From Octopus vulgaris (lineage: Eukaryota): a stretch of 64,000 nucleotides of DNA. Both the position numbers and the translations under genes were made by a program. The stretch's first letter is position 1. Every line of letters starts with the position of its first letter. The notes beneath the pieces were generated by a model, which was not told the DNA's origin, did no database searches, and saw only the letters and a list, made by a program, of their open reading frames with translations. This document shows, piece after piece, positions 1 through 64,000 of this stretch. The stretch lies in contig OX597817.1 of assembly GCA_951406725.2 (NCBI GenBank), positions 67,704,001 through 67,768,000 on the forward strand, given 5' to 3'.

Positions 1-49
<49 letters not shown>
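1..49. repeat. (TC)n microsatellite
   Basis: Direct reading; similar tracts at 398-428, 5164-5248, 30110-30165, 34439-34472. Confidence 0.95.
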
Positions 50-52
<3 letters not shown>

Positions 53-395
53 TAAAACAGACCCCATTTAAAGGGGAGAATGTAAAAAAAAAATACATCT
101 ACTTGATAATGCTCACCTCATTTCTTAGATTGTTATCAAAGGTTTCCTGCGGTGTGTCAGTGTCAAGTCAACCTAGCACAGTCCCATCCATGCCTTTTCA
201 GGCTATTAACTGCAGCCAAAAATTACAGCTATGGCAAGCAAGTAAATGAAGTAAATTGCCTAAACTGAGAATCAAAACTGCATCGTTTCTTTGGTATAAA
301 AAATAATAACAATATCTCAATAGGAAATGAATAAGAAAATAATTCTATGTTGAAATTTCGCTGGAAGCATAGAGTGATTTGGTCCTTAAAAAAAA

Positions 396-435
<40 letters not shown>

Positions 436-973
436 TGGGGTGGAGAGCAGAAGAAATCCTGCTTAAAAAGGCTGACTTTAATTTGAACTCTTTGTAGATA
501 CATTGCTCTTAGTAAAAAAACAAAAACAGAAAAGTAGCCAACTCTCTTAAGTCTTTCTGCTGATATAATGATAGCTTTTATTTATTTTATACTTCATGCT
601 TGAAAGATAAGGTTGTAAACTTCATGGGAGGTCTCAAAAGATATCTTGAGACCTTTGTGTTTTCTAAACTTTATCTAATATAGTAAAAGAAGCTATTCAT
701 TAAAGTGAAAATATATAAAATAAAATACAAAGTCTTAGGAGCCTTTGTAAAGCCCAAAGTATTTTTCCATTAATTTACTCTTGCCATTTTTGTTCCCCCT
801 ATTTACTTTGTGTTGTATTTTAATAATTTTCTTTCTGCTTGAGCAACTGTGTAGATATGTGTGTGTATAGGTCATTCTGATAAGGTAGTTATCCGCCCCT
901 GATTGGAACTCTCCCGTTTGTGACTTGCTTCTACTTTCGCAGATTACCGACTCATGCTGTATGACTGGTTTAT

Positions 974-1225
974 ATGATGTCTCCAAAGAAATCACGCAAA
1001 TACCATTGTATATGCAGCAATTATAGAGGGAAAAATGATGTAGCCGGCAAAGCTATTTCAATTCATAGATACCCTGCAAATGTCGTTATTCATTGTATTT
1101 GGCTTCAGAGATCGAAACTTGGGAGAAAAGACTTTATTTACACTGCAAGTAGCCAGATTTGCTCCCAGTATTTCACCAATTCGAATGGACCATCAACAGA
1201 TCACCCCTTGCCATTCGTTTATTAG
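974..1225 (+). pseudogene. THAP zinc-finger N-terminus of a transposase (degenerate)
   Basis: C-x-CSN...ISIHRYP...W...ICSQYF...P follows the THAP pattern, with the conserved HF decayed to YF; no catalytic DDE region follows. Confidence 0.75.
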
Positions 1226-1406
1226 ATAAACTTCAGAGATATGTTTATGTGACTGTGCATTTGTATTCGATAAATATAATAGGGATAAAAAAATATTCAA
1301 AATTAAGTCTCATTTATTTATTATTTATTGTTTTAATTCCACATTTATTTGCTTACATCCATAAAAAAAATACAATTTATTATACAAGGGAAAACTGTCA
1401 AAGTAA

Positions 1407-1826
1407 TTAAACAGGCTCTTTCCTTGCAGTGCAGTTGCAATCAGCTGAATGCACATTGCCAGTGACCTTTGACACTCTGTGATCAAGATTGTTCTTTTTG
1501 TTAGATGTTGGTATCGACGGGGTTACCAGACACCGGACAATGTAGTGAGAGTAGTTTTCAGTAACATCATGATATTTAATGTTGTGGATGTGTCTATCAT
1601 GGTAAAATATGCTACTCCTTAACTGTCGCTTTGCCTTCATCAGTAGCACAAGGCAGTTGTAAATGTTATTATCTGTAAAATTCGGCAACTTATGAAGATC
1701 TTTAGTCCAATCTGATTTCAGTGCATTAGGATCAGGTAAAGCTTCACCGAGAGGAGATACAAATTTCTGCTTTTTCCAGTCTGAAGTACACTTCTCGTTT
1801 GTTGATTTTTAATTCATTGACGTTCA
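1407..1826 (-). pseudogene. SWIM-finger N-terminal part of the transposon accessory (YqaJ-type exonuclease) protein, truncated
   Basis: Frameshifted MNVNELK...LPDPNALKSDWTKDLHKLPNFTDNNIYN...VRCLVTPS...TGNVHSADCNCTA; stops mid-SWIM motif. Confidence 0.65.
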
Positions 1827-3225
1827 TTTAATACATTATCGAATGAATTTTAATACCTTTTAACCTTTCAACCATATCTGCCTTTTTTCCAGTAACATAC
1901 TGTCCATGTAATCGCAAATAATTCTTTAACTCAAGCCGCTTAATATTCATGATATGGCGTGGGTAGTCCATGGAAATAGAATTGTCTGCATGGAGAGCCA
2001 CCTAGGCAAGGGAGATAATCTACTTATCGGAATGTCCTATATACTTGTTTTAAAGATTTTATTTGTAGAAGTACTAAAGTGCTTCATTACACACCTGCAG
2101 AGAACTCTGTCCATACCTCACCCATGTTCAGGCAAGTGACTTTGAAATGGAATGCACTTCCTTGAGGCTAAAATGTGTATCATTGAGAGAGTTGTGGTTT
2201 ATTTCTCTGTAAGCAACAGAAAGAAGTATTTCTTTGATGCACTGCTGAGCTTTTTTTGTGTCTGCAATGGATTCACTATATGGTCTCTCAACATACTAGA
2301 TATAGCAGCCGAATTGCCCTTAAATAACAGTCTACTTTCTTAGAAGACACAAGGGGAAGAATAAATTGGCTAAAGCAATCCTAAGCACATTGTGGTTGAA
2401 ATAGATAAACCACAGTGGTCATAGCAACAATACCTTTTGATCACAGGTGTATGAACTTCATCAGAGATGACTTATGTCAAAACAACCAGAATAATCTTAC
2501 GCAGAAAAGTGGAGGTGTTACAACAGTAACAAACGAAATAAATAGAGGTCAACTGTACTGTGGGAAATTTTATTTCTCCCCCTCAAAATCAGTCTTAACC
2601 GGTGTGGTTGCCATTCAGAATGACGTATATTGAGGGTACGTACCACTAACGTCAGACATTAACTAAGGTGCATAGGAGATGATTCATAATCTCACATATT
2701 TAATACATTTAGAATTTATATATAATTTCAAACAAGGTCAGAATAACTTTATGCATTTAAATAACCCTGAGTATTTATTCTCTCCTTGTCCTTCATAAAC
2801 CATACCGAGTTTGTATAATTTCAAGAGAGATTGATGGAGATGGTGATAAAGAAGTTAGTGTCAGTTAGAAGTAGTTCATAAGAAGTGGGGATACACAGCT
2901 GACCCTTTTCCTACCGATTCTCAATATAAGGAATATTTTAACCCTATTGCATGTAAACCGGTGATATCTGGCCATGCTTTTCTACTTATTTTATGCTCAA
3001 ACAGGCCTCATCTGGCCTCCCACACCTACCCTACAATGTTGTACTGAAAATAAACAATTGCATCATTCAAATCTCGAAGCTACAAGATAATGCAGGATTA
3101 ATTCTAAACAATGTGAATAAATAAGGGTTACATTTAAGAGGGTAATCTGAATGGTAAAGGGCAAAAGCTTTCAGGCTATACATTGGGTCCTTTTTCTTCT
3201 CAAACCTCTCTCCTCCTCAGACTTT

Positions 3226-3612
3226 TATTCTTTTACTTCTTTCAGTCATTTGACTGTGGCCATGCTGGAGCACTGCCTCGAATCTTTAGTTGAATGACTC
3301 AATCTCAGTACTTATTTTTAAAGCCTGATACTTATTCTATTGATCTCTTTTGCTGAACTGCTAAGTTATGGAGATGTAGACATGCCAACACCAGTTGTTA
3401 AGCAGTGATGTAGGAACAAACATAGACACAGAGACATACATGCACAAACACATATACGACAAGCTTCTTTCAGTTACCATCTTCCAAATCCACTCAAGGC
3501 TTTGGTCATCCTGAGGCTATAGTAAAAGACACTTGCCCAAGATGTCTTACAGTGGGATTGAACCTGGAGCCATGTAGTTGGGAAGCTAAGTTCTTACCAC
3601 ACAGCCACACCT
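3226..3612 (-). mobile_element. SINE family 1 copy
   Basis: Reverse complement of the family 1 sequence from tail to head. Confidence 0.85.
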
Positions 3613-5161
3613 TGTACCAAGAGGGATTAAATGCTCAAATCTGTTTCAAGCTCCTCTGAAGAATATCCTACATCTGATAACAACACTTAGACACAAAGGA
3701 TTTACTGCTACACTTATCAAAAGTTAAAGCTGGTTTTATAATAGATAGTATTCTTTGTTGTTGTTATTACTATATTTTATATCATGTATTTTGTGAAAAT
3801 TAATATCATAGGTCAAGTTACTTAGCCAATCATAGGCTCACTGCAACTTGAAGGGTAGTTAAACATACCAGTATATCTGTTTTTTTACCAATATATACCA
3901 GTGAATCGCTCTCTCTCTCTCTCATACATAAACTTGCACATACAGACATTGCTGTATTGTTAAGAAGGTCATTTTCCAAGCACATGTGTTTTAGTTCTAC
4001 TGTATGGCACCTTGGGCATGTCTCTTTTACAATAGTCCTGTGCCAACCAAAGCCTTGTGAATAAATTTGATAAACTGAAACTGAAAGAAGCTTGTGTGTG
4101 TGTATACATGATGATGATGATTATATATGTATATATATTTCATATATGTGTGTGTGCATTGCACAACTTAGTTTACATTTGTACTTCTCTGAAAGCCATA
4201 GAAGTACAGGTTGTGGCTTTATCATTTCCCTGCCAACAAATTGTCAGTTGGCCTTTTCTTTGACAGAATTCCCTTGCTGGAAAAAAATGGTTAAGGTTTG
4301 TGACAAGAAGGGCATTCAGCTGTAAAACAATGCGTCAGTAATAAGTATATAGATATATTGATTGTATATAGATAATTGATTGTATATAGTTATGTTGATT
4401 ATATATTATATTTGTTAGAATAGCTACAAAGACAGACAGACAGACAGACCCACATTCACACACACATGTATGTACACATGAGAGCTTTTGGCACAGTTTC
4501 TGGCTGCATATTTCAGGCTCATACAATTGGTCAACCTAGAGTTATTGATGGTAAAAGAAAGACTTTGAGATCAATCTGATGGAACACAACTATCCCCTTA
4601 TTCCGTGCTGAATTGTTTAGGTATTTGGAAAATTCTTTCCATGGAACAGATACTTCCAAGATAAGTTCTGGAAAATTATTCATCTCACTTTATCATAAAG
4701 AAAATCTTATTTTCCCTTTACATTTGAAATTCTGATATCAAATAGCTTTGGCTCCTCCTCCTCCTTTTCTCTTCCTCTGCCTCCTGCACCTCCTCCTATA
4801 TAATGTGAGTGCCACAGCTGTGATAAGGAAAAAACAACTTCTCTTATGCACATTTTGCAATTTTGCCGTGTCAACATTTATGAATGTTGGTTAATTTAAT
4901 TGACTTGTTAGGATTGCAGGAGATTTGCTTTTTATTTATTCAGATTTGGATTCTTATAAAATTCACTCACATCATTTCTCCAATGGTTTTCTACTACCAT
5001 AGGAGATTGAATGTCAGTAAATTGTTTTGCTAACTAATCAAATTGTCTTACTCACTATCACACACACCATATCCACAAATGTCTCAAAACTCACAAAGCA
5101 GTTCATTTCATTTGCATTGCAAGATTTACCAACAGAAACTTGCTCTTATGCACTACTTCCT

Positions 5162-5214
<53 letters not shown>

Positions 5215-5905
5215 TCTCTCCCTCTCTCTCCCTCTCTCTCCCTCTCTCTAGAGTCAGTTTCATTCTACTTGGGAACATATGTAACAGTGGTAATAGCTAT
5301 TGTTCTTGTTGTTTAGACACTGCTCAGTCCTGATGAAACTGATTTACAATCAAAGATGTTCTTAGATGGGATCATACTATCTTACCTTTTATCTTTTCTT
5401 TCACCTGTTTTCACTCATTGGACTGCAGCCATGCTAGGGCACCATCTTGAAGGGTTTTAGTCAAACATAAACCCCAGTACACTTACTCTATCTGTCACTT
5501 TTGCTGAACAGCTAAAACATAGGGTTGTAAACAAATCAATAGTAGTTGTCATGTGTGCTGGGAGCAGGGACAAGCACAAAAACATATACACATAGATATA
5601 TATGTACAATAAGCTGTCAACTTGTTTCCGTCTACCAAATTCACTTGCAAGGCTAGGGCTACAGCAGAAGACATTTGCATTGCAACTATATGGTTTCAGG
5701 TTCAATCCCATTGCATAGCACCTTATGTAAGTGTTGTCTGCTCTAACCCTGGGACAACCAATGCCTTGTGAGTGAATATGGTTGATGGAAATTGGTGAAA
5801 GTCTGTCATGTGTGTATATATGTATATATATGTGTGTGAGTATTTTTATATATGTGTGTGTGTGTGTGTGCGTGTGCATGCTTGTGTTGCTGTGTGGTAA
5901 GAAGC

Positions 5906-6118
5906 CGGCGAGCTGGCGGAAATATTAGCATGCCAGGCGAAATGCTTAGTGGTATTTCATCTGCTGCTACTTTCTGGGTTCAAATTCCGCCGAGGTTGAC
6001 TTTGCCTTTCATCCTTTCAGTGTCGATAAATTAAGTACCAGTTACGCACTGGGGTTAATGTAATCAACTTAATCCCTTTGCCTGTCCTTGTTTAGCCCCT
6101 TGTGGGGCAATAACGAAA
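5906..6118 (+). mobile_element. tRNA-derived SINE family 2 (Nin-domain-like) nested in a family 1 head
   Basis: GGCGAGCTGGCGGAA...GGTTCAAATTCC...GCCTTTCATCCTTTC..GTCGATAAATTAAGTACCAG; TSD TAAGAAGC (5898-5905, 6119-6126). Other copies ~7958, 25026, 25262, 48347, 49053(-), 49312(-). Confidence 0.8.
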
Positions 6119-6748
6119 TAAGAAGCTAGCTTCCCAAACATATGATTCTGGGTTTATTCCACTGCATGACACCTAGGACAAGTGTTTTCTACTATAGCCT
6201 TGGGCCAACCACAGTTTTGTGAGTTGATTTAGTAAACAGAAACTGAAAGAATCTTGTCATACATATATCCGTGCAAGTGTACTTGTATACATATACACAT
6301 ATATATATATAATGTGTGTCTTTGTGTCTGTGCTTGTTACCCAACACCATATGACAACCAGCGTTGGTATGTTTACATCCTCATTACCTGGTAGTTCAGC
6401 AAAAGTAAGCAATAGAATAAGTAGTGAGTTTTTTTTAAAATAAGTACTTGGATCAGTTCATTCTACTAAAAATTCCTCAAAGTGGTGCCTCCAGCATGGA
6501 TGGTGTCTAATGATCGAAACTAGTAAAAGAAAAGCCATATACATATTATACATGCATATATAGGCACAGGCATGGTTGTGAGGTAAGCAGCTTTGCTTTT
6601 CAACCACATGATCCTGGGTTCGTTCATACTGCTTGGCACCTTGGATGAGTGTCTTCTACTCCTTGGGCCACCCAAAGCCTTGTAAGTGGATTTGGTAGAC
6701 AGAGACTGAAAGAAGCATGTTGTATATGTATGTATATATGTATATATA

Positions 6749-6925
6749 GGCGCAGGAGTGGCTGTGCGGTAAGTAGCTTGCTTACCAACCACATGGTTCC
6801 GGGTTCAGTCCCACTGTGTGGCATCTTGGGCAAGTGTCTTCTACTATAGCCTCGGGCTGACCAAAGCCTTGTGAGTGGATTTGGTAGACGGAAACTGAAA
6901 GAAGCACGTCGTATATATGTGTGTG

Positions 6926-6961
<36 letters not shown>

Positions 6962-7184
6962 GGTGTGTTTGTGTATGTTTGTGTGTCTGTGTTTGGCCCC
7001 CCTAGCATTGCTTGACAACCGATGCTGTGTGTTTACGTCGCCGTCACTTAGCGGTTCGGCAAAAGATACCAATTGAATAAGTAACAGGCTTTAAAAAGTA
7101 AGTCCTGGGGTTGATTTGTTTGACTAAAACCCTTCAAGCTGGTGCCCCAGCATGGCTGCCATGAGAAATGACTGAAACAAAAGA
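6749..7184 (+). mobile_element. tRNA-derived SINE family 1, full-length copy
   Basis: Head GGCGCAGGAGTGGCTGTGCGGTAAG...GGTTCAGTCCC (A/B boxes), internal (TA)/(TG) tract, tail AATGACTGAAACAA. Dozens of copies in the window. Confidence 0.9.
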
Positions 7185-7413
7185 TATATATTTATAGGTC
7201 AGGCATAGCTGTTTTAAGAGAAGTGCTTCCTGAATGCTTTTGAGTTCAATCCTACTATATAGCATCCCAGACAAGTGTCTTTGACTATATAGTCCTGAGC
7301 CAACCAAAACCTTGTGAGTGGATTAGTAACCAGAAACTGAAAAAGAAGCATGTGTTTATGTAAATGTCTGTGTGTGTGCGAATATTTTTATGTATGTATG
7401 TATGTTTTTTATA

Positions 7414-7417
<4 letters not shown>

Positions 7418-7505
<88 letters not shown>
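7418..7505. repeat. (TA)n microsatellite
   Basis: Direct reading; similar tracts at 30361-30421 and 32202-32245. Confidence 0.95.
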
Positions 7506-7511
<6 letters not shown>

Positions 7512-10500
7512 TACATATATACATTTGTGTATATGTGTGTTTTGTAATAAGGATGCAAATGTGTCTATGTATGTATGTATGCATAATAAAGTTATTAAGA
7601 GACAGTAATGTAAATAGAGTATAAAAAGCTTGTTGATTTAACTGCTGACTAAATCCACAAAATGGAATATATGTTTAAATTTACCATTTACTATTTGAGA
7701 AACAAAATGGAGATAGAAATAGGATTGTAAAGAGTAAATTTTTCAGAAAATCAGCAGAAACAAAACTGAATTCTGTTGCCCTGGAGGAGTAAGCGGTGGT
7801 AGTGGTAGTGGTACTTTTGGTAGTGGTGGTGGTGATGGTGACTGTGGTAGTATAGTATTTCTTGTTCCTTGTTGCTAATTAGCTCGAGGTCAACCTGAAT
7901 ACATAGACCTATAATCAAAAGCATTCTAAATTGACATTATCCAGCTTGCCCTTCCAAAGGCAGCGAGCTGGCTGAATCATTAGCATGCTGGGCAAAATGC
8001 TTACCAGTATTTTGCCCAGTGTTACTTTCTGTGTTCAAATTCCACCAAGGTCCACTTTACCTTTCGTCCACTCGGGCTCGATAAATTAAGTACCAGTGAA
8101 ACACTGGGGTTGATGTAATCAACTCGTCCCCTTTCCCCAAAAATCTTGTACCTTGAGTAGGAAGGATTATCCAGCTTGTCCTTCCATTTTTAAAGATACC
8201 AGAGTGTGTGAATTGAGGGAAATTTGGCTGTTATATCTTGCCTGTTGAGTGACCATGTACAGCAGTCATGACTAACTTGAGGCTCATAGGACTTTTCCTG
8301 AATGGCACACCTAATGGGAAAATTTTCTTGATATTTTAGTTGTGCAAAACCCACCTGATGCTAAGTCATGTCTCATGTGACTCACTTCTCATAAAAGGTT
8401 GCCTGAACCTGATGCAGAGTCTCTCTTGGCTTGAAAAAAAATTATATGATTGTTGTTTAAACTTAAAATTGCTTTGATTGAGTGGATAGATGTATAATCT
8501 GTTTTTCCTGGGACTAGTACATGCTAAAGTACTTAATCTGATATGTTACTCAACCATGAGTAGGTCATGCTAGTTGTAAGTTGAGTCTTCCCCATAACTT
8601 AGCGGTTTTGCAAAAGTAGCCAACAGAATAATTACGAGGCTTAAAAAAATAAATAATAATTACTGGGGTTGATATATTGGACTAAGAATATTCTTCAAGG
8701 TGGTTCCCCGGGCATGGCTGCAGTCTGAAACACATAAAAGATAGAACAGAAACATTCATTTATACAACTGCCACACAATATCAGGTTTCTTTCAGTTTCC
8801 ATCTACCAAATCCATTCGCAGGGCTTTGATCTGCCTGGAATTCTAGTAAAAACACTTGCCCAAGGGTCTGCACAGTGGGACTGAACCTGAAGCAATATGG
8901 TTAGAAAATAAACTTCTCAACCATGCCACAAAGCCTGAACTATAAAATAGTGGCTGCCAAATGTTGCATTATTGTGCAGTGGTATGATGTGAAAATAACA
9001 AAAATTATATTTAAAAATATGGGAAATGTACAAGTGAAATTCTCTATTTCATGTATTGGATAAAAAAAAAATGGTATTTAGTAACTTTCTCCAGATAAAA
9101 CTATTTATAGGCTAAAATATATAAATACCTTTATGCACAAAGTGTGCCAAAGTATTTATTTCCTCTAGAGTGCACTACAAGTTAAAGAAGTTTAAGAACT
9201 GCTGTTAGAAAGTAAGATTTGAGTGGAAGAAGTGCAGGGAGGTTTTTTTTTTTTTTTTTTTGTCTCATTTGGCAACACATTTTTTTTTCTTTCTGTGCAA
9301 AAGCAAGGCAAGAGTGAGGAGGACTTTGCTAGTATGAACATGTGATGCAAATGGATAATGGATACCAGATGAAACAGTGCGGTGCCATGTGCTGTTTGTC
9401 GAGGCTAGGTAGGTTAGTAGGTTGGTAGATATCCATAGGAGAAAGGAGATTGGGAAATAGGTGGCAAGAGTTGGGGATGTCAGTTTTGAAACTGAAATTG
9501 CTGAGTCTCAACAAATGAGATGACAAAGGATCACTGCAAGCGATGACAGAACTGTCATCATGGGAAAACTGTAATTAAATCAATGATGCAGAGTCTTAAA
9601 TGTTGCTCTCAACTCTCTCCAAAATGTGTACATATTATATGACCCAGTTAAAGAAATACCCTTGAGATTAAACAAGTGGTTATTTTTATTATTATTAAGA
9701 ATCCAACATATTTAAATGTGTTTGTGTTTATTATTATAATTATTGAGAGAACAGCACACACCATAGACGTGAAACTGGGGCACAAATATACGAAGCCCAA
9801 TATATACCCATCATGACTACCCATCTGATAAAAGTACACCAGGCACATGCAGTCACAACCACATGAGGGTGACATAGTGGACTCATATCCGGATAGACAA
9901 TGCATGACCTTGCGGTGGGGCCCAGTTAGAATTTTCCTCAGGTCAAGTAGCTCATCCTGCTCAAGAGGTCCCTGAATAAGGATTGTTTAAAGATGATGGA
10001 TGAAACTCACGTGTTTCCAGAGGAAATTATTCAAACTCCAAAGAATTCTACTTAACACATGGCTATGATGCTCTCCAACTACTCCTTCTTGTGATCAGAA
10101 AGGGTTACAGACTTAACACAGGTTATAGGAACATAAACCTTCTTCCACGAAAATATAGCTTAAACTGTGCTCTAAATGGAGGTGTAGTGAAATCCTATTT
10201 TATGGACTCAACCATGTTCTAAAATAAGTCGAAAGGTAAGCTACTATAAATCGGTGCAAACTTTCCGGACAACCCAATACATCTTTTCAAGTTCTGTCCC
10301 ACTGGACAAGTATCTTCTGCTATAGCCACAGGACTCCTAATGTCTTGTGAGTGGATATGGTAGGCAGGAATTATGTGGAATCCATCATATATATATACAC
10401 ATGTGTGTGTGCATTTGTTACTGACCCCTTGTCTTGTCTTTGCATAATAGTTGTAAACAAGTGTTGCTGTCATGAGAGTGGTGCCCTTCATTTCCAACCT

Positions 10501-11214
10501 TCCAAGCAAACAGGTCTGGCCATGGGAAAAATATTACCTTATCTGACAGCTTGTATAGCATACTTATAAAAGAAAAGGCCTAGGGAAATCACCCACTATT
10601 TTATGATATACACAAAGTCAGTGTTCAGAGAAATGTTGTGGTTTAAAATTGCTGTCTGCTTTATAAGCTCATGTACACCATAAAAGCTGGCAGTGAGCAA
10701 GAAAATAAGTGACAAACAATTAAGAGAAAGGAGTGGTTTTTGAGAAATAGATAGATAGATAAAATGTAGGAGCAAAGAGCAGACCACAACTCTTTAACTT
10801 TTTAGCAGTTGAACCAGTCATATCTTGCCGAAATATTCAACTGGATTTATGTTTAAACTGGCTGGATTTGGCCTTAAAAATAAACAATCATGCCACTGAA
10901 GTTTGAAATGCATGACTAATTCAGATGAATTTCTTTTATTTTCTTTTACTTGTTTCAGTCTTTAGACTGTGGCCATGCTGGGGCACTACCTTGAAGAATT
11001 TTAGTCCTACTTAGTAGCATTACTACTGTACTTAGTAGTATTACTGGTTATGATATGCCAAGAAATTATGATAAATACAAATTTATATCATTGGTTCCTA
11101 CATACATTTCCCCATTGTGATGGTTTGGTCTCTGCACTGGATGGTCTAAGTGCAATGGGATTGCTTAATAACAAGTGATCATCATCAGAGTAACACTTTA
11201 TTGCATTAGGTTAC

Positions 11215-11607
11215 TGTTGTGTGGACGCCCCCAGACGATGAAGTAGGCTAGCCCAATACGTAGATATAGAAGGAGAAGTCTAGATGTCAAGAGTTGAGTA
11301 GAGGTCATCCGAACGTGCGATATAACTGTGGCGATACGGTCCCAGAACCATAAGCAAAAGCAGAACCGACACGTAGGTCGAACAGGAAAAGAAAACCTAC
11401 AGAAATTATGGAAATCAACGCTAAGAGAAAAAGATATGCCAGTTTCTCACCGAAGAAATAAAATTGATAAATTCAGGTTTAAAAAACTCAAAAAGGGGAG
11501 ATGTTGTGTGGATGCCCCCAGACGATGAAGTAGGCTGGACCAATATGCAGATATAGAAGTCAAGACGTCAGAGTTGAGTAGAGGTCATCAGAACGTTCGA
11601 TATAACA
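11215..11607 (+). mobile_element. TRIM-like miniature LTR retrotransposon
   Basis: Direct repeats 11215-11327 and 11502-11607 (TGTT...AACA). TGGCGATAC PBS-like site at 11329; purine tract AAAAAGGGGAGA at 11490-11501; 5-bp TSD GTTAC (11210-11214, 11608-11612). Confidence 0.85.
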
Positions 11608-11647
11608 GTTACAAAGATCTAATGTCTTAGGCTTGGATTTAAATCTT

Positions 11648-12015
11648 ATATATTTGAAAAAATGAATAGAGATGGCTTTTGGGGGGATAGTTTTTGTTTT
11701 AATGATAATATTAAAAGTTACTCAAATGAGTTTCAAGGTTTTCAATAGCTGTTTTCAAACTGAAATTCTGTGGTTTAGAAGGTTGTTTATATAGCAAATG
11801 ATTTTTTTCTTACAAGTATACAAATAAAAATAAATAATTTTTTTTTTATTTGTATACTTGTAAGAAAAAATCTTTTGCTATGTAAACAATCTTCTAAACC
11901 ACAGAATTTCAGTTTGAAAACAGCTATCGAAACTCATTAGGGTAACTGTAAACATTACCATTAAAATAAATATTATACCCACAAAAGCCATCTCTACTCA
12001 TTTTTTCAAATATAT
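11648..12015. repeat. Long imperfect palindrome (foldback/MITE-like), arms ~180 bp
   Basis: Left arm ...ATAGCTGTTTTCAAACTGAAATTCTGTGGTTTAGAAG...CTTACAAGTATACAAATAAAAA is mirrored by TTTTTATTTGTATACTTGTAAG...CTTCTAAACCACAGAATTTCAGTTTGAAAACAGCTAT; centre ~11835. Confidence 0.85.
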
Positions 12016-12060
12016 TATACTGTACCCAGAACTTTTTCTATTATTCTACTATATATATGA

Positions 12061-12922
12061 AGGGTGTGAAGGGTAAATTGTCGCCATTTTAGGTTTTTAA
12101 TTTCGCACATGCACATAGTTTTTTATTTTGTTGACTACACTGTGCAGTAGGGTAAGTTTGGGCATCATCTTTGAGAAAAACAGCACCACGATGCAATTTT
12201 GTCTGCTAGAAATTTGGAAACAACATGCTGTACTGCTTGGCAATCGTGCCGGAAGATCCAATACAAACATTTCTGAGTGTTTGCCGTGTCCTCAAAACAT
12301 GTTTTGAGAGTGATAAAAATCAGACATCCAATCACATCATGGTGTTTGGAGTGATCACTAGTGATGGTGATGTTATGCCTCCATTCATCTTCCTACATGA
12401 CCTCAGACTCAACATGGAGGCCTGCATCAAGTGCCAGGAGGAGGTAGTACTGTCCTTAATCAAGAAAATGGTTGCTGGAAGACCCTATGTTTGGCAACAA
12501 GATTATGCATGCCACACAAGCAGGAGAACCCAGTCATGGCTGTCAGACAATTTCTGCGACTACATCACCTTTAACATCTGGCCACCTAACTCCCCAGACT
12601 GCAACCCCCTTGATTATTATGTGTGGGGTGCAGTTGTATGAGATACCAACAAAACTTGTAACACACCAAAGATGAACTGAAGGCAAGGATTATGGCAGCA
12701 TTCACCAACTTAAACAAGGAGACCATCCAGAAGAGTTGCAGGAGATTCTGAAGTCTACTGGATTCTGTGGTTGAAGCTGATGGCGATTTTATTGAATAAG
12801 TTTACACTTTAGTATTTCAAGATGTTTTTATGTTAATTATGGTAAATATATCAGTTAAAATGAGATGTCAGTGTTATTTTCATTTTTGCATAATTTAGAT
12901 GACAGGTTATTCACTGCATCCT
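12061..12922 (+). mobile_element. Tc1/mariner DD37D (maT-like) transposon remnant
   Basis: ORF 12225-12641 has MVFGVITSDG, YVWQQD..CHTS and WPPNSPDCNPLDYYVWG. D-to-D spacing is 36, consistent with DD37D minus one codon. Degenerate TIRs in TA-rich flanks; N-terminal region deleted. Confidence 0.85.
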
Positions 12923-13044
12923 ATGTATATATATATATACATATAAATAAATAAATGGAGTTTAACGCAGGTGTAATTCAAATATTTTTTCCGTGTTAAT
13001 TGGTAACAAGGGAAAAATACAGACATCTATTTATATATAAATAT

Positions 13045-13243
13045 ATCATCATCATCATCATCAATCATCGTTTAACGTCCATTCTCCATGCTAGCATGAG
13101 TTGGACGGTTCGACCGGGGATCTGGGAAGCCAGAAGGCTGCACCAGGCTCCAGTCTTATCTGGCAATGTTTCTACAGCTGGATGCCCCTCCTAACGCCAA
13201 CCACTCCGTGAGTGTAGTGGGTGCTTTTTACGTGCCACCTGCA
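13045..13243 (-). mobile_element. Family 4 retroposon 3' end with (ATG)n tail (RTE-type tail)
   Basis: Nearly identical to 59013-59205; other copies at ~21240, 23180, 39645, 39766, 52650, 58260. Confidence 0.75.
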
Positions 13244-13732
13244 ATATATTGTATAGGCAAAATTAAGTCATTACTAATTGTGATTATATGTGCTACAAGT
13301 TCATATATTGCTAGAAATAACAGTTAAGCCACTTATAGTTGTGAAAAAGCACATTTATATACAGTGACAGGGTAGATAACTGCTCCTTGAGTGAAGCAAA
13401 GCTAGAACATTGCATGGCACAGTTTCTTCCTAATAGGAATGTGAATAAATAAGTATTACATTTGATAAAGTAATCTGAATGCGACAAACATAGCAGTTGA
13501 AATTTTGAGAAATTCAGGAATTGAAATATCGGGCCCAGTTGTGTGTGCCTTTGTGTTTACCTCTACCTGCTCTCCACTTCAATGCTGGTTTGTTTACATC
13601 CCTATAACTTAGTGGTTCAGTGAAGAAGACCAATAGAATAAGTATCAGACTTAAAAATAAGTACTGGGATCAGTGACACTGACTATCTCCCTCCCCTCAA
13701 AATTACTGGCCTTATGCCTAAACCAGAAATCA

Positions 13733-14138
13733 TTATTACCTCCGCCAAGGAAAGAGGTTATGTTTTCATCAGCATTGGTTTGTCCATCTGTCCGTCTGTG
13801 TGCAAAATAACTCAAAAAGTTGTGAACAGTATTTGATGAAACTTGCAGGAAAAGTTGGTAATGACACAAGGATCAGATGATGAAATTTTGGTAGTGATCT
13901 GGGAATTTTTATGGATTCTTGAAGGATTTTTCATTTGTTATATTTACATTACATGAAGTTTTACAATGTTACATTCATTGATTATCTCCCTTGAAAACAT
14001 TCATCATTTCCACGTAACCTATGGTGGCATTGCTGTTTCCAAAGTTCATTATTGTTTCTCTATTAGTAATTTTACTCATGTATCTATCTTAAAAGGAGCT
14101 GCTTGGCGGAGGTCTGCGCTCTCCAAGTGCTTTTCTAG
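13733..14138 (+). mobile_element. Helentron-type non-autonomous element (HINE/DINE-1-like)
   Basis: Subterminal inverted repeats ACCTCCGCCAAG (13738-13749) / CTTGGCGGAGGT (14102-14113), a (GTCC/GTCT) microsatellite near the 5' end, 3' stem-loop GCGCT..AGTGC then TTTTCTAG|TT. Confidence 0.75.
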
Positions 14139-16487
14139 TTATATTTTCATTACTTGTATATAGCCCTCACTTTCTGAAGAACAACTTTGCTCAACTCCTT
14201 CTTCTGCTTCTTTACAACATGAAGAAAAATTATTTTCTGTTTTAACATCTCCTCTTGCTTGGCCAGGTATTTCCAATGAACTTGCCAACTTATTATTTTG
14301 TTTTAATTTTTTTTTTTTTTCTCTTCTTTAAATACCAAAAATTCTTTGCTGAATCATTTTAGTTTTTACCTACATTTTACTTACTTTCCCAGCTTTCTTT
14401 CATCTCAGTTTTGTTCCATTATTTGTAAATACTTCCCTCACGTGGATTTAATGTTGTCTTTCTCTCTCCCTCCCTCTCTCCCTCCCTCCCTCCCTCCCTC
14501 CCTCTCCCCGCACTCTCTCTCATATCTTGATATATTTGCCCTCTCCCTTATTCCCAGTTTCCCTCCTTTCATTCAGTTCAACTGTGTTTCTATTTTTGAT
14601 ACTACTTTCCCTTGCTGTCCATACTTTCATTCATAGCTCTGTTCTTTACTGATTAGGATGGTAGTTCATGTTTTACTCTCATTCTCACAGTTCTGAGTTT
14701 GCTTCCCTCACATACTCACAGACACGCGCACACACACATACACACATTCATTCTCATATATTTCTTTAGAAAAAGCTCTTCAATCAATAATTTCACTTCA
14801 TTTTGTAGAATATTTCAGTCCTGTTGTCTACCTTTCTGACAGGGACAACATATAAAAAAATGTTTTAAAAATCTGCCTTTTTTTTCTTTTTAAAACTAAA
14901 ACAAGGGGAAACAAAGAAAAATAGTTGGAAAAAAAAGTAGTGCTGACCTCACTGTTATATAGTGTTGCCTAAGTACTAATAACCAGAAAAGAAAAAAAAA
15001 ACTTTAAAAAGGTTAATAATGACTGGAATGGCTGTGTGGTAAGAAGTGTCAAGCATTTGTTAATTATTCAGTTCTGTGGATATCTGCAGAAATTGTTGCA
15101 TAGCTTAGTTCTACGTATCTTTGGTTGCCAAGCTCAGGTCTATAGACCATTGTAGTCTAGAAATGGTTACTAGCTAACCTGAGGAAATAAAGTTACTGTT
15201 TGTTCTCAGTTACTAGCCCCAGTCAAGTTAGTATTTTGATAGTAGCATGAAATTAAGGTTTAGAGTTGGGTAGATATCAAGATCTATGATCAATATTTTG
15301 ATCTTTATCTAGGCCTTATATTACAATATCTGAATTTCTCTAAATTTTCAGCTGTCAAATTTGTTCCAGAAGCAGCATCTCTTGTTCTATCCATGTGTCT
15401 CGCTATTTCTCACACCCCACTCTTTCTTGCTAACTGTCAACATATAAGGTGCATGAGCTTATAAAGCATACAGTAATTTTTTAAGCCACAACACTTGTCT
15501 ATCTAAACTTTGACCTTGTGCATATTACAAAATACAAGGTAATTTTCCTAGGCAATTTCTCTTATAGCATGCTTATATAGTATGCTTTATAAGTTGTCAA
15601 ATAAAGTAATATTTTCCAACGTCCAGATCTCTTTGCTAGAAGATTAGAAATGAAGGGGACCACTCTCATCATGACAGTGACACTGTTTTAAAACTATCAT
15701 GCAAAAGACAAAGCAAGGAGACAGAAACATATGCACAAACACACGCATGCATGTGCATGCACGCACACACACACACACACAACAGGTTTCTTTCAGTTTC
15801 CATCTATCAAATCCACTCATATGGCTTTGGTAAGCCTGTAAAAAAAATACTTGCTCGTGGTGCCATTCAGTGGGATAAAACCATTTGTTTGGGAAGCAAA
15901 CTTCTTACTTGACAACCCTACCTGTATCTATAGCCACACCTGCCCCAATAACCATGCCCATGCCTTGAAGCCATGCATCTTGTTTTAATTCTGTGAAGCA
16001 TTTTTATAATATAATTCTAAACCTTATTTTGTTTGTTTACACTGAGCGTAATGACTATGTTGACTTCAAAGTGTATTCCAGTAACAAATAATTGCATCAA
16101 AAATTGATGTTTTAATGGTGTTTCATAAACTGTTGTCACAACAAAACTATCACATTTCAAAATGTTGACGCTCTTGTGCTTTTCTTAAAGATTACTACTG
16201 AATTGCAAGCTCAAAACTAATTGTTGAATGAAGATATTAACTAGTGCCTTGCTTTGGAAAGAGATATACATAAAACTGAAAATGCTTAAACTGAAAGGCA
16301 ATGGGAACATGAAAATTGGGGAATAATTATTGTAGGTATGGCAAAGCACAGACATTGTTGTGTGGTAAGAAACTTGCTTCCCAACCACAAGGTTTTGGAT
16401 TCAATTTCACTGTGTGGTACCTTATCTTCTACAATAGCCCTGGTTTGACCAAAGCCTTGTGGGTAGATTTGGTAGACAGAAATTTAA

Positions 16488-16707
16488 CCTTTTCATTACT
16501 GTATTTATTTTTAGATGCTCTGTGTTTCTTTCAATTACTTTAAATATAACAAAGAATTTAGTAAAATAACTTAGTTATCATTCAGCTAGTGTTAGGAACA
16601 TAAATTGTGACTAAGGTTTGGTGGAAGATTTTAATTCATAACTTATGAAAACAAGACATTTGTACTCAGAGCCAGAGCCGGTTTCAGCCGGGTTGGTAAT
16701 GAAAGGG
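16488..16707. mobile_element. TTAA-target (piggyBac-like) MITE inserted in a SINE; related copy ~38748-38960
   Basis: TIRs CCTTTTCATTAC / GTAATGAAAGGG with TTAA on both sides; it splits a SINE at ...gacagaaat|...|agaagcc. A closely similar internal sequence recurs at 38760-38955. Confidence 0.8.
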
Positions 16708-17668
16708 TTAAAGAAGCCTGTTGTGTACATATGTATATCTGTGTGTGCATATGTTACTGTCTCCTTACCCTGACATCATGTGATAGTTGTAAACTAGTAT
16801 CACCATCAAGCAAGTGGTCCTTCATTTCCAATATTTGGTCAAAACATGTCTGATTATGGTGGAATGTTACCTTGCTTGGGAACAGGTGAGGGTTGGTGGC
16901 AGAAAGGGCATCCAGCTACAGAAAATATCTGCATCAATGAATTCTATCTGATCCATGCAAGCATGGGAAAGTGGACATTAAAATGATGATGATGCTAAAG
17001 GTGTAGAGATAAAATAGTCATAGATCCATTTCTGTTGCAAGCAATTTCATTCATTATGTTCTTGGGTTTAAGCAATTTATTCTACATTGTTTCAGTTCAC
17101 CTGATATCTGAAATATGTATATGATCATCGTCATCAAGAATACTAGCATCTTATCCCTGAGGGGCTTTATTTTTTTATTTGTAGTTGATGTTTAGCTCCT
17201 AGTTTGTTGCGACTGATCAAACTTATGACAAAAATCATTCTGGTTATGTCCATCCTGTCTGATGTTTGAGGGAAATTTAGCAGCTATTTTTAGCATGTTG
17301 TATAACCATAGAGAGGCCATTTTCATAGCTCAATATGTTAGAAACAACTATTGAAACAAAAAGCAAGTCAGCCTTCCAAGGCAGTCCAGTCATGACAGTC
17401 TTGTTTTATTCAGTTATACCATAGTGGGACTACAATATGTACTGTGTTCTTCCTTTTAAGACAGCAAGGTGTGATTAAGACAGTAGAGCATGGTTTGTTG
17501 AAATTTGGCAGCTATTTGGAGCAGGTTCAATGTTCATGAAGATGTTCCTTTGTTGACTCATGTTATACATGTGTGTACATTTATATTTGGTAGGAGGAGA
17601 CCTTTCCCCTAAAATTTCCAATTCTAAATATTGATATGATTTTCATATATTTATTTTCTCTATTTCAG

Positions 17669-20600
17669 TTGATGGAGTACCGTGATGCACCTCCCAGCCC
17701 TTCAACATCAAGTGTCACTTCAGTATCAGCATCTGGTTTGGATGCTCTCAGTTCTCCTACTACCCCAGCTTCTCCTGTACCTGAAGAAATGGATGATGAA
17801 CGTCTTCCAAATGAACTGCTGGAGGAGATATGCGAGGATATGGGCATAAAGGACAGTATGGATATTGATTTAATTGACTACATGATGGACCAGACATCAC
17901 AGATGAACAACACACAAACAAATGAAAACTACTGCAACTCTGTAGATATTACTCATCAAATGCATAGAACACCAGATATGGGAATGGGGATGAAAGGTCC
18001 AATGATGCCAAACTTATCAATGCCAATGGGTAAAGAGAACATTCAGCATATGAGTAGCCCTCATTATCCGCTCATGAACAACGTGTCTTCTTCACTGCCC
18101 CGTCATATGTCTGGGAAACCAATGCATCATGGTAAATCTTCCCAGTCTTACGTTGGTAAAGCAATCAGTGCACCTCTTCACATGCAGTCAGAGCAAGGGT
18201 TCAAAGCTCCTTGCGCTCCAACACAACTAACCTCATCAGTTCCATCAAATTCCACCAATAAACACAGTAACTATCACCCAATGCCTCAAAGTCAACAACA
18301 AACCACTCCCACCAACTGCATGCATTCCTCCTACATGTCATCATCTATGACTCATAGCTGTTGTGGTGGCTCTCATCAACATCATCCACATTGCTCTACA
18401 CCTTCATCGGGAGAAAATTCTAACTTTCATACTCGAACAGTAACCTTTGCTGAAGGCCCACCCAAAATTATGAACCATAACCCCACATCTTCAAAATACA
18501 ATATGGTGGGTATTGGCAGCAGTAATGATGTACACCACCATAACAGTAATAACAACAACAATAACTGTCCTCAATCTCAGAATCACGGACATGCTCCTCC
18601 TGGGAAACCTGAAATGTATCGTCAACATAACTCAGCCTACGCTTTACAGCCTCAGAACAAATATGGCCGTCCCTCACCCCCTGTGGTCAATGTCCAAAAT
18701 ATGCAACACCACATGAAAATGTCGAACAATCATCACAACTTCAATAACACTGCAAAACTATCACATGCAGATTGTTTGCACCAGCCAATGCGTCCTATGT
18801 CGAACTGCAGCTTTAAGTATGATGACCAGCAGTTGGCTGCTTTACAAAAGGGTAACAATGGTAGAACTTTAGAGTCACCCCTTGATCAGGGCTACTTCTC
18901 TGGAGATGCAGCAAGTGTGAAAAGTTACAGTTCACAGTCTTCGGTATGCCAAAGTAACGACATGTTGTCATCACAAGATAGCTTGACCATCAAAACAGAG
19001 CCTTCCCAGCAGCATCACCACCCACAGCAAATGATGTATAACAGGTCGGACATGGCCGGACAATCAGTTGTGAAGACTGAAAACATGATGATGTCTGGTG
19101 CCGCAATGAACCAAAATCAAAGAGAACATCTTTCTAACATGAAGCAATATTCTTCCCAGCAACAAGCTAATGCATATGCTTCCTGCAACAAACAATCATC
19201 TCATCAAGGTTGTATACAGCAATATGGGTTTAATATGTCTACAAATATGTCAACATGTTCATCAGATCCATCACAGAAATCAGTTCAATCTAAAATACTT
19301 CCACGACTCAATCATAGCAAAGATGTGGCTCCCTACACAGTGCCTAGTAACAATGGGCAGGCCACAATTAATCCTTATCATGAATTTTCTCAAGGTGTAC
19401 CCACTTCTGATCAATCTGGTTTGGACAATAATAATGCAGTTGTAGACTTTCCCACCAACTTTGGAAAAGAATCTCTGAATTCTGAACATAATCAGAACCC
19501 TTGCCAAAGAGTTGGTAACTATGGCAGCTCAGATTATACTGGTCAACCCAATGGAAGTTGTATCATGACAAACTCTGACTTTCCTCCATCTAATTCTCAC
19601 TCCTCTAACATCCCACCTCAGCCCTCCCCTAATACTTCTTTCACTAATTACAGATCGCAAGGTAGTGAAATGGGTCAGGCAATGCAACAAACAATGGCCC
19701 ATTCAGGACCGGCTTATCAGAGTGCCTGTTTACCAAAAGGGTTGGAAGCTAACCAGCATTTGCAACATAACGCGGAGCATGTTGGGGGTTACCCTGGGAT
19801 GCCTAACCAGTTAGCACCAATTATGAAACCATTTAAACAAGACCCTGATAGTCAAGGGTATAGTGCTCAAAAACAACCCTATATGCATGATGCTCACATG
19901 ACATCACAGAATCAACTGCCAGCACAATCGTGGTCACAGCAACAACATCATCAGCAACAGCAACAACAGCAGCAGCAGCAGCAACAGTTACATCAGCAAC
20001 AAGGATACCCTCCTATGAATATGAACAATTCTTTACAAATGCATCATTCAAATTCACGCTATATGTGCCCCCGGAGTGCAGTCCGGCCGCCGTCACAGTG
20101 TGTCCAATCATCTGTACCACCTCATTCCATTTCAAACCCCAACATGTCACACATGGAAATTAGAAACAGAGTAGGGATGGATCTTCCATCTAACCATTTA
20201 GGTCCTCACCATCATCCAAACATGCTGAACGGCAATATGCCACCACAGGCATGTCCCCAGGGTAATTGGCCAGTAGATATGGGGAGAGGGGCAAATGTTA
20301 ATCATCAAGTTCCGCAGCCTGTAAATTCAATGCAACCTGTACAAATGGTGCCTCAGGCCAAAATTCCTAATGCTGGACTTCAACATATGCAGTTTCCTCC
20401 GCATTCTGGAGATCCAAACTGTCAAATGGGGGTTTCTACAAACTGTAAGTTTTCTCACCGTCCACCAATGCTGTCTTCGCAAGAAGCATTTATTGAACAT
20501 CTCATCATGGACAAATCTAGTGCTTACCGCTCTCATCCCCTCTTCCCACTGCTCCGGGATTTGATGATTACTTACATGAACTTCAACTCCCAATCCATCC

Positions 20601-20753
20601 ATTACCAACTAATCCAGCATTTACCAAGTCAGTTTGAACGCTTACTTCAAAACTTCTTAAACCGAAACCCACCTCGGGGAGATTACCAAAGCAACTACGC
20701 TGTTGAAAGTGTTATCATGGATGCACTTCGATATGCACACAGTTCTCTCATTG
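17669..20753 (+). CDS. TALE homeobox gene, giant coding exon A (low-complexity N-terminus + start of MEIS/PKNOX-like domain)
   Basis: 3.1-kb open frame in AT-rich DNA. Acceptor ttttctctatttcag|TTG ATG at 17668/9; donor ATTG|gtaagt at 20753/4 (phase 1). Ends with AYRSHPLFPLLRDL...VESVIMDALRYAHSSLI, resembling the MEIS/PKNOX N-terminal domain. ATG 17672 may be the start, or upstream exons may exist. Confidence 0.9.
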
Positions 20754-22929
20754 GTAAGTTCTCAAAGATTTTGATATTATATTTGGACTTTATGATTGAT
20801 ATCCTTACTGGGTAAATTTTTCATTTCTATTCTATTCTAGTCCTTCCAACTTATCTATTTATTATCATATATTGTGATTTGTGCACAATAATAGTGTTAT
20901 TGTTTACAAGTTTCCATTGGGCCCATCACTGTTTCTCTTTATTTCTGACTGTTGGCAGTAACAAAAGAGTGTCTGTTACTTGGTGGGGAAAACAAATACC
21001 ACAAGGCTCTTTGCTTGACAAGCACAATTTCTCTTTTCTCATTAGTGTTAACATCTTTTGCCAGGATACATTGGTGAATGATGCACATGTTTTTATGTCA
21101 CCGACCCACATCTACCACACAGCCATGCCTGTGCCTATAAGTAGAAGACACTTGTCCAAGGTGGCATACTGTAGGACTAAACATGAAACCATGTGGTTAT
21201 GAAGTAAACTTCATGACTACACAGTCAAACCAGTTTTGTTATCATTATCATCATTTAACATCCATTTCCCCTGCTGTCATGGGTTGGACAATTTGACAGG
21301 AGTTGATAAGCCAGAAGACTGCATCAGATTTCACTGTCTATTTTGGCATGGTTTTTACAGCTGAATGCCCATCTTAATGCTAGCCATCTTACAGAGTGGA
21401 TCGAGTGCTTCTTGTGTGGCACCAGCAATGGCAAGGTCTACTTTTGCATGGTTTTTACAGCTGGATGCCTTTCCAAGTGCCAACCACTTTACAGTATGGA
21501 CTGGATGTCACAGGCATAGCTGAATTTCCTTCATAACCATGTAGTTTCAGGTTCTCTCCTGCTGTGTTTACAAGCTAGCCATCTTTGCATGATGTAGTTT
21601 ATGTAAAAAATGGTGATTTTGTGTTTATTTCTCCCAAATAACAATATGTCTTGTAGCTGCACCTTGCAAGGACAAGTGGAATAGAAAGAATGAAAATCTC
21701 TTACTGAAAAACCAGGTAAGGGGAAGACTTGTGACAGGAAGATTATCCAGCTGTCAAATATTGCCTTGAATAAGTCTTCATCAAAGCAAGCCAGCATGGA
21801 AAGGTGGACATAAACACACACACACAGACACATAAAATAATATATATATTAAATATATATATCCAACCCATGCTAGTTTAGGAAATGGATGTTAAATGAT
21901 GATATGTATGATGGGCTTCAATGAAGTTTCCATCAACTAAATTTCACTCTCAGTGTATTGGGCAGCCTGTGATAGGAAGCATTTCCTCAGGTGTTGCAGG
22001 TTGTGAAATTTACTTCTTGACCACACAGCCATGCTCAGAACTAACTTGCTGAAACTTATCCTGTTATTTACAAAAACAAGGATTGTTGTTTGTGGTGGTG
22101 TTGATGGCGACGGCAGTGTGCTTATCTATTTGGCTATTTTGTTTATAATAATTCTTAATTTTGGAGTGTATTTTGTTGACATTGTCATTGAGCTCTCTAT
22201 TGTTTGTGTTCTTCTTGGTGTGTCTGTACCTATAGATAGTCAGAGAGATAGACTGATAGATAGGTAGATAGGTAGCAGTTATATTATTTTACGTATCTGT
22301 TTACATTATATATACACTTTTGAAAGGATGTATATGCGTTTTAGTTCTTATCACCTTCAAGCCACACAGAAATCTCAGAGTAACATCAAAATATTATCTG
22401 CATTCTGTTTCTTTTGCATACTTCTAATTCACTTTTGTGTGAATATGTTTATGTGTGTGTGTGTGTGTATATATATATATAGTTTGCTGTTCCATTAAGG
22501 TAAGATAAACAAAAAAAAGTACTCCATTCAGTGAGAGACACATATCATTTAATGTACATAGTATAAAGATATGAGCTACATATAGTTTTTTGCTTTGTGT
22601 CACCAAATAATCTCCAGGCTCTGAGCACATGGTCTATTCTATTCAGTTTGCAAAGCAGGACACTTGTACAAGGTAATATGAAGAGAAAAAAAAATGAGAA
22701 GCTAGACATGTGAGTGTGTGCACATGCTTGTGTGAAGGTGCGTTGTAGTCTCTTTGTCTCAACATCATGTGATAGTTGTAAACGGGTGTCATTGTCATGC
22801 CAGCAGTGTCCTTTCCAAAAAAAACAAGCTATGGGAAAATATTACCTTGCTTGAGAACTGGTGTAGATTGGCAACAGGAAGAGCAAGCATGGACAAGTGG
22901 CCACTAAAATGATGATGTGTGTGTGTATG

Positions 22930-23045
22930 GCTTGCAGCCATATCACATTGAATGCACTGGTTCTTGTCCAATCTCCAAAGTTAAGCGATGTTGAGCCTAG
23001 TACTTAGATGGGTGACCACTTGGGAAGCCTATGTGTTGTAAGCAT
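22930..23045 (+). pseudogene. 5S rRNA-derived sequence (pseudogene or SINE3 head)
   Basis: GCTTGCAGCCATATCACATTGAATGCACTGGTTCTTGTCCAATC...AAGTTAAGC...TAGTACTTAGATGGGTGACC...TGGGAA...GTTGTAAGCAT is collinear with animal 5S rRNA, with CpG-type decay and a short deletion. Confidence 0.85.
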
Positions 23046-23503
23046 CTTACACTTTGACACATCAAGCTAAGTAAAATCACTGGCTTCCACACTTATCGAG
23101 CTAAGTAAAATCATTGTTTTCGACATATACAGGCTTGTCCTATCAGGTGCCAGTGCCACTTAAAAAGCACAAGTGATTGGCTTTAGGAAGGGCATCCAAC
23201 TGCAAAAAACCATGCCTCAATAGACAGTTGGAGTCTGGACAGCCCCATGTCAAACCGTCCATCCCATGCCAGCATGGAGAGCAGAATTTAAACGGTGATG
23301 ATGATGGTGATATACATATATATATATATATACAAATTGAGATAGGGGTTGTAAATGCAACCCTCTATGGGATAACGCATATCCAATATACTGCTAGTGA
23401 AGTACCCAACAAAGTTAATACATAAATGTTAATGATTGCGATGCAATCAATTCATTTACTGTATTATATGGGCAAAGGTAAAATGATTTACCACAAATTA
23501 TTA

Positions 23504-23689
23504 ATACAAGATAAGAAAATGGAGAAACACATCCAAATCAAATATCAATTACCAGATAATACTCAATCACATACTTTATTAAACTACCCTACAGTCTCTT
23601 ATGTGGTGGTTTAATAAAGTATGTGATTGAGTATTATCTGGTAATTGATATTTGATTTGGATGTGTTTCTCCATTTTCTTATCTTGTAT
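23504..23689. repeat. Perfect 81-bp inverted repeat with 24-nt spacer
   Basis: 23504-23584 is the exact reverse complement of 23609-23689 as read by eye; it ends a ~360-bp insert (23331-23689) bounded by (TA)n. Confidence 0.9.
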
Positions 23690-23996
23690 ATATATATATA
23701 TATATATATATACAAGCATCTAAGTCAAATAGTCTGGTTCTGTGTATATGCAAATTGTTTTCTACTCAAACTTTCATTTTCATGCACAAATAGGAATTTA
23801 TGTGCCTTGTTTTCCAAAAACTTGATAAAAAGTTATTATGGAGATTCAGCTTGCTGTACACCTGTAATTGAGGATTTGTGTATATATGTATCTGCATGTG
23901 TGTGTGTGTGTATGTGCATATATATATATGTAAGGGTAATCCCTTACTATTTACAAAAAGTATATATTTATATGTATGTGCATGTCTTTCTCTCTC

Positions 23997-24044
<48 letters not shown>

Positions 24045-24307
24045 GCACATGCATAGAGAGAGAGCTGGTGGGTGGAGATATGAAAACATTCTAGACCAAT
24101 GAAGATATCAGCTGCATTTTGTGGCAAAAGATGTTATATTGCTATTCAGTTTGTATTATAAAGCGTTATTTTAATATCAGCTTACTTACTTAGCACACTG
24201 TTTGCATTTTCCATACAGTTACTTTTTTAAGACTATGCAATATATTAAAATTATTGCAGTAATTTCTTTTTAAACACTTCACCATTGCCTTGCTTCTAAA
24301 TTGTATA

Positions 24308-24630
24308 GTGAGGGCGCGTGGCTTAGTGGTTAGGGCATTCGGCTCATGATCGTAAGGTTGTGAGTTCGATTCCCGGCGACGCGTTGTGTCCTTGAGCAAG
24401 ACACTTTATTTCACGTTGCTCCAGTCCACTCAGCTGGCAAAAATGAGTTGTACTTGTATTTCAAAGGGTCAGCCTTGTCACTCTCTGTGTCACGCTGATT
24501 ATCCCCGAGAACTACGTTAAGGGTACACGTGTCTGTGGAATGCTCAGCCATTTGCACGTTAATTTCACGAGCAAGCTGTTCCGTTGATCGTATCAGCTGG
24601 GACCCTCGTCGTCGTAACCGGCGGAGTCTT
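24308..24630 (+). mobile_element. tRNA-derived SINE family 3 (CORE-like centre), young copy
   Basis: A box TGGCTTAGTGG, B box GAGTTCGATTCC, TGTGTCCTTGAGCAAGACACTT centre, 11-bp TSD TAAATTGTATA (24297-24307, 24631-24641). Relatives ~33170(-), 33925, 42503(-), 58025, 61005, 63523(-). Confidence 0.85.
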
Positions 24631-25228
24631 TAAATTGTATACATGTTATTCTGCTAATTAAAGTGTGTTAAAAATATTCCATGTATATATGTGTATGTGT
24701 GTGTATATATGTGTGTGTGTGTGTGTGTCTATGTATGTATGTAGATGTGTGTGTGTATAACTTCATGAAGCCCTATTACACCCTCATAGAAACCACACTA
24801 TGCTGTCTACTTAGTTCAGACCAATATAAAAAGCATATATTCCCACAAAAATAGCAGCAGCATCAATAGCTATTTTATTTTTCTAACCAATGAAGGAGAT
24901 TCTCCATAAGACTGTACAAACTTGCTAGAAATGACAACCTAATCACCCTCAAATATTTGCATAGATATTTATTGGAAAAAAGGAAGTGCACTTTGGAGTG
25001 TTTTATTATTACCATTTTATTATTAAGGCAGTGATTTGGCACTATTGTTGACATGCCAGCCAAATGCTTAACGGCCTTATGTTCTGCAATCTAATTCTGC
25101 CAAGGTTGACTTTGCCTTTCATCCTTTTGGGGTCGATGAATTAAGTACCAGTGAAACACTGTGGTTGATGTAATCGACTAGTCACCTCACCCCAAATTTC
25201 AGGCCTTGTGCCTTTAGTAGAAAGGATT

Positions 25229-25262
<34 letters not shown>

Positions 25263-25499
25263 AGGCAGTGATCTGGCAGAATCATTAGCATGCTAGGCAA
25301 AATACTTAGCACTATTTTATTTATCTTTATGTTCTATGGTCAAATTCCACTGAAGTTGACTCTGACGTTCATCCTTTCACAGTTAATTAAATAAGTACCA
25401 GTTGAGCACTGGGGTTGATGTAATCAACTACTCCCAGGCCCCAAAATACGAAGCCTATAGTAGAAAAGATTGCTGTTTTTCTTGTTAATTATTATTGTT

Positions 25500-27500
25500 T
25501 GCTGTTATTGTCATTTCACTTCTCAAAGCTCTCAATTTCACTTGCTGCAACTAATTGCATCAAAGTGGAAAACAACCTGTTGTCAAAGGTTTCACAGGGT
25601 TTTCATCTACAATATCTAACATCCTAATGCCAATCTCAAAATCCTCACAGTCCCCATTAAAGCAGTTTTCTGAGCATGCTGTACTCTTGTGACTCTTAAA
25701 TTTTTTTCAAGAAATTCCTCAAACTTGGTTGTTAATGCTCTGGGATGGCAATTACTTTCTTCAATGCCCACATTCTTGCAATCTCATCTTGTAGCGACTT
25801 GTACTTCTCAATCTTTTCCACTTGTTCATCCCCAGGTATGGCAATACCTATGATCTTGGTTTCCTTCATTATTTTATCAGCTACAACAATGTCTGATCTG
25901 CAAACAATCAATGAATCACACTGGATTGTAAAATCCCACAAGATCTTTATATTCATTATTCCCAGTGACACCTTCTGCTCTATGCTCATACCATTTCAGT
26001 GTCCTTTTATTATTGCACTTCTCACACAGTCTTCAATGAACATACCTAGCTATGTTACCATGCCTCCTTTTGTATTCCTGTTGAGTCAGTTTGCTACACT
26101 CACTCACAATATGTAGGACTTTCTTTCTATTTATTTCCTCATACTTGTTTTTTGTCCATCTAACAACACTTGTGCCATATTGCATTAAGGAAACCACCCA
26201 TGTATTTATTTCCTTGATTTTTGTTCTTTCTATTGAGTCTACTCTTCATAATTAACCTGGTTCTCCTGTGGTATTCTCGCCTAAAGCTTTCTTTCATCTC
26301 ATTCTCCTTGGTCTTGTCATACTCTAAAATACCCAGACGCTTATATCCATCCATCTCAATATCCTTGATGCTCTCGCTGTTGGTTAGTTCTTGGGTAGTT
26401 ACCCTTTTACTTGTTTCAGTCATTTGACTGTGGCCATGCTGGAGCACCACCTTTGGTCGAGCAAATCAATCCCAGGACTTATTCTTTGTAAGCCTAGTAC
26501 TTATTCGAACCGCTAAGTTATGGGGACATAAACACACCAGCATCGGTTGTCAAGTGATGTTGGGGGGGCAAAAACACACACATATATACGATGGGCTTCT
26601 TTCAGTTTCCGTCTACCAAATTCACTCACAAGGCTTTGGTCGGCCCGAGGCTATAGTAGAAGACACTTGCCCAAGGTGCCACGCAGTGGGACTGAACCCG
26701 GAACTATGTGGCTGGTAAGCAAGCTACATACCACACAGCCACTCATGTGCCTATATACCATTCTATACCATTAGATAGCAATACTTTGCCTTTCTTTGAT
26801 TTGTGCACCACTTATTAATTCCAAATTCCATCCCAATATCCTTACTGACTATTTGCAGTTTTGAAACGAAACCATTTATTTCATACTCACTTATACAGAG
26901 GGTCTTTAAGTTGTATACAGCAGGTGGTTCAACTTTCCTCCACTTATGAAGGTGTACCGTGATGTTACTTTCCATAATATCTATGTGAGGGTTATCCAGC
27001 AAATCACAAACATCAATGATAACAGACTATCTCCCTTATATATACCTCTCTTGATGTTAATCTTTGCCCAAAATTTTCTACATTATGTTAACTCTTTATT
27101 CCAGTTCTTCATTAACATCCTGATAAAATAAAAAATACCAAACACCTGTTATCAGACACCTGTTTAATCTCCCAAGACTTTCTGAATTCCAGGAATGACA
27201 AACCATATCATAAGCTTTCTCATAATCAATCCATGCCATACCCCAGAATAGTATGTCTTTTCTTACAGTTGTTCAGCACCATTCTGTCTATCAGAAATTG
27301 ATCTTTTGTCCCTCAGCTTTTTGTCATACATCCCTTCTGTTCCACTGGCAGCTTGTCATTAATTTCAGGGAGGCCATACACACAATTAGATATTCCTGTC
27401 AACAACATCTGCATTAGGGTAGGCAAACTGGGTGGTAATTATCCACTGCATTACCTTTGCCAGGTTCCTTTTGCAAAGAGCCATTTTCCCTGTGGTCTTT
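25500..27500 (-). mobile_element. Dong/R4-clade (RLE) non-LTR retrotransposon remnant, interrupted by a SINE
   Basis: Endonuclease region KILWDFTIQCD...SDIVV..K...IAIPGD...EKIEKY..L..EIARMW (25732-25989). RT fragments EQKGC...GTKDQFLID...AWIDYEKAYDMV.HSW on the minus strand at ~27190-27350. Many stops and frameshifts. Confidence 0.8.
26404..26751 (-). mobile_element. SINE family 1 copy inside the R4 LINE
   Basis: Family 1 sequence interrupts LINE coding remnants. Confidence 0.85.
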
Positions 27501-28513
27501 TTTAGCCTGGCACTTATTCTATTAGTTTTTGTTGCTAAACCGCTAAGTTACAAGGACATAAATTAACCAACATTGGTTGTCAGGTGATGGTGGGGGACTA
27601 ACACAGATTCAAACACACACACACACACACGCACATGTAAAGCGCCTCTTTCAGTTTCCATCTACTAAATCCACTTACAAGGCTTTGGTCAGCCCTAGGC
27701 TATAGTAGAAGGCACTACAAGGTGCCGTACAATGGAACTGAACTCAAAATCATGTGGTTAGGAAACAAACTTTTTTTTTAATTCCCAGTGTTAGTTTTTT
27801 TCGAAATTTAAATTTAATTTTTTACAAATTTAAATTTTTTCAACCATTTTTTTCTTCATACAACCAACCACACTTTTGACCCTTCCTTTTTGTGCCTTAT
27901 ACGTCAGAAAATAGGGTGGGTGTGTGTGTGCATGTGTATGTGTTCGCATGTCAACCATCTCATGGGAAGCATAGTAAAACTACAATGTGTTTATTTAACT
28001 ACTTGTAATTGAATATATGATATACGATATATCATTAACAGTATGTGTGATGTGTCATTAACACAACAAATTAAATTCTGTACTAACAGTATGTGTGATG
28101 TGTCATTAACACAACAAATTAAATTAGTTTCAGTCAGTTATCAACTGTATAGTTAGTTAATTCTGTACTAAATTACTAATTAGCTAATCCTAACCGAGAC
28201 TATCAATGAACAAAATAGAGCAAAATGAATCAGCAGCTTTTATTCATAAATGACATCATTAAAAACAAAACAAAAGAATAATTAGATGATGAAACAATGA
28301 TTTCTTGGTGATTTTGCAGTTTAGTGATTTTTTTTCTTTTTTGCAATTTTACTCTGAATTAAGAAGTTATATGTCATCCATAGCCCATTAGTACTTTGGT
28401 ATTTCTCTTTAACGCATTAGCATTCAGATTACTCTGTCAAATGCAATGCTTATTTATTCACACTATTTTGAATTAATTATGCATTATCTTGTACCTTTGA
28501 GATTTCAATGGTT

Positions 28514-28892
28514 TACTCTTTTACTTGTTTCAGTCATTTGACTGCGGCCATGCTGGAGCACCGCCTTTAGTCGAGCAAATCGACCCCATGGCTTATTCTA
28601 TCGGTCTCTTTTGCTGAACCGCTAAGTTACAGGGACATAAACACACCAGCATCGGTTGTCAAATGATGTTGGGGAGACAAACACAGGCACACAAACATTT
28701 ACACACACACACACATATATACATATATACGACAGGCTTCCTTCAGTTTCCATCTACCAAATCTACTGACAAGGCTTTGGTCGACCCGAGGCTATAGTAG
28801 AAGACACCTGCCCAAGGTGACACGCAGTGGGACTGAACCGGGAACCATGTGGTTGGTAAACAAACTACTTACCACACAGCCACTCCTGCGCC
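28514..28892 (-). mobile_element. SINE family 1 copy inside a TTAA MITE
   Basis: CpG-rich family 1 copy; MITE sequence resumes on both sides. Confidence 0.85.
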
Positions 28893-30106
28893 TTTTGTTT
28901 ATTGTTTAGAATGACATTGCAGGGTAAGTGTGAGAGTCTATATTTCACCAGTTTGAATATAAAACAGGTAGAATATTTGGGCCTGATATGGCCAGTTTAA
29001 GTGGTAAATGGTTAAAACTAAAACCATTATTTATTATCATTATTTAATGTCCACTTTTCCATGCTTGCATGGGTTAGATGGATTTTCTTGAGACAGATTT
29101 TTCTATACCTGGATGCGCTTCCTGTCACCAACCCTCACCTGTTTACAAGTAAGGTAATTTTTTTCCCCATAGCTAGATATGATTTCCACTGAAGAAACAA
29201 ATTTGCTTGTATGCCAATTATGCTCACTTGCAACCATCATGTGATGTCAAGACATGAGTATATACAAACACACTCACACACACAATCAGCTTCTTTCAGT
29301 TTACACTCAAGGCTTTGCTCAACCCAGGGCTATATAGTATTAGTCACTTGCACATAGTGCCATCCAGTGAGATTGAACCTAAGGCCACATGGTTGAAAAG
29401 GAAGCCTGCATCTGATGTATTTGTTTACAAAGCCAAGATTGAAATGTGATGTTAACTATCAAAACCAAGCTCTAACTTAACTATTGCTTTTTTGTGCAGA
29501 TGGTGTCTCAAAGTTATTTTCTAAATAAGTCACAAAATTCGATGTACAGTCTTAATCCTGCTTATTTACTTCGTGATATTTCCTGCACACTTTCAGCAAG
29601 TACAATCAAGGCCATGCCTTTGTTGCTATATATTTCAGTTGAAACACACAGCCCCTGTTTCAATTAATTTTGAAAATAAAGACAAATTTAGTTCAGTAAC
29701 TCTGTTATTATTAAACTGGTGCATGGAACATATATAAACATGGAATATTGATGGAAGGTTTAGTTTTGAGCACTAAAATAAGAAGTTTCTGTTATAGAAC
29801 AAGACACAGTCTCAGGCAGATTAGCATTGAAAGAGTTCAATAGTCTGGAAAATGAGGTCAGAATGATATAGATATATCCTGATTTGTTTTCTGCAATATC
29901 TAAAATCATAAAAATAACATTACTTATTAACAATGTTTTTTTTTCCCCCACACCTCACTGCATTATTTTGTGAAGTTAGCCTTTTAGGTGTTCTCTCTGC
30001 AATATGTTAACACTAACTTAACTGATGATTTTTAAAACTTGGTCCTTCTATCTCACTAATAACTCAATTCTTTCACCAGCAAGTGGGGAGAATAAATATT
30101 AATATA

Positions 30107-30168
<62 letters not shown>

Positions 30169-30264
30169 GTTCTTTCTCTCTCTTTTTCTCTTAGTGTGTC
30201 TATCTATGATCATCTTTCTCTTACATGTTGGCTTCCATTCACCACTTTTTTTGTTGTTAGTTAC

Positions 30265-30296
<32 letters not shown>

Positions 30297-30359
30297 TTCT
30301 CATTTACATTTAATTATTTACTTTGCTGATTTCTTACCATTGGCCTAAACAGCCTCCCG

Positions 30360-30423
<64 letters not shown>

Positions 30424-30947
30424 ATGGATAGATAGATAGATAGATAGATGGGTGGATAAACAGACAATATTTTAACTTAAGCATTCCTCTTTTCTGGTCA
30501 CTGTTTTTCTAAACACCACACACACACACACACACACATACAAGATGGGCCGACACTCTTGTTGGCCAACATCCTATTTACCATCAGTGTCAATTATACC
30601 TAGCTTAGAGCTTCATTGACACCTGTGACAGGTGAAAAAAATAGCCATTTTGAGAGGTGCTTCAGTCTACAACATTGCAAATTTTAAATGTTCTAGGTTT
30701 CTCCTCTTTTCAATGGTTCTCTAGAAAATTGTTTCACAGATGACATCTATGGAAATATCTTTTCACAATTTTCCTTGACACTGAGAAAAATGTGGATTTT
30801 GTTTTAACTTTACAAGCAAGCTAGCTTACTGTACACTAGTTCTGTTTATTTTTCTCTTTGTTATTGTGGTATTATTTGCAAGGTTAGAATAGCAATAATG
30901 AATGTCGGCTCTGTGTGTGTGTCTGTGTGACATTTTGTAAATGTATA

Positions 30948-30980
<33 letters not shown>

Positions 30981-31180
30981 AATAAATGGAATGGTTCTTT
31001 AATTGTAAATTTAATGGTCCATGAATCTTAATATTAATTACATTGTGTGTGTATAATTAGGAATCTCATTTTCATTTATGATCAAATAACCCCTGAACTA
31101 ATTGAATCTTTACATACCATATTATTTGTGTGTGTGTGTATGAATATGTGTATATCTGTGTGCGTGTATGTATGTGTATA

Positions 31181-31231
<51 letters not shown>

Positions 31232-32194
31232 TTAATTTCACTTAGTATAATTGCTAACTGTTAAATAGAAAAATATTGTCTGCAGAGTGTTGTTTGAGAT
31301 CAAGTGAATTTACTAAAAGGGATCTGGGAAAATGAGTCTAATTAGAAAAGGTCAAAGAGAATTTGTTCTGCAATTAGTACTGGTAATAGCTTCTTACTTA
31401 GGCACAAGTCTAATCTTTTATCCATCAGTGTTAACCACGGAATTCTTTGTTATTGCTGTTGTTATTTTTTATTTTTGTTTTTAATCTTTATTGTTTTAGC
31501 TATTTACTTCCAGTTCACTCTTAGTCTTGCAAACCTGGAACATTAATGATGCTCTTCCTTCACACATAGTATTTATATAACCGTATTTTCCAATATGTAC
31601 TTCCCCTTTTTTAAGATAACCAGGGTGTGTGATTTGAAGGAGGTGTGGCTGCTATCACTAGCAGGTCATTGAGACTCTCTTTTGGCTCTTAGTATTGAAC
31701 CCTTTTGTTATCATATTTACATTGAAATATTATTACCTTTCTTTCAATTAATTCTTAAAATAATGAAGAAATTATTAGAATAACTTTATTAAGCTGATGT
31801 TTGGAATACAAATCAACATGGTGAAAGGTTTTAATTTAAATCAATTTAAAACAGAAAGTTTTATCATAGAAACAATGTCAGATTCAGGCAGACTGGTATC
31901 AAAATGTTTAATGTTGGCACTGGATGCCATTCAGTAAGAGATAAACTGTAGGTTAAGTTTTTTTCCTTTCCTTTAGAAATCTTAGATGTTATTTAAGAAA
32001 CCACTCAAGGCCCTGTTGCAGACACAGCAAGTCATATCCGGAAATGGATATGTTTTAAGGAGAAAATTATAGAAAGAAAAACCATTACAGCATATTCAAT
32101 TTCTTATAATTTTCACAAATGTTATGCACCCTAACAGTAAATGTATAGTTATGTTGATCTGTTGGTTCTAAATAATTATATAATGCTGTTGGTG

Positions 32195-32248
<54 letters not shown>

Positions 32249-34435
32249 TGATTTGTAACTTTGGGATAAGGAGACAACTTTGTAAGAAAGGAACATTTTG
32301 TTGATTTGCAAATAGTTGACTGGTTGGTATTTTGTCAGCCCTAGAAGGAGAGAAGGCAAAAGTTGTAATTTACTCAGCAGCATTTGAATTCAGAAAATGA
32401 AGGGCTATAACTAAACATTGTATGGAATCTTGCATTTCTGTCATGCCACTTTACTGTTATTATCTATATTAATAGCAACTGTATAACTGTTGTGCAATTA
32501 GCGTAGCATTTAAACCGGCCGTCTCTGACCCAAATGTTCTGCCAGCCAGATGTGGCCTCTTACACAGACCATGCAATGTCATTCTAAGAACAAGAAAATT
32601 GCAGCAAAGCTGCAGGATAATGGTGTCAGACGTGGCATGCAGACCAACTTGTTTGACATTACATTTTATTTTGACATGCGCTTTATGTTTTTATTCTCCT
32701 CTTCCATTTTTTGAATTCAGTGAGCACATGCACATTGTGTATTCATACTTCTCTTTCCAGAACCATCTCACAACCATCTTATGAACCTATGGTCATGAGG
32801 AGTGCTTCATGCTCCGATGGTTGTGAAATAAACAATCACACCGTTGAAATCTCAAAGCTATAAGTTATAATGTATGATTCATTCAAAGCAATGCAAATAA
32901 ATAAACATTACATATGACAAAGTAATCAGAATGCAAGAGGGTTAATATTCATTGTTAATAGATGTGCTGTAGCTGTGTGACTAAGAAGCTTGCTTCCCAA
33001 CCATGCAGTCTTGGGTTCAAGTTGTCATTGATAAATTGAATGTATGATTTAAATAAACACATTTTGGGATCGAGGATTGTCATTCCTGCTTAAATTGCTG
33101 TTGTTTGGATGGTTTAGGGATAGAAATAAAGATCATTTTCATTTAATATAAGTATTTATATAGGTACTGGTACTCTGTCAGTTTCGATGACAAGGGTTCC
33201 TCTTGATTCAATCAGTGGAACAGCCTGCTTATGAAATTAACATGCAAATGGCTGAGCACTCCACAGACATGTGTACCCTTAATGTAATTCTCAGGGAGAT
33301 TCAGTGTGATACAGAGTGTGACAAGGCTGGCCCTTTGAAATACAGGTACTATTCAGTCTTGCTAGCTGGGTGGACTAGAACAACAGGAAATAAAGTGTCT
33401 TGCTTAAGGACAAAGTATTGCCAAGAATTGAACTCACAACCTTACAATTGTGAGCTGAATACTCTAACCACTGAGCTATGCACCTTCACATTTGTGTGTG
33501 TGTGTGTGTTTGTTTGTGTAGAATATCATAATTTCTGAAATCATTGAGAAAATAGCATTCTGAGTCTGGTATGAATAACATTTTGAATATGTGTTTCCAT
33601 GTCTGAAGTTGACAGGTTTCCTATACGTTTTGAGAGAGCATTCAGCATTTTGGAGATTATATTTAATTCACATATTTAAATTTATTTCTCAAATTCTAAA
33701 TTTTGGTTAGTATTCCTTCAAATGATAGCTGCCTTAGCAGCACAAGACCTCAAGATTTATAAGGGAAAGGAAATGAGATTTATATTACAGTCATGCTTTT
33801 CTCATTTCTTGCAAGTTTCTTTCACACTGGCTGGCTAGTGAGTGATCTGGTTTCTTGTTCTGTATTAGAAGCTGTTCTTGAATGAAGTATTTAAGTCTAG
33901 TAGAGCAAGCACTAAACAAAATTCATGGCTTAGTTGTTAGGATATGGGACTGATCACCATAAGATTTTAGTTTTGATTCCTGGATTGGCCAGTGCGTTGT
34001 ATTCTTGAGCAAAGATTTCATTTCATGTTACTCCAATCCACCCAGCTGGCAAAAATTAATAATCCTGTGACAGACCAGTGTCCCATCCAGGGAGGAATAT
34101 ATACAGCAGAGAAACCAGGAAACTAGCCCTATGCTCCTTATGGAGTGATACAGACTAACCATTTTACTTACCTCTATATTGCGAGTTCAAATCTTTCTTG
34201 GACCAACTTAACTTTCAATCCTTCAATAAAATCAATATCACTGTAGGGATGGGGTAATTTCACTAACTGATTCTATGCACCTTTTTCTTTGCAAAAACTA
34301 GCCCTGGGCCATCTATAAATTTTTTTTTTTATTATTAATTTTAGTTCTGGCTTTTTTTTTTTTTCTAACCTGGGATGATGAACCTATCACTAAAGATGTA
34401 CATAGTGAGGGTCATTGGTTATCCTCTTGTTTCTT

Positions 34436-34474
<39 letters not shown>

Positions 34475-37400
34475 GGTGTTAGCTGTCAGCCAAGTTATGT
34501 TTCTTTTATATGCATGTGGGATGTAGGTTGTGCTTGGGATAAGAAGTGTTACCAGAAACCAATACCCTAACAATACCATCCATCCATGCTGTTGCCCTTT
34601 ATTCCCCCTCCACCCTCACATTTTTCTGTAGTTTTTTTCCTTTTCTTTTTTTTTCCTTTTTTTTTGTAACCTATTATAATACTTGTTGTTTTTTCAGTTT
34701 TCAGAATTGTAAATATTAAAGGTTGGACTTCCTGGCTGTCATTCTTGTATTTGTTATGATAGATGGTATAACACATAAGCTTAACCTTTTAACATCTCAG
34801 ATAAATTTAAAGTTGGTTTAGGGAGTCAGAAGCAAATAGAAAGCAGAGCTTTTGTTTTTATTTTTATTTTATGTATGTATGCATTTATGGCAGTAACATG
34901 GGTGATTGTTTATTTTTTTTTTGTTTATTTATTTGTTTGTATTTTTGTTCTTTATTGGTTTTCCTAGCTGGTTGGTCTTGCCTGACTAGCTTTTTGCTTC
35001 AGTTTGGCAGCTTGTAAAATTATAGAGTTTTCAATTGAAATTTTACTGGATGTCTATGTTAAGTTATAAGATTACATGGAGTGTGGTGGTGGTGGAGTGT
35101 TGTTGTTATTATTATTCTTATTGTTATCATTAATTAGGAGTTTACCTCTAACCTTGGTGCAGTGAAATGTGTGATGATAGGGGTCTCAACCAAACCCTCT
35201 TTCTCTCTCTCTCTCAAAATATTTTTGTATTAGTTTGAATAGGTTTGAATTGAACGAAGCTTTTTTTTTTTTTAGAAAACTGATTTTGAGATTAATTTTT
35301 ATCTTGTTATCCAGTTTTTTTGGGGGCTTTTTTTGTATTTTTAATTTAATGTTGTGCTTAACAATAATCATTGGTTTTATGTTCCAGCTTAACTTCATGC
35401 GTGGTTTGTTTGGGAGGCAAGATTCCAATTTATTCATAATCTATATTGATCAAGTAGTAAATAATTGCTTTTGTTTAAAAAAAAAAAAAATTCCTAAATT
35501 AAATTGAATCAACTCTTCATCCGATACTTAATTCATATTGGTATTTTTAATGTTGTCTACAAACTGAAATATTCATGTAAAATAGTAATGTTTAAAATGT
35601 ATAATTAAAAAATATACTGCTTTCTTCTGTAATTTACATCTCTCACTTGCAATGTTTTCTTGGATGTTTCAGCAAGAATTATATTAAAAATTAACAATCA
35701 GTATATATATTTAACGTGTGTGTGTGTGTTGAAAGTCTCCTAAAGTGCGGTATTTGTCTTGAGAAAGTGTCTCTTATAGAAGTAGGGTGTTAAAAACACA
35801 GAAAAAATTACAGTAGCACCAAGCAAAGGTTGGTTAACATTGGTGTTGAAATTGGTAGATCTAGATTTCTGCTTGTTAGCTTCATCAGCAGCAGATATCC
35901 ACATCACCTTGTGTTAAATGAACATCAGCTGCTGGCTGATTTGATTAAACAATGATTTAAAATTCAATGATGTCATATTTAACTGGCACCTGAACAGAAA
36001 GTCCTTGTTAGTGACAGAAGCAGTATTAGTTCAGAATTAGTGATCTGTGTACATGCTTTAAGTGTGCATCTGTTGAAAGCCTTCCAAACTTCAGTATTTA
36101 TCTTGAGAAAGTATCTTGTATAGTATTAAAAAAAAAAAAATGAAAAATATCATCAGCAAGCTTGGCCAGCATTGATGATGGAGTTGCTGGATCTAGACTT
36201 CTGAGTTTTGACTTCATCAGCAGCAAATATTCGTGTCACCTCCTGTCAAGCAAACATCAGCCTACCTTATTACACAAGACCTAATTGTGACATTATCTGC
36301 CTAGAGGATTGAAACAAGTGAATCCAGAGAATCAGTCTTCAGCAACACAATATTCCTTAAGAGTAATGACACAAAACTGAAGCAGGTGCTTTGATGACAC
36401 AAGTTTATTATTTAGACTCCTATAGATGTAAAAAGTCACAACAGCATTTGACTAGTAGATTTGAAATTAAAATTTTGAAGGACAACATGAAATACTGTAA
36501 TAGATTTATTCTTGTGATCCATCCTCTTGGTGCAAGCACCCTATTAGATGAGTAATTGACTGGTATTTCTAGCAGGTTGTGTGCTGGCATAACAGCTAAT
36601 ACTTGTTAGAATACAACATTTATACAACACCAAAACGAACTACTTCATGCCAGAGACTGCAGTAAGGTCTGAAGTTCGGCAACAACCTAGTATTTCTGAA
36701 AAAATAGTTATGCATATGTCTAGATTCCAACACAGTACTCTGCTCAGACTGAAGTACTACACTCCATATTGCATTCTCAGAGATACATAAATGTCTCGAT
36801 AGCAACACAACACTCTAAATGATTAAGCTCTGCTTGTCCCAGAGTACTGTATGGTCCTTAACAAGGGAATAGTATATCTGAAACAAGAGATATGCAAATC
36901 ACACCAAGTCATTTGCTCCAGGCAACAATATGCCAAAAATCTGCACAATTAAATCAAACAACTACCATTCACAAAAGACTTCTCTACAGTTATTCCACCA
37001 CTCAGCATCCTTCTAAACAACCGTTTTTTATTTTTTTATTTTTACACATCAAGCTGCCAGAATAGAGAAGACAAACCCTTGAACATCATCCGTAGTACAC
37101 TTAATTAGATTTGCCAACAGCATCTTTTAGTATGTTAGAATTTTATAACAGTGTAAAAGGTTAAAAACTCCCAGCTGATTGTATTTACTATTAACAGGAT
37201 ACAGACACACCACTTTCTACTTTAGAAACAAAAACAAAATCTAAGACATTTTTTTATAGTTGTTTATGAAATTTATTTGCATATGTTTTTACATGTGGAG
37301 TCTTTTGTAAATTAATGTTTTGTATTACAATGTTTCCCATCAACATAACATGCTAATAGTTAGTACATGTACCAACAGTGATATGGGCAAATTATTTATT

Positions 37401-40054
37401 TTAATAGAATCTCTCTGAACACACATTAAAATATAAATACGTTAAGAGATTTTTTTCTTTCATGAAATCACATATCACCTTTGGGATAGCTTTTTTTAAA
37501 AAAAAATATACGAATGACTAAAGCATTGTTTACAGAATTAATTAAAACAGGGTTTAAAACTATGAAGAGAAGAAAAGCTGCAGGTTTTCTGTATATGTGA
37601 TATGGCGCATCACATGAAAATCCTCAGCGGATGGGGTGACATTGCTGCCACCAACTTTTACTTGATATACCACACCCATATATAAATAGAGAGAAAAGGG
37701 CAGTGAGGAATTCCTGACACATTTTTTCAAATTGTTAGAAATAGTAGCCAAATCCCCATCTAATCATATCTTGCCTTCATAAAAAAAAACCCCATGGTTA
37801 CATTATGTTTTTTAAAATTAATATAATCATTGATGAAATGTTTTGATCCTTGGTTTGACTGCTGGATCAACGCTGACCTAAACCGAAGCAGTACCCTGCC
37901 CGTAGACACACACACACACACATACTTGCACTCTCACAGACATGGCTTTGTATAATGCTACACTTGTGGAACTGCCCATTGGAAAAATAAATATGAACAA
38001 GCTTTTTGGTTTTTAATGCCTTATGGATATTATGAGAACTTCATGAGGTCTCAATGTAAAGTGTTGCCATCTTCAGTCTTCTGTGTTGGTGTGTGTGTGT
38101 AAGATAGATAAATAAATTCACCATGCATAAATACACACACATGCATACATACAAAAATAGAGATTCACATTTATATATGTTTGTGTGAATTGTCTATATA
38201 TGTTTACACATACACACACACACGTACATATATACAAATTCACATGTCTATGTGTGTGTGTATGTATTGTGTATATAATATACACACACACACACAAGTG
38301 TTTGTGTGCGTATTTAATAGAATTGTTTAGTCCTTCTATGAGTCATGTTTAATGTGGTGATTGCAAGTTTAAGTGCGGAGTGGAACACAGACTGTCTTAA
38401 ATAGTTACGAGTAGGTTTTGTGGTTTTGTTTAGCTTACAGAAAGGCTGGTTAATATCAGAAGCAGAAAGCCTGATTGGAGAATAATGATTCTAAATAATG
38501 GTTAGCGGGAGGAACCACGATGTGAAGTAATTAATGAGACTACTCAACAACTACTTAGAGAAGTGCAGTGTTTTGTTAGAACAGATTGTTTTATTATTTT
38601 TGAGTGCAAGTTTGTATTTAAATATAAAAAAGAATTTTGTGTTGCGTCAGTAAAGTGGTTGATGTTAGGAAGGACATTCAGCTATAAAAATCAGGCCAAA
38701 CAGACAAGTGGGGCTTGTTGCAGTCCTCTTGCTTGCCAGCTCCTAATAACCTTTTTGATTCTGTATTTATTTTGAGATGCTCTGTGTTTCTTTCAATTAC
38801 TTATAATAAAGAATTTAGTAAAATAACTTAGTTATCATTCAGTTAGTGTTAGGAACATAAATTGTGACTAAGGTTTGGTGGAAGATTTTAATTCAAAACT
38901 TGTGAAAACAAGACATTTGTACTCAGAGCGAGAGCCGGTTCCAGCCAGGCTGGTAACAAATGCTGGCATAGAAGATTCGTGTTAAATGATGATGATGATG
39001 ATGATGTCTGCTATGTAATAGTTTTTTGTGTGTTTTGTTGGGTTTTTTTCCTATGTGGTTGTTTTTCTATGACTGTAATAGTAATGTACAAATAACTAAC
39101 AAGGAAACACTTACATGGTCAATCAGCTTACTAGAAATACCAACCAAATTTCTTTCAAACTACAACTTGCTGTTTTAAAAAAGAGAAGACTAGCTCACTA
39201 TAATGTGATTTTAAAAATATTGTATTTGAAAAAATAAATTAGGGTGCCTTTTAATCCTTTGGTGTAGAAACTGGCTATATGTGACCTAAATGTTCTACCT
39301 GTTTTATGTTAAAACTGGACAGATCCAGTCTCTCACACCTATCCTACAATGTCATTCTAAAGATAAACAATCACATCAGCAAAAGCTGTGGGATAATGTA
39401 TGATAATGCATGATTAATTCAAAGCAATTTGAATAAATAACAGAGTAATTGGAATGCTAAAGAGTTAATCATAGGTTGCCTTATCAAGGCTGACCTGTGG
39501 CTGAACGACAGCAAACATTAACCACTTGATTGTCTGTAGACCCAGTTTCTATCCATTACCTTTCACATCTATGCTGTACTAACAACAATCTGTGTTACTG
39601 TATTTATCTATATATATATGTAGAAACTTTGCCAGATCAGATTAGAGCCTAGTGTAGCCTTCTGGTTTGCCAGCCCTCAGTCAAACCGTCCAACCCATGC
39701 CAGCATGGAAAGCAGACATTAAACCACGATAATGATGATGATGTGAGATATAGATATAGATATGTCGTCATCATCATCATCATCGTTTAACGTCCGTTTT
39801 CCATGCTAGCATGGGCTGGACGGTTCGACCGGCGTCTGGGAATTCAGGAAGCTGCACTAGGCTCCAGTATGATCCGGCAGTGTTTATACAGCTTGATGCC
39901 CTTCCCAATGCCAACCACTCCATGAGTGTAGTGGGTGCTTTTTACGTACCACCATGTATATATATGATTCTTTGTGTGTGTGTGTGTGTGTGTGATTGTT
40001 ATAAATTCTTTTTATGGTTCTAATTTCCTTTTTATCTTCTTTTTATCCAACTAG

Positions 40055-40164
40055 AAAAAATTCGAAGTAAGCAGGAGCAAGATAAACGTATCAAAGGAGC
40101 ATCACAGTCCATAACTGCTATAGAAGAATTCTGTGAAAAATTTGACCGATCAAAACATAATGCT
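40055..40164 (+). CDS. TALE homeobox gene, exon B ([37 protein letters not shown])
   Basis: Pyrimidine tract + ctag| acceptor; GCT|gtaagt donor. 110 nt, phase 1 to phase 0, matching exon A. EKI...EEFCEKF resembles the second MEIS homology helix (LELEKV...DNFCHRY). Confidence 0.88.
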
Positions 40165-40822
40165 GTAAGTATAGCAAAAAGAAAAAAGCTTTCTATTACT
40201 CTTTGATTCTCACACCTGTGTTTTTGATTTTTTATCAATCCTTCATGGCAGAAGGACACACATACACATACACACATACATACAGGTATGCAAAAAAAAA
40301 AAAAACCACTTATATATCTTTTACCTTTTGCTTGTTTTAGTCATTAGACTTTGCCTTTAAGGATTTGGTCAAACAAATTGACCCCAGTACTTATTTTTTA
40401 AGCCCAGTTCTTGTTCTGTTGGTCTCTTTTGCTGAACCAGTAAGTTGCAAGGACATAAACAAACCAACACACCAGTTGTCAAGCAGTAGTAGGGGACAAA
40501 CAACACACACATACACACATGCATGCACAATGGGCTTATTTCAGTTTACATCTACTAGATTCTCTCAAGGCTTTGGTTGGCCCTTAGCTATGTTAGAAGA
40601 CACTTGCCCAATGTGGCCTGCAGTGAAACTGTACCCAGCACCACATGGTTGGGAAGCGAACTTTTTAATTGCACTGCCAAGCCTGCCCCTGTAGATAGAT
40701 ATGCTTTTTCTATATGTCATCCCTGCTTTTATATATATTTCCTTAAAAGTTAATCTAACAAGAGTGGGCATCTACACAAATATAATATCTTACTGTGATG
40801 ATAATAATAATAATAATAATAA

Positions 40823-41290
40823 TCGAGAAAGCAACCATACACTGGGATATGCCAATACACACAGATAGAAAAATTAAGGCCAACAGTTGTCAGAGATCAT
40901 GAAGGAAAAAAATACTTTCTAATTGATGTATCAATACCAACAGATGACAACATGTCTCTAAAAGAAATGGGGTAACTTTCAAAATACAAAGACCTAGAAA
41001 TAGAGGTAACTCGAATGTGGAATCTAAAAACAGAAACAATTCCTATCATAGTAGGTGCTTTAGGTATGATAAAAAAATATTCAGACAAATACATAACAAA
41101 AACACCAGGACTTACAAACACATATAACATACAGAAAATTGCACTACTAGGCACTGCACACATCCTACGCAAAACACTTTCAATACAGTAACTATCAGAG
41201 CATCACAACAAATCACAGCACATACCCAAGGCACACAGAGCTGCGCTCGATAGTGAACTGAAAGCAAGCTATAAAAATAAAGCTACTGAA
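40823..41290 (+). mobile_element. 5'-truncated Dong/R4 retrotransposon 3' end in a (TAA)n target
   Basis: Translates to WDMPIHTDRKIKAN...LIDVSIP...KYKDLEIEVTRMW...IPIIVGALG...IQKIALLGTAHILRKTL*; (TAA)n on both sides. Confidence 0.85.
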
Positions 41291-44200
41291 TAATAATAAT
41301 AATAATTAATCAGCATGCTATGGTGAGAAGAATTAATATGACTTTCATCTGTTATTTAAATGTAGTATTAAACTAAAAGCTTTGTAAAATAATCCAGCTG
41401 AAAATCTTTAAGAATCTATTCAGATATTTATTTCCTTTAATGAATGAAACCTTTAGAACAAGCTCATTTACCGAGGTCTGTGAACTTTGGGTAGAGAAAA
41501 TTACATTATTTTCACTACTGTATAGCTAAAATTATTTTATTCAGTATTTTAATGTAGGTCACAAACTATTTTATGGTCTCTAGTCTACCTACACAAACAA
41601 AAGGAAAAAGACTTATTAAATTGACTATTTTATAATTTTTATAAATGTGTCGTAAAACTGTGCAGACTGTGCAACGAAAATTTTGACACCAAATAATAAA
41701 CTTAATAGTTTTTGTGTTTTTGAATGGTTAATATGTGTCTTCCATACTATAATAGCTTTCATTTCACCACATGGTCTCAAATCAAGTCACTTGTTAGAAC
41801 AAGTACAAAACTCTGAACTTTTCAAACACGTATTTCTTGATAAGAGCTCACCAGCTTTCAGCAGTCTCAAAAAGGGTTTATGGTATGAAACAAAACAAAA
41901 CAAAAAATAAAGACAGTAAATACACCATAAGAAATACAGCGATTATTAATTAAAACAAGAAATTTTTTTTTTACTAAATTAACCAAAAGTACTTTCTTTG
42001 TGAAAGAAACAGGTATAGCTGATGAAAATCACTATACTGCCTTATTGGTATTATATCAACACTGAGGCCAACCCAAACCAGCTTGGATTAACAGACATAA
42101 GATGAAACTGATGATGATGAGAAGGATTGGCTAAAAATGCTGTGACCAGGGAGTTTCTGAATGGTTTACCACTTAATACTTAATGTAGTAAATGGTTTAA
42201 ACCCACACCCCTACCTTGCATTTTGTTTTCCAGGCCACATCCAGACCTAGTCTCCTTTACTAGTGATATATATAGAATATACCTTGTCCATTTATAGTTG
42301 AAAGGGGCTATCCAACTACATCATCATCATCTTACATAACATCAGTAGCTTAATTGTGAACTACTGCTAAACTATTTCCTTTGTTGATATTTGATTTTCC
42401 TTCTCAACTAATAGAATAAGATATTTGGAATATACTAAATGAATATTCTACAAGTAAATTATAACTGACATACTAATCTTGTGGCTTTCATTTGAGAGGG
42501 TAAGGTAAAAAGATAAAGTTACCTTCTCGAGTCATACTGACTCATAAGGGCTGGTTTCCTAGTTTCATGGCACACATATATTCCCCACCTGGATGGGACG
42601 CCAGTCCATTGCAGGATTACTTATTTTTGCCAGCTGAGTGGACTGGAGCAACGTGAAAATGAAGTGTTTTACTCAAGAAGACAATGTGTCGCCCAGTCAA
42701 GGAATCAAAACCACAATCTTGCACTCAGGAGTTCAACACCTAAACCACTGAGCCATGCACCTCCACATTTGAGAGAATACATTTGATTACTTCTATATCA
42801 TGATCTTTAACCTAAACTGATCAGAGATATTGGATTGTAAATGATTACTCTAAAAATATTTTGAAGAAGAATAGAAAAATTACTATAAACACTACCAGTG
42901 CCAAAAATATTTCCCAAAAGTTAGCAATCTGTACTGGTAATTTGATTATAAGTAATTTAACAATGGCATATTTCGAATTTGTCGGAATATGTCAACTGAT
43001 ACAGTATCTCTGATACGCTTCATTAATTCAAATATAGTAAAAAGAAAATGTATTTGCAAAAATTACAAGACAAAATATTTTTTCTTCAAACCTTAAAAGT
43101 GAACAAGAAGGAGAGAGAGAGAAAAGATTTGTTGAAGAATAGCTATGAAGTTTAACACTAGATTTTTTTTTTTTTTTTTCACATTTCTCAAGATCTTACA
43201 ATAGGAACCAGAAACTGTGATTAGGTTGTATTAAACTTGTATCTTTCTGATTCTTATGAATAATCTTCAACAGCAGTCACCATTTTTTTGTTCATTTTAC
43301 TTTTTATTTAGTTTTTTTTTTTTTAATTACAGAATTGAATTAAGATAGTGAAGCAGATATGAGTATTTTAAGGTTTTCATCTAATCTAAAACACTGGTAA
43401 ATATGTGCATTTGTGTGTGTCTGTCTGTCTGTCTGTGTGCTTGTGTGTGTGTGTGTGTTTCTGTTTAAACACATTTTTCTCTCTCACACTCAACATTATT
43501 TAAACTATCAACTTGAGTTGCTTTTCCTTTAGAAAGGTTCAACATGTAGAATTGTGGTACTTTGTTTCATTTCTTTCTCTTTGAAACCAATTAATAAATA
43601 AATGTAAAATTGCATTCGTTTTTGCATGTCCCAAAGTGCTCGTCAAAAGTTTGGTCTTCATTCTACTTTCTTGGCTTTCCAACCTCAGTAGCATTCCCTG
43701 GTGATTTTTACCAATTCTATACAACTGGGAATCAAGGCATGTAGAATGAAGTTCCCTGCTGTAGACACAACAAAATACCTGTAGGGAATTTCATCTCTTT
43801 ATCTATGAGTTGATTGTCAAAGATACCATCTCTATGTCTTGTTTGCCTTTATTATAATCAGAGACACAAAGGTAGTTCTTCACTATATAATGTTATGTTT
43901 GTGTGTGTGTGTAACATATACAGTACATGTTAAATCATTTGGGCATCAGATAAGATACTGTGAGTTCAAATCCTATTGGGTTTGAGTTTGCTTTTATCAT
44001 TTCTAGTGCTAGGGTTGATTAAATTCCTATACCTCTTCCTCCCAACATTTGTACCTTTGTTAGAACACATTTTTTTAATAGCTAAAAAAAAAATAAAATA
44101 AAGAGCATTTGAATGTAAGGCTACACAATGGCCAAAGGCATGTAAGTCTCTGTCCTTCACTGCATTATTATTGTTATTATTATTATTATGGCCAGTTTTC

Positions 44201-44583
44201 AACCTGGGCCACAGTAACAAAGTCTACCTGCCATACTTCTTGATCCATCATAACTGCCTCAAGGTCCTAGGTTCAGTTCCACTGTGTGGCACCTTGTGCA
44301 AGTGTCTTCTACCAGATCATATTATCTAATACATCTTTTAAGACAGGAGGGTGTTATTTGAGGGAGATCTAGCTACTGTTTTCAGCAGGTCTAGTGACTG
44401 CATAGAGTTCATGTTGCTACTGCTATGGTGCAGTGATACATTCTTAACTCAATTCCCTGATATTACCATATCTTTAATTCCTTTCCAACAGGCATGAATA
44501 TCACAAAATCTTTTTCTTTTTTTTTTTCTCAGGTATAAGTTTATCTAAGAATGCATAATCTACTGTATCCCTCCCATTTTTAA

Positions 44584-44795
44584 CCCTTTAGCATTCAGAT
44601 CATTCTGTTAAATGTTAATGCTTATTTATTCCCATTGTTTTAAGTTAAGCATGCATCATCTGGTAGCTTTGAGATTTTCATGATGTGATAGCTTATTTTT
44701 AGAAGGACATTGTGTGATAGGTTGCATCTGGGTGGTTTGAATATAAAACAGATAAAATATTTAGACCAGATATGGCCAGTTTGAATGCTAAAATA
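44584..44795. mobile_element. Second TTAA-target MITE family (also ~2940-3160, 28410-29015, 32500-32944, 39255-39467)
   Basis: ttaa|CCCTTTAGCATT...AATGCTAAA..|ttaa termini; shared internal sequence recurs in both orientations. Confidence 0.65.
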
Positions 44796-45866
44796 TTAAA
44801 GACACTTGAGTGTGATTTTAATGTGATTTAGCTGGTATTTCTAGCTGGCCCTGAGAACACATAGAACTTTCTTCATCGACTCATTATTCTATGCTTTGCT
44901 TTGTGCTATGTTGCGTATGTTTGTGTGTATGTGTATGTATTTGTGTGTTTAACTGCTGACGCTGGCTTTTGTTGTTCATGTTTTATCTCTGGCAACCCAT
45001 GTAACAGAGAGAGGGTCCGATACTGCTGCCAACTAGTTAACAAGGCAATATACTGAACAGGAGTTCTTGAAATTTGATACGCAAAACTTAGCTGCATGGC
45101 AAAGCCAACATGACTATGGCTAGAATTGTATAATCAGGAAAAGGAATAAACTACATTTTCCTTACTCTGCCAGCTGAATTCTTTTGCTAACCCTTATTGG
45201 TTCCTCCTCCTCCCACTTCATTTTTTCTTCTTTTTTTTTATTAAAGACCCATGGGAGTAATTTTGGTACAAGCATAAGTTCTAGTGTGTGTATATATATA
45301 TATATCCAGTCCTTGTAACTTTATCAGCATGGTTCTGCTGTTTTCCTTATCATTGCACATAAATTAATGGATTTTAGTTTTGTGTAATGAAGACTACCCC
45401 GCCACCATTCTCCCCCACATTAGGATTTTTTTTATTATCTATATTAAGGTATTTTATGGCCCAAGTCAGTCTAAATAACTATTTATTGACAGAGATTGGC
45501 AGATTTTTCTTAGTTTCTTTTTTATTTTTCTTTAACAGAGAAGTAATTATCTTTTGTTGTGTATTAATTTCACTTAATTAATTTTTGCTGGCTTATATAG
45601 AAGCTATATATAAATGTGTGTGTGTGTGTTAATACTCTTTTACTTGTTTCATTCATTGGATTGTTTCCATGCTGGAGCACTGCTTTGAAGGTTTTACTTA
45701 CTCAAATTGAACCCAAATTTTTAAGTCTAGCACTTATTATTGACTTACCTCCTTTTTACTAACATACTGGTTATCAAGCTGAGAGAAACACAATTACAGA
45801 CACAGGCATATACATATGCACACACACATATAAGCTTTGGATCTGCGTAACATAGTGCAACAAAGT

Positions 45867-45952
45867 GTTCCCCTGATGATCTGTTGTCATTTTGCATGCA
45901 ATTGCAATGCAGAGGTTACAATAACCACAATAGTGAAACATGCATAGGGACC
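45867..45952 (+). ncRNA. Degenerate type I hammerhead ribozyme-like motif
   Basis: TCCC-CTGATGA-(CTGTTGT...ACAATAG stem II)-GAAAC-ATGC-ATA-GGGA; core boxes intact, stem I of 4 bp, mismatches at the stem II and III closing pairs. Confidence 0.5.
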
Positions 45953-46799
45953 AAATGACACAAACTTCTGCTTAATTTGATACGCAAAACTTCAACCACC
46001 CGATGGTGCAGCTTTTAATCTACTGAACCCAAATGTGAAGTTCTGCAAACAGATCTCTGACTTGTTTTGGAGAATTTGTTGCAATTGCTTCCTCCAGAAT
46101 CATATCCCAATGATGGTCATATTCGTCACAAAAAAATTAAGTAAAAAAAATTGCAGAAAATAATCGCTGGATTTTGCAATTAATTTCAATTATTCTCAAA
46201 ATTTATTTCCAAGTTATGAAAACTTGGGTATCCAGAATTTCAGGATTATAGGTCCAGATTCGGTCTGGAATGTTTTTAATTTACTCACAGAGTTGGCCTG
46301 ATTCCAAAATGGTATGATATGCTGGGCTACGGCCTCCAGCAGTAATCATTAGCAGTGCTGAAAGTAGGAAGGGAGGGAATTTGAAGATATCAAAAATATA
46401 TTCTTAATTGGATGAGCATACTTGGGAAACAAAAGAAAAGTCTGCTATTTGTTTAGAGACTAGGGACAATTAGGGACACTGTGTTTCAGTATGAATTTGA
46501 CCTCATCATATTAGTTTAATTGTAACTTGCCTCCAGATCAATTTTTAAACTTTTATGTATTCAAAAATTATTTAGTACATTTCTATCCTAGAGGAATTTG
46601 CATAATTAAAACTAAAGAGCTTTGTGAAAAATGACTTGAAAGGGTAATTAATGTAAGAGCATCTATATTTGACTGTGAGGTTAAAAGTGTTAGCCCACTA
46701 AACCAGTAGCCAGAAGTTCGGATATTGCAATTGTCTTGTTTTGTACACCTAAGCCAGATACCTAATAGCTGTTTACTGCTTAATGTAGTTTGCTTGGCT

Positions 46800-46830
<31 letters not shown>

Positions 46831-47006
46831 TTGATGTTGATGTTGAGGATAAATAAATAAATAAAAACAGCCCACTTCACAGTTCAGTGGTTAGCAGTAG
46901 GAAGAGCAGCATTCAGCTGTAGAGGGGAAAAGAAACACAAATGTTCAAACCAGTAAACTATTTCACCCATACAATCATTGGGAAAGGATGTACGATGGTT
47001 GTTATT

Positions 47007-47037
<31 letters not shown>

Positions 47038-48897
47038 TATGGAAAACATCTGGTAATCATCTTTAATGGGCCACTGGGTGGCTAATTACTGAAGGCTTTT
47101 GTCTTTATGTAGTTGAGTGTGCCAAAGGAAGTCATCATGGTAGGCTTCATTACTTATTGTCTGCCATCAGAAAAGATTGCAGGCAACTATGAAGAAGGAG
47201 AGTATGTAAAGAGAGAAATCAAGAATCAACCTGGCCTTACAAATTCAAACTACCTAACATACACACAAGCACACACACACACAACCTTTCCTTTTCTCCC
47301 TCTCATTTCCTCTCCTCTATCTATCCTTTCCTCCCTTCTCTCATTGCCCCAGGAAATATCCTAAGGCTACTGTTGAAATTGTTTTAGCAACAGCTCTCCT
47401 ATATATGTTACACCTACCAGTAAGATACCTAAATAGACTTGAAAGATAAAATTACTGAAACTTATATCAGGATATAATTAATATTCGGCAACTTAATATT
47501 TTACACTCTCTTCCTTACCTCTCTGTCTTCATTTCTATCTTGCTTTCTTTATTTATCTTAAGGTGTTTTCATTTGAAAGCCTCTCTTCAAATCTGAAAAC
47601 TGCCAACCCGGGGTACAGTCTTCTGTAGGTAGCTGCTTGCACTAGAGAAACATTACCTTATGACAGATATATGTGTCTATTTGCATATGTATTGTATCGA
47701 ATAACTGACAAGTCAAGGAAGGGGTCTCTACATAGTGGGGCAGTCTCAGGGGGTTCGTATCAAAAGGGTTAATACTATATCTAACATAAAAGTGGTAAAA
47801 GCCAGAATTAGTAGAGCAGTCGCCAGGTGATATTTAGTTACATCCGTTAATGGTTTAGGTTTAAATCCCACTGGAGTCAAATTTAGCTTTCATTCTTCCA
47901 AGGTTGACAGAATTGATTGTACCCTCTCCTAAATGTATTTTAGCCATGCAGGAGTGGCTGTGTGGTAAGAAGCTTGCTTCCCAACCACATGGTTCCAGGT
48001 TCAACCCCACTGCATGGCACCTTGGGCAAGTGTCTTGTGAGTGGATTTGGTAGGCGAAAACTGAAAGAAGTCCGTCGTATATATATATATATATATGTGT
48101 GTGTCTTTGTTATTTGTATCTGTTTGTCCCCACCACCACCACCTTCGTATGACAACTGATGTTGGTGTGTTTACGTCCCGTCACTTAGCGGTCCAGCAAA
48201 AGAGACCAATAGTTTAAGTCCTGGGGTCGATTTGTCTAACTAAATGTGGTGCTCCAGCATGGCCACAGTCAAATGACGGAAGCAAGTTAAAGAATAAAAG
48301 AATAAGAAAAAAAGAATGCTGTTTAATGTTATGAATATGATTAAGGTGGTGAGCTGGTAAAATTATTAGCATGCCAGGTATAATGCTTAGTGGCATTTCA
48401 CCTGTCTTTACATTCTGAGTTCAAATTCTGCCAATGTTGAAGTTTGCCTTTCATCCTTTGAGTACTGTGGCCAATGCAATCACCTTACACGCTTCTCAGA
48501 AATTGCAGACCCTGTGCCAAAATTTGAAACCAATATTATTACAAGTATAATCAGTGGTGTCCGAAATGTTTGACTTAAAAATATTTTTGTGCCTTAATAT
48601 GTTTTTCCAGTAAAATAATTTATTATATATTTAGCTCCATTCTTTTAGAATATATGCATTAATGAAAAGAGCGATTTTAAAGTTTGAAAATATCTCATTT
48701 GCTTTAGGACTAAAATTGAAATGTTGCTTGTTATCCAGTGAATCGTTGTGAATATTTGAGGAATAATATATATATATATGTATATATGTATGTTTGTATA
48801 TGTATTCCACAAAGATAGCAAGGAAACATGGGAGCTATTGGAAATTGGTTACTTAGACTTTGGTTTTAAATATTCTCTCTCATTACTTCCTTTCTAG

Positions 48898-49023
48898 TCA
48901 ATGGATCCTGGAGCTTGTATCCATGGTAATTCAGCTAGTAGTGGTCAACCATGTGGTAACCAGGTTTTCTGCAGAAATGCTTTCTTGACAGACCCAACAA
49001 AAGGCCCTCGTTTACCTTTAGAG
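48898..49023 (+). CDS. TALE homeobox gene, probable exon C (SMDPGACIHGNSASSGQPCGNQVFCRNAFLTDPTKGPRLPLE)
   Basis: cttcctttctag| acceptor and GAG|gtatgt donor; 126 nt open frame, phase 0-0; non-repetitive island among SINEs. No recognisable domain. Confidence 0.7.
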
Positions 49024-50744
49024 GTATGTAATAATAATAATAATAATAATAATCCTTTCTACCATAGGCACAAGGCCTGAAATTTGGGGGAGGGGACTAG
49101 TTGATTGCATCGACCCCAGTGTTTCACTGGTACTTAATTTGTCGAGTCCAAAAGGATGAAAGGCAGAGCCGGCCTTTGCAGAATTTGAACTCAGAATGCA
49201 GTGACAGGTCGAATATTGCTAATCACTTTGCCCAGTGTGCTAATGATTCTCCCAGTTTGCCACCTTAAAATAATAATAGTAATAATAATCATTATAATAA
49301 TGATAATCATAGTTTCAAATTTTGGCACAAGGCCAGCAATTTCAGAGAAGGGAGTAAGTCAGTTACATTGACCCCCAGTGCTCACCTAAAAGGATGAAAG
49401 TCAAAGCTGACCTCGGCAGAATTTGAACTCAGAAAGACTATAATGCTTTTTTTTATAAACCAAGTAAAAGATTATTCTGTAGCTGGTAATTATGGGTGGG
49501 TAGGGGACATAAACATTAATTTAAATTCTAAAGAACCTACTATTTTATACTCTTTTACTCATTTCAGCCATGTGACCATGGTCATGCTAGAGTACCACCA
49601 TGGAGTAGCTTAAAATACTTTGGGTAAAATTTTACAGTAAAACAAAAGTGAGGGAGTTGCAACCATTAATTATTGTTATGGTGCAAGCAAGGTTTTATGG
49701 TTAAAAGTTCACTTTGTAACCACATGGTTTCAGGTTCAATCCCACCACTTAACATTTTAGACAAGTGTCTTCTATAGCTTCAGGTTGACTTTTATGGTTA
49801 AAATTTGGGATCATTTCTGTTTTGCTGAATCAACTGGCTTACAGATGCCTCAAACAGAGTCCTGTTTGTTGGAAGTGTTCATGCTAAGTGACTGGTTTTG
49901 GGTTGAACTCCTTCTGACCAATCTCAGTGGCACTAAAAATGGTGATGGCCATTTCCTGGTTTCCTTAGTCTTAGTTATTAAATAAAAACCATTAATGGAT
50001 GCTTTACATCTGGAAAAACATGTTTTATGTTTAAGTTTGTTATTTTGTTAATTATGGTTTCATGGTACTGGACTTTGGGGTTTTGTATTTCTGTTCAGTT
50101 TCTTTGATTTTGAGAAGTAAATGAGAAAAAAAAAATGGCTTTTTATATTTTTTTTATTTTTTATTTTTTCTACATTTTATTTTTATTTCTACACAATTTG
50201 GCTTCATATCTTACTTGTCTGTCATTTACTATTTTTAGTTTTGCAAAAGTTAGCTTCTATCTATCTATCTACAACAATATTGTTTGGCTGAATGATAGCA
50301 TAGCCAAGAAGAATTGTCTGTTGTTATAATTACTGGGTCAGTGTAGTGAATTTCTCATTTCTTAATTTGACCATCCACTCCCTCTATACAAGAGTTTTTG
50401 CAATACAAACAATTTTTTTTTATCCATTATGGGTTGGGTTAGTTTATTCATGATTAATATTCTAATCAGACCTTAAGCAGTGAGTGATTCCAAGGAAAAC
50501 AAATTTTGTATGCCTGCACCTCCTTCTCTGAAACTTAAGTATTCTCAAGATTTGCCATGGCTGGAATTGTTTATTTTTAAGTTGCCTTGGCCACAAATCA
50601 ATGGTAAACTTTAATTAGTAATTAATGTTTTACTTCTTTCTTTTGATTTGAATTTAACTCTGACTAAAAAGTAGTTCACCTAAAGCATGCTATCCGGCTG
50701 TTTGTTTTCATATAAATGTTGTTTTTTTTCTCTGTCTTTTGTAG

Positions 50745-50855
50745 GTTTTAAAAGAGCAACCAGACAGCATGAGTGACACTGGTAGTGTTGTAAGCAGTAG
50801 CAGTAACCATAGTGCCAAATCAGAATCAAAGAAACATCCTAGTTTGCCTAAAGAG
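50745..50855 (+). CDS. TALE homeobox gene, exon D ([37 protein letters not shown]; homeodomain N-arm)
   Basis: tctgtcttttgtag| acceptor, GAG|gtatgt donor; 111 nt, phase 0-0. KKHPSLPKE joins in frame to helix 1 of the homeodomain in the next exon. Confidence 0.9.
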
Positions 50856-50989
50856 GTATGTCACATAAATAGTTCTATTGGATTCTTTATCAATATGGAA
50901 CATACATAAATAAATATCTTAGATAAAGGACAGAGAGGTGTTATATAAACAACTAGCAGTTGACTCATTCGTGAATCTAATATTGTTGT

Positions 50990-51027
<38 letters not shown>

Positions 51028-53260
51028 ATCTCCATCATCTACATCCATCAGTTGCCAATGCTAAGTGGAAACTGCACCTGTTGAGCTCATGCCATCTCTC
51101 ATGAATACCTAGTGTAATTGAGGTATACACCTGTTTATTTAACAGCTAATGGGAATAATGATAACTCAATCAAAGAAATTTGGTAGTCTTGGAATGCTAT
51201 TTGTGTGTATAAATATATATAACTGTATGTGTGTATATAGTTGAATAAATAGCAATATATTTTTTGTATGGTAGAATTGGATGATGCTAAACACTTATAC
51301 ATCGCCTCCACATTCATGAGAAAGCATCCAAATTTCTTTAGACCTTGTTATAGAAAAATTTCAGGTGAAGTGTTCGGAAAGGGTAAAAAAGAAATTAAAA
51401 TTTGTACAAATTACCAAAATTAAAATAATTTTACATGCAAGTATCATAACATATTTTCACCTACTTGTGAGATTGACAATTTTTTCTTTGAAAATATGTG
51501 GTAATGGCATTGGATTGGATACTTCCGAGTATTTGTTCCAGTTCTTATTGTACAAATCCTACCAGGTGTCAATAGAATAAAGTACCTATCAAGTACTGTA
51601 CTCAGGATAATCAACTGTTGCAGCTACCTCAAATTTCTGGCCTATACTAATCATCATTATGCATGGCTGTGCAGTTAAGAAGTTTGTTTAAACAACCAGA
51701 AGGTTCCAGGTTCAGTCCCAGTATAGAAGCCATTTGCCCTGGCATGTGTGTGGGAAATCACTCTGTCAGCATATTGCCCCCAAATTTCTGCTTATTCTAA
51801 GACAAGCAGAATAAAAATCCTTTAAAAGTAAAAAAAAAAAGTTTTAGTGACAAGTAAAAATCCAATTGCAAAATAATGGCTCAGTAATAAGTCTTCAACT
51901 AATGGAAGAACAGACATCAAATGAGCTTTTTTTTTTTTTATGCTGTGGATTGGAAGAAGTGTTAGAATATTGGACAAAACACCTTACAATATTTGTTCCA
52001 TTTTAGTTCAAATCCAGATCAGGATTTACCTTTATCCTTCCAAGGGTCAATGAAAAAAAAGTTCTCCTCCCCACCAAAATTCTTGTCCCTTGTGCCTAAA
52101 TTATTATTACTAAAGATTTTTTAAAAATACAGAAAAATACTGTATTTGTAGCATAAAAAGGGTGGCAGATTTAGCTAAATTGGAATTGTGGTGAAGAAAA
52201 TATCACAACGTTTGCTATCATTTTCACATTTGTTTTTCCTAAGCTTGCTTTGATTGGACGAGTTTCAAAAGGTCTCTTCCACTTCACAAGGATTAGATGA
52301 TTTCTCTATGGAAAAGCTGAATCACTCCTCACTACATTGTATAAGATTTTATTTGGATATGCTGGCCTTTTTGTTATCTATTACAATGTGGCTTATGAAG
52401 TTGACTTCTCTGTTATTTAGTTTTTTTAGACATGATTCCTACAGCTTGATAGTCGATCCTATCACCACCTATTTCACTTGTGGTTTCCATTCATTACATT
52501 ACTTTACATTCTGGGTTCATTTCTTTCTGATGTCATCTTTTCCTTTCATCCTTCCAATGTTGATAACATAGTTACCAGTTAAGTGCAGTGATCAAATGTG
52601 TTCTCTTCTAAATTTCTGGCTTCGTGCCTAGGTTACAATATCATTTTTCATCATCATTTAGCGTCCGTCCATGTTCCATGGTGGTATGAGTTGGCTGGTT
52701 TGACAAGGATCTGATGGATTCAAGAACTGCATCATGCTCTCGTGCCTGCTTTGGCATGGTTTCTACAGTTGGATGCCCTTCTTAATGCCAACCGTTTCAA
52801 AGCATGTACTTGGTACCTTTTTTGTGCCACCAGCAGTTCTTAGTTATCATAATGAGGGATGATTGACAGAATTGTTAAAGCACCTATAAATAAATACCTC
52901 GTGGTGTTTGTTTGAGTTCTAATCCCTATAAAGTCAACTGTCTCTTTCATCCTTCCACAGTTTTTAATATAAAGTACCATGAAGTACTGGAGTTGAACCG
53001 CTCTCCCCAGATTTCTGGCCTTGTGCCCATGTTAGAAATATTTATTTCAGTTATGTTTATTGCATACATTCACAGCAGAACTGAGTGTAATGCAGTATTG
53101 TGTATCTTTGATATGTGCACTGTTAGTGCCTCATAATGCAGTTTTCTGTATGTGTAAATTCTAGGGTTTATTTTATTTTTTATATATATATAATTATTTC
53201 ATTTTCTTAATATTTTCCATGATTGATAACTGATTTTATTGCTATTCTCCTTTATTGTAG

Positions 53261-54085
53261 GCTGTGGCAATAATGCTAGAATGGCTACGAAATCATAAAG
53301 ATAACCCTTATCCCAATGATGATGAGAAGGCCATGCTTATAAAGCAAACCGGTCTGACTATCAATCAGATCAACTACTGGTTCACCAACGCACGACGAAG
53401 GATTTTACCAAAGTGGGCTCAAGCACAGGCTCAGGCGCAAGCACAGGCTCGGTCTACCACACCCACCAATAATCAGCTTTCTGTTCAGACAGGACAGCAG
53501 CAGCCACAACAACAACAGCAGCAACAGCAACAACAACAACAACAGCAACAGCAACACCAGCAACAAACTGAATTAATGTCAACAACTGCTCAGCACTCAC
53601 CGAATTCTCCAATCATTACATCAAGCACATTTATTGGTGCTTCTTCCATTAGTGGAGCTGGTTCAAACTTTACCAGTTGTTCAAATAATAATAATAACAA
53701 TAACAATAGTAGTAATAACAATAATAATGATAATAATAACACCAACAATAATAACACAAGTAGTAGTGGCAGTTGTACTATTAGTAGTAGTAGTAGTAGT
53801 AGTAGTAGCAGTAATAGTGGAAGTAGTAATAATAATAGTAACAACTGTAATAATGACAATCCAAGCCCTCATCTCTCGCCATCATCGTCATCATCTTCGT
53901 CACAGCAATCACATCAGCTTCCTTCACAGAGTTCCTCAAATGTAATCAGCGCCCACAGTAGCACACCACCTCCCACTTCTTCAGCCAGACAGAGCCCAGT
54001 TTCTAGATTATCTGAACATTTGACCGAAGCAAATGAATCTCCATCTTCATCGTCAGTGAGATCTGGCTTGACTCTGAAACACTAA
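53261..54085 (+). CDS. TALE homeobox gene, terminal exon (homeodomain + AQ/polyQ/polyN/polyS tail)
   Basis: tttattgtag|GCT acceptor. [52 protein letters not shown] has the TALE PYP loop and WFxNARRR helix 3. TAA at 54083-54085. Confidence 0.95.
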
Positions 54086-54175
54086 CAATTTTTCCAAAGC
54101 TATAAAACTAAAAGCCAAAGCTATTTGAGCGTTTTTCTGTTTTATATCTATCTCATTCACCTCTCAGGTCTTTTG

Positions 54176-54214
<39 letters not shown>

Positions 54215-54351
54215 TGATAATAATAATGATGATGATGATAATAATGTGCCTTTGAAAGAAAAAAAAAATTGAATAATAAAAAAAGTTAGCTGCATATGTG
54301 GTGTGTTGTATGTATGAATGAACAGTTGATATATGTATATGTATGTATATA

Positions 54352-54383
<32 letters not shown>

Positions 54384-54435
54384 CATACATACAGATATAT
54401 ATATGTATGTGCATGTGTATATATAAAAAGACATG

Positions 54436-54466
<31 letters not shown>

Positions 54467-54522
54467 ACAGATAAATTCCTCTATTTACATAATATTGAGG
54501 TCTCTTTCATTCTTTTGTTGTC

Positions 54523-54553
<31 letters not shown>

Positions 54554-54581
54554 GATACATGTGTGTATGTATGTGTATATT

Positions 54582-54621
<40 letters not shown>

Positions 54622-54681
54622 TGTATATATATATGTATGTGTGTGTATATACATACATATATATATATGTCATACATGTAT

Positions 54682-54722
<41 letters not shown>

Positions 54723-54735
54723 GAGTATGCATGCA

Positions 54736-54788
<53 letters not shown>
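54176..54788. repeat. Compound microsatellite block (ATA/ATG, TA, TG, CA) just 3' of the stop codon
   Basis: Direct reading; source of many spurious ORFs. AATAAA at 54275-54280. Confidence 0.9.
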
Positions 54789-54789
<1 letters not shown>

Positions 54790-55547
54790 CTAAAATCTCA
54801 ACTTAACTCTTACAGAATCCTTGTTACCACAATGAAGATGAAAAAAAAAATACATGTAATAATACACAAAAAAAATGGGGTGCAGGGGGTGTTTTTTATC
54901 ATTGTGCCTTTGTATATAATAACTTCAGCTCAGTTGTATGGGGTGGGGTGGGGTTACTTTTTTTTTTTTTTGTGGCGGTGGAGGTTTGTGACACACATGT
55001 ATACTAATGTCAATAATAAGCTGCAGCTTTTGTTGGTGTTGTTGTTATTGTTTTCTTGCATCTGACATTGTTTTTTTTTTCCCTAACACATCCACCAAAA
55101 TATATTTTTTTTTGTATTTTTTTTTTTTCTAATCTTATCTTGCTTTAGAAAATAGCTCATGTACAAAATACAAATGAAATGAATAATACAAGAAAGAGAA
55201 AAGAAACCCACCCTCATTTTTTTGTTTGTTTGTTTGTTTTACTTTTTTTTTTTTTTTTTTTTTTTTAATAAATATCATCTTAACATCCAACTCATTTACA
55301 ATTTCACCTCATCTATCTTGGAGGGCCTGCAAAGGTCTTGGGTATAATCCCTTCCTCCAGACCTAACTAATAATAATAATAATAAAAAGAATGAAAAAAA
55401 TGGGAACTTTTCACGCAATTTGTTGGACTCATTATTTCTTTAATCTCTTGTATTAGAATTATGTTTTTCCTTTCACAAAAAAAAATATAATTCTTAACTG
55501 TTAATTCTTAACACTGGTTTGGTTGAAATAATTGACACTTGTCATTC

Positions 55548-55802
55548 TATATTACATACATATGAGAGGGATGACCACTATGTGGACAACCCTAATGCTA
55601 GAAGTAGATTTGCTATGGTCTTACCACTAAGAAATGATTAATCTATATTTTTGTTACTTTTCATTTGTCTTGCTCACTTAACATTTCTGGTGTTAGCTAA
55701 ATTTTCTAGAGAACATTTCTTAGTGGTAAGACCATAGCATGTCTACTTCTAGCATTAGGGTTGTCCACATAGTGGTCATCCCTCTCATATGTATGTAATA
55801 TA
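55548..55802. repeat. 89-bp inverted repeat (2 mismatches) with 77-nt spacer
   Basis: 55548-55636 vs 55714-55802 (TATTACATACATATGAGAGGGATGACCACTATGTGGACAACCCTAATGCTAGAAGTAGA...). Confidence 0.9.
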
Positions 55803-56037
55803 ATTTACTGAACCTTCAGTTTTTTAATATGCTAGACCACTGGTGTTAAATTGATGTTATCAAATTAATATCCAATTTTTCACCCTCATTTTAATTATAT
55901 ATATATAATCATCCGAAAATGCGAGGATGATCCGGTTCTTGACTGAAGATTGAAGGCTTCGAATGTCCCATCCGTGTTTTTTGTATCGTCTTCTAAATGT
56001 TTTGCGTTCTTGTCCCAGTTTGTATTTTTTTACATAT

Positions 56038-56083
<46 letters not shown>

Positions 56084-57112
56084 CTTGGTAGCTACAGCTT
56101 CAAGGGTGAAACATATAAAAGAATATATAAATTTATATATCATATATATGTAACCTTTTATGATTGCAGCATACAGTAAACATCTAAAATATATCAACAC
56201 AGTTTCTTGCTAGGAATGTGCCTCAAACAAGCTGAAACCAAAGGTCAGCGACTTAATCTTTGGTGATACAATAACGACAGTGCTAATAATGATAATAAAT
56301 AAGTAAATAACTAGATAACTTAGTTATAATATCTAGTCATGTCATGATTATTAGTGTAATATATTTATTCATTGGCTAGAATGTTTGTGACATAAGAACA
56401 GTATGTTTGTGTACATTGTAATCAAAATGGGATGGATGTTTCACAATACTGTAATGGAGTAGATGGAGGTAAAGAAAAAGCATAAAATGAAAGAAATTTA
56501 ACGAATTAGAGAGAGTTTTTTTTTTAACTATTATTGTTGATTACCTCTAGCATTTAAATTACTGTCAAATGTAATACTTATTTATTCACATTGTTTTGAG
56601 CAAATTATTTATATGCCTTGGTGTGTGTACAGTGAAAATTCTTTTATTCTTGTACTTGTTTCATTCATTTGACTGTGGTCATGCTGGAGTACCACCTTGA
56701 ACTGTTATTTTTTTTAGTTGAACAAATCAATCCCAGGACTTATTTTTTTAAGCCTAGTACTTATTCTATTGGTCTCTTTTATCAAACTGCTAAGTTACAG
56801 GGATGTAATCACACCATTGGTTGTCAAGCGGTGATGGGAGGACAAACAAAGACACACACACACATAAATATATACATATACTTTTATATATACAGTAATC
56901 ACTCAGCTATTATGGGACTTACATTCTACCCCCAGCCTTGCGAAAGGTGAAAATCCGTGAAGTAGAAACTACTCTACTGTGTATTTTTATAATTTGCATA
57001 TATTTATTTTATTATAAATGCAAAACACACTCACATCCCAAGTTTCATTTTCCATACTGTATGTGTGATTCATTGTTTGTGCATCTACAGTACACTTTCT
57101 TTTTCTTTTACT

Positions 57113-57512
57113 TTCTTTTACTTGTTTCAGTCATTTTGACTGCGGCCATGCTGGAGCACCGCCTTTTAGTCAAGCAACTCGACCCCGGGACTCATTCTTT
57201 TTGTAAGCCCAGTACTTATTCTATCGGTCTCTTTTTGCCGAACCGCTAAGTGACGGGGATGTAAACACACCAGCATCGGATGTCAAGCAATGCTAGGGGA
57301 ACAAACACAGACACACAAACACACACACATACATATATATACATATATACGACAGGCTTCTTTCAGTTTCCGTCTACCAAATCCACTCACAAGGCATTGG
57401 TCGGCCCGGGGCTATAGCAGAAGACACTTGCCCAAGATGCCACGCAGTGGGACCGAACCCGGAACCATGTGGTTGGTTAGCAAGCTACTTACCACACAGC
57501 CACCCCTGCGCC
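57113..57512 (-). mobile_element. SINE family 1 copy (young, CpG-rich)
   Basis: Full-length; retains most CpGs. Confidence 0.85.
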
Positions 57513-58371
57513 TATGTATTTTCTTTTAATATATTAATGTGTTATACAGTGCAACACTGTATTTTTATTCATTAATTTTTAGGCATGAAAAATGCTTATT
57601 TTAACCTCAGAAATAATTAAAATTTAAAAAATATAAATACATATTGGCCACAGAAACCCATGATATACGGAGGAGTTCACAATATAAATTTACATATATT
57701 AGCCAGAAAAATCCGCAATGTACTGAGGGTGTGATAGGTGAACCGCGATATGGCATGATTACTGCATAAATATATATATATATATGTATACAATAATCAC
57801 ATCATATCGCAGTTCATTTTCCATACATATATATATATATAAATATGTATATATGATGGACTTCTCAGTTTATGTCTACCAAATTCACTCACAAGGCTCT
57901 GCTCAGACCAAGGCTATAGTAGATTACACTTGCCCAAGGTACCACGCAGTGAGACTGAACCAGGGACCATGTGGTTAGAAAGTAAGCTTCTTACCACACA
58001 GCCACATTATATATTTCAGCAAAGGCACATGCCTTGGAAGTTAGGGTGTTGCACTCATAATCATTAGACTGTGGTTTCAATTCCTGGACCAGGCAATGCA
58101 TTGTGTTCTTGAGCAAAACATTTCATTTCACGTTGCTCCAGTCCACTCAACTGGTAAATAAGAGTAATCTTGTGATGGGCCGGTGTCCCATCCAGGGAGA
58201 AATATATATATATATGCTTGAGAAATCAACCTTGTGCCCCTTACAGAGTAATGTAGACTTGGGGGCTGGTGCAGCCTCTTGGCTTCCCAGACCCCAGTTG
58301 AACCATCTAACCCATGACAGCATGGAAAATGGACATTAAATGATGATGTATACTTATCACATAGCCACTCC

Positions 58372-59012
58372 ATACAGGAGTGGCTATGTGATAAGTAGCT
58401 TGTTTACCAACCACATGGTTCTGGGTTCTGTTCCACTACATGGCACCTTGGGCAAGTGTCTTCTACTATAGGTTCAGGCTGACCAAAGTCTTGTGAGTGG
58501 ATTTGGTAGATGGAAACTAAAATAAGCCCGTCGTATATATAGATATATATGTGTGTGTGTGTATGTTTGTGTGTCTGCATTTGTATTCCCACCATTGCTT
58601 GACAACTGATGGTGTGTTTACATCCCATAACATAGCGGTTCAGCAAAAGAGACCGCTAGAATAAGTACTAGGCTTACAAAGAATAAGTCCTGGGATCGAT
58701 TTGTTTGAGTAAAGGTGGTGCTCCAGCATGGCTGCAGTCAAATGACTGAAACAAATAAAAGAATATATATATATATATATATATAGGTGCAGAAGTGGCT
58801 GTGTGGTAAGTAGCTTGCTTACCAACCACATGGTTCCAGGTTCAGTCCCACTGTGTGGCAGGCACCTTGGGCAAGTGTCTTCTACTATAGCCTCGGGCTG
58901 ACCAAAGCCTTGTGAGTACTAGGCTTACAAACAATAAGTCCTGGGGTCAATTTGCTCGACTAAAGGCGGTGCCCCAGCATGGCTGCAATTAAATGACTGA
59001 AACAAGTAAAAG
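58372..59012 (+). mobile_element. Two tandem SINE family 1 copies (58372-58762; 58787-59012, internally deleted)
   Basis: Two heads and two tails separated by (TA)n. Confidence 0.8.
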
Positions 59013-59839
59013 ATCATCATCATCATCATCGTTTAAAGTCCGTTCTCCATGCCAGTATGGGTTGGACGGTTCGACCGGGGATCTGGGAAGCCAGAAGGCT
59101 GCACCAGGCTCCAGTCTTATCTGGCAATGTTTCTACAGCTGGATGCCCTTCCTAACGCCAACCACTCCGTGAGTGTAGTGGGTGCTTTTTACGTGCCACC
59201 TGCACAGGTGCCAGGCGAGGCTGGCAACGGCCACGAGTCGCATACATACGTGCACACACTAATTTTTTCTGAGTTTTCATCTAGCAAATCTATTCACAAA
59301 GCTTTGAACAACTATAGTAAAAGACATTCATCCAGGATGGCACACTGTATCTGGAACCGTGTGGTTGGGAAACAAACTTCTTAACTACATACACACATGC
59401 ACAAACACAGACGTGTGTGTGTGTATTTATATGTATATTGTATAGATAGACAGATAGATTTGTTACTATAAACTGGATAAATAGACCACAAAACATGAGT
59501 TTATGTATTTTCCCTCTCTATTAGGAGGCACAAGGACTTATACACACATGTACACACACGACAGAAACTTGCCCAAGGTGCCATGTTGTGGGACTGAACC
59601 TGAAACCATGTGGTTGGGAGGCAAGCTCCCTAACCACACAGCCATACCTGTGCCTACCGAAAAAAATGTATTTACATATGTGTACCACTATTTGTATGGT
59701 AGGTTTTGTATATCCAGATGATCTCCCTAGCAAATGTTAGAAAATGACTCAGTAATCCTTGAGTCACTTTGTATTGGATCAAGGGCCTTTGAGTAACTCC
59801 TGCCGATTAAAATATATGTATATACATAATGCATCCCCA

Positions 59840-60085
59840 CATGATGGCTGCCCCCTCATTATCGAGTATGGCCATTGCACAAAGCTTAACTGTTATTGGT
59901 GCCGTGATCGAATGTGACTTTTTGGCCCAGCTAAAGATCTACAATGTCTTGTACAGAATTCGCAACTAAAACCTTTACCTGTAATAGCCGGCTGTAGTTG
60001 TAACTGGGCTTCATGTACCTTTGCATGTCGTTTAAGTCCTCCCGCCGAATTAAACTCTCTTCCACATGCCTGACATATGATTAGT
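59840..60085 (-). mobile_element. RTE-type LINE 3' end with two C2H2-like fingers
   Basis: CQACGREFNSAGGLKRHAKVH and CEFCTRHCRSLAGPKSHIRSRH*, followed by a short 3' UTR (GGCCATACTCGATAATGAGG..GCAGCCATCA). Confidence 0.6.
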
Positions 60086-61337
60086 ACCGTGTGTAACACC
60101 ACCACCAGTTGCCAGGTTGTATGTATACACATATGTGTACATACATAATTTCTAATACTATCAATGAATAACAATGTAGATTACTGTTGTGTATTTTGCA
60201 GTCCTTGGACTGTTTTCTATAGAATTGTCCCAACCTTGCCACACCACCCTATTTCAGCAGTGTTTGTGAGACCAAGAGTTGTTAACAGCTACAAAAAATA
60301 CATTTGTTGCATGCATTTGAAAAGAAGATTGGTGAGTATATATATGTGTATGAAGATCTAATCAAGGTGGATATGTTAACACTATAAGAAGGGACTGTTT
60401 AATGTGCTGCTCAAGTTGATAGAAATAGCAGCTATCTCTCCCTTCCTTGAATCTTATCATTGCATCTTAAAACAAAAAAAAAAAGCAATGGATATATCAG
60501 GAGTTGGTTACGACTGCTATGTATATAAGATAATAGGTCTGTCAAGTCAGTCAGGATTAACCTGGGGCTAAACGACGGCAGCAACAATACCACACAATAA
60601 CTTAACTATTAACCTCTTTCTGCTATATATCTTTATATACTTACATCAATGTCTTTATATAATATCTTTATATACTGCCATCATATGTGTGTGTGCGTGT
60701 ATTTTTGTTTCTATTGTTGATATATATAAGCTTGGGGACATTAGATAAACATGTTACAAACAATAATTCTGTTTCGTGGTATGTATGTTATTTTTGCACA
60801 GATGTGTATTTTATTTGTGGTGCTCATATGGATATCTTTGTATGTGTGTATATACATATGTGTATGTGTGTATATATATATTTTAAAATTGTGATTGTAT
60901 GCAAATAAGCTTGTATTGAACCAGTAGATCACTGTTTACCCAACACAAGAGCTTTTCTTTGTTTGGAAGTACACGCATGTAAATACATACTTATGCAATT
61001 TGTGAAGGTGCATGGCTCAGTGGTTAGAGCGTCGAGCTTACAATCATGAGGTTGTGAGTTCGAATCTCGAACCAGGCTGTTCGTGAGCAAGACACTTTAT
61101 TTCTCAGCTGTAGAAATGAGTTGCGACATCACGGGTGCCAAGCCGTATCGGCTTTCCCTTGGATAACACTGGTGGCGTGGAGAGGGGAGGCCGGTATGCA
61201 TGGGTGACTGCTGGTCTTCCATAAACAACCTTGCCCGGACATGTGCCTGGGAGGGTAGCTTTCTTTGTGCAATCCCACAGTCAATAATGACTGAAGGGGG
61301 TCTCATATGCAATTAAATATGTGTGTGTATATATATA

Positions 61338-61556
61338 CAGGGTGATTGAAAAGTAACTGCCTATTTTAAAATACTTATAAATTATTTGTTAATTGTAATT
61401 TTTACCAAAAATAAATGGATATGAAAGGAAAGCTTTCAGCATGAGCTTTTATTTATACTTCAAAGAACAAACACAAAAATAATTTGAGAAAATCATTACA
61501 ATTAATAAGTAATTTATAAGTATTTTAAAATAGGGAGTTACTTTTCAATCACCCTG
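61338..61556. mobile_element. Tc1/mariner-type MITE
   Basis: TIRs CAGGGTGATTGAAAAGTAACT.CCTATTTTAAAATACTTATAAATTA and its reverse complement, extending to ~60 bp; TA on the left, TG on the right. Confidence 0.85.
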
Positions 61557-61624
61557 TGTGTGTGTGTCTATATATATATGTGTGCATGTGTATATGTGTG
61601 TATATCTATATGTGTGTGTGTATG

Positions 61625-61655
<31 letters not shown>

Positions 61656-61883
61656 AGGTTAGAAACGGAACTTTAAATCGAATACATATCATAGTGCTCA
61701 AGAGATTTGAACTTGAGCAGGTAGAGGAGTAAATGTAAGGGATAAGCAAGTTAGGTAAGTCAATATACAAAAAATAGAACACATTTAGTACAAAAATATG
61801 TACATATGTATACATATAAAGAAGTCCGACTTACACAGAATAGGAATGATATCAGGGATTAAAGCGATTGAATCATTACAAGG

Positions 61884-61972
61884 CCGACAACTGTTTCTGG
61901 AGGTTTGGTGGTCCAAAATAATGATTGTAACTTGATTCCATTATCGGATAACACCAGCCTCTATCTTCAGGG
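61884..61972 (-). ncRNA. Type I hammerhead ribozyme-like motif in a probable Penelope-like terminal repeat
   Basis: Minus strand: CC-CTGAAGA-TAGAGGCTGGTG...CACCAAACCTCCA-GAAAC-AGTT-GTC-GG; stem II pairs, minimal stem III, stem I only 2 bp. Confidence 0.45.
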
Positions 61973-63000
61973 AAGAGTTATATATATATGTTTATATATA
62001 TTTACTTGTTTCCGTCATTGGACTGTGGGTATGTTGGGACACTGCTTTGGAGGGTTTTAGTTGAATGAAACATCCTCATTATATAATTGTTTTCGTATTG
62101 AAGTCTGATACTTGTTCTGTCGGTGTCTTCTACTGAAACACTGAGTTTCAGGGACATGAACAATCAACAATGGTTGTCAATTGGTCCCTTGGATAAACAC
62201 AAACATGCCTGTGCGCACACACACACACACACACATATGACAGGCTTCCATACAGTTTCCATCTTCCAGATTCACTCATGAGACATTGGTCAGCCCAGGG
62301 ATATAGTAGAAGACACTTGTCCAAAAGTACTGCACTGAGTCCAAACCCCAAACCACATGGTTGAGAAGTGAGCTTCTTAACCACTCAGCTAAACTTGTGC
62401 CTAAATATACACACACACATATACATAATCTGACATGCTGCCAATCAATTTCTACCTACCAAATTTTATTCTCAAGGCTTTGTTTGACACAAATCTATAA
62501 TAGAAAATATTTGCTCCATGTGTTACACAACAGAGTTGACTCTAGAATCATGTACTTAACTCCCATATTAAAGTATTGAGCTAATTTTAGCTGTTTTCCC
62601 TAATACTATCATGTATTTTCATCTGTCCCTTTCTTTCATTCTGTATACCTAACATTTTTTCATCGTTTATTATATTGACACAAACATTAATTGGTGCTAT
62701 GCAGTTCAAAATGCTTCTTCCAGCATTCTGGAATCATTTTTATTAAAATGAATGAGGACCCATTCCCATTAATTCAAGAGGAAATTATCTCTTGCCATTA
62801 TTTGAAATCAGCTATAAACAAACCAAAACTGTTTCACAAGACTGCCAAGACTGAATATATTATTAAAAACAGTTAATCTAAGTTTGCCAACACACATAAA
62901 TATTGATTAATTTTGAAATAGAGGAGTCACTGTTTTACTACTACAATCCATTTTTTGCTTGCTGAATAAAGCTTTACTTCTATCCATGCTAGCCATTTAG

Positions 63001-63360
63001 TTAGTTAGTTAGTTAATTTGGCTCAAAAGCAAATAGCAAGGCCATGTAGGGGGACATGGAGTTAAGTACAGGGTTGTGTTCATGTAAAGAGTTCAGGCCA
63101 CTTGAGGTCAAGGTCTGCTGAACAGCGCACATGGTTGAGTGATTAGCCCTGGCTGTCGTTATCTCTATTTCTTCAACACCCATCCAATTTGACAATGTCC
63201 TTGCACTACTCAGAAAATTAATTTTTTCTCCAATTCTTCATTTTGATACATCGACTACTTTTCTCCTTTATGGATGCCAAACTTCTTTTCAAACTTGTGA
63301 CACAGAAGATAGAGCTTATTTCACTGGTAATTTTTTTATAGGGTTCCCCGTTGCTTTTCT
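63001..63360 (-). mobile_element. Probable LINE 3' fragment with (AACT)n tail
   Basis: Short (TTAG)n tail abutting unique-looking sequence; no clear protein motif recovered. Confidence 0.35.
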
Positions 63361-64000
63361 TTCTTGTCAAGCTAGTCTGTTCTAAAGTGCAATTCCTATA
63401 TTAAACATTCAATAAATAAATTACTTATAGCCCAGAAACCCTATGTGATCTAATTCAACTGATCAGTGAGAGGAAATAATATTGCAATAAACTGAGATTA
63501 AAAGGATAAAGTTTAAAGACACCTTTCAGTCATGAATGACCAGGGGATTGCACCTAGAAAGTTACCCTCCAAAGCACAAGTCCAGGCAAGGTTGTTTCTG
63601 GAAGACCAACAGGCATCCATGCATACCAGTCTCCCCCTCCCCACACCAACACCACTGATGTTATCCAAGGGAAAGGCAAAGGCCAATACAGCTTAGCACC
63701 AGTGACGTCACAACTCATTCCTACCGCTGAGTGAACTGGAGCAACGTGAAATAAAGTGTCTTGCTCAAGAAGACAACACACAGCCTGGTCTGGAATTGAA
63801 CTCACTACCTCATGATTGTGAGCCTGACACTCTAACCACTGTGGTTACCCCAATAATATGTATTTATCAGTATGGATTTGTCATCCTGGCTTGTCTGTTC
63901 TATGCATGACTTGTGCCCCTCAACATAACATTTGTCTTACCTTTAGAATATCTTTACTTAACAATTGACAACTATTTTGCTTATCATAATACAATTCACA

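What the first reader, a model, noticed from the sequence alone, without database searches (positions are those of the whole stretch)
11210..11612. Complete 393-bp TRIM-like LTR retroelement in an animal genome
Seen: 113/106-bp LTRs with TGTT...AACA ends, a TGGCGA PBS-like site 1 nt after the 5' LTR, a polypurine tract abutting the 3' LTR, a 174-bp non-coding interior and a perfect 5-bp TSD (GTTAC). Known: TRIMs are common in plants and described in few animal lineages. Inference: possibly an undescribed cephalopod TRIM family mobilised by an autonomous LTR element. LTR divergence suggests this copy is not recent.
Basis: partly seen in the sequence, partly recalled or inferred. Interest (0 to 1): 0.72.

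Follow-up and report, generated by a model that had tools for sequence, protein, structure and literature searches.

The report
One-off shrunken Gypsy retrotransposon copy
This 393-letter insertion is a real but single, internally deleted copy of an old 4.3-kb jumping gene of an octopus-like animal, likely shortened by a copying slip of reverse transcriptase, and not a multiplying miniature family of its own; sister copies that carry extra copied tRNA letters at their joints suggest how true miniature elements may be born.

Summary
The structure is real: LTRs of 113 and 106 bp, a perfect GTTAC duplication, a purine tract and a 174-bp interior. It is not an amplified TRIM family. It is a deletion product of a ~4.3-kb Ty3/gypsy family (about 1,000 LTRs, tRNA-Ser(GCU) primed, old and broken). 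The interior is 6 letters of the 13-letter primer site joined to the last 41 codons of pol plus the purine tract. That joint occurs at only one other place in the genome, behind a second primer site, and is single-copy in three related organisms. Eleven short two-LTR copies (393-548 bp) have eight different joints. Many joints start exactly where plus-strand strong-stop DNA ends: 18-letter tRNA copies, five copies with 49 tRNA letters joined through a 10-letter overlap to the end of integrase, and LTR fold-backs with target duplications. Faulty second strand transfer is therefore the likeliest origin (about 0.6); a deletion after insertion is not excluded, because this copy's own joint is decayed. 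The five tRNA-read-through copies keep a full primer site and may be a small true TRIM lineage.

The parts
11210..11214 (+). left target-site duplication (GTTAC)
11215..11327 (+). 5' LTR, 113 bp, TG...ACT; 93-94% like 3' LTRs of longer family copies
11329..11334 (+). remnant of the primer-binding site: 6 of the 13 letters that pair with the 3' end of tRNA-Ser(GCU) in longer copies
11335..11338 (+). deletion joint: 3-4 letters that match neither side exactly; position 11338 reads A in runs of organisms B, D and E
11339..11461 (+). relic of the last 41 codons of the parent's pol (integrase C-terminus), one internal stop, ending at the parent's stop codon
11490..11501 (+). polypurine tract
   Evidence: 61 tract-LTR joints genome-wide
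11502..11607 (+). 3' LTR, 106 bp, TG...CA
11608..11612 (+). right target-site duplication (GTTAC)

Best explanation
The element is a single, internally deleted copy of a 4.3-kb Ty3/gypsy retrotransposon, likely made when plus-strand DNA, having copied the LTR and the start of the tRNA-Ser primer, jumped to a wrong place just upstream of the purine tract and the short product was then integrated whole. Shown: the parent family, the two pieces that make up the interior, the unique joint, the duplication of the target site. Inferred: that the loss happened during reverse transcription rather than later, and that with 6 primer-site letters the copy could not be primed again, so it never multiplied.
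For: Parent: two copies of 4233 and 4290 bp align over their whole length and family copies carry gag (DUF7083, zf-CCHC), protease, RT, RNase H and integrase pieces in Ty3/gypsy order. The window copy maps to parent positions 1-123 and 4011-4290. Joint found 2 times in 2.8 Gb at 1 and at 3 mismatches, controls 0; a contig across the joint has single-copy depth in 3 of 3 contig runs laid. Eleven short copies, 10 with perfect duplications, eight joints. Among 26 deleted copies found by their 3' end alone, 4 leave directly from a tRNA copy at the primer site, against 0.12 expected if uniform (p 7e-6); 4 of 7 short ones with an intact 5' LTR (p 0.003) (breakpoints read by hand). 59 LTR ends are followed by exactly 18 tRNA letters although the parent's site pairs over 13; of 30 read, 7 fold back into an inverted LTR and 1 jumps straight to the LTR tail; 11 of 14 fold-back loci show both arms and 8 have perfect duplications. 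Five copies carry 49 tRNA letters ending at base 37 and sharing 10 letters with the acceptor. Stops before m1A58 and at modified A37 are the known plus-strand stops (PMC13191261, passages).
Against: The window copy has no tRNA letters beyond the parent's own primer site, so it lacks the direct signature. Its joint is 3-4 letters off the 5-6-letter overlap used by L008, and the A at 11338 in related organisms makes the fit worse. Most longer copies also have large internal deletions with scattered breakpoints, and L002 and L038 are cut inside the 5' LTR at 6-letter overlaps, so ordinary later deletion is common enough to explain this copy. The tree does not reject one origin for the short copies (p-AU 0.11, 9 rows).
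Confidence: 0.6

Rival explanations
1. A full-length or longer copy inserted here and about 3.9 kb were deleted afterwards by host repair, leaving a few filler letters at the joint.
For: Filler-like letters at the joint; widespread internal deletions in this old family; 19 of 30 sampled LTRs are solo LTRs, so later loss is frequent.
Against: The left breakpoint falls in a 19-bp target out of about 4,060, where copies with proven tRNA copies also break. Organisms B, D and E already have the short form (contigs only, so a longer allele is not excluded).
Confidence: 0.32
2. The copy belongs to a TRIM family that was transcribed and reverse-transcribed in this short form by the Gypsy partner.
For: Size, LTRs, purine tract and duplication fit; 5 of 10 other short copies pass an 80/80 comparison with it; L008 has a joint at the same acceptor; one clade of short copies is not rejected.
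Against: No second copy with this interior; L008 keeps the first primer site and a 56-bp unit, so it is a different event; primer site cut to 6 letters; short copies are scattered in the best tree and never formed one group in 200 bootstrap trees for the two labelled sets.
Confidence: 0.07

Closest known systems
Plant TRIMs derived by internal deletion, e.g. rice OsajRetroS10 from OsajLTRA10 (Gao et al. 2016, PMC4717578; passages and sections 18 and 22 read)
   Same: About 400 bp, 115-bp LTRs, LTR and interior both taken from a coding partner, breakpoint at the primer site (near base 130 there, base 123 here), 5-bp duplications.
   Different: The rice element is multi-copy, recently mobile, from a Ty1/copia partner, and joined at a 25-bp repeat; this copy is unique, old, from a Ty3/gypsy partner and has a cut primer site.
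Animal TRIMs: biv-TRIM (PMC6934838, first fifth read), ant and cestode TRIMs (search listing), Helenus and Ajax (PMC10886601, passages)
   Same: Short, non-coding, two direct terminal repeats, purine tract.
   Different: Those are amplified families with one fixed interior; biv-TRIM has 202-218-bp repeats and a 77-80-bp interior; Helenus and Ajax carry small-RNA sequence inside the LTR. No sequence comparison with them was run.
Retroviral deletions by errors in strand transfer (Pulsinelli and Temin 1991; title seen only in a reference list; content recalled)
   Same: Deletions that begin at the primer site and keep both LTRs; tRNA copied beyond the primer site.
   Different: Described for retroviral vectors in one round of cell culture; here fossil germ-line copies of a retrotransposon.
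Ty3/gypsy elements of the K02A2.6-like group (Mag lineage by recall; mollusc clades in PMC6238403, passages)
   Same: Domain order PR-RT-RH-IN, zinc-knuckle gag, short LTRs; nearest named proteins are K02A2.6-like and worm or mosquito retrotransposon proteins.
   Different: Clade not tested with reference elements; family name in Repbase or Dfam could not be checked.

Membership tests
TRIM | Shorter than 1,000-1,500 bp with two direct terminal repeats of about 100-250 bp | tested here: met
   393 bp, 113/106-bp LTRs
TRIM | Target-site duplication | tested here: met
   GTTAC on both sides
TRIM | Polypurine tract before the 3' LTR | tested here: met
   11490-11501
TRIM | Usable primer-binding site complementary to a tRNA | tested here: not met
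   6 letters left of the family's 13-letter match to tRNA-Ser(GCU)
TRIM | No coding capacity | tested here: met
   Only a broken 41-codon relic of the pol end
TRIM | Bookkeeping rule of Gao et al. 2016: two complete copies, or one plus a solo LTR, with different duplications; 80/80 grouping | tested here: met
   5 of 10 other short copies pass 80/80; 19 of 30 sampled LTRs are solo
TRIM | Amplified in the short form: several copies with the same interior and different target sites | tested here: not met
   Joint at 2 places, the second with another leader; single-copy depth in three related organisms
TRIM | Transcribed and mobilised in trans | not tested
   No RNA run was laid; the family looks extinct (smallest LTR-LTR difference 4.3-4.9%)
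Ty3/gypsy (parent family) | pol order protease, RT, RNase H, integrase | tested here: met
   Pfam hits on open stretches of L033, L035, L037, L039, L049 in that order along the copies
Ty3/gypsy (parent family) | TG...CA LTRs, tRNA primer site, purine tract, 5-bp duplications | tested here: met
Mag lineage of Ty3/gypsy | Groups with Mag, SURL or Gulliver in an RT/RNase H tree | not tested
   Only names of nearest proteins seen; no reference elements in hand

The most novel reading that the evidence does not exclude
This family preserves the birth of a TRIM by a primer read-through error: reverse transcriptase copied 49 letters of tRNA-Ser, past m1A58 to base 37, and jumped through a 10-letter overlap to the end of integrase, creating 480-550-bp elements with a complete primer site that then spread as a small octopus TRIM lineage (five copies). 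The window copy, the LTR fold-backs and the abundant one-LTR forms of about 170 bp would be dead-end products of the same error-prone second strand transfer.
Probability: 0.4. Interest if true: 0.5.

Novelty: new member of a known kind. Interest (0 to 1): 0.27.

Why it matters
For the copy itself little: it is one more deleted LTR retrotransposon, and a warning that structure alone (two LTRs, duplication, short interior) calls TRIMs that never multiplied. The family matters more: how TRIMs arise is open (only 11 of 289 plant subfamilies had a long partner, PMC4717578), and here joints that contain copied tRNA show that at least some TRIM-sized elements are made during reverse transcription, with stops at tRNA bases 58 and 37 readable in an animal germ-line record.

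Tried and rejected
pattern one letter too long, result ignored and repeated; off-by-one in the allele table, repeated. Idea that the 170-bp one-LTR forms are solo LTRs of a long-LTR variant: rejected, none of 66 loci with a called 3' LTR end is followed by a primer site. Idea that they come from two tRNAs priming at once: weakened, because in copies whose LTR has the C variant the last unit has C in 14 of 30 against 2 of 26 inner units (p 0.002), so the last letters often come from the 3' LTR end. Tree of 63 3' segments: star-like, 7 of 60 branches well supported, neither shows nor rejects one origin of the short copies; four rows with the same flanks as others were left out. Raw-read run X22 laid 0 reads (3% of the run read), no test. 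One search's breakpoint count included copies found through their joints and is biased; one search is the one used. Three older papers were not held. Earlier-findings look-ups by sequence and by words gave nothing. Pfam found nothing for window ORFs 17594-20815, 12210-12641, 1407-1808. My notes say 52 tRNA letters; recounting gives 49.

Full report
Observation. The LTRs differ by 10 substitutions in 106 positions and two gaps. The LTR start occurs twice in the window and never in 100 shuffles. The 5' LTR ends in AACT rather than AACA. The host is an octopod: a window protein is 83% identical to one of Argonauta hians.

Parent family. A search of the own genome gave 1,446 candidates, 40 scored. 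Nearly all hits matched positions 124-393 but not the joint. Longer stretches showed two whole copies of 4233 and 4290 bp, and open stretches of family copies hit gag (DUF7083, zinc knuckle), aspartyl protease, RT, RNase H and integrase in Ty3/gypsy order. In the 20 long loci scanned the longest family open stretch was 412 codons, so the copies seen are broken. Nearest named proteins are K02A2.6-like; the Mag label is recalled, not tested. Genome-wide there are 986 LTR starts, 548 LTR-end plus primer-site matches, counting repeats within a copy, and 61 purine-tract/LTR joints, 2 of them from another family. LTR-LTR difference has a median of 11.0% in 22 copies with good duplications, range 4.9-19.7; the window's 9.4% is typical, so the family is old.

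Primer. The site after the LTR is complementary to tRNA-Ser(GCU): a 28-letter motif from copy L014 found 34 places, and ARAGORN called tRNA-Ser(GCT) in 12 of 14 loci given. In long copies the leader is LTR, a 13-letter primer site, a 56-bp unit ending like an LTR end, a second 11-letter site, then gag.

What the interior is. The window copy maps to parent positions 1-123 and 4011-4290: six primer-site letters, three or four letters that fit neither side, then the last 41 codons of pol with one internal stop, the stop codon and the purine tract. A pattern for this joint finds only the window and L008, at one and at three mismatches, controls 0. L008 keeps the first primer site and the 56-bp unit and leaves from the second site, so it is another event. 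Runs of organisms B, D and E have the left flank-LTR boundary, and a contig across the joint at single-copy depth with A at 11338. The short form is thus older than their split and was not amplified in them either; contigs show presence only.

Other short copies. Eleven two-LTR copies of 393-548 bp were found, 10 with perfect duplications, with eight different joints; 5 of the 10 others pass an 80/80 comparison with the window copy. Most longer copies are deleted too, with scattered breakpoints: a continuum from about 170 bp to 4.3 kb. In a 63-row tree the short copies are scattered, but one clade is not rejected (p-AU 0.11). By the bookkeeping rule of Gao et al. 2016 (PMC4717578, passages and two sections) this set would be filed as a TRIM subfamily; biologically the window copy has no daughters and too short a primer site.

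How the deletions arise. Several sister copies contain tRNA letters that the parent lacks and that only reverse transcriptase copying its primer would supply. 59 LTR ends are followed by exactly 18 tRNA letters, the known stop before m1A58 (PMC13191261, passages). Of 30 read, 17 rejoin the 56-bp unit, 7 fold back into an inverted LTR, 3 jump to the LTR tail directly or after a unit, 2 jump to the end of integrase and 1 is cut. A fold-back pattern found 14 places (control 3); with two earlier loci, 11 of 14 examined show both arms and 8 have perfect duplications, two of which are one duplicated insertion. Five copies (L014, L030, L272, L274, L271) carry 49 tRNA letters, ending at base 37 next to the anticodon, another known stop, and share 10 letters with an acceptor that occurs once in the reference copy. 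Among 26 deleted copies found by their 3' ends alone, 4 leave from a tRNA copy at the primer site against 0.12 expected (p 7e-6, breakpoints read by hand). The window copy breaks in the same 19-bp target, which is why faulty second strand transfer is my best reading (0.6). It lacks extra tRNA letters and its joint does not fit the overlap used by L008 without 3-4 adjacent changes, so later deletion with filler stays open (0.32).

A possible real TRIM. The five read-through copies keep a complete primer site and purine tract and four have both LTRs with different perfect duplications (L271 has lost the left part of its 5' LTR). For one origin and amplification: four of five resemble a tRNA variant found in only 4 of 29 gene copies read, none the commonest (14 of 29). 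For repeated errors: their LTRs are of different types, each pair closest to itself in three of four copies; they differ in a 30-bp repeat; L014 matches another tRNA variant exactly; the tree scatters them without rejecting a clade (p-AU 0.27). Undecided.

One-LTR forms. Of 30 sampled LTRs, 19 are solo, 9 are LTR plus primer site plus one or more 56-bp units, 1 a 3' LTR, 1 cut. Of 63 unit-ended copies, 32 have perfect and 10 one-mismatch duplications among 56 with a start found. No 3' LTR is followed by a primer site (0 of 66), and the last letters often carry the copy's own LTR variant (14 of 30 against 2 of 26), so these are extreme deletions between the unit end and the 3' LTR end over about 12 letters. 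Their frequency beside solo LTRs suggests a reverse-transcription route; this is inference.

Known and new. TRIMs are described from ants, bees, cestodes, bivalves, fish and nemerteans (PMC6934838, first fifth; PMC10886601, passages). One search for octopus, transposable elements, TRIM and non-autonomous LTR gave only the latter paper; Repbase and Dfam could not be checked, and no supplements were read. Deletions by strand-transfer errors are known from retroviruses (Pulsinelli and Temin 1991: title in a reference list; content recalled). Searches for integrated fold-back strong-stop products or extended primer sites in retrotransposons listed nothing that appeared to describe this, judged from titles and abstract starts. 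Two earlier AI notes on this genome describe similar misjoined copies in other families; unchecked.

Verdict. Real structure, ordinary nature: a one-off deletion derivative of an old Ty3/gypsy family, new member of a known kind, interest 0.27. The family's tRNA-containing joints are the part worth a specialist's time.

Noticed in passing
L014 1304-1783, L030, L272, L274, L271 (G000 C11:89.17 Mb, C11:16.21 Mb, C12:51.99 Mb, C20:16.89 Mb, C17:78.16 Mb): TRIM-sized copies with 49 letters of copied tRNA-Ser joined by a 10-letter overlap to the end of integrase; full primer site; possibly a small true TRIM lineage.
   Followed up: partly
L335-L346, L333, L334: About 250-bp palindromic insertions: LTR, 18-letter tRNA copy, inverted LTR, mostly with one recurring joint and 5-bp duplications; they look like MITEs but derive from strong-stop DNA.
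   Followed up: partly
L113-L190, L275-L334: Abundant one-LTR forms of about 170 bp or more (LTR, primer site, 56-bp unit) with 5-bp duplications; about half as common as solo LTRs in a sample of 30.
   Followed up: partly
L238, L162, L118, L178: The 56-bp primer-site unit has expanded into tandem arrays of 8 to about 50 copies inside single elements, a satellite-like outgrowth of an LTR leader.
   Followed up: no
window 17594-20815 and 53261-54085: Exons of a TALE-class homeobox gene (Homeobox_KN) with a very long exon of about 1,050 codons, conserved across molluscs and Lingula; the element lies about 6 kb before that exon.
   Followed up: partly
window 11648-12015: Long imperfect hairpin (arms 87, 68 and 32 bp) 40 bp right of the element, multi-copy by read depth; likely a MITE-type repeat.
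   Followed up: no
window 10942-11006: Very high-copy repeat fragment (depth), SINE-like.
   Followed up: no
window 12210-12641: Open stretch with a motif recalled from Tc1/mariner transposases; Pfam gave no hit.
   Followed up: partly
L042 5993-8710 (-): 906-codon open stretch with a PIF1-like helicase next to a family copy, probably a Helitron piece.
   Followed up: no
G000 C3:70.85-70.90 Mb and C7:103.87-103.89 Mb: Clusters of tRNA-Ser(GCT) genes with several variable-arm variants.
   Followed up: partly
L038 9395-9723: Another short copy with perfect duplication in which only the first 16 letters of the 5' LTR are joined by a 6-letter overlap to the integrase end.
   Followed up: no
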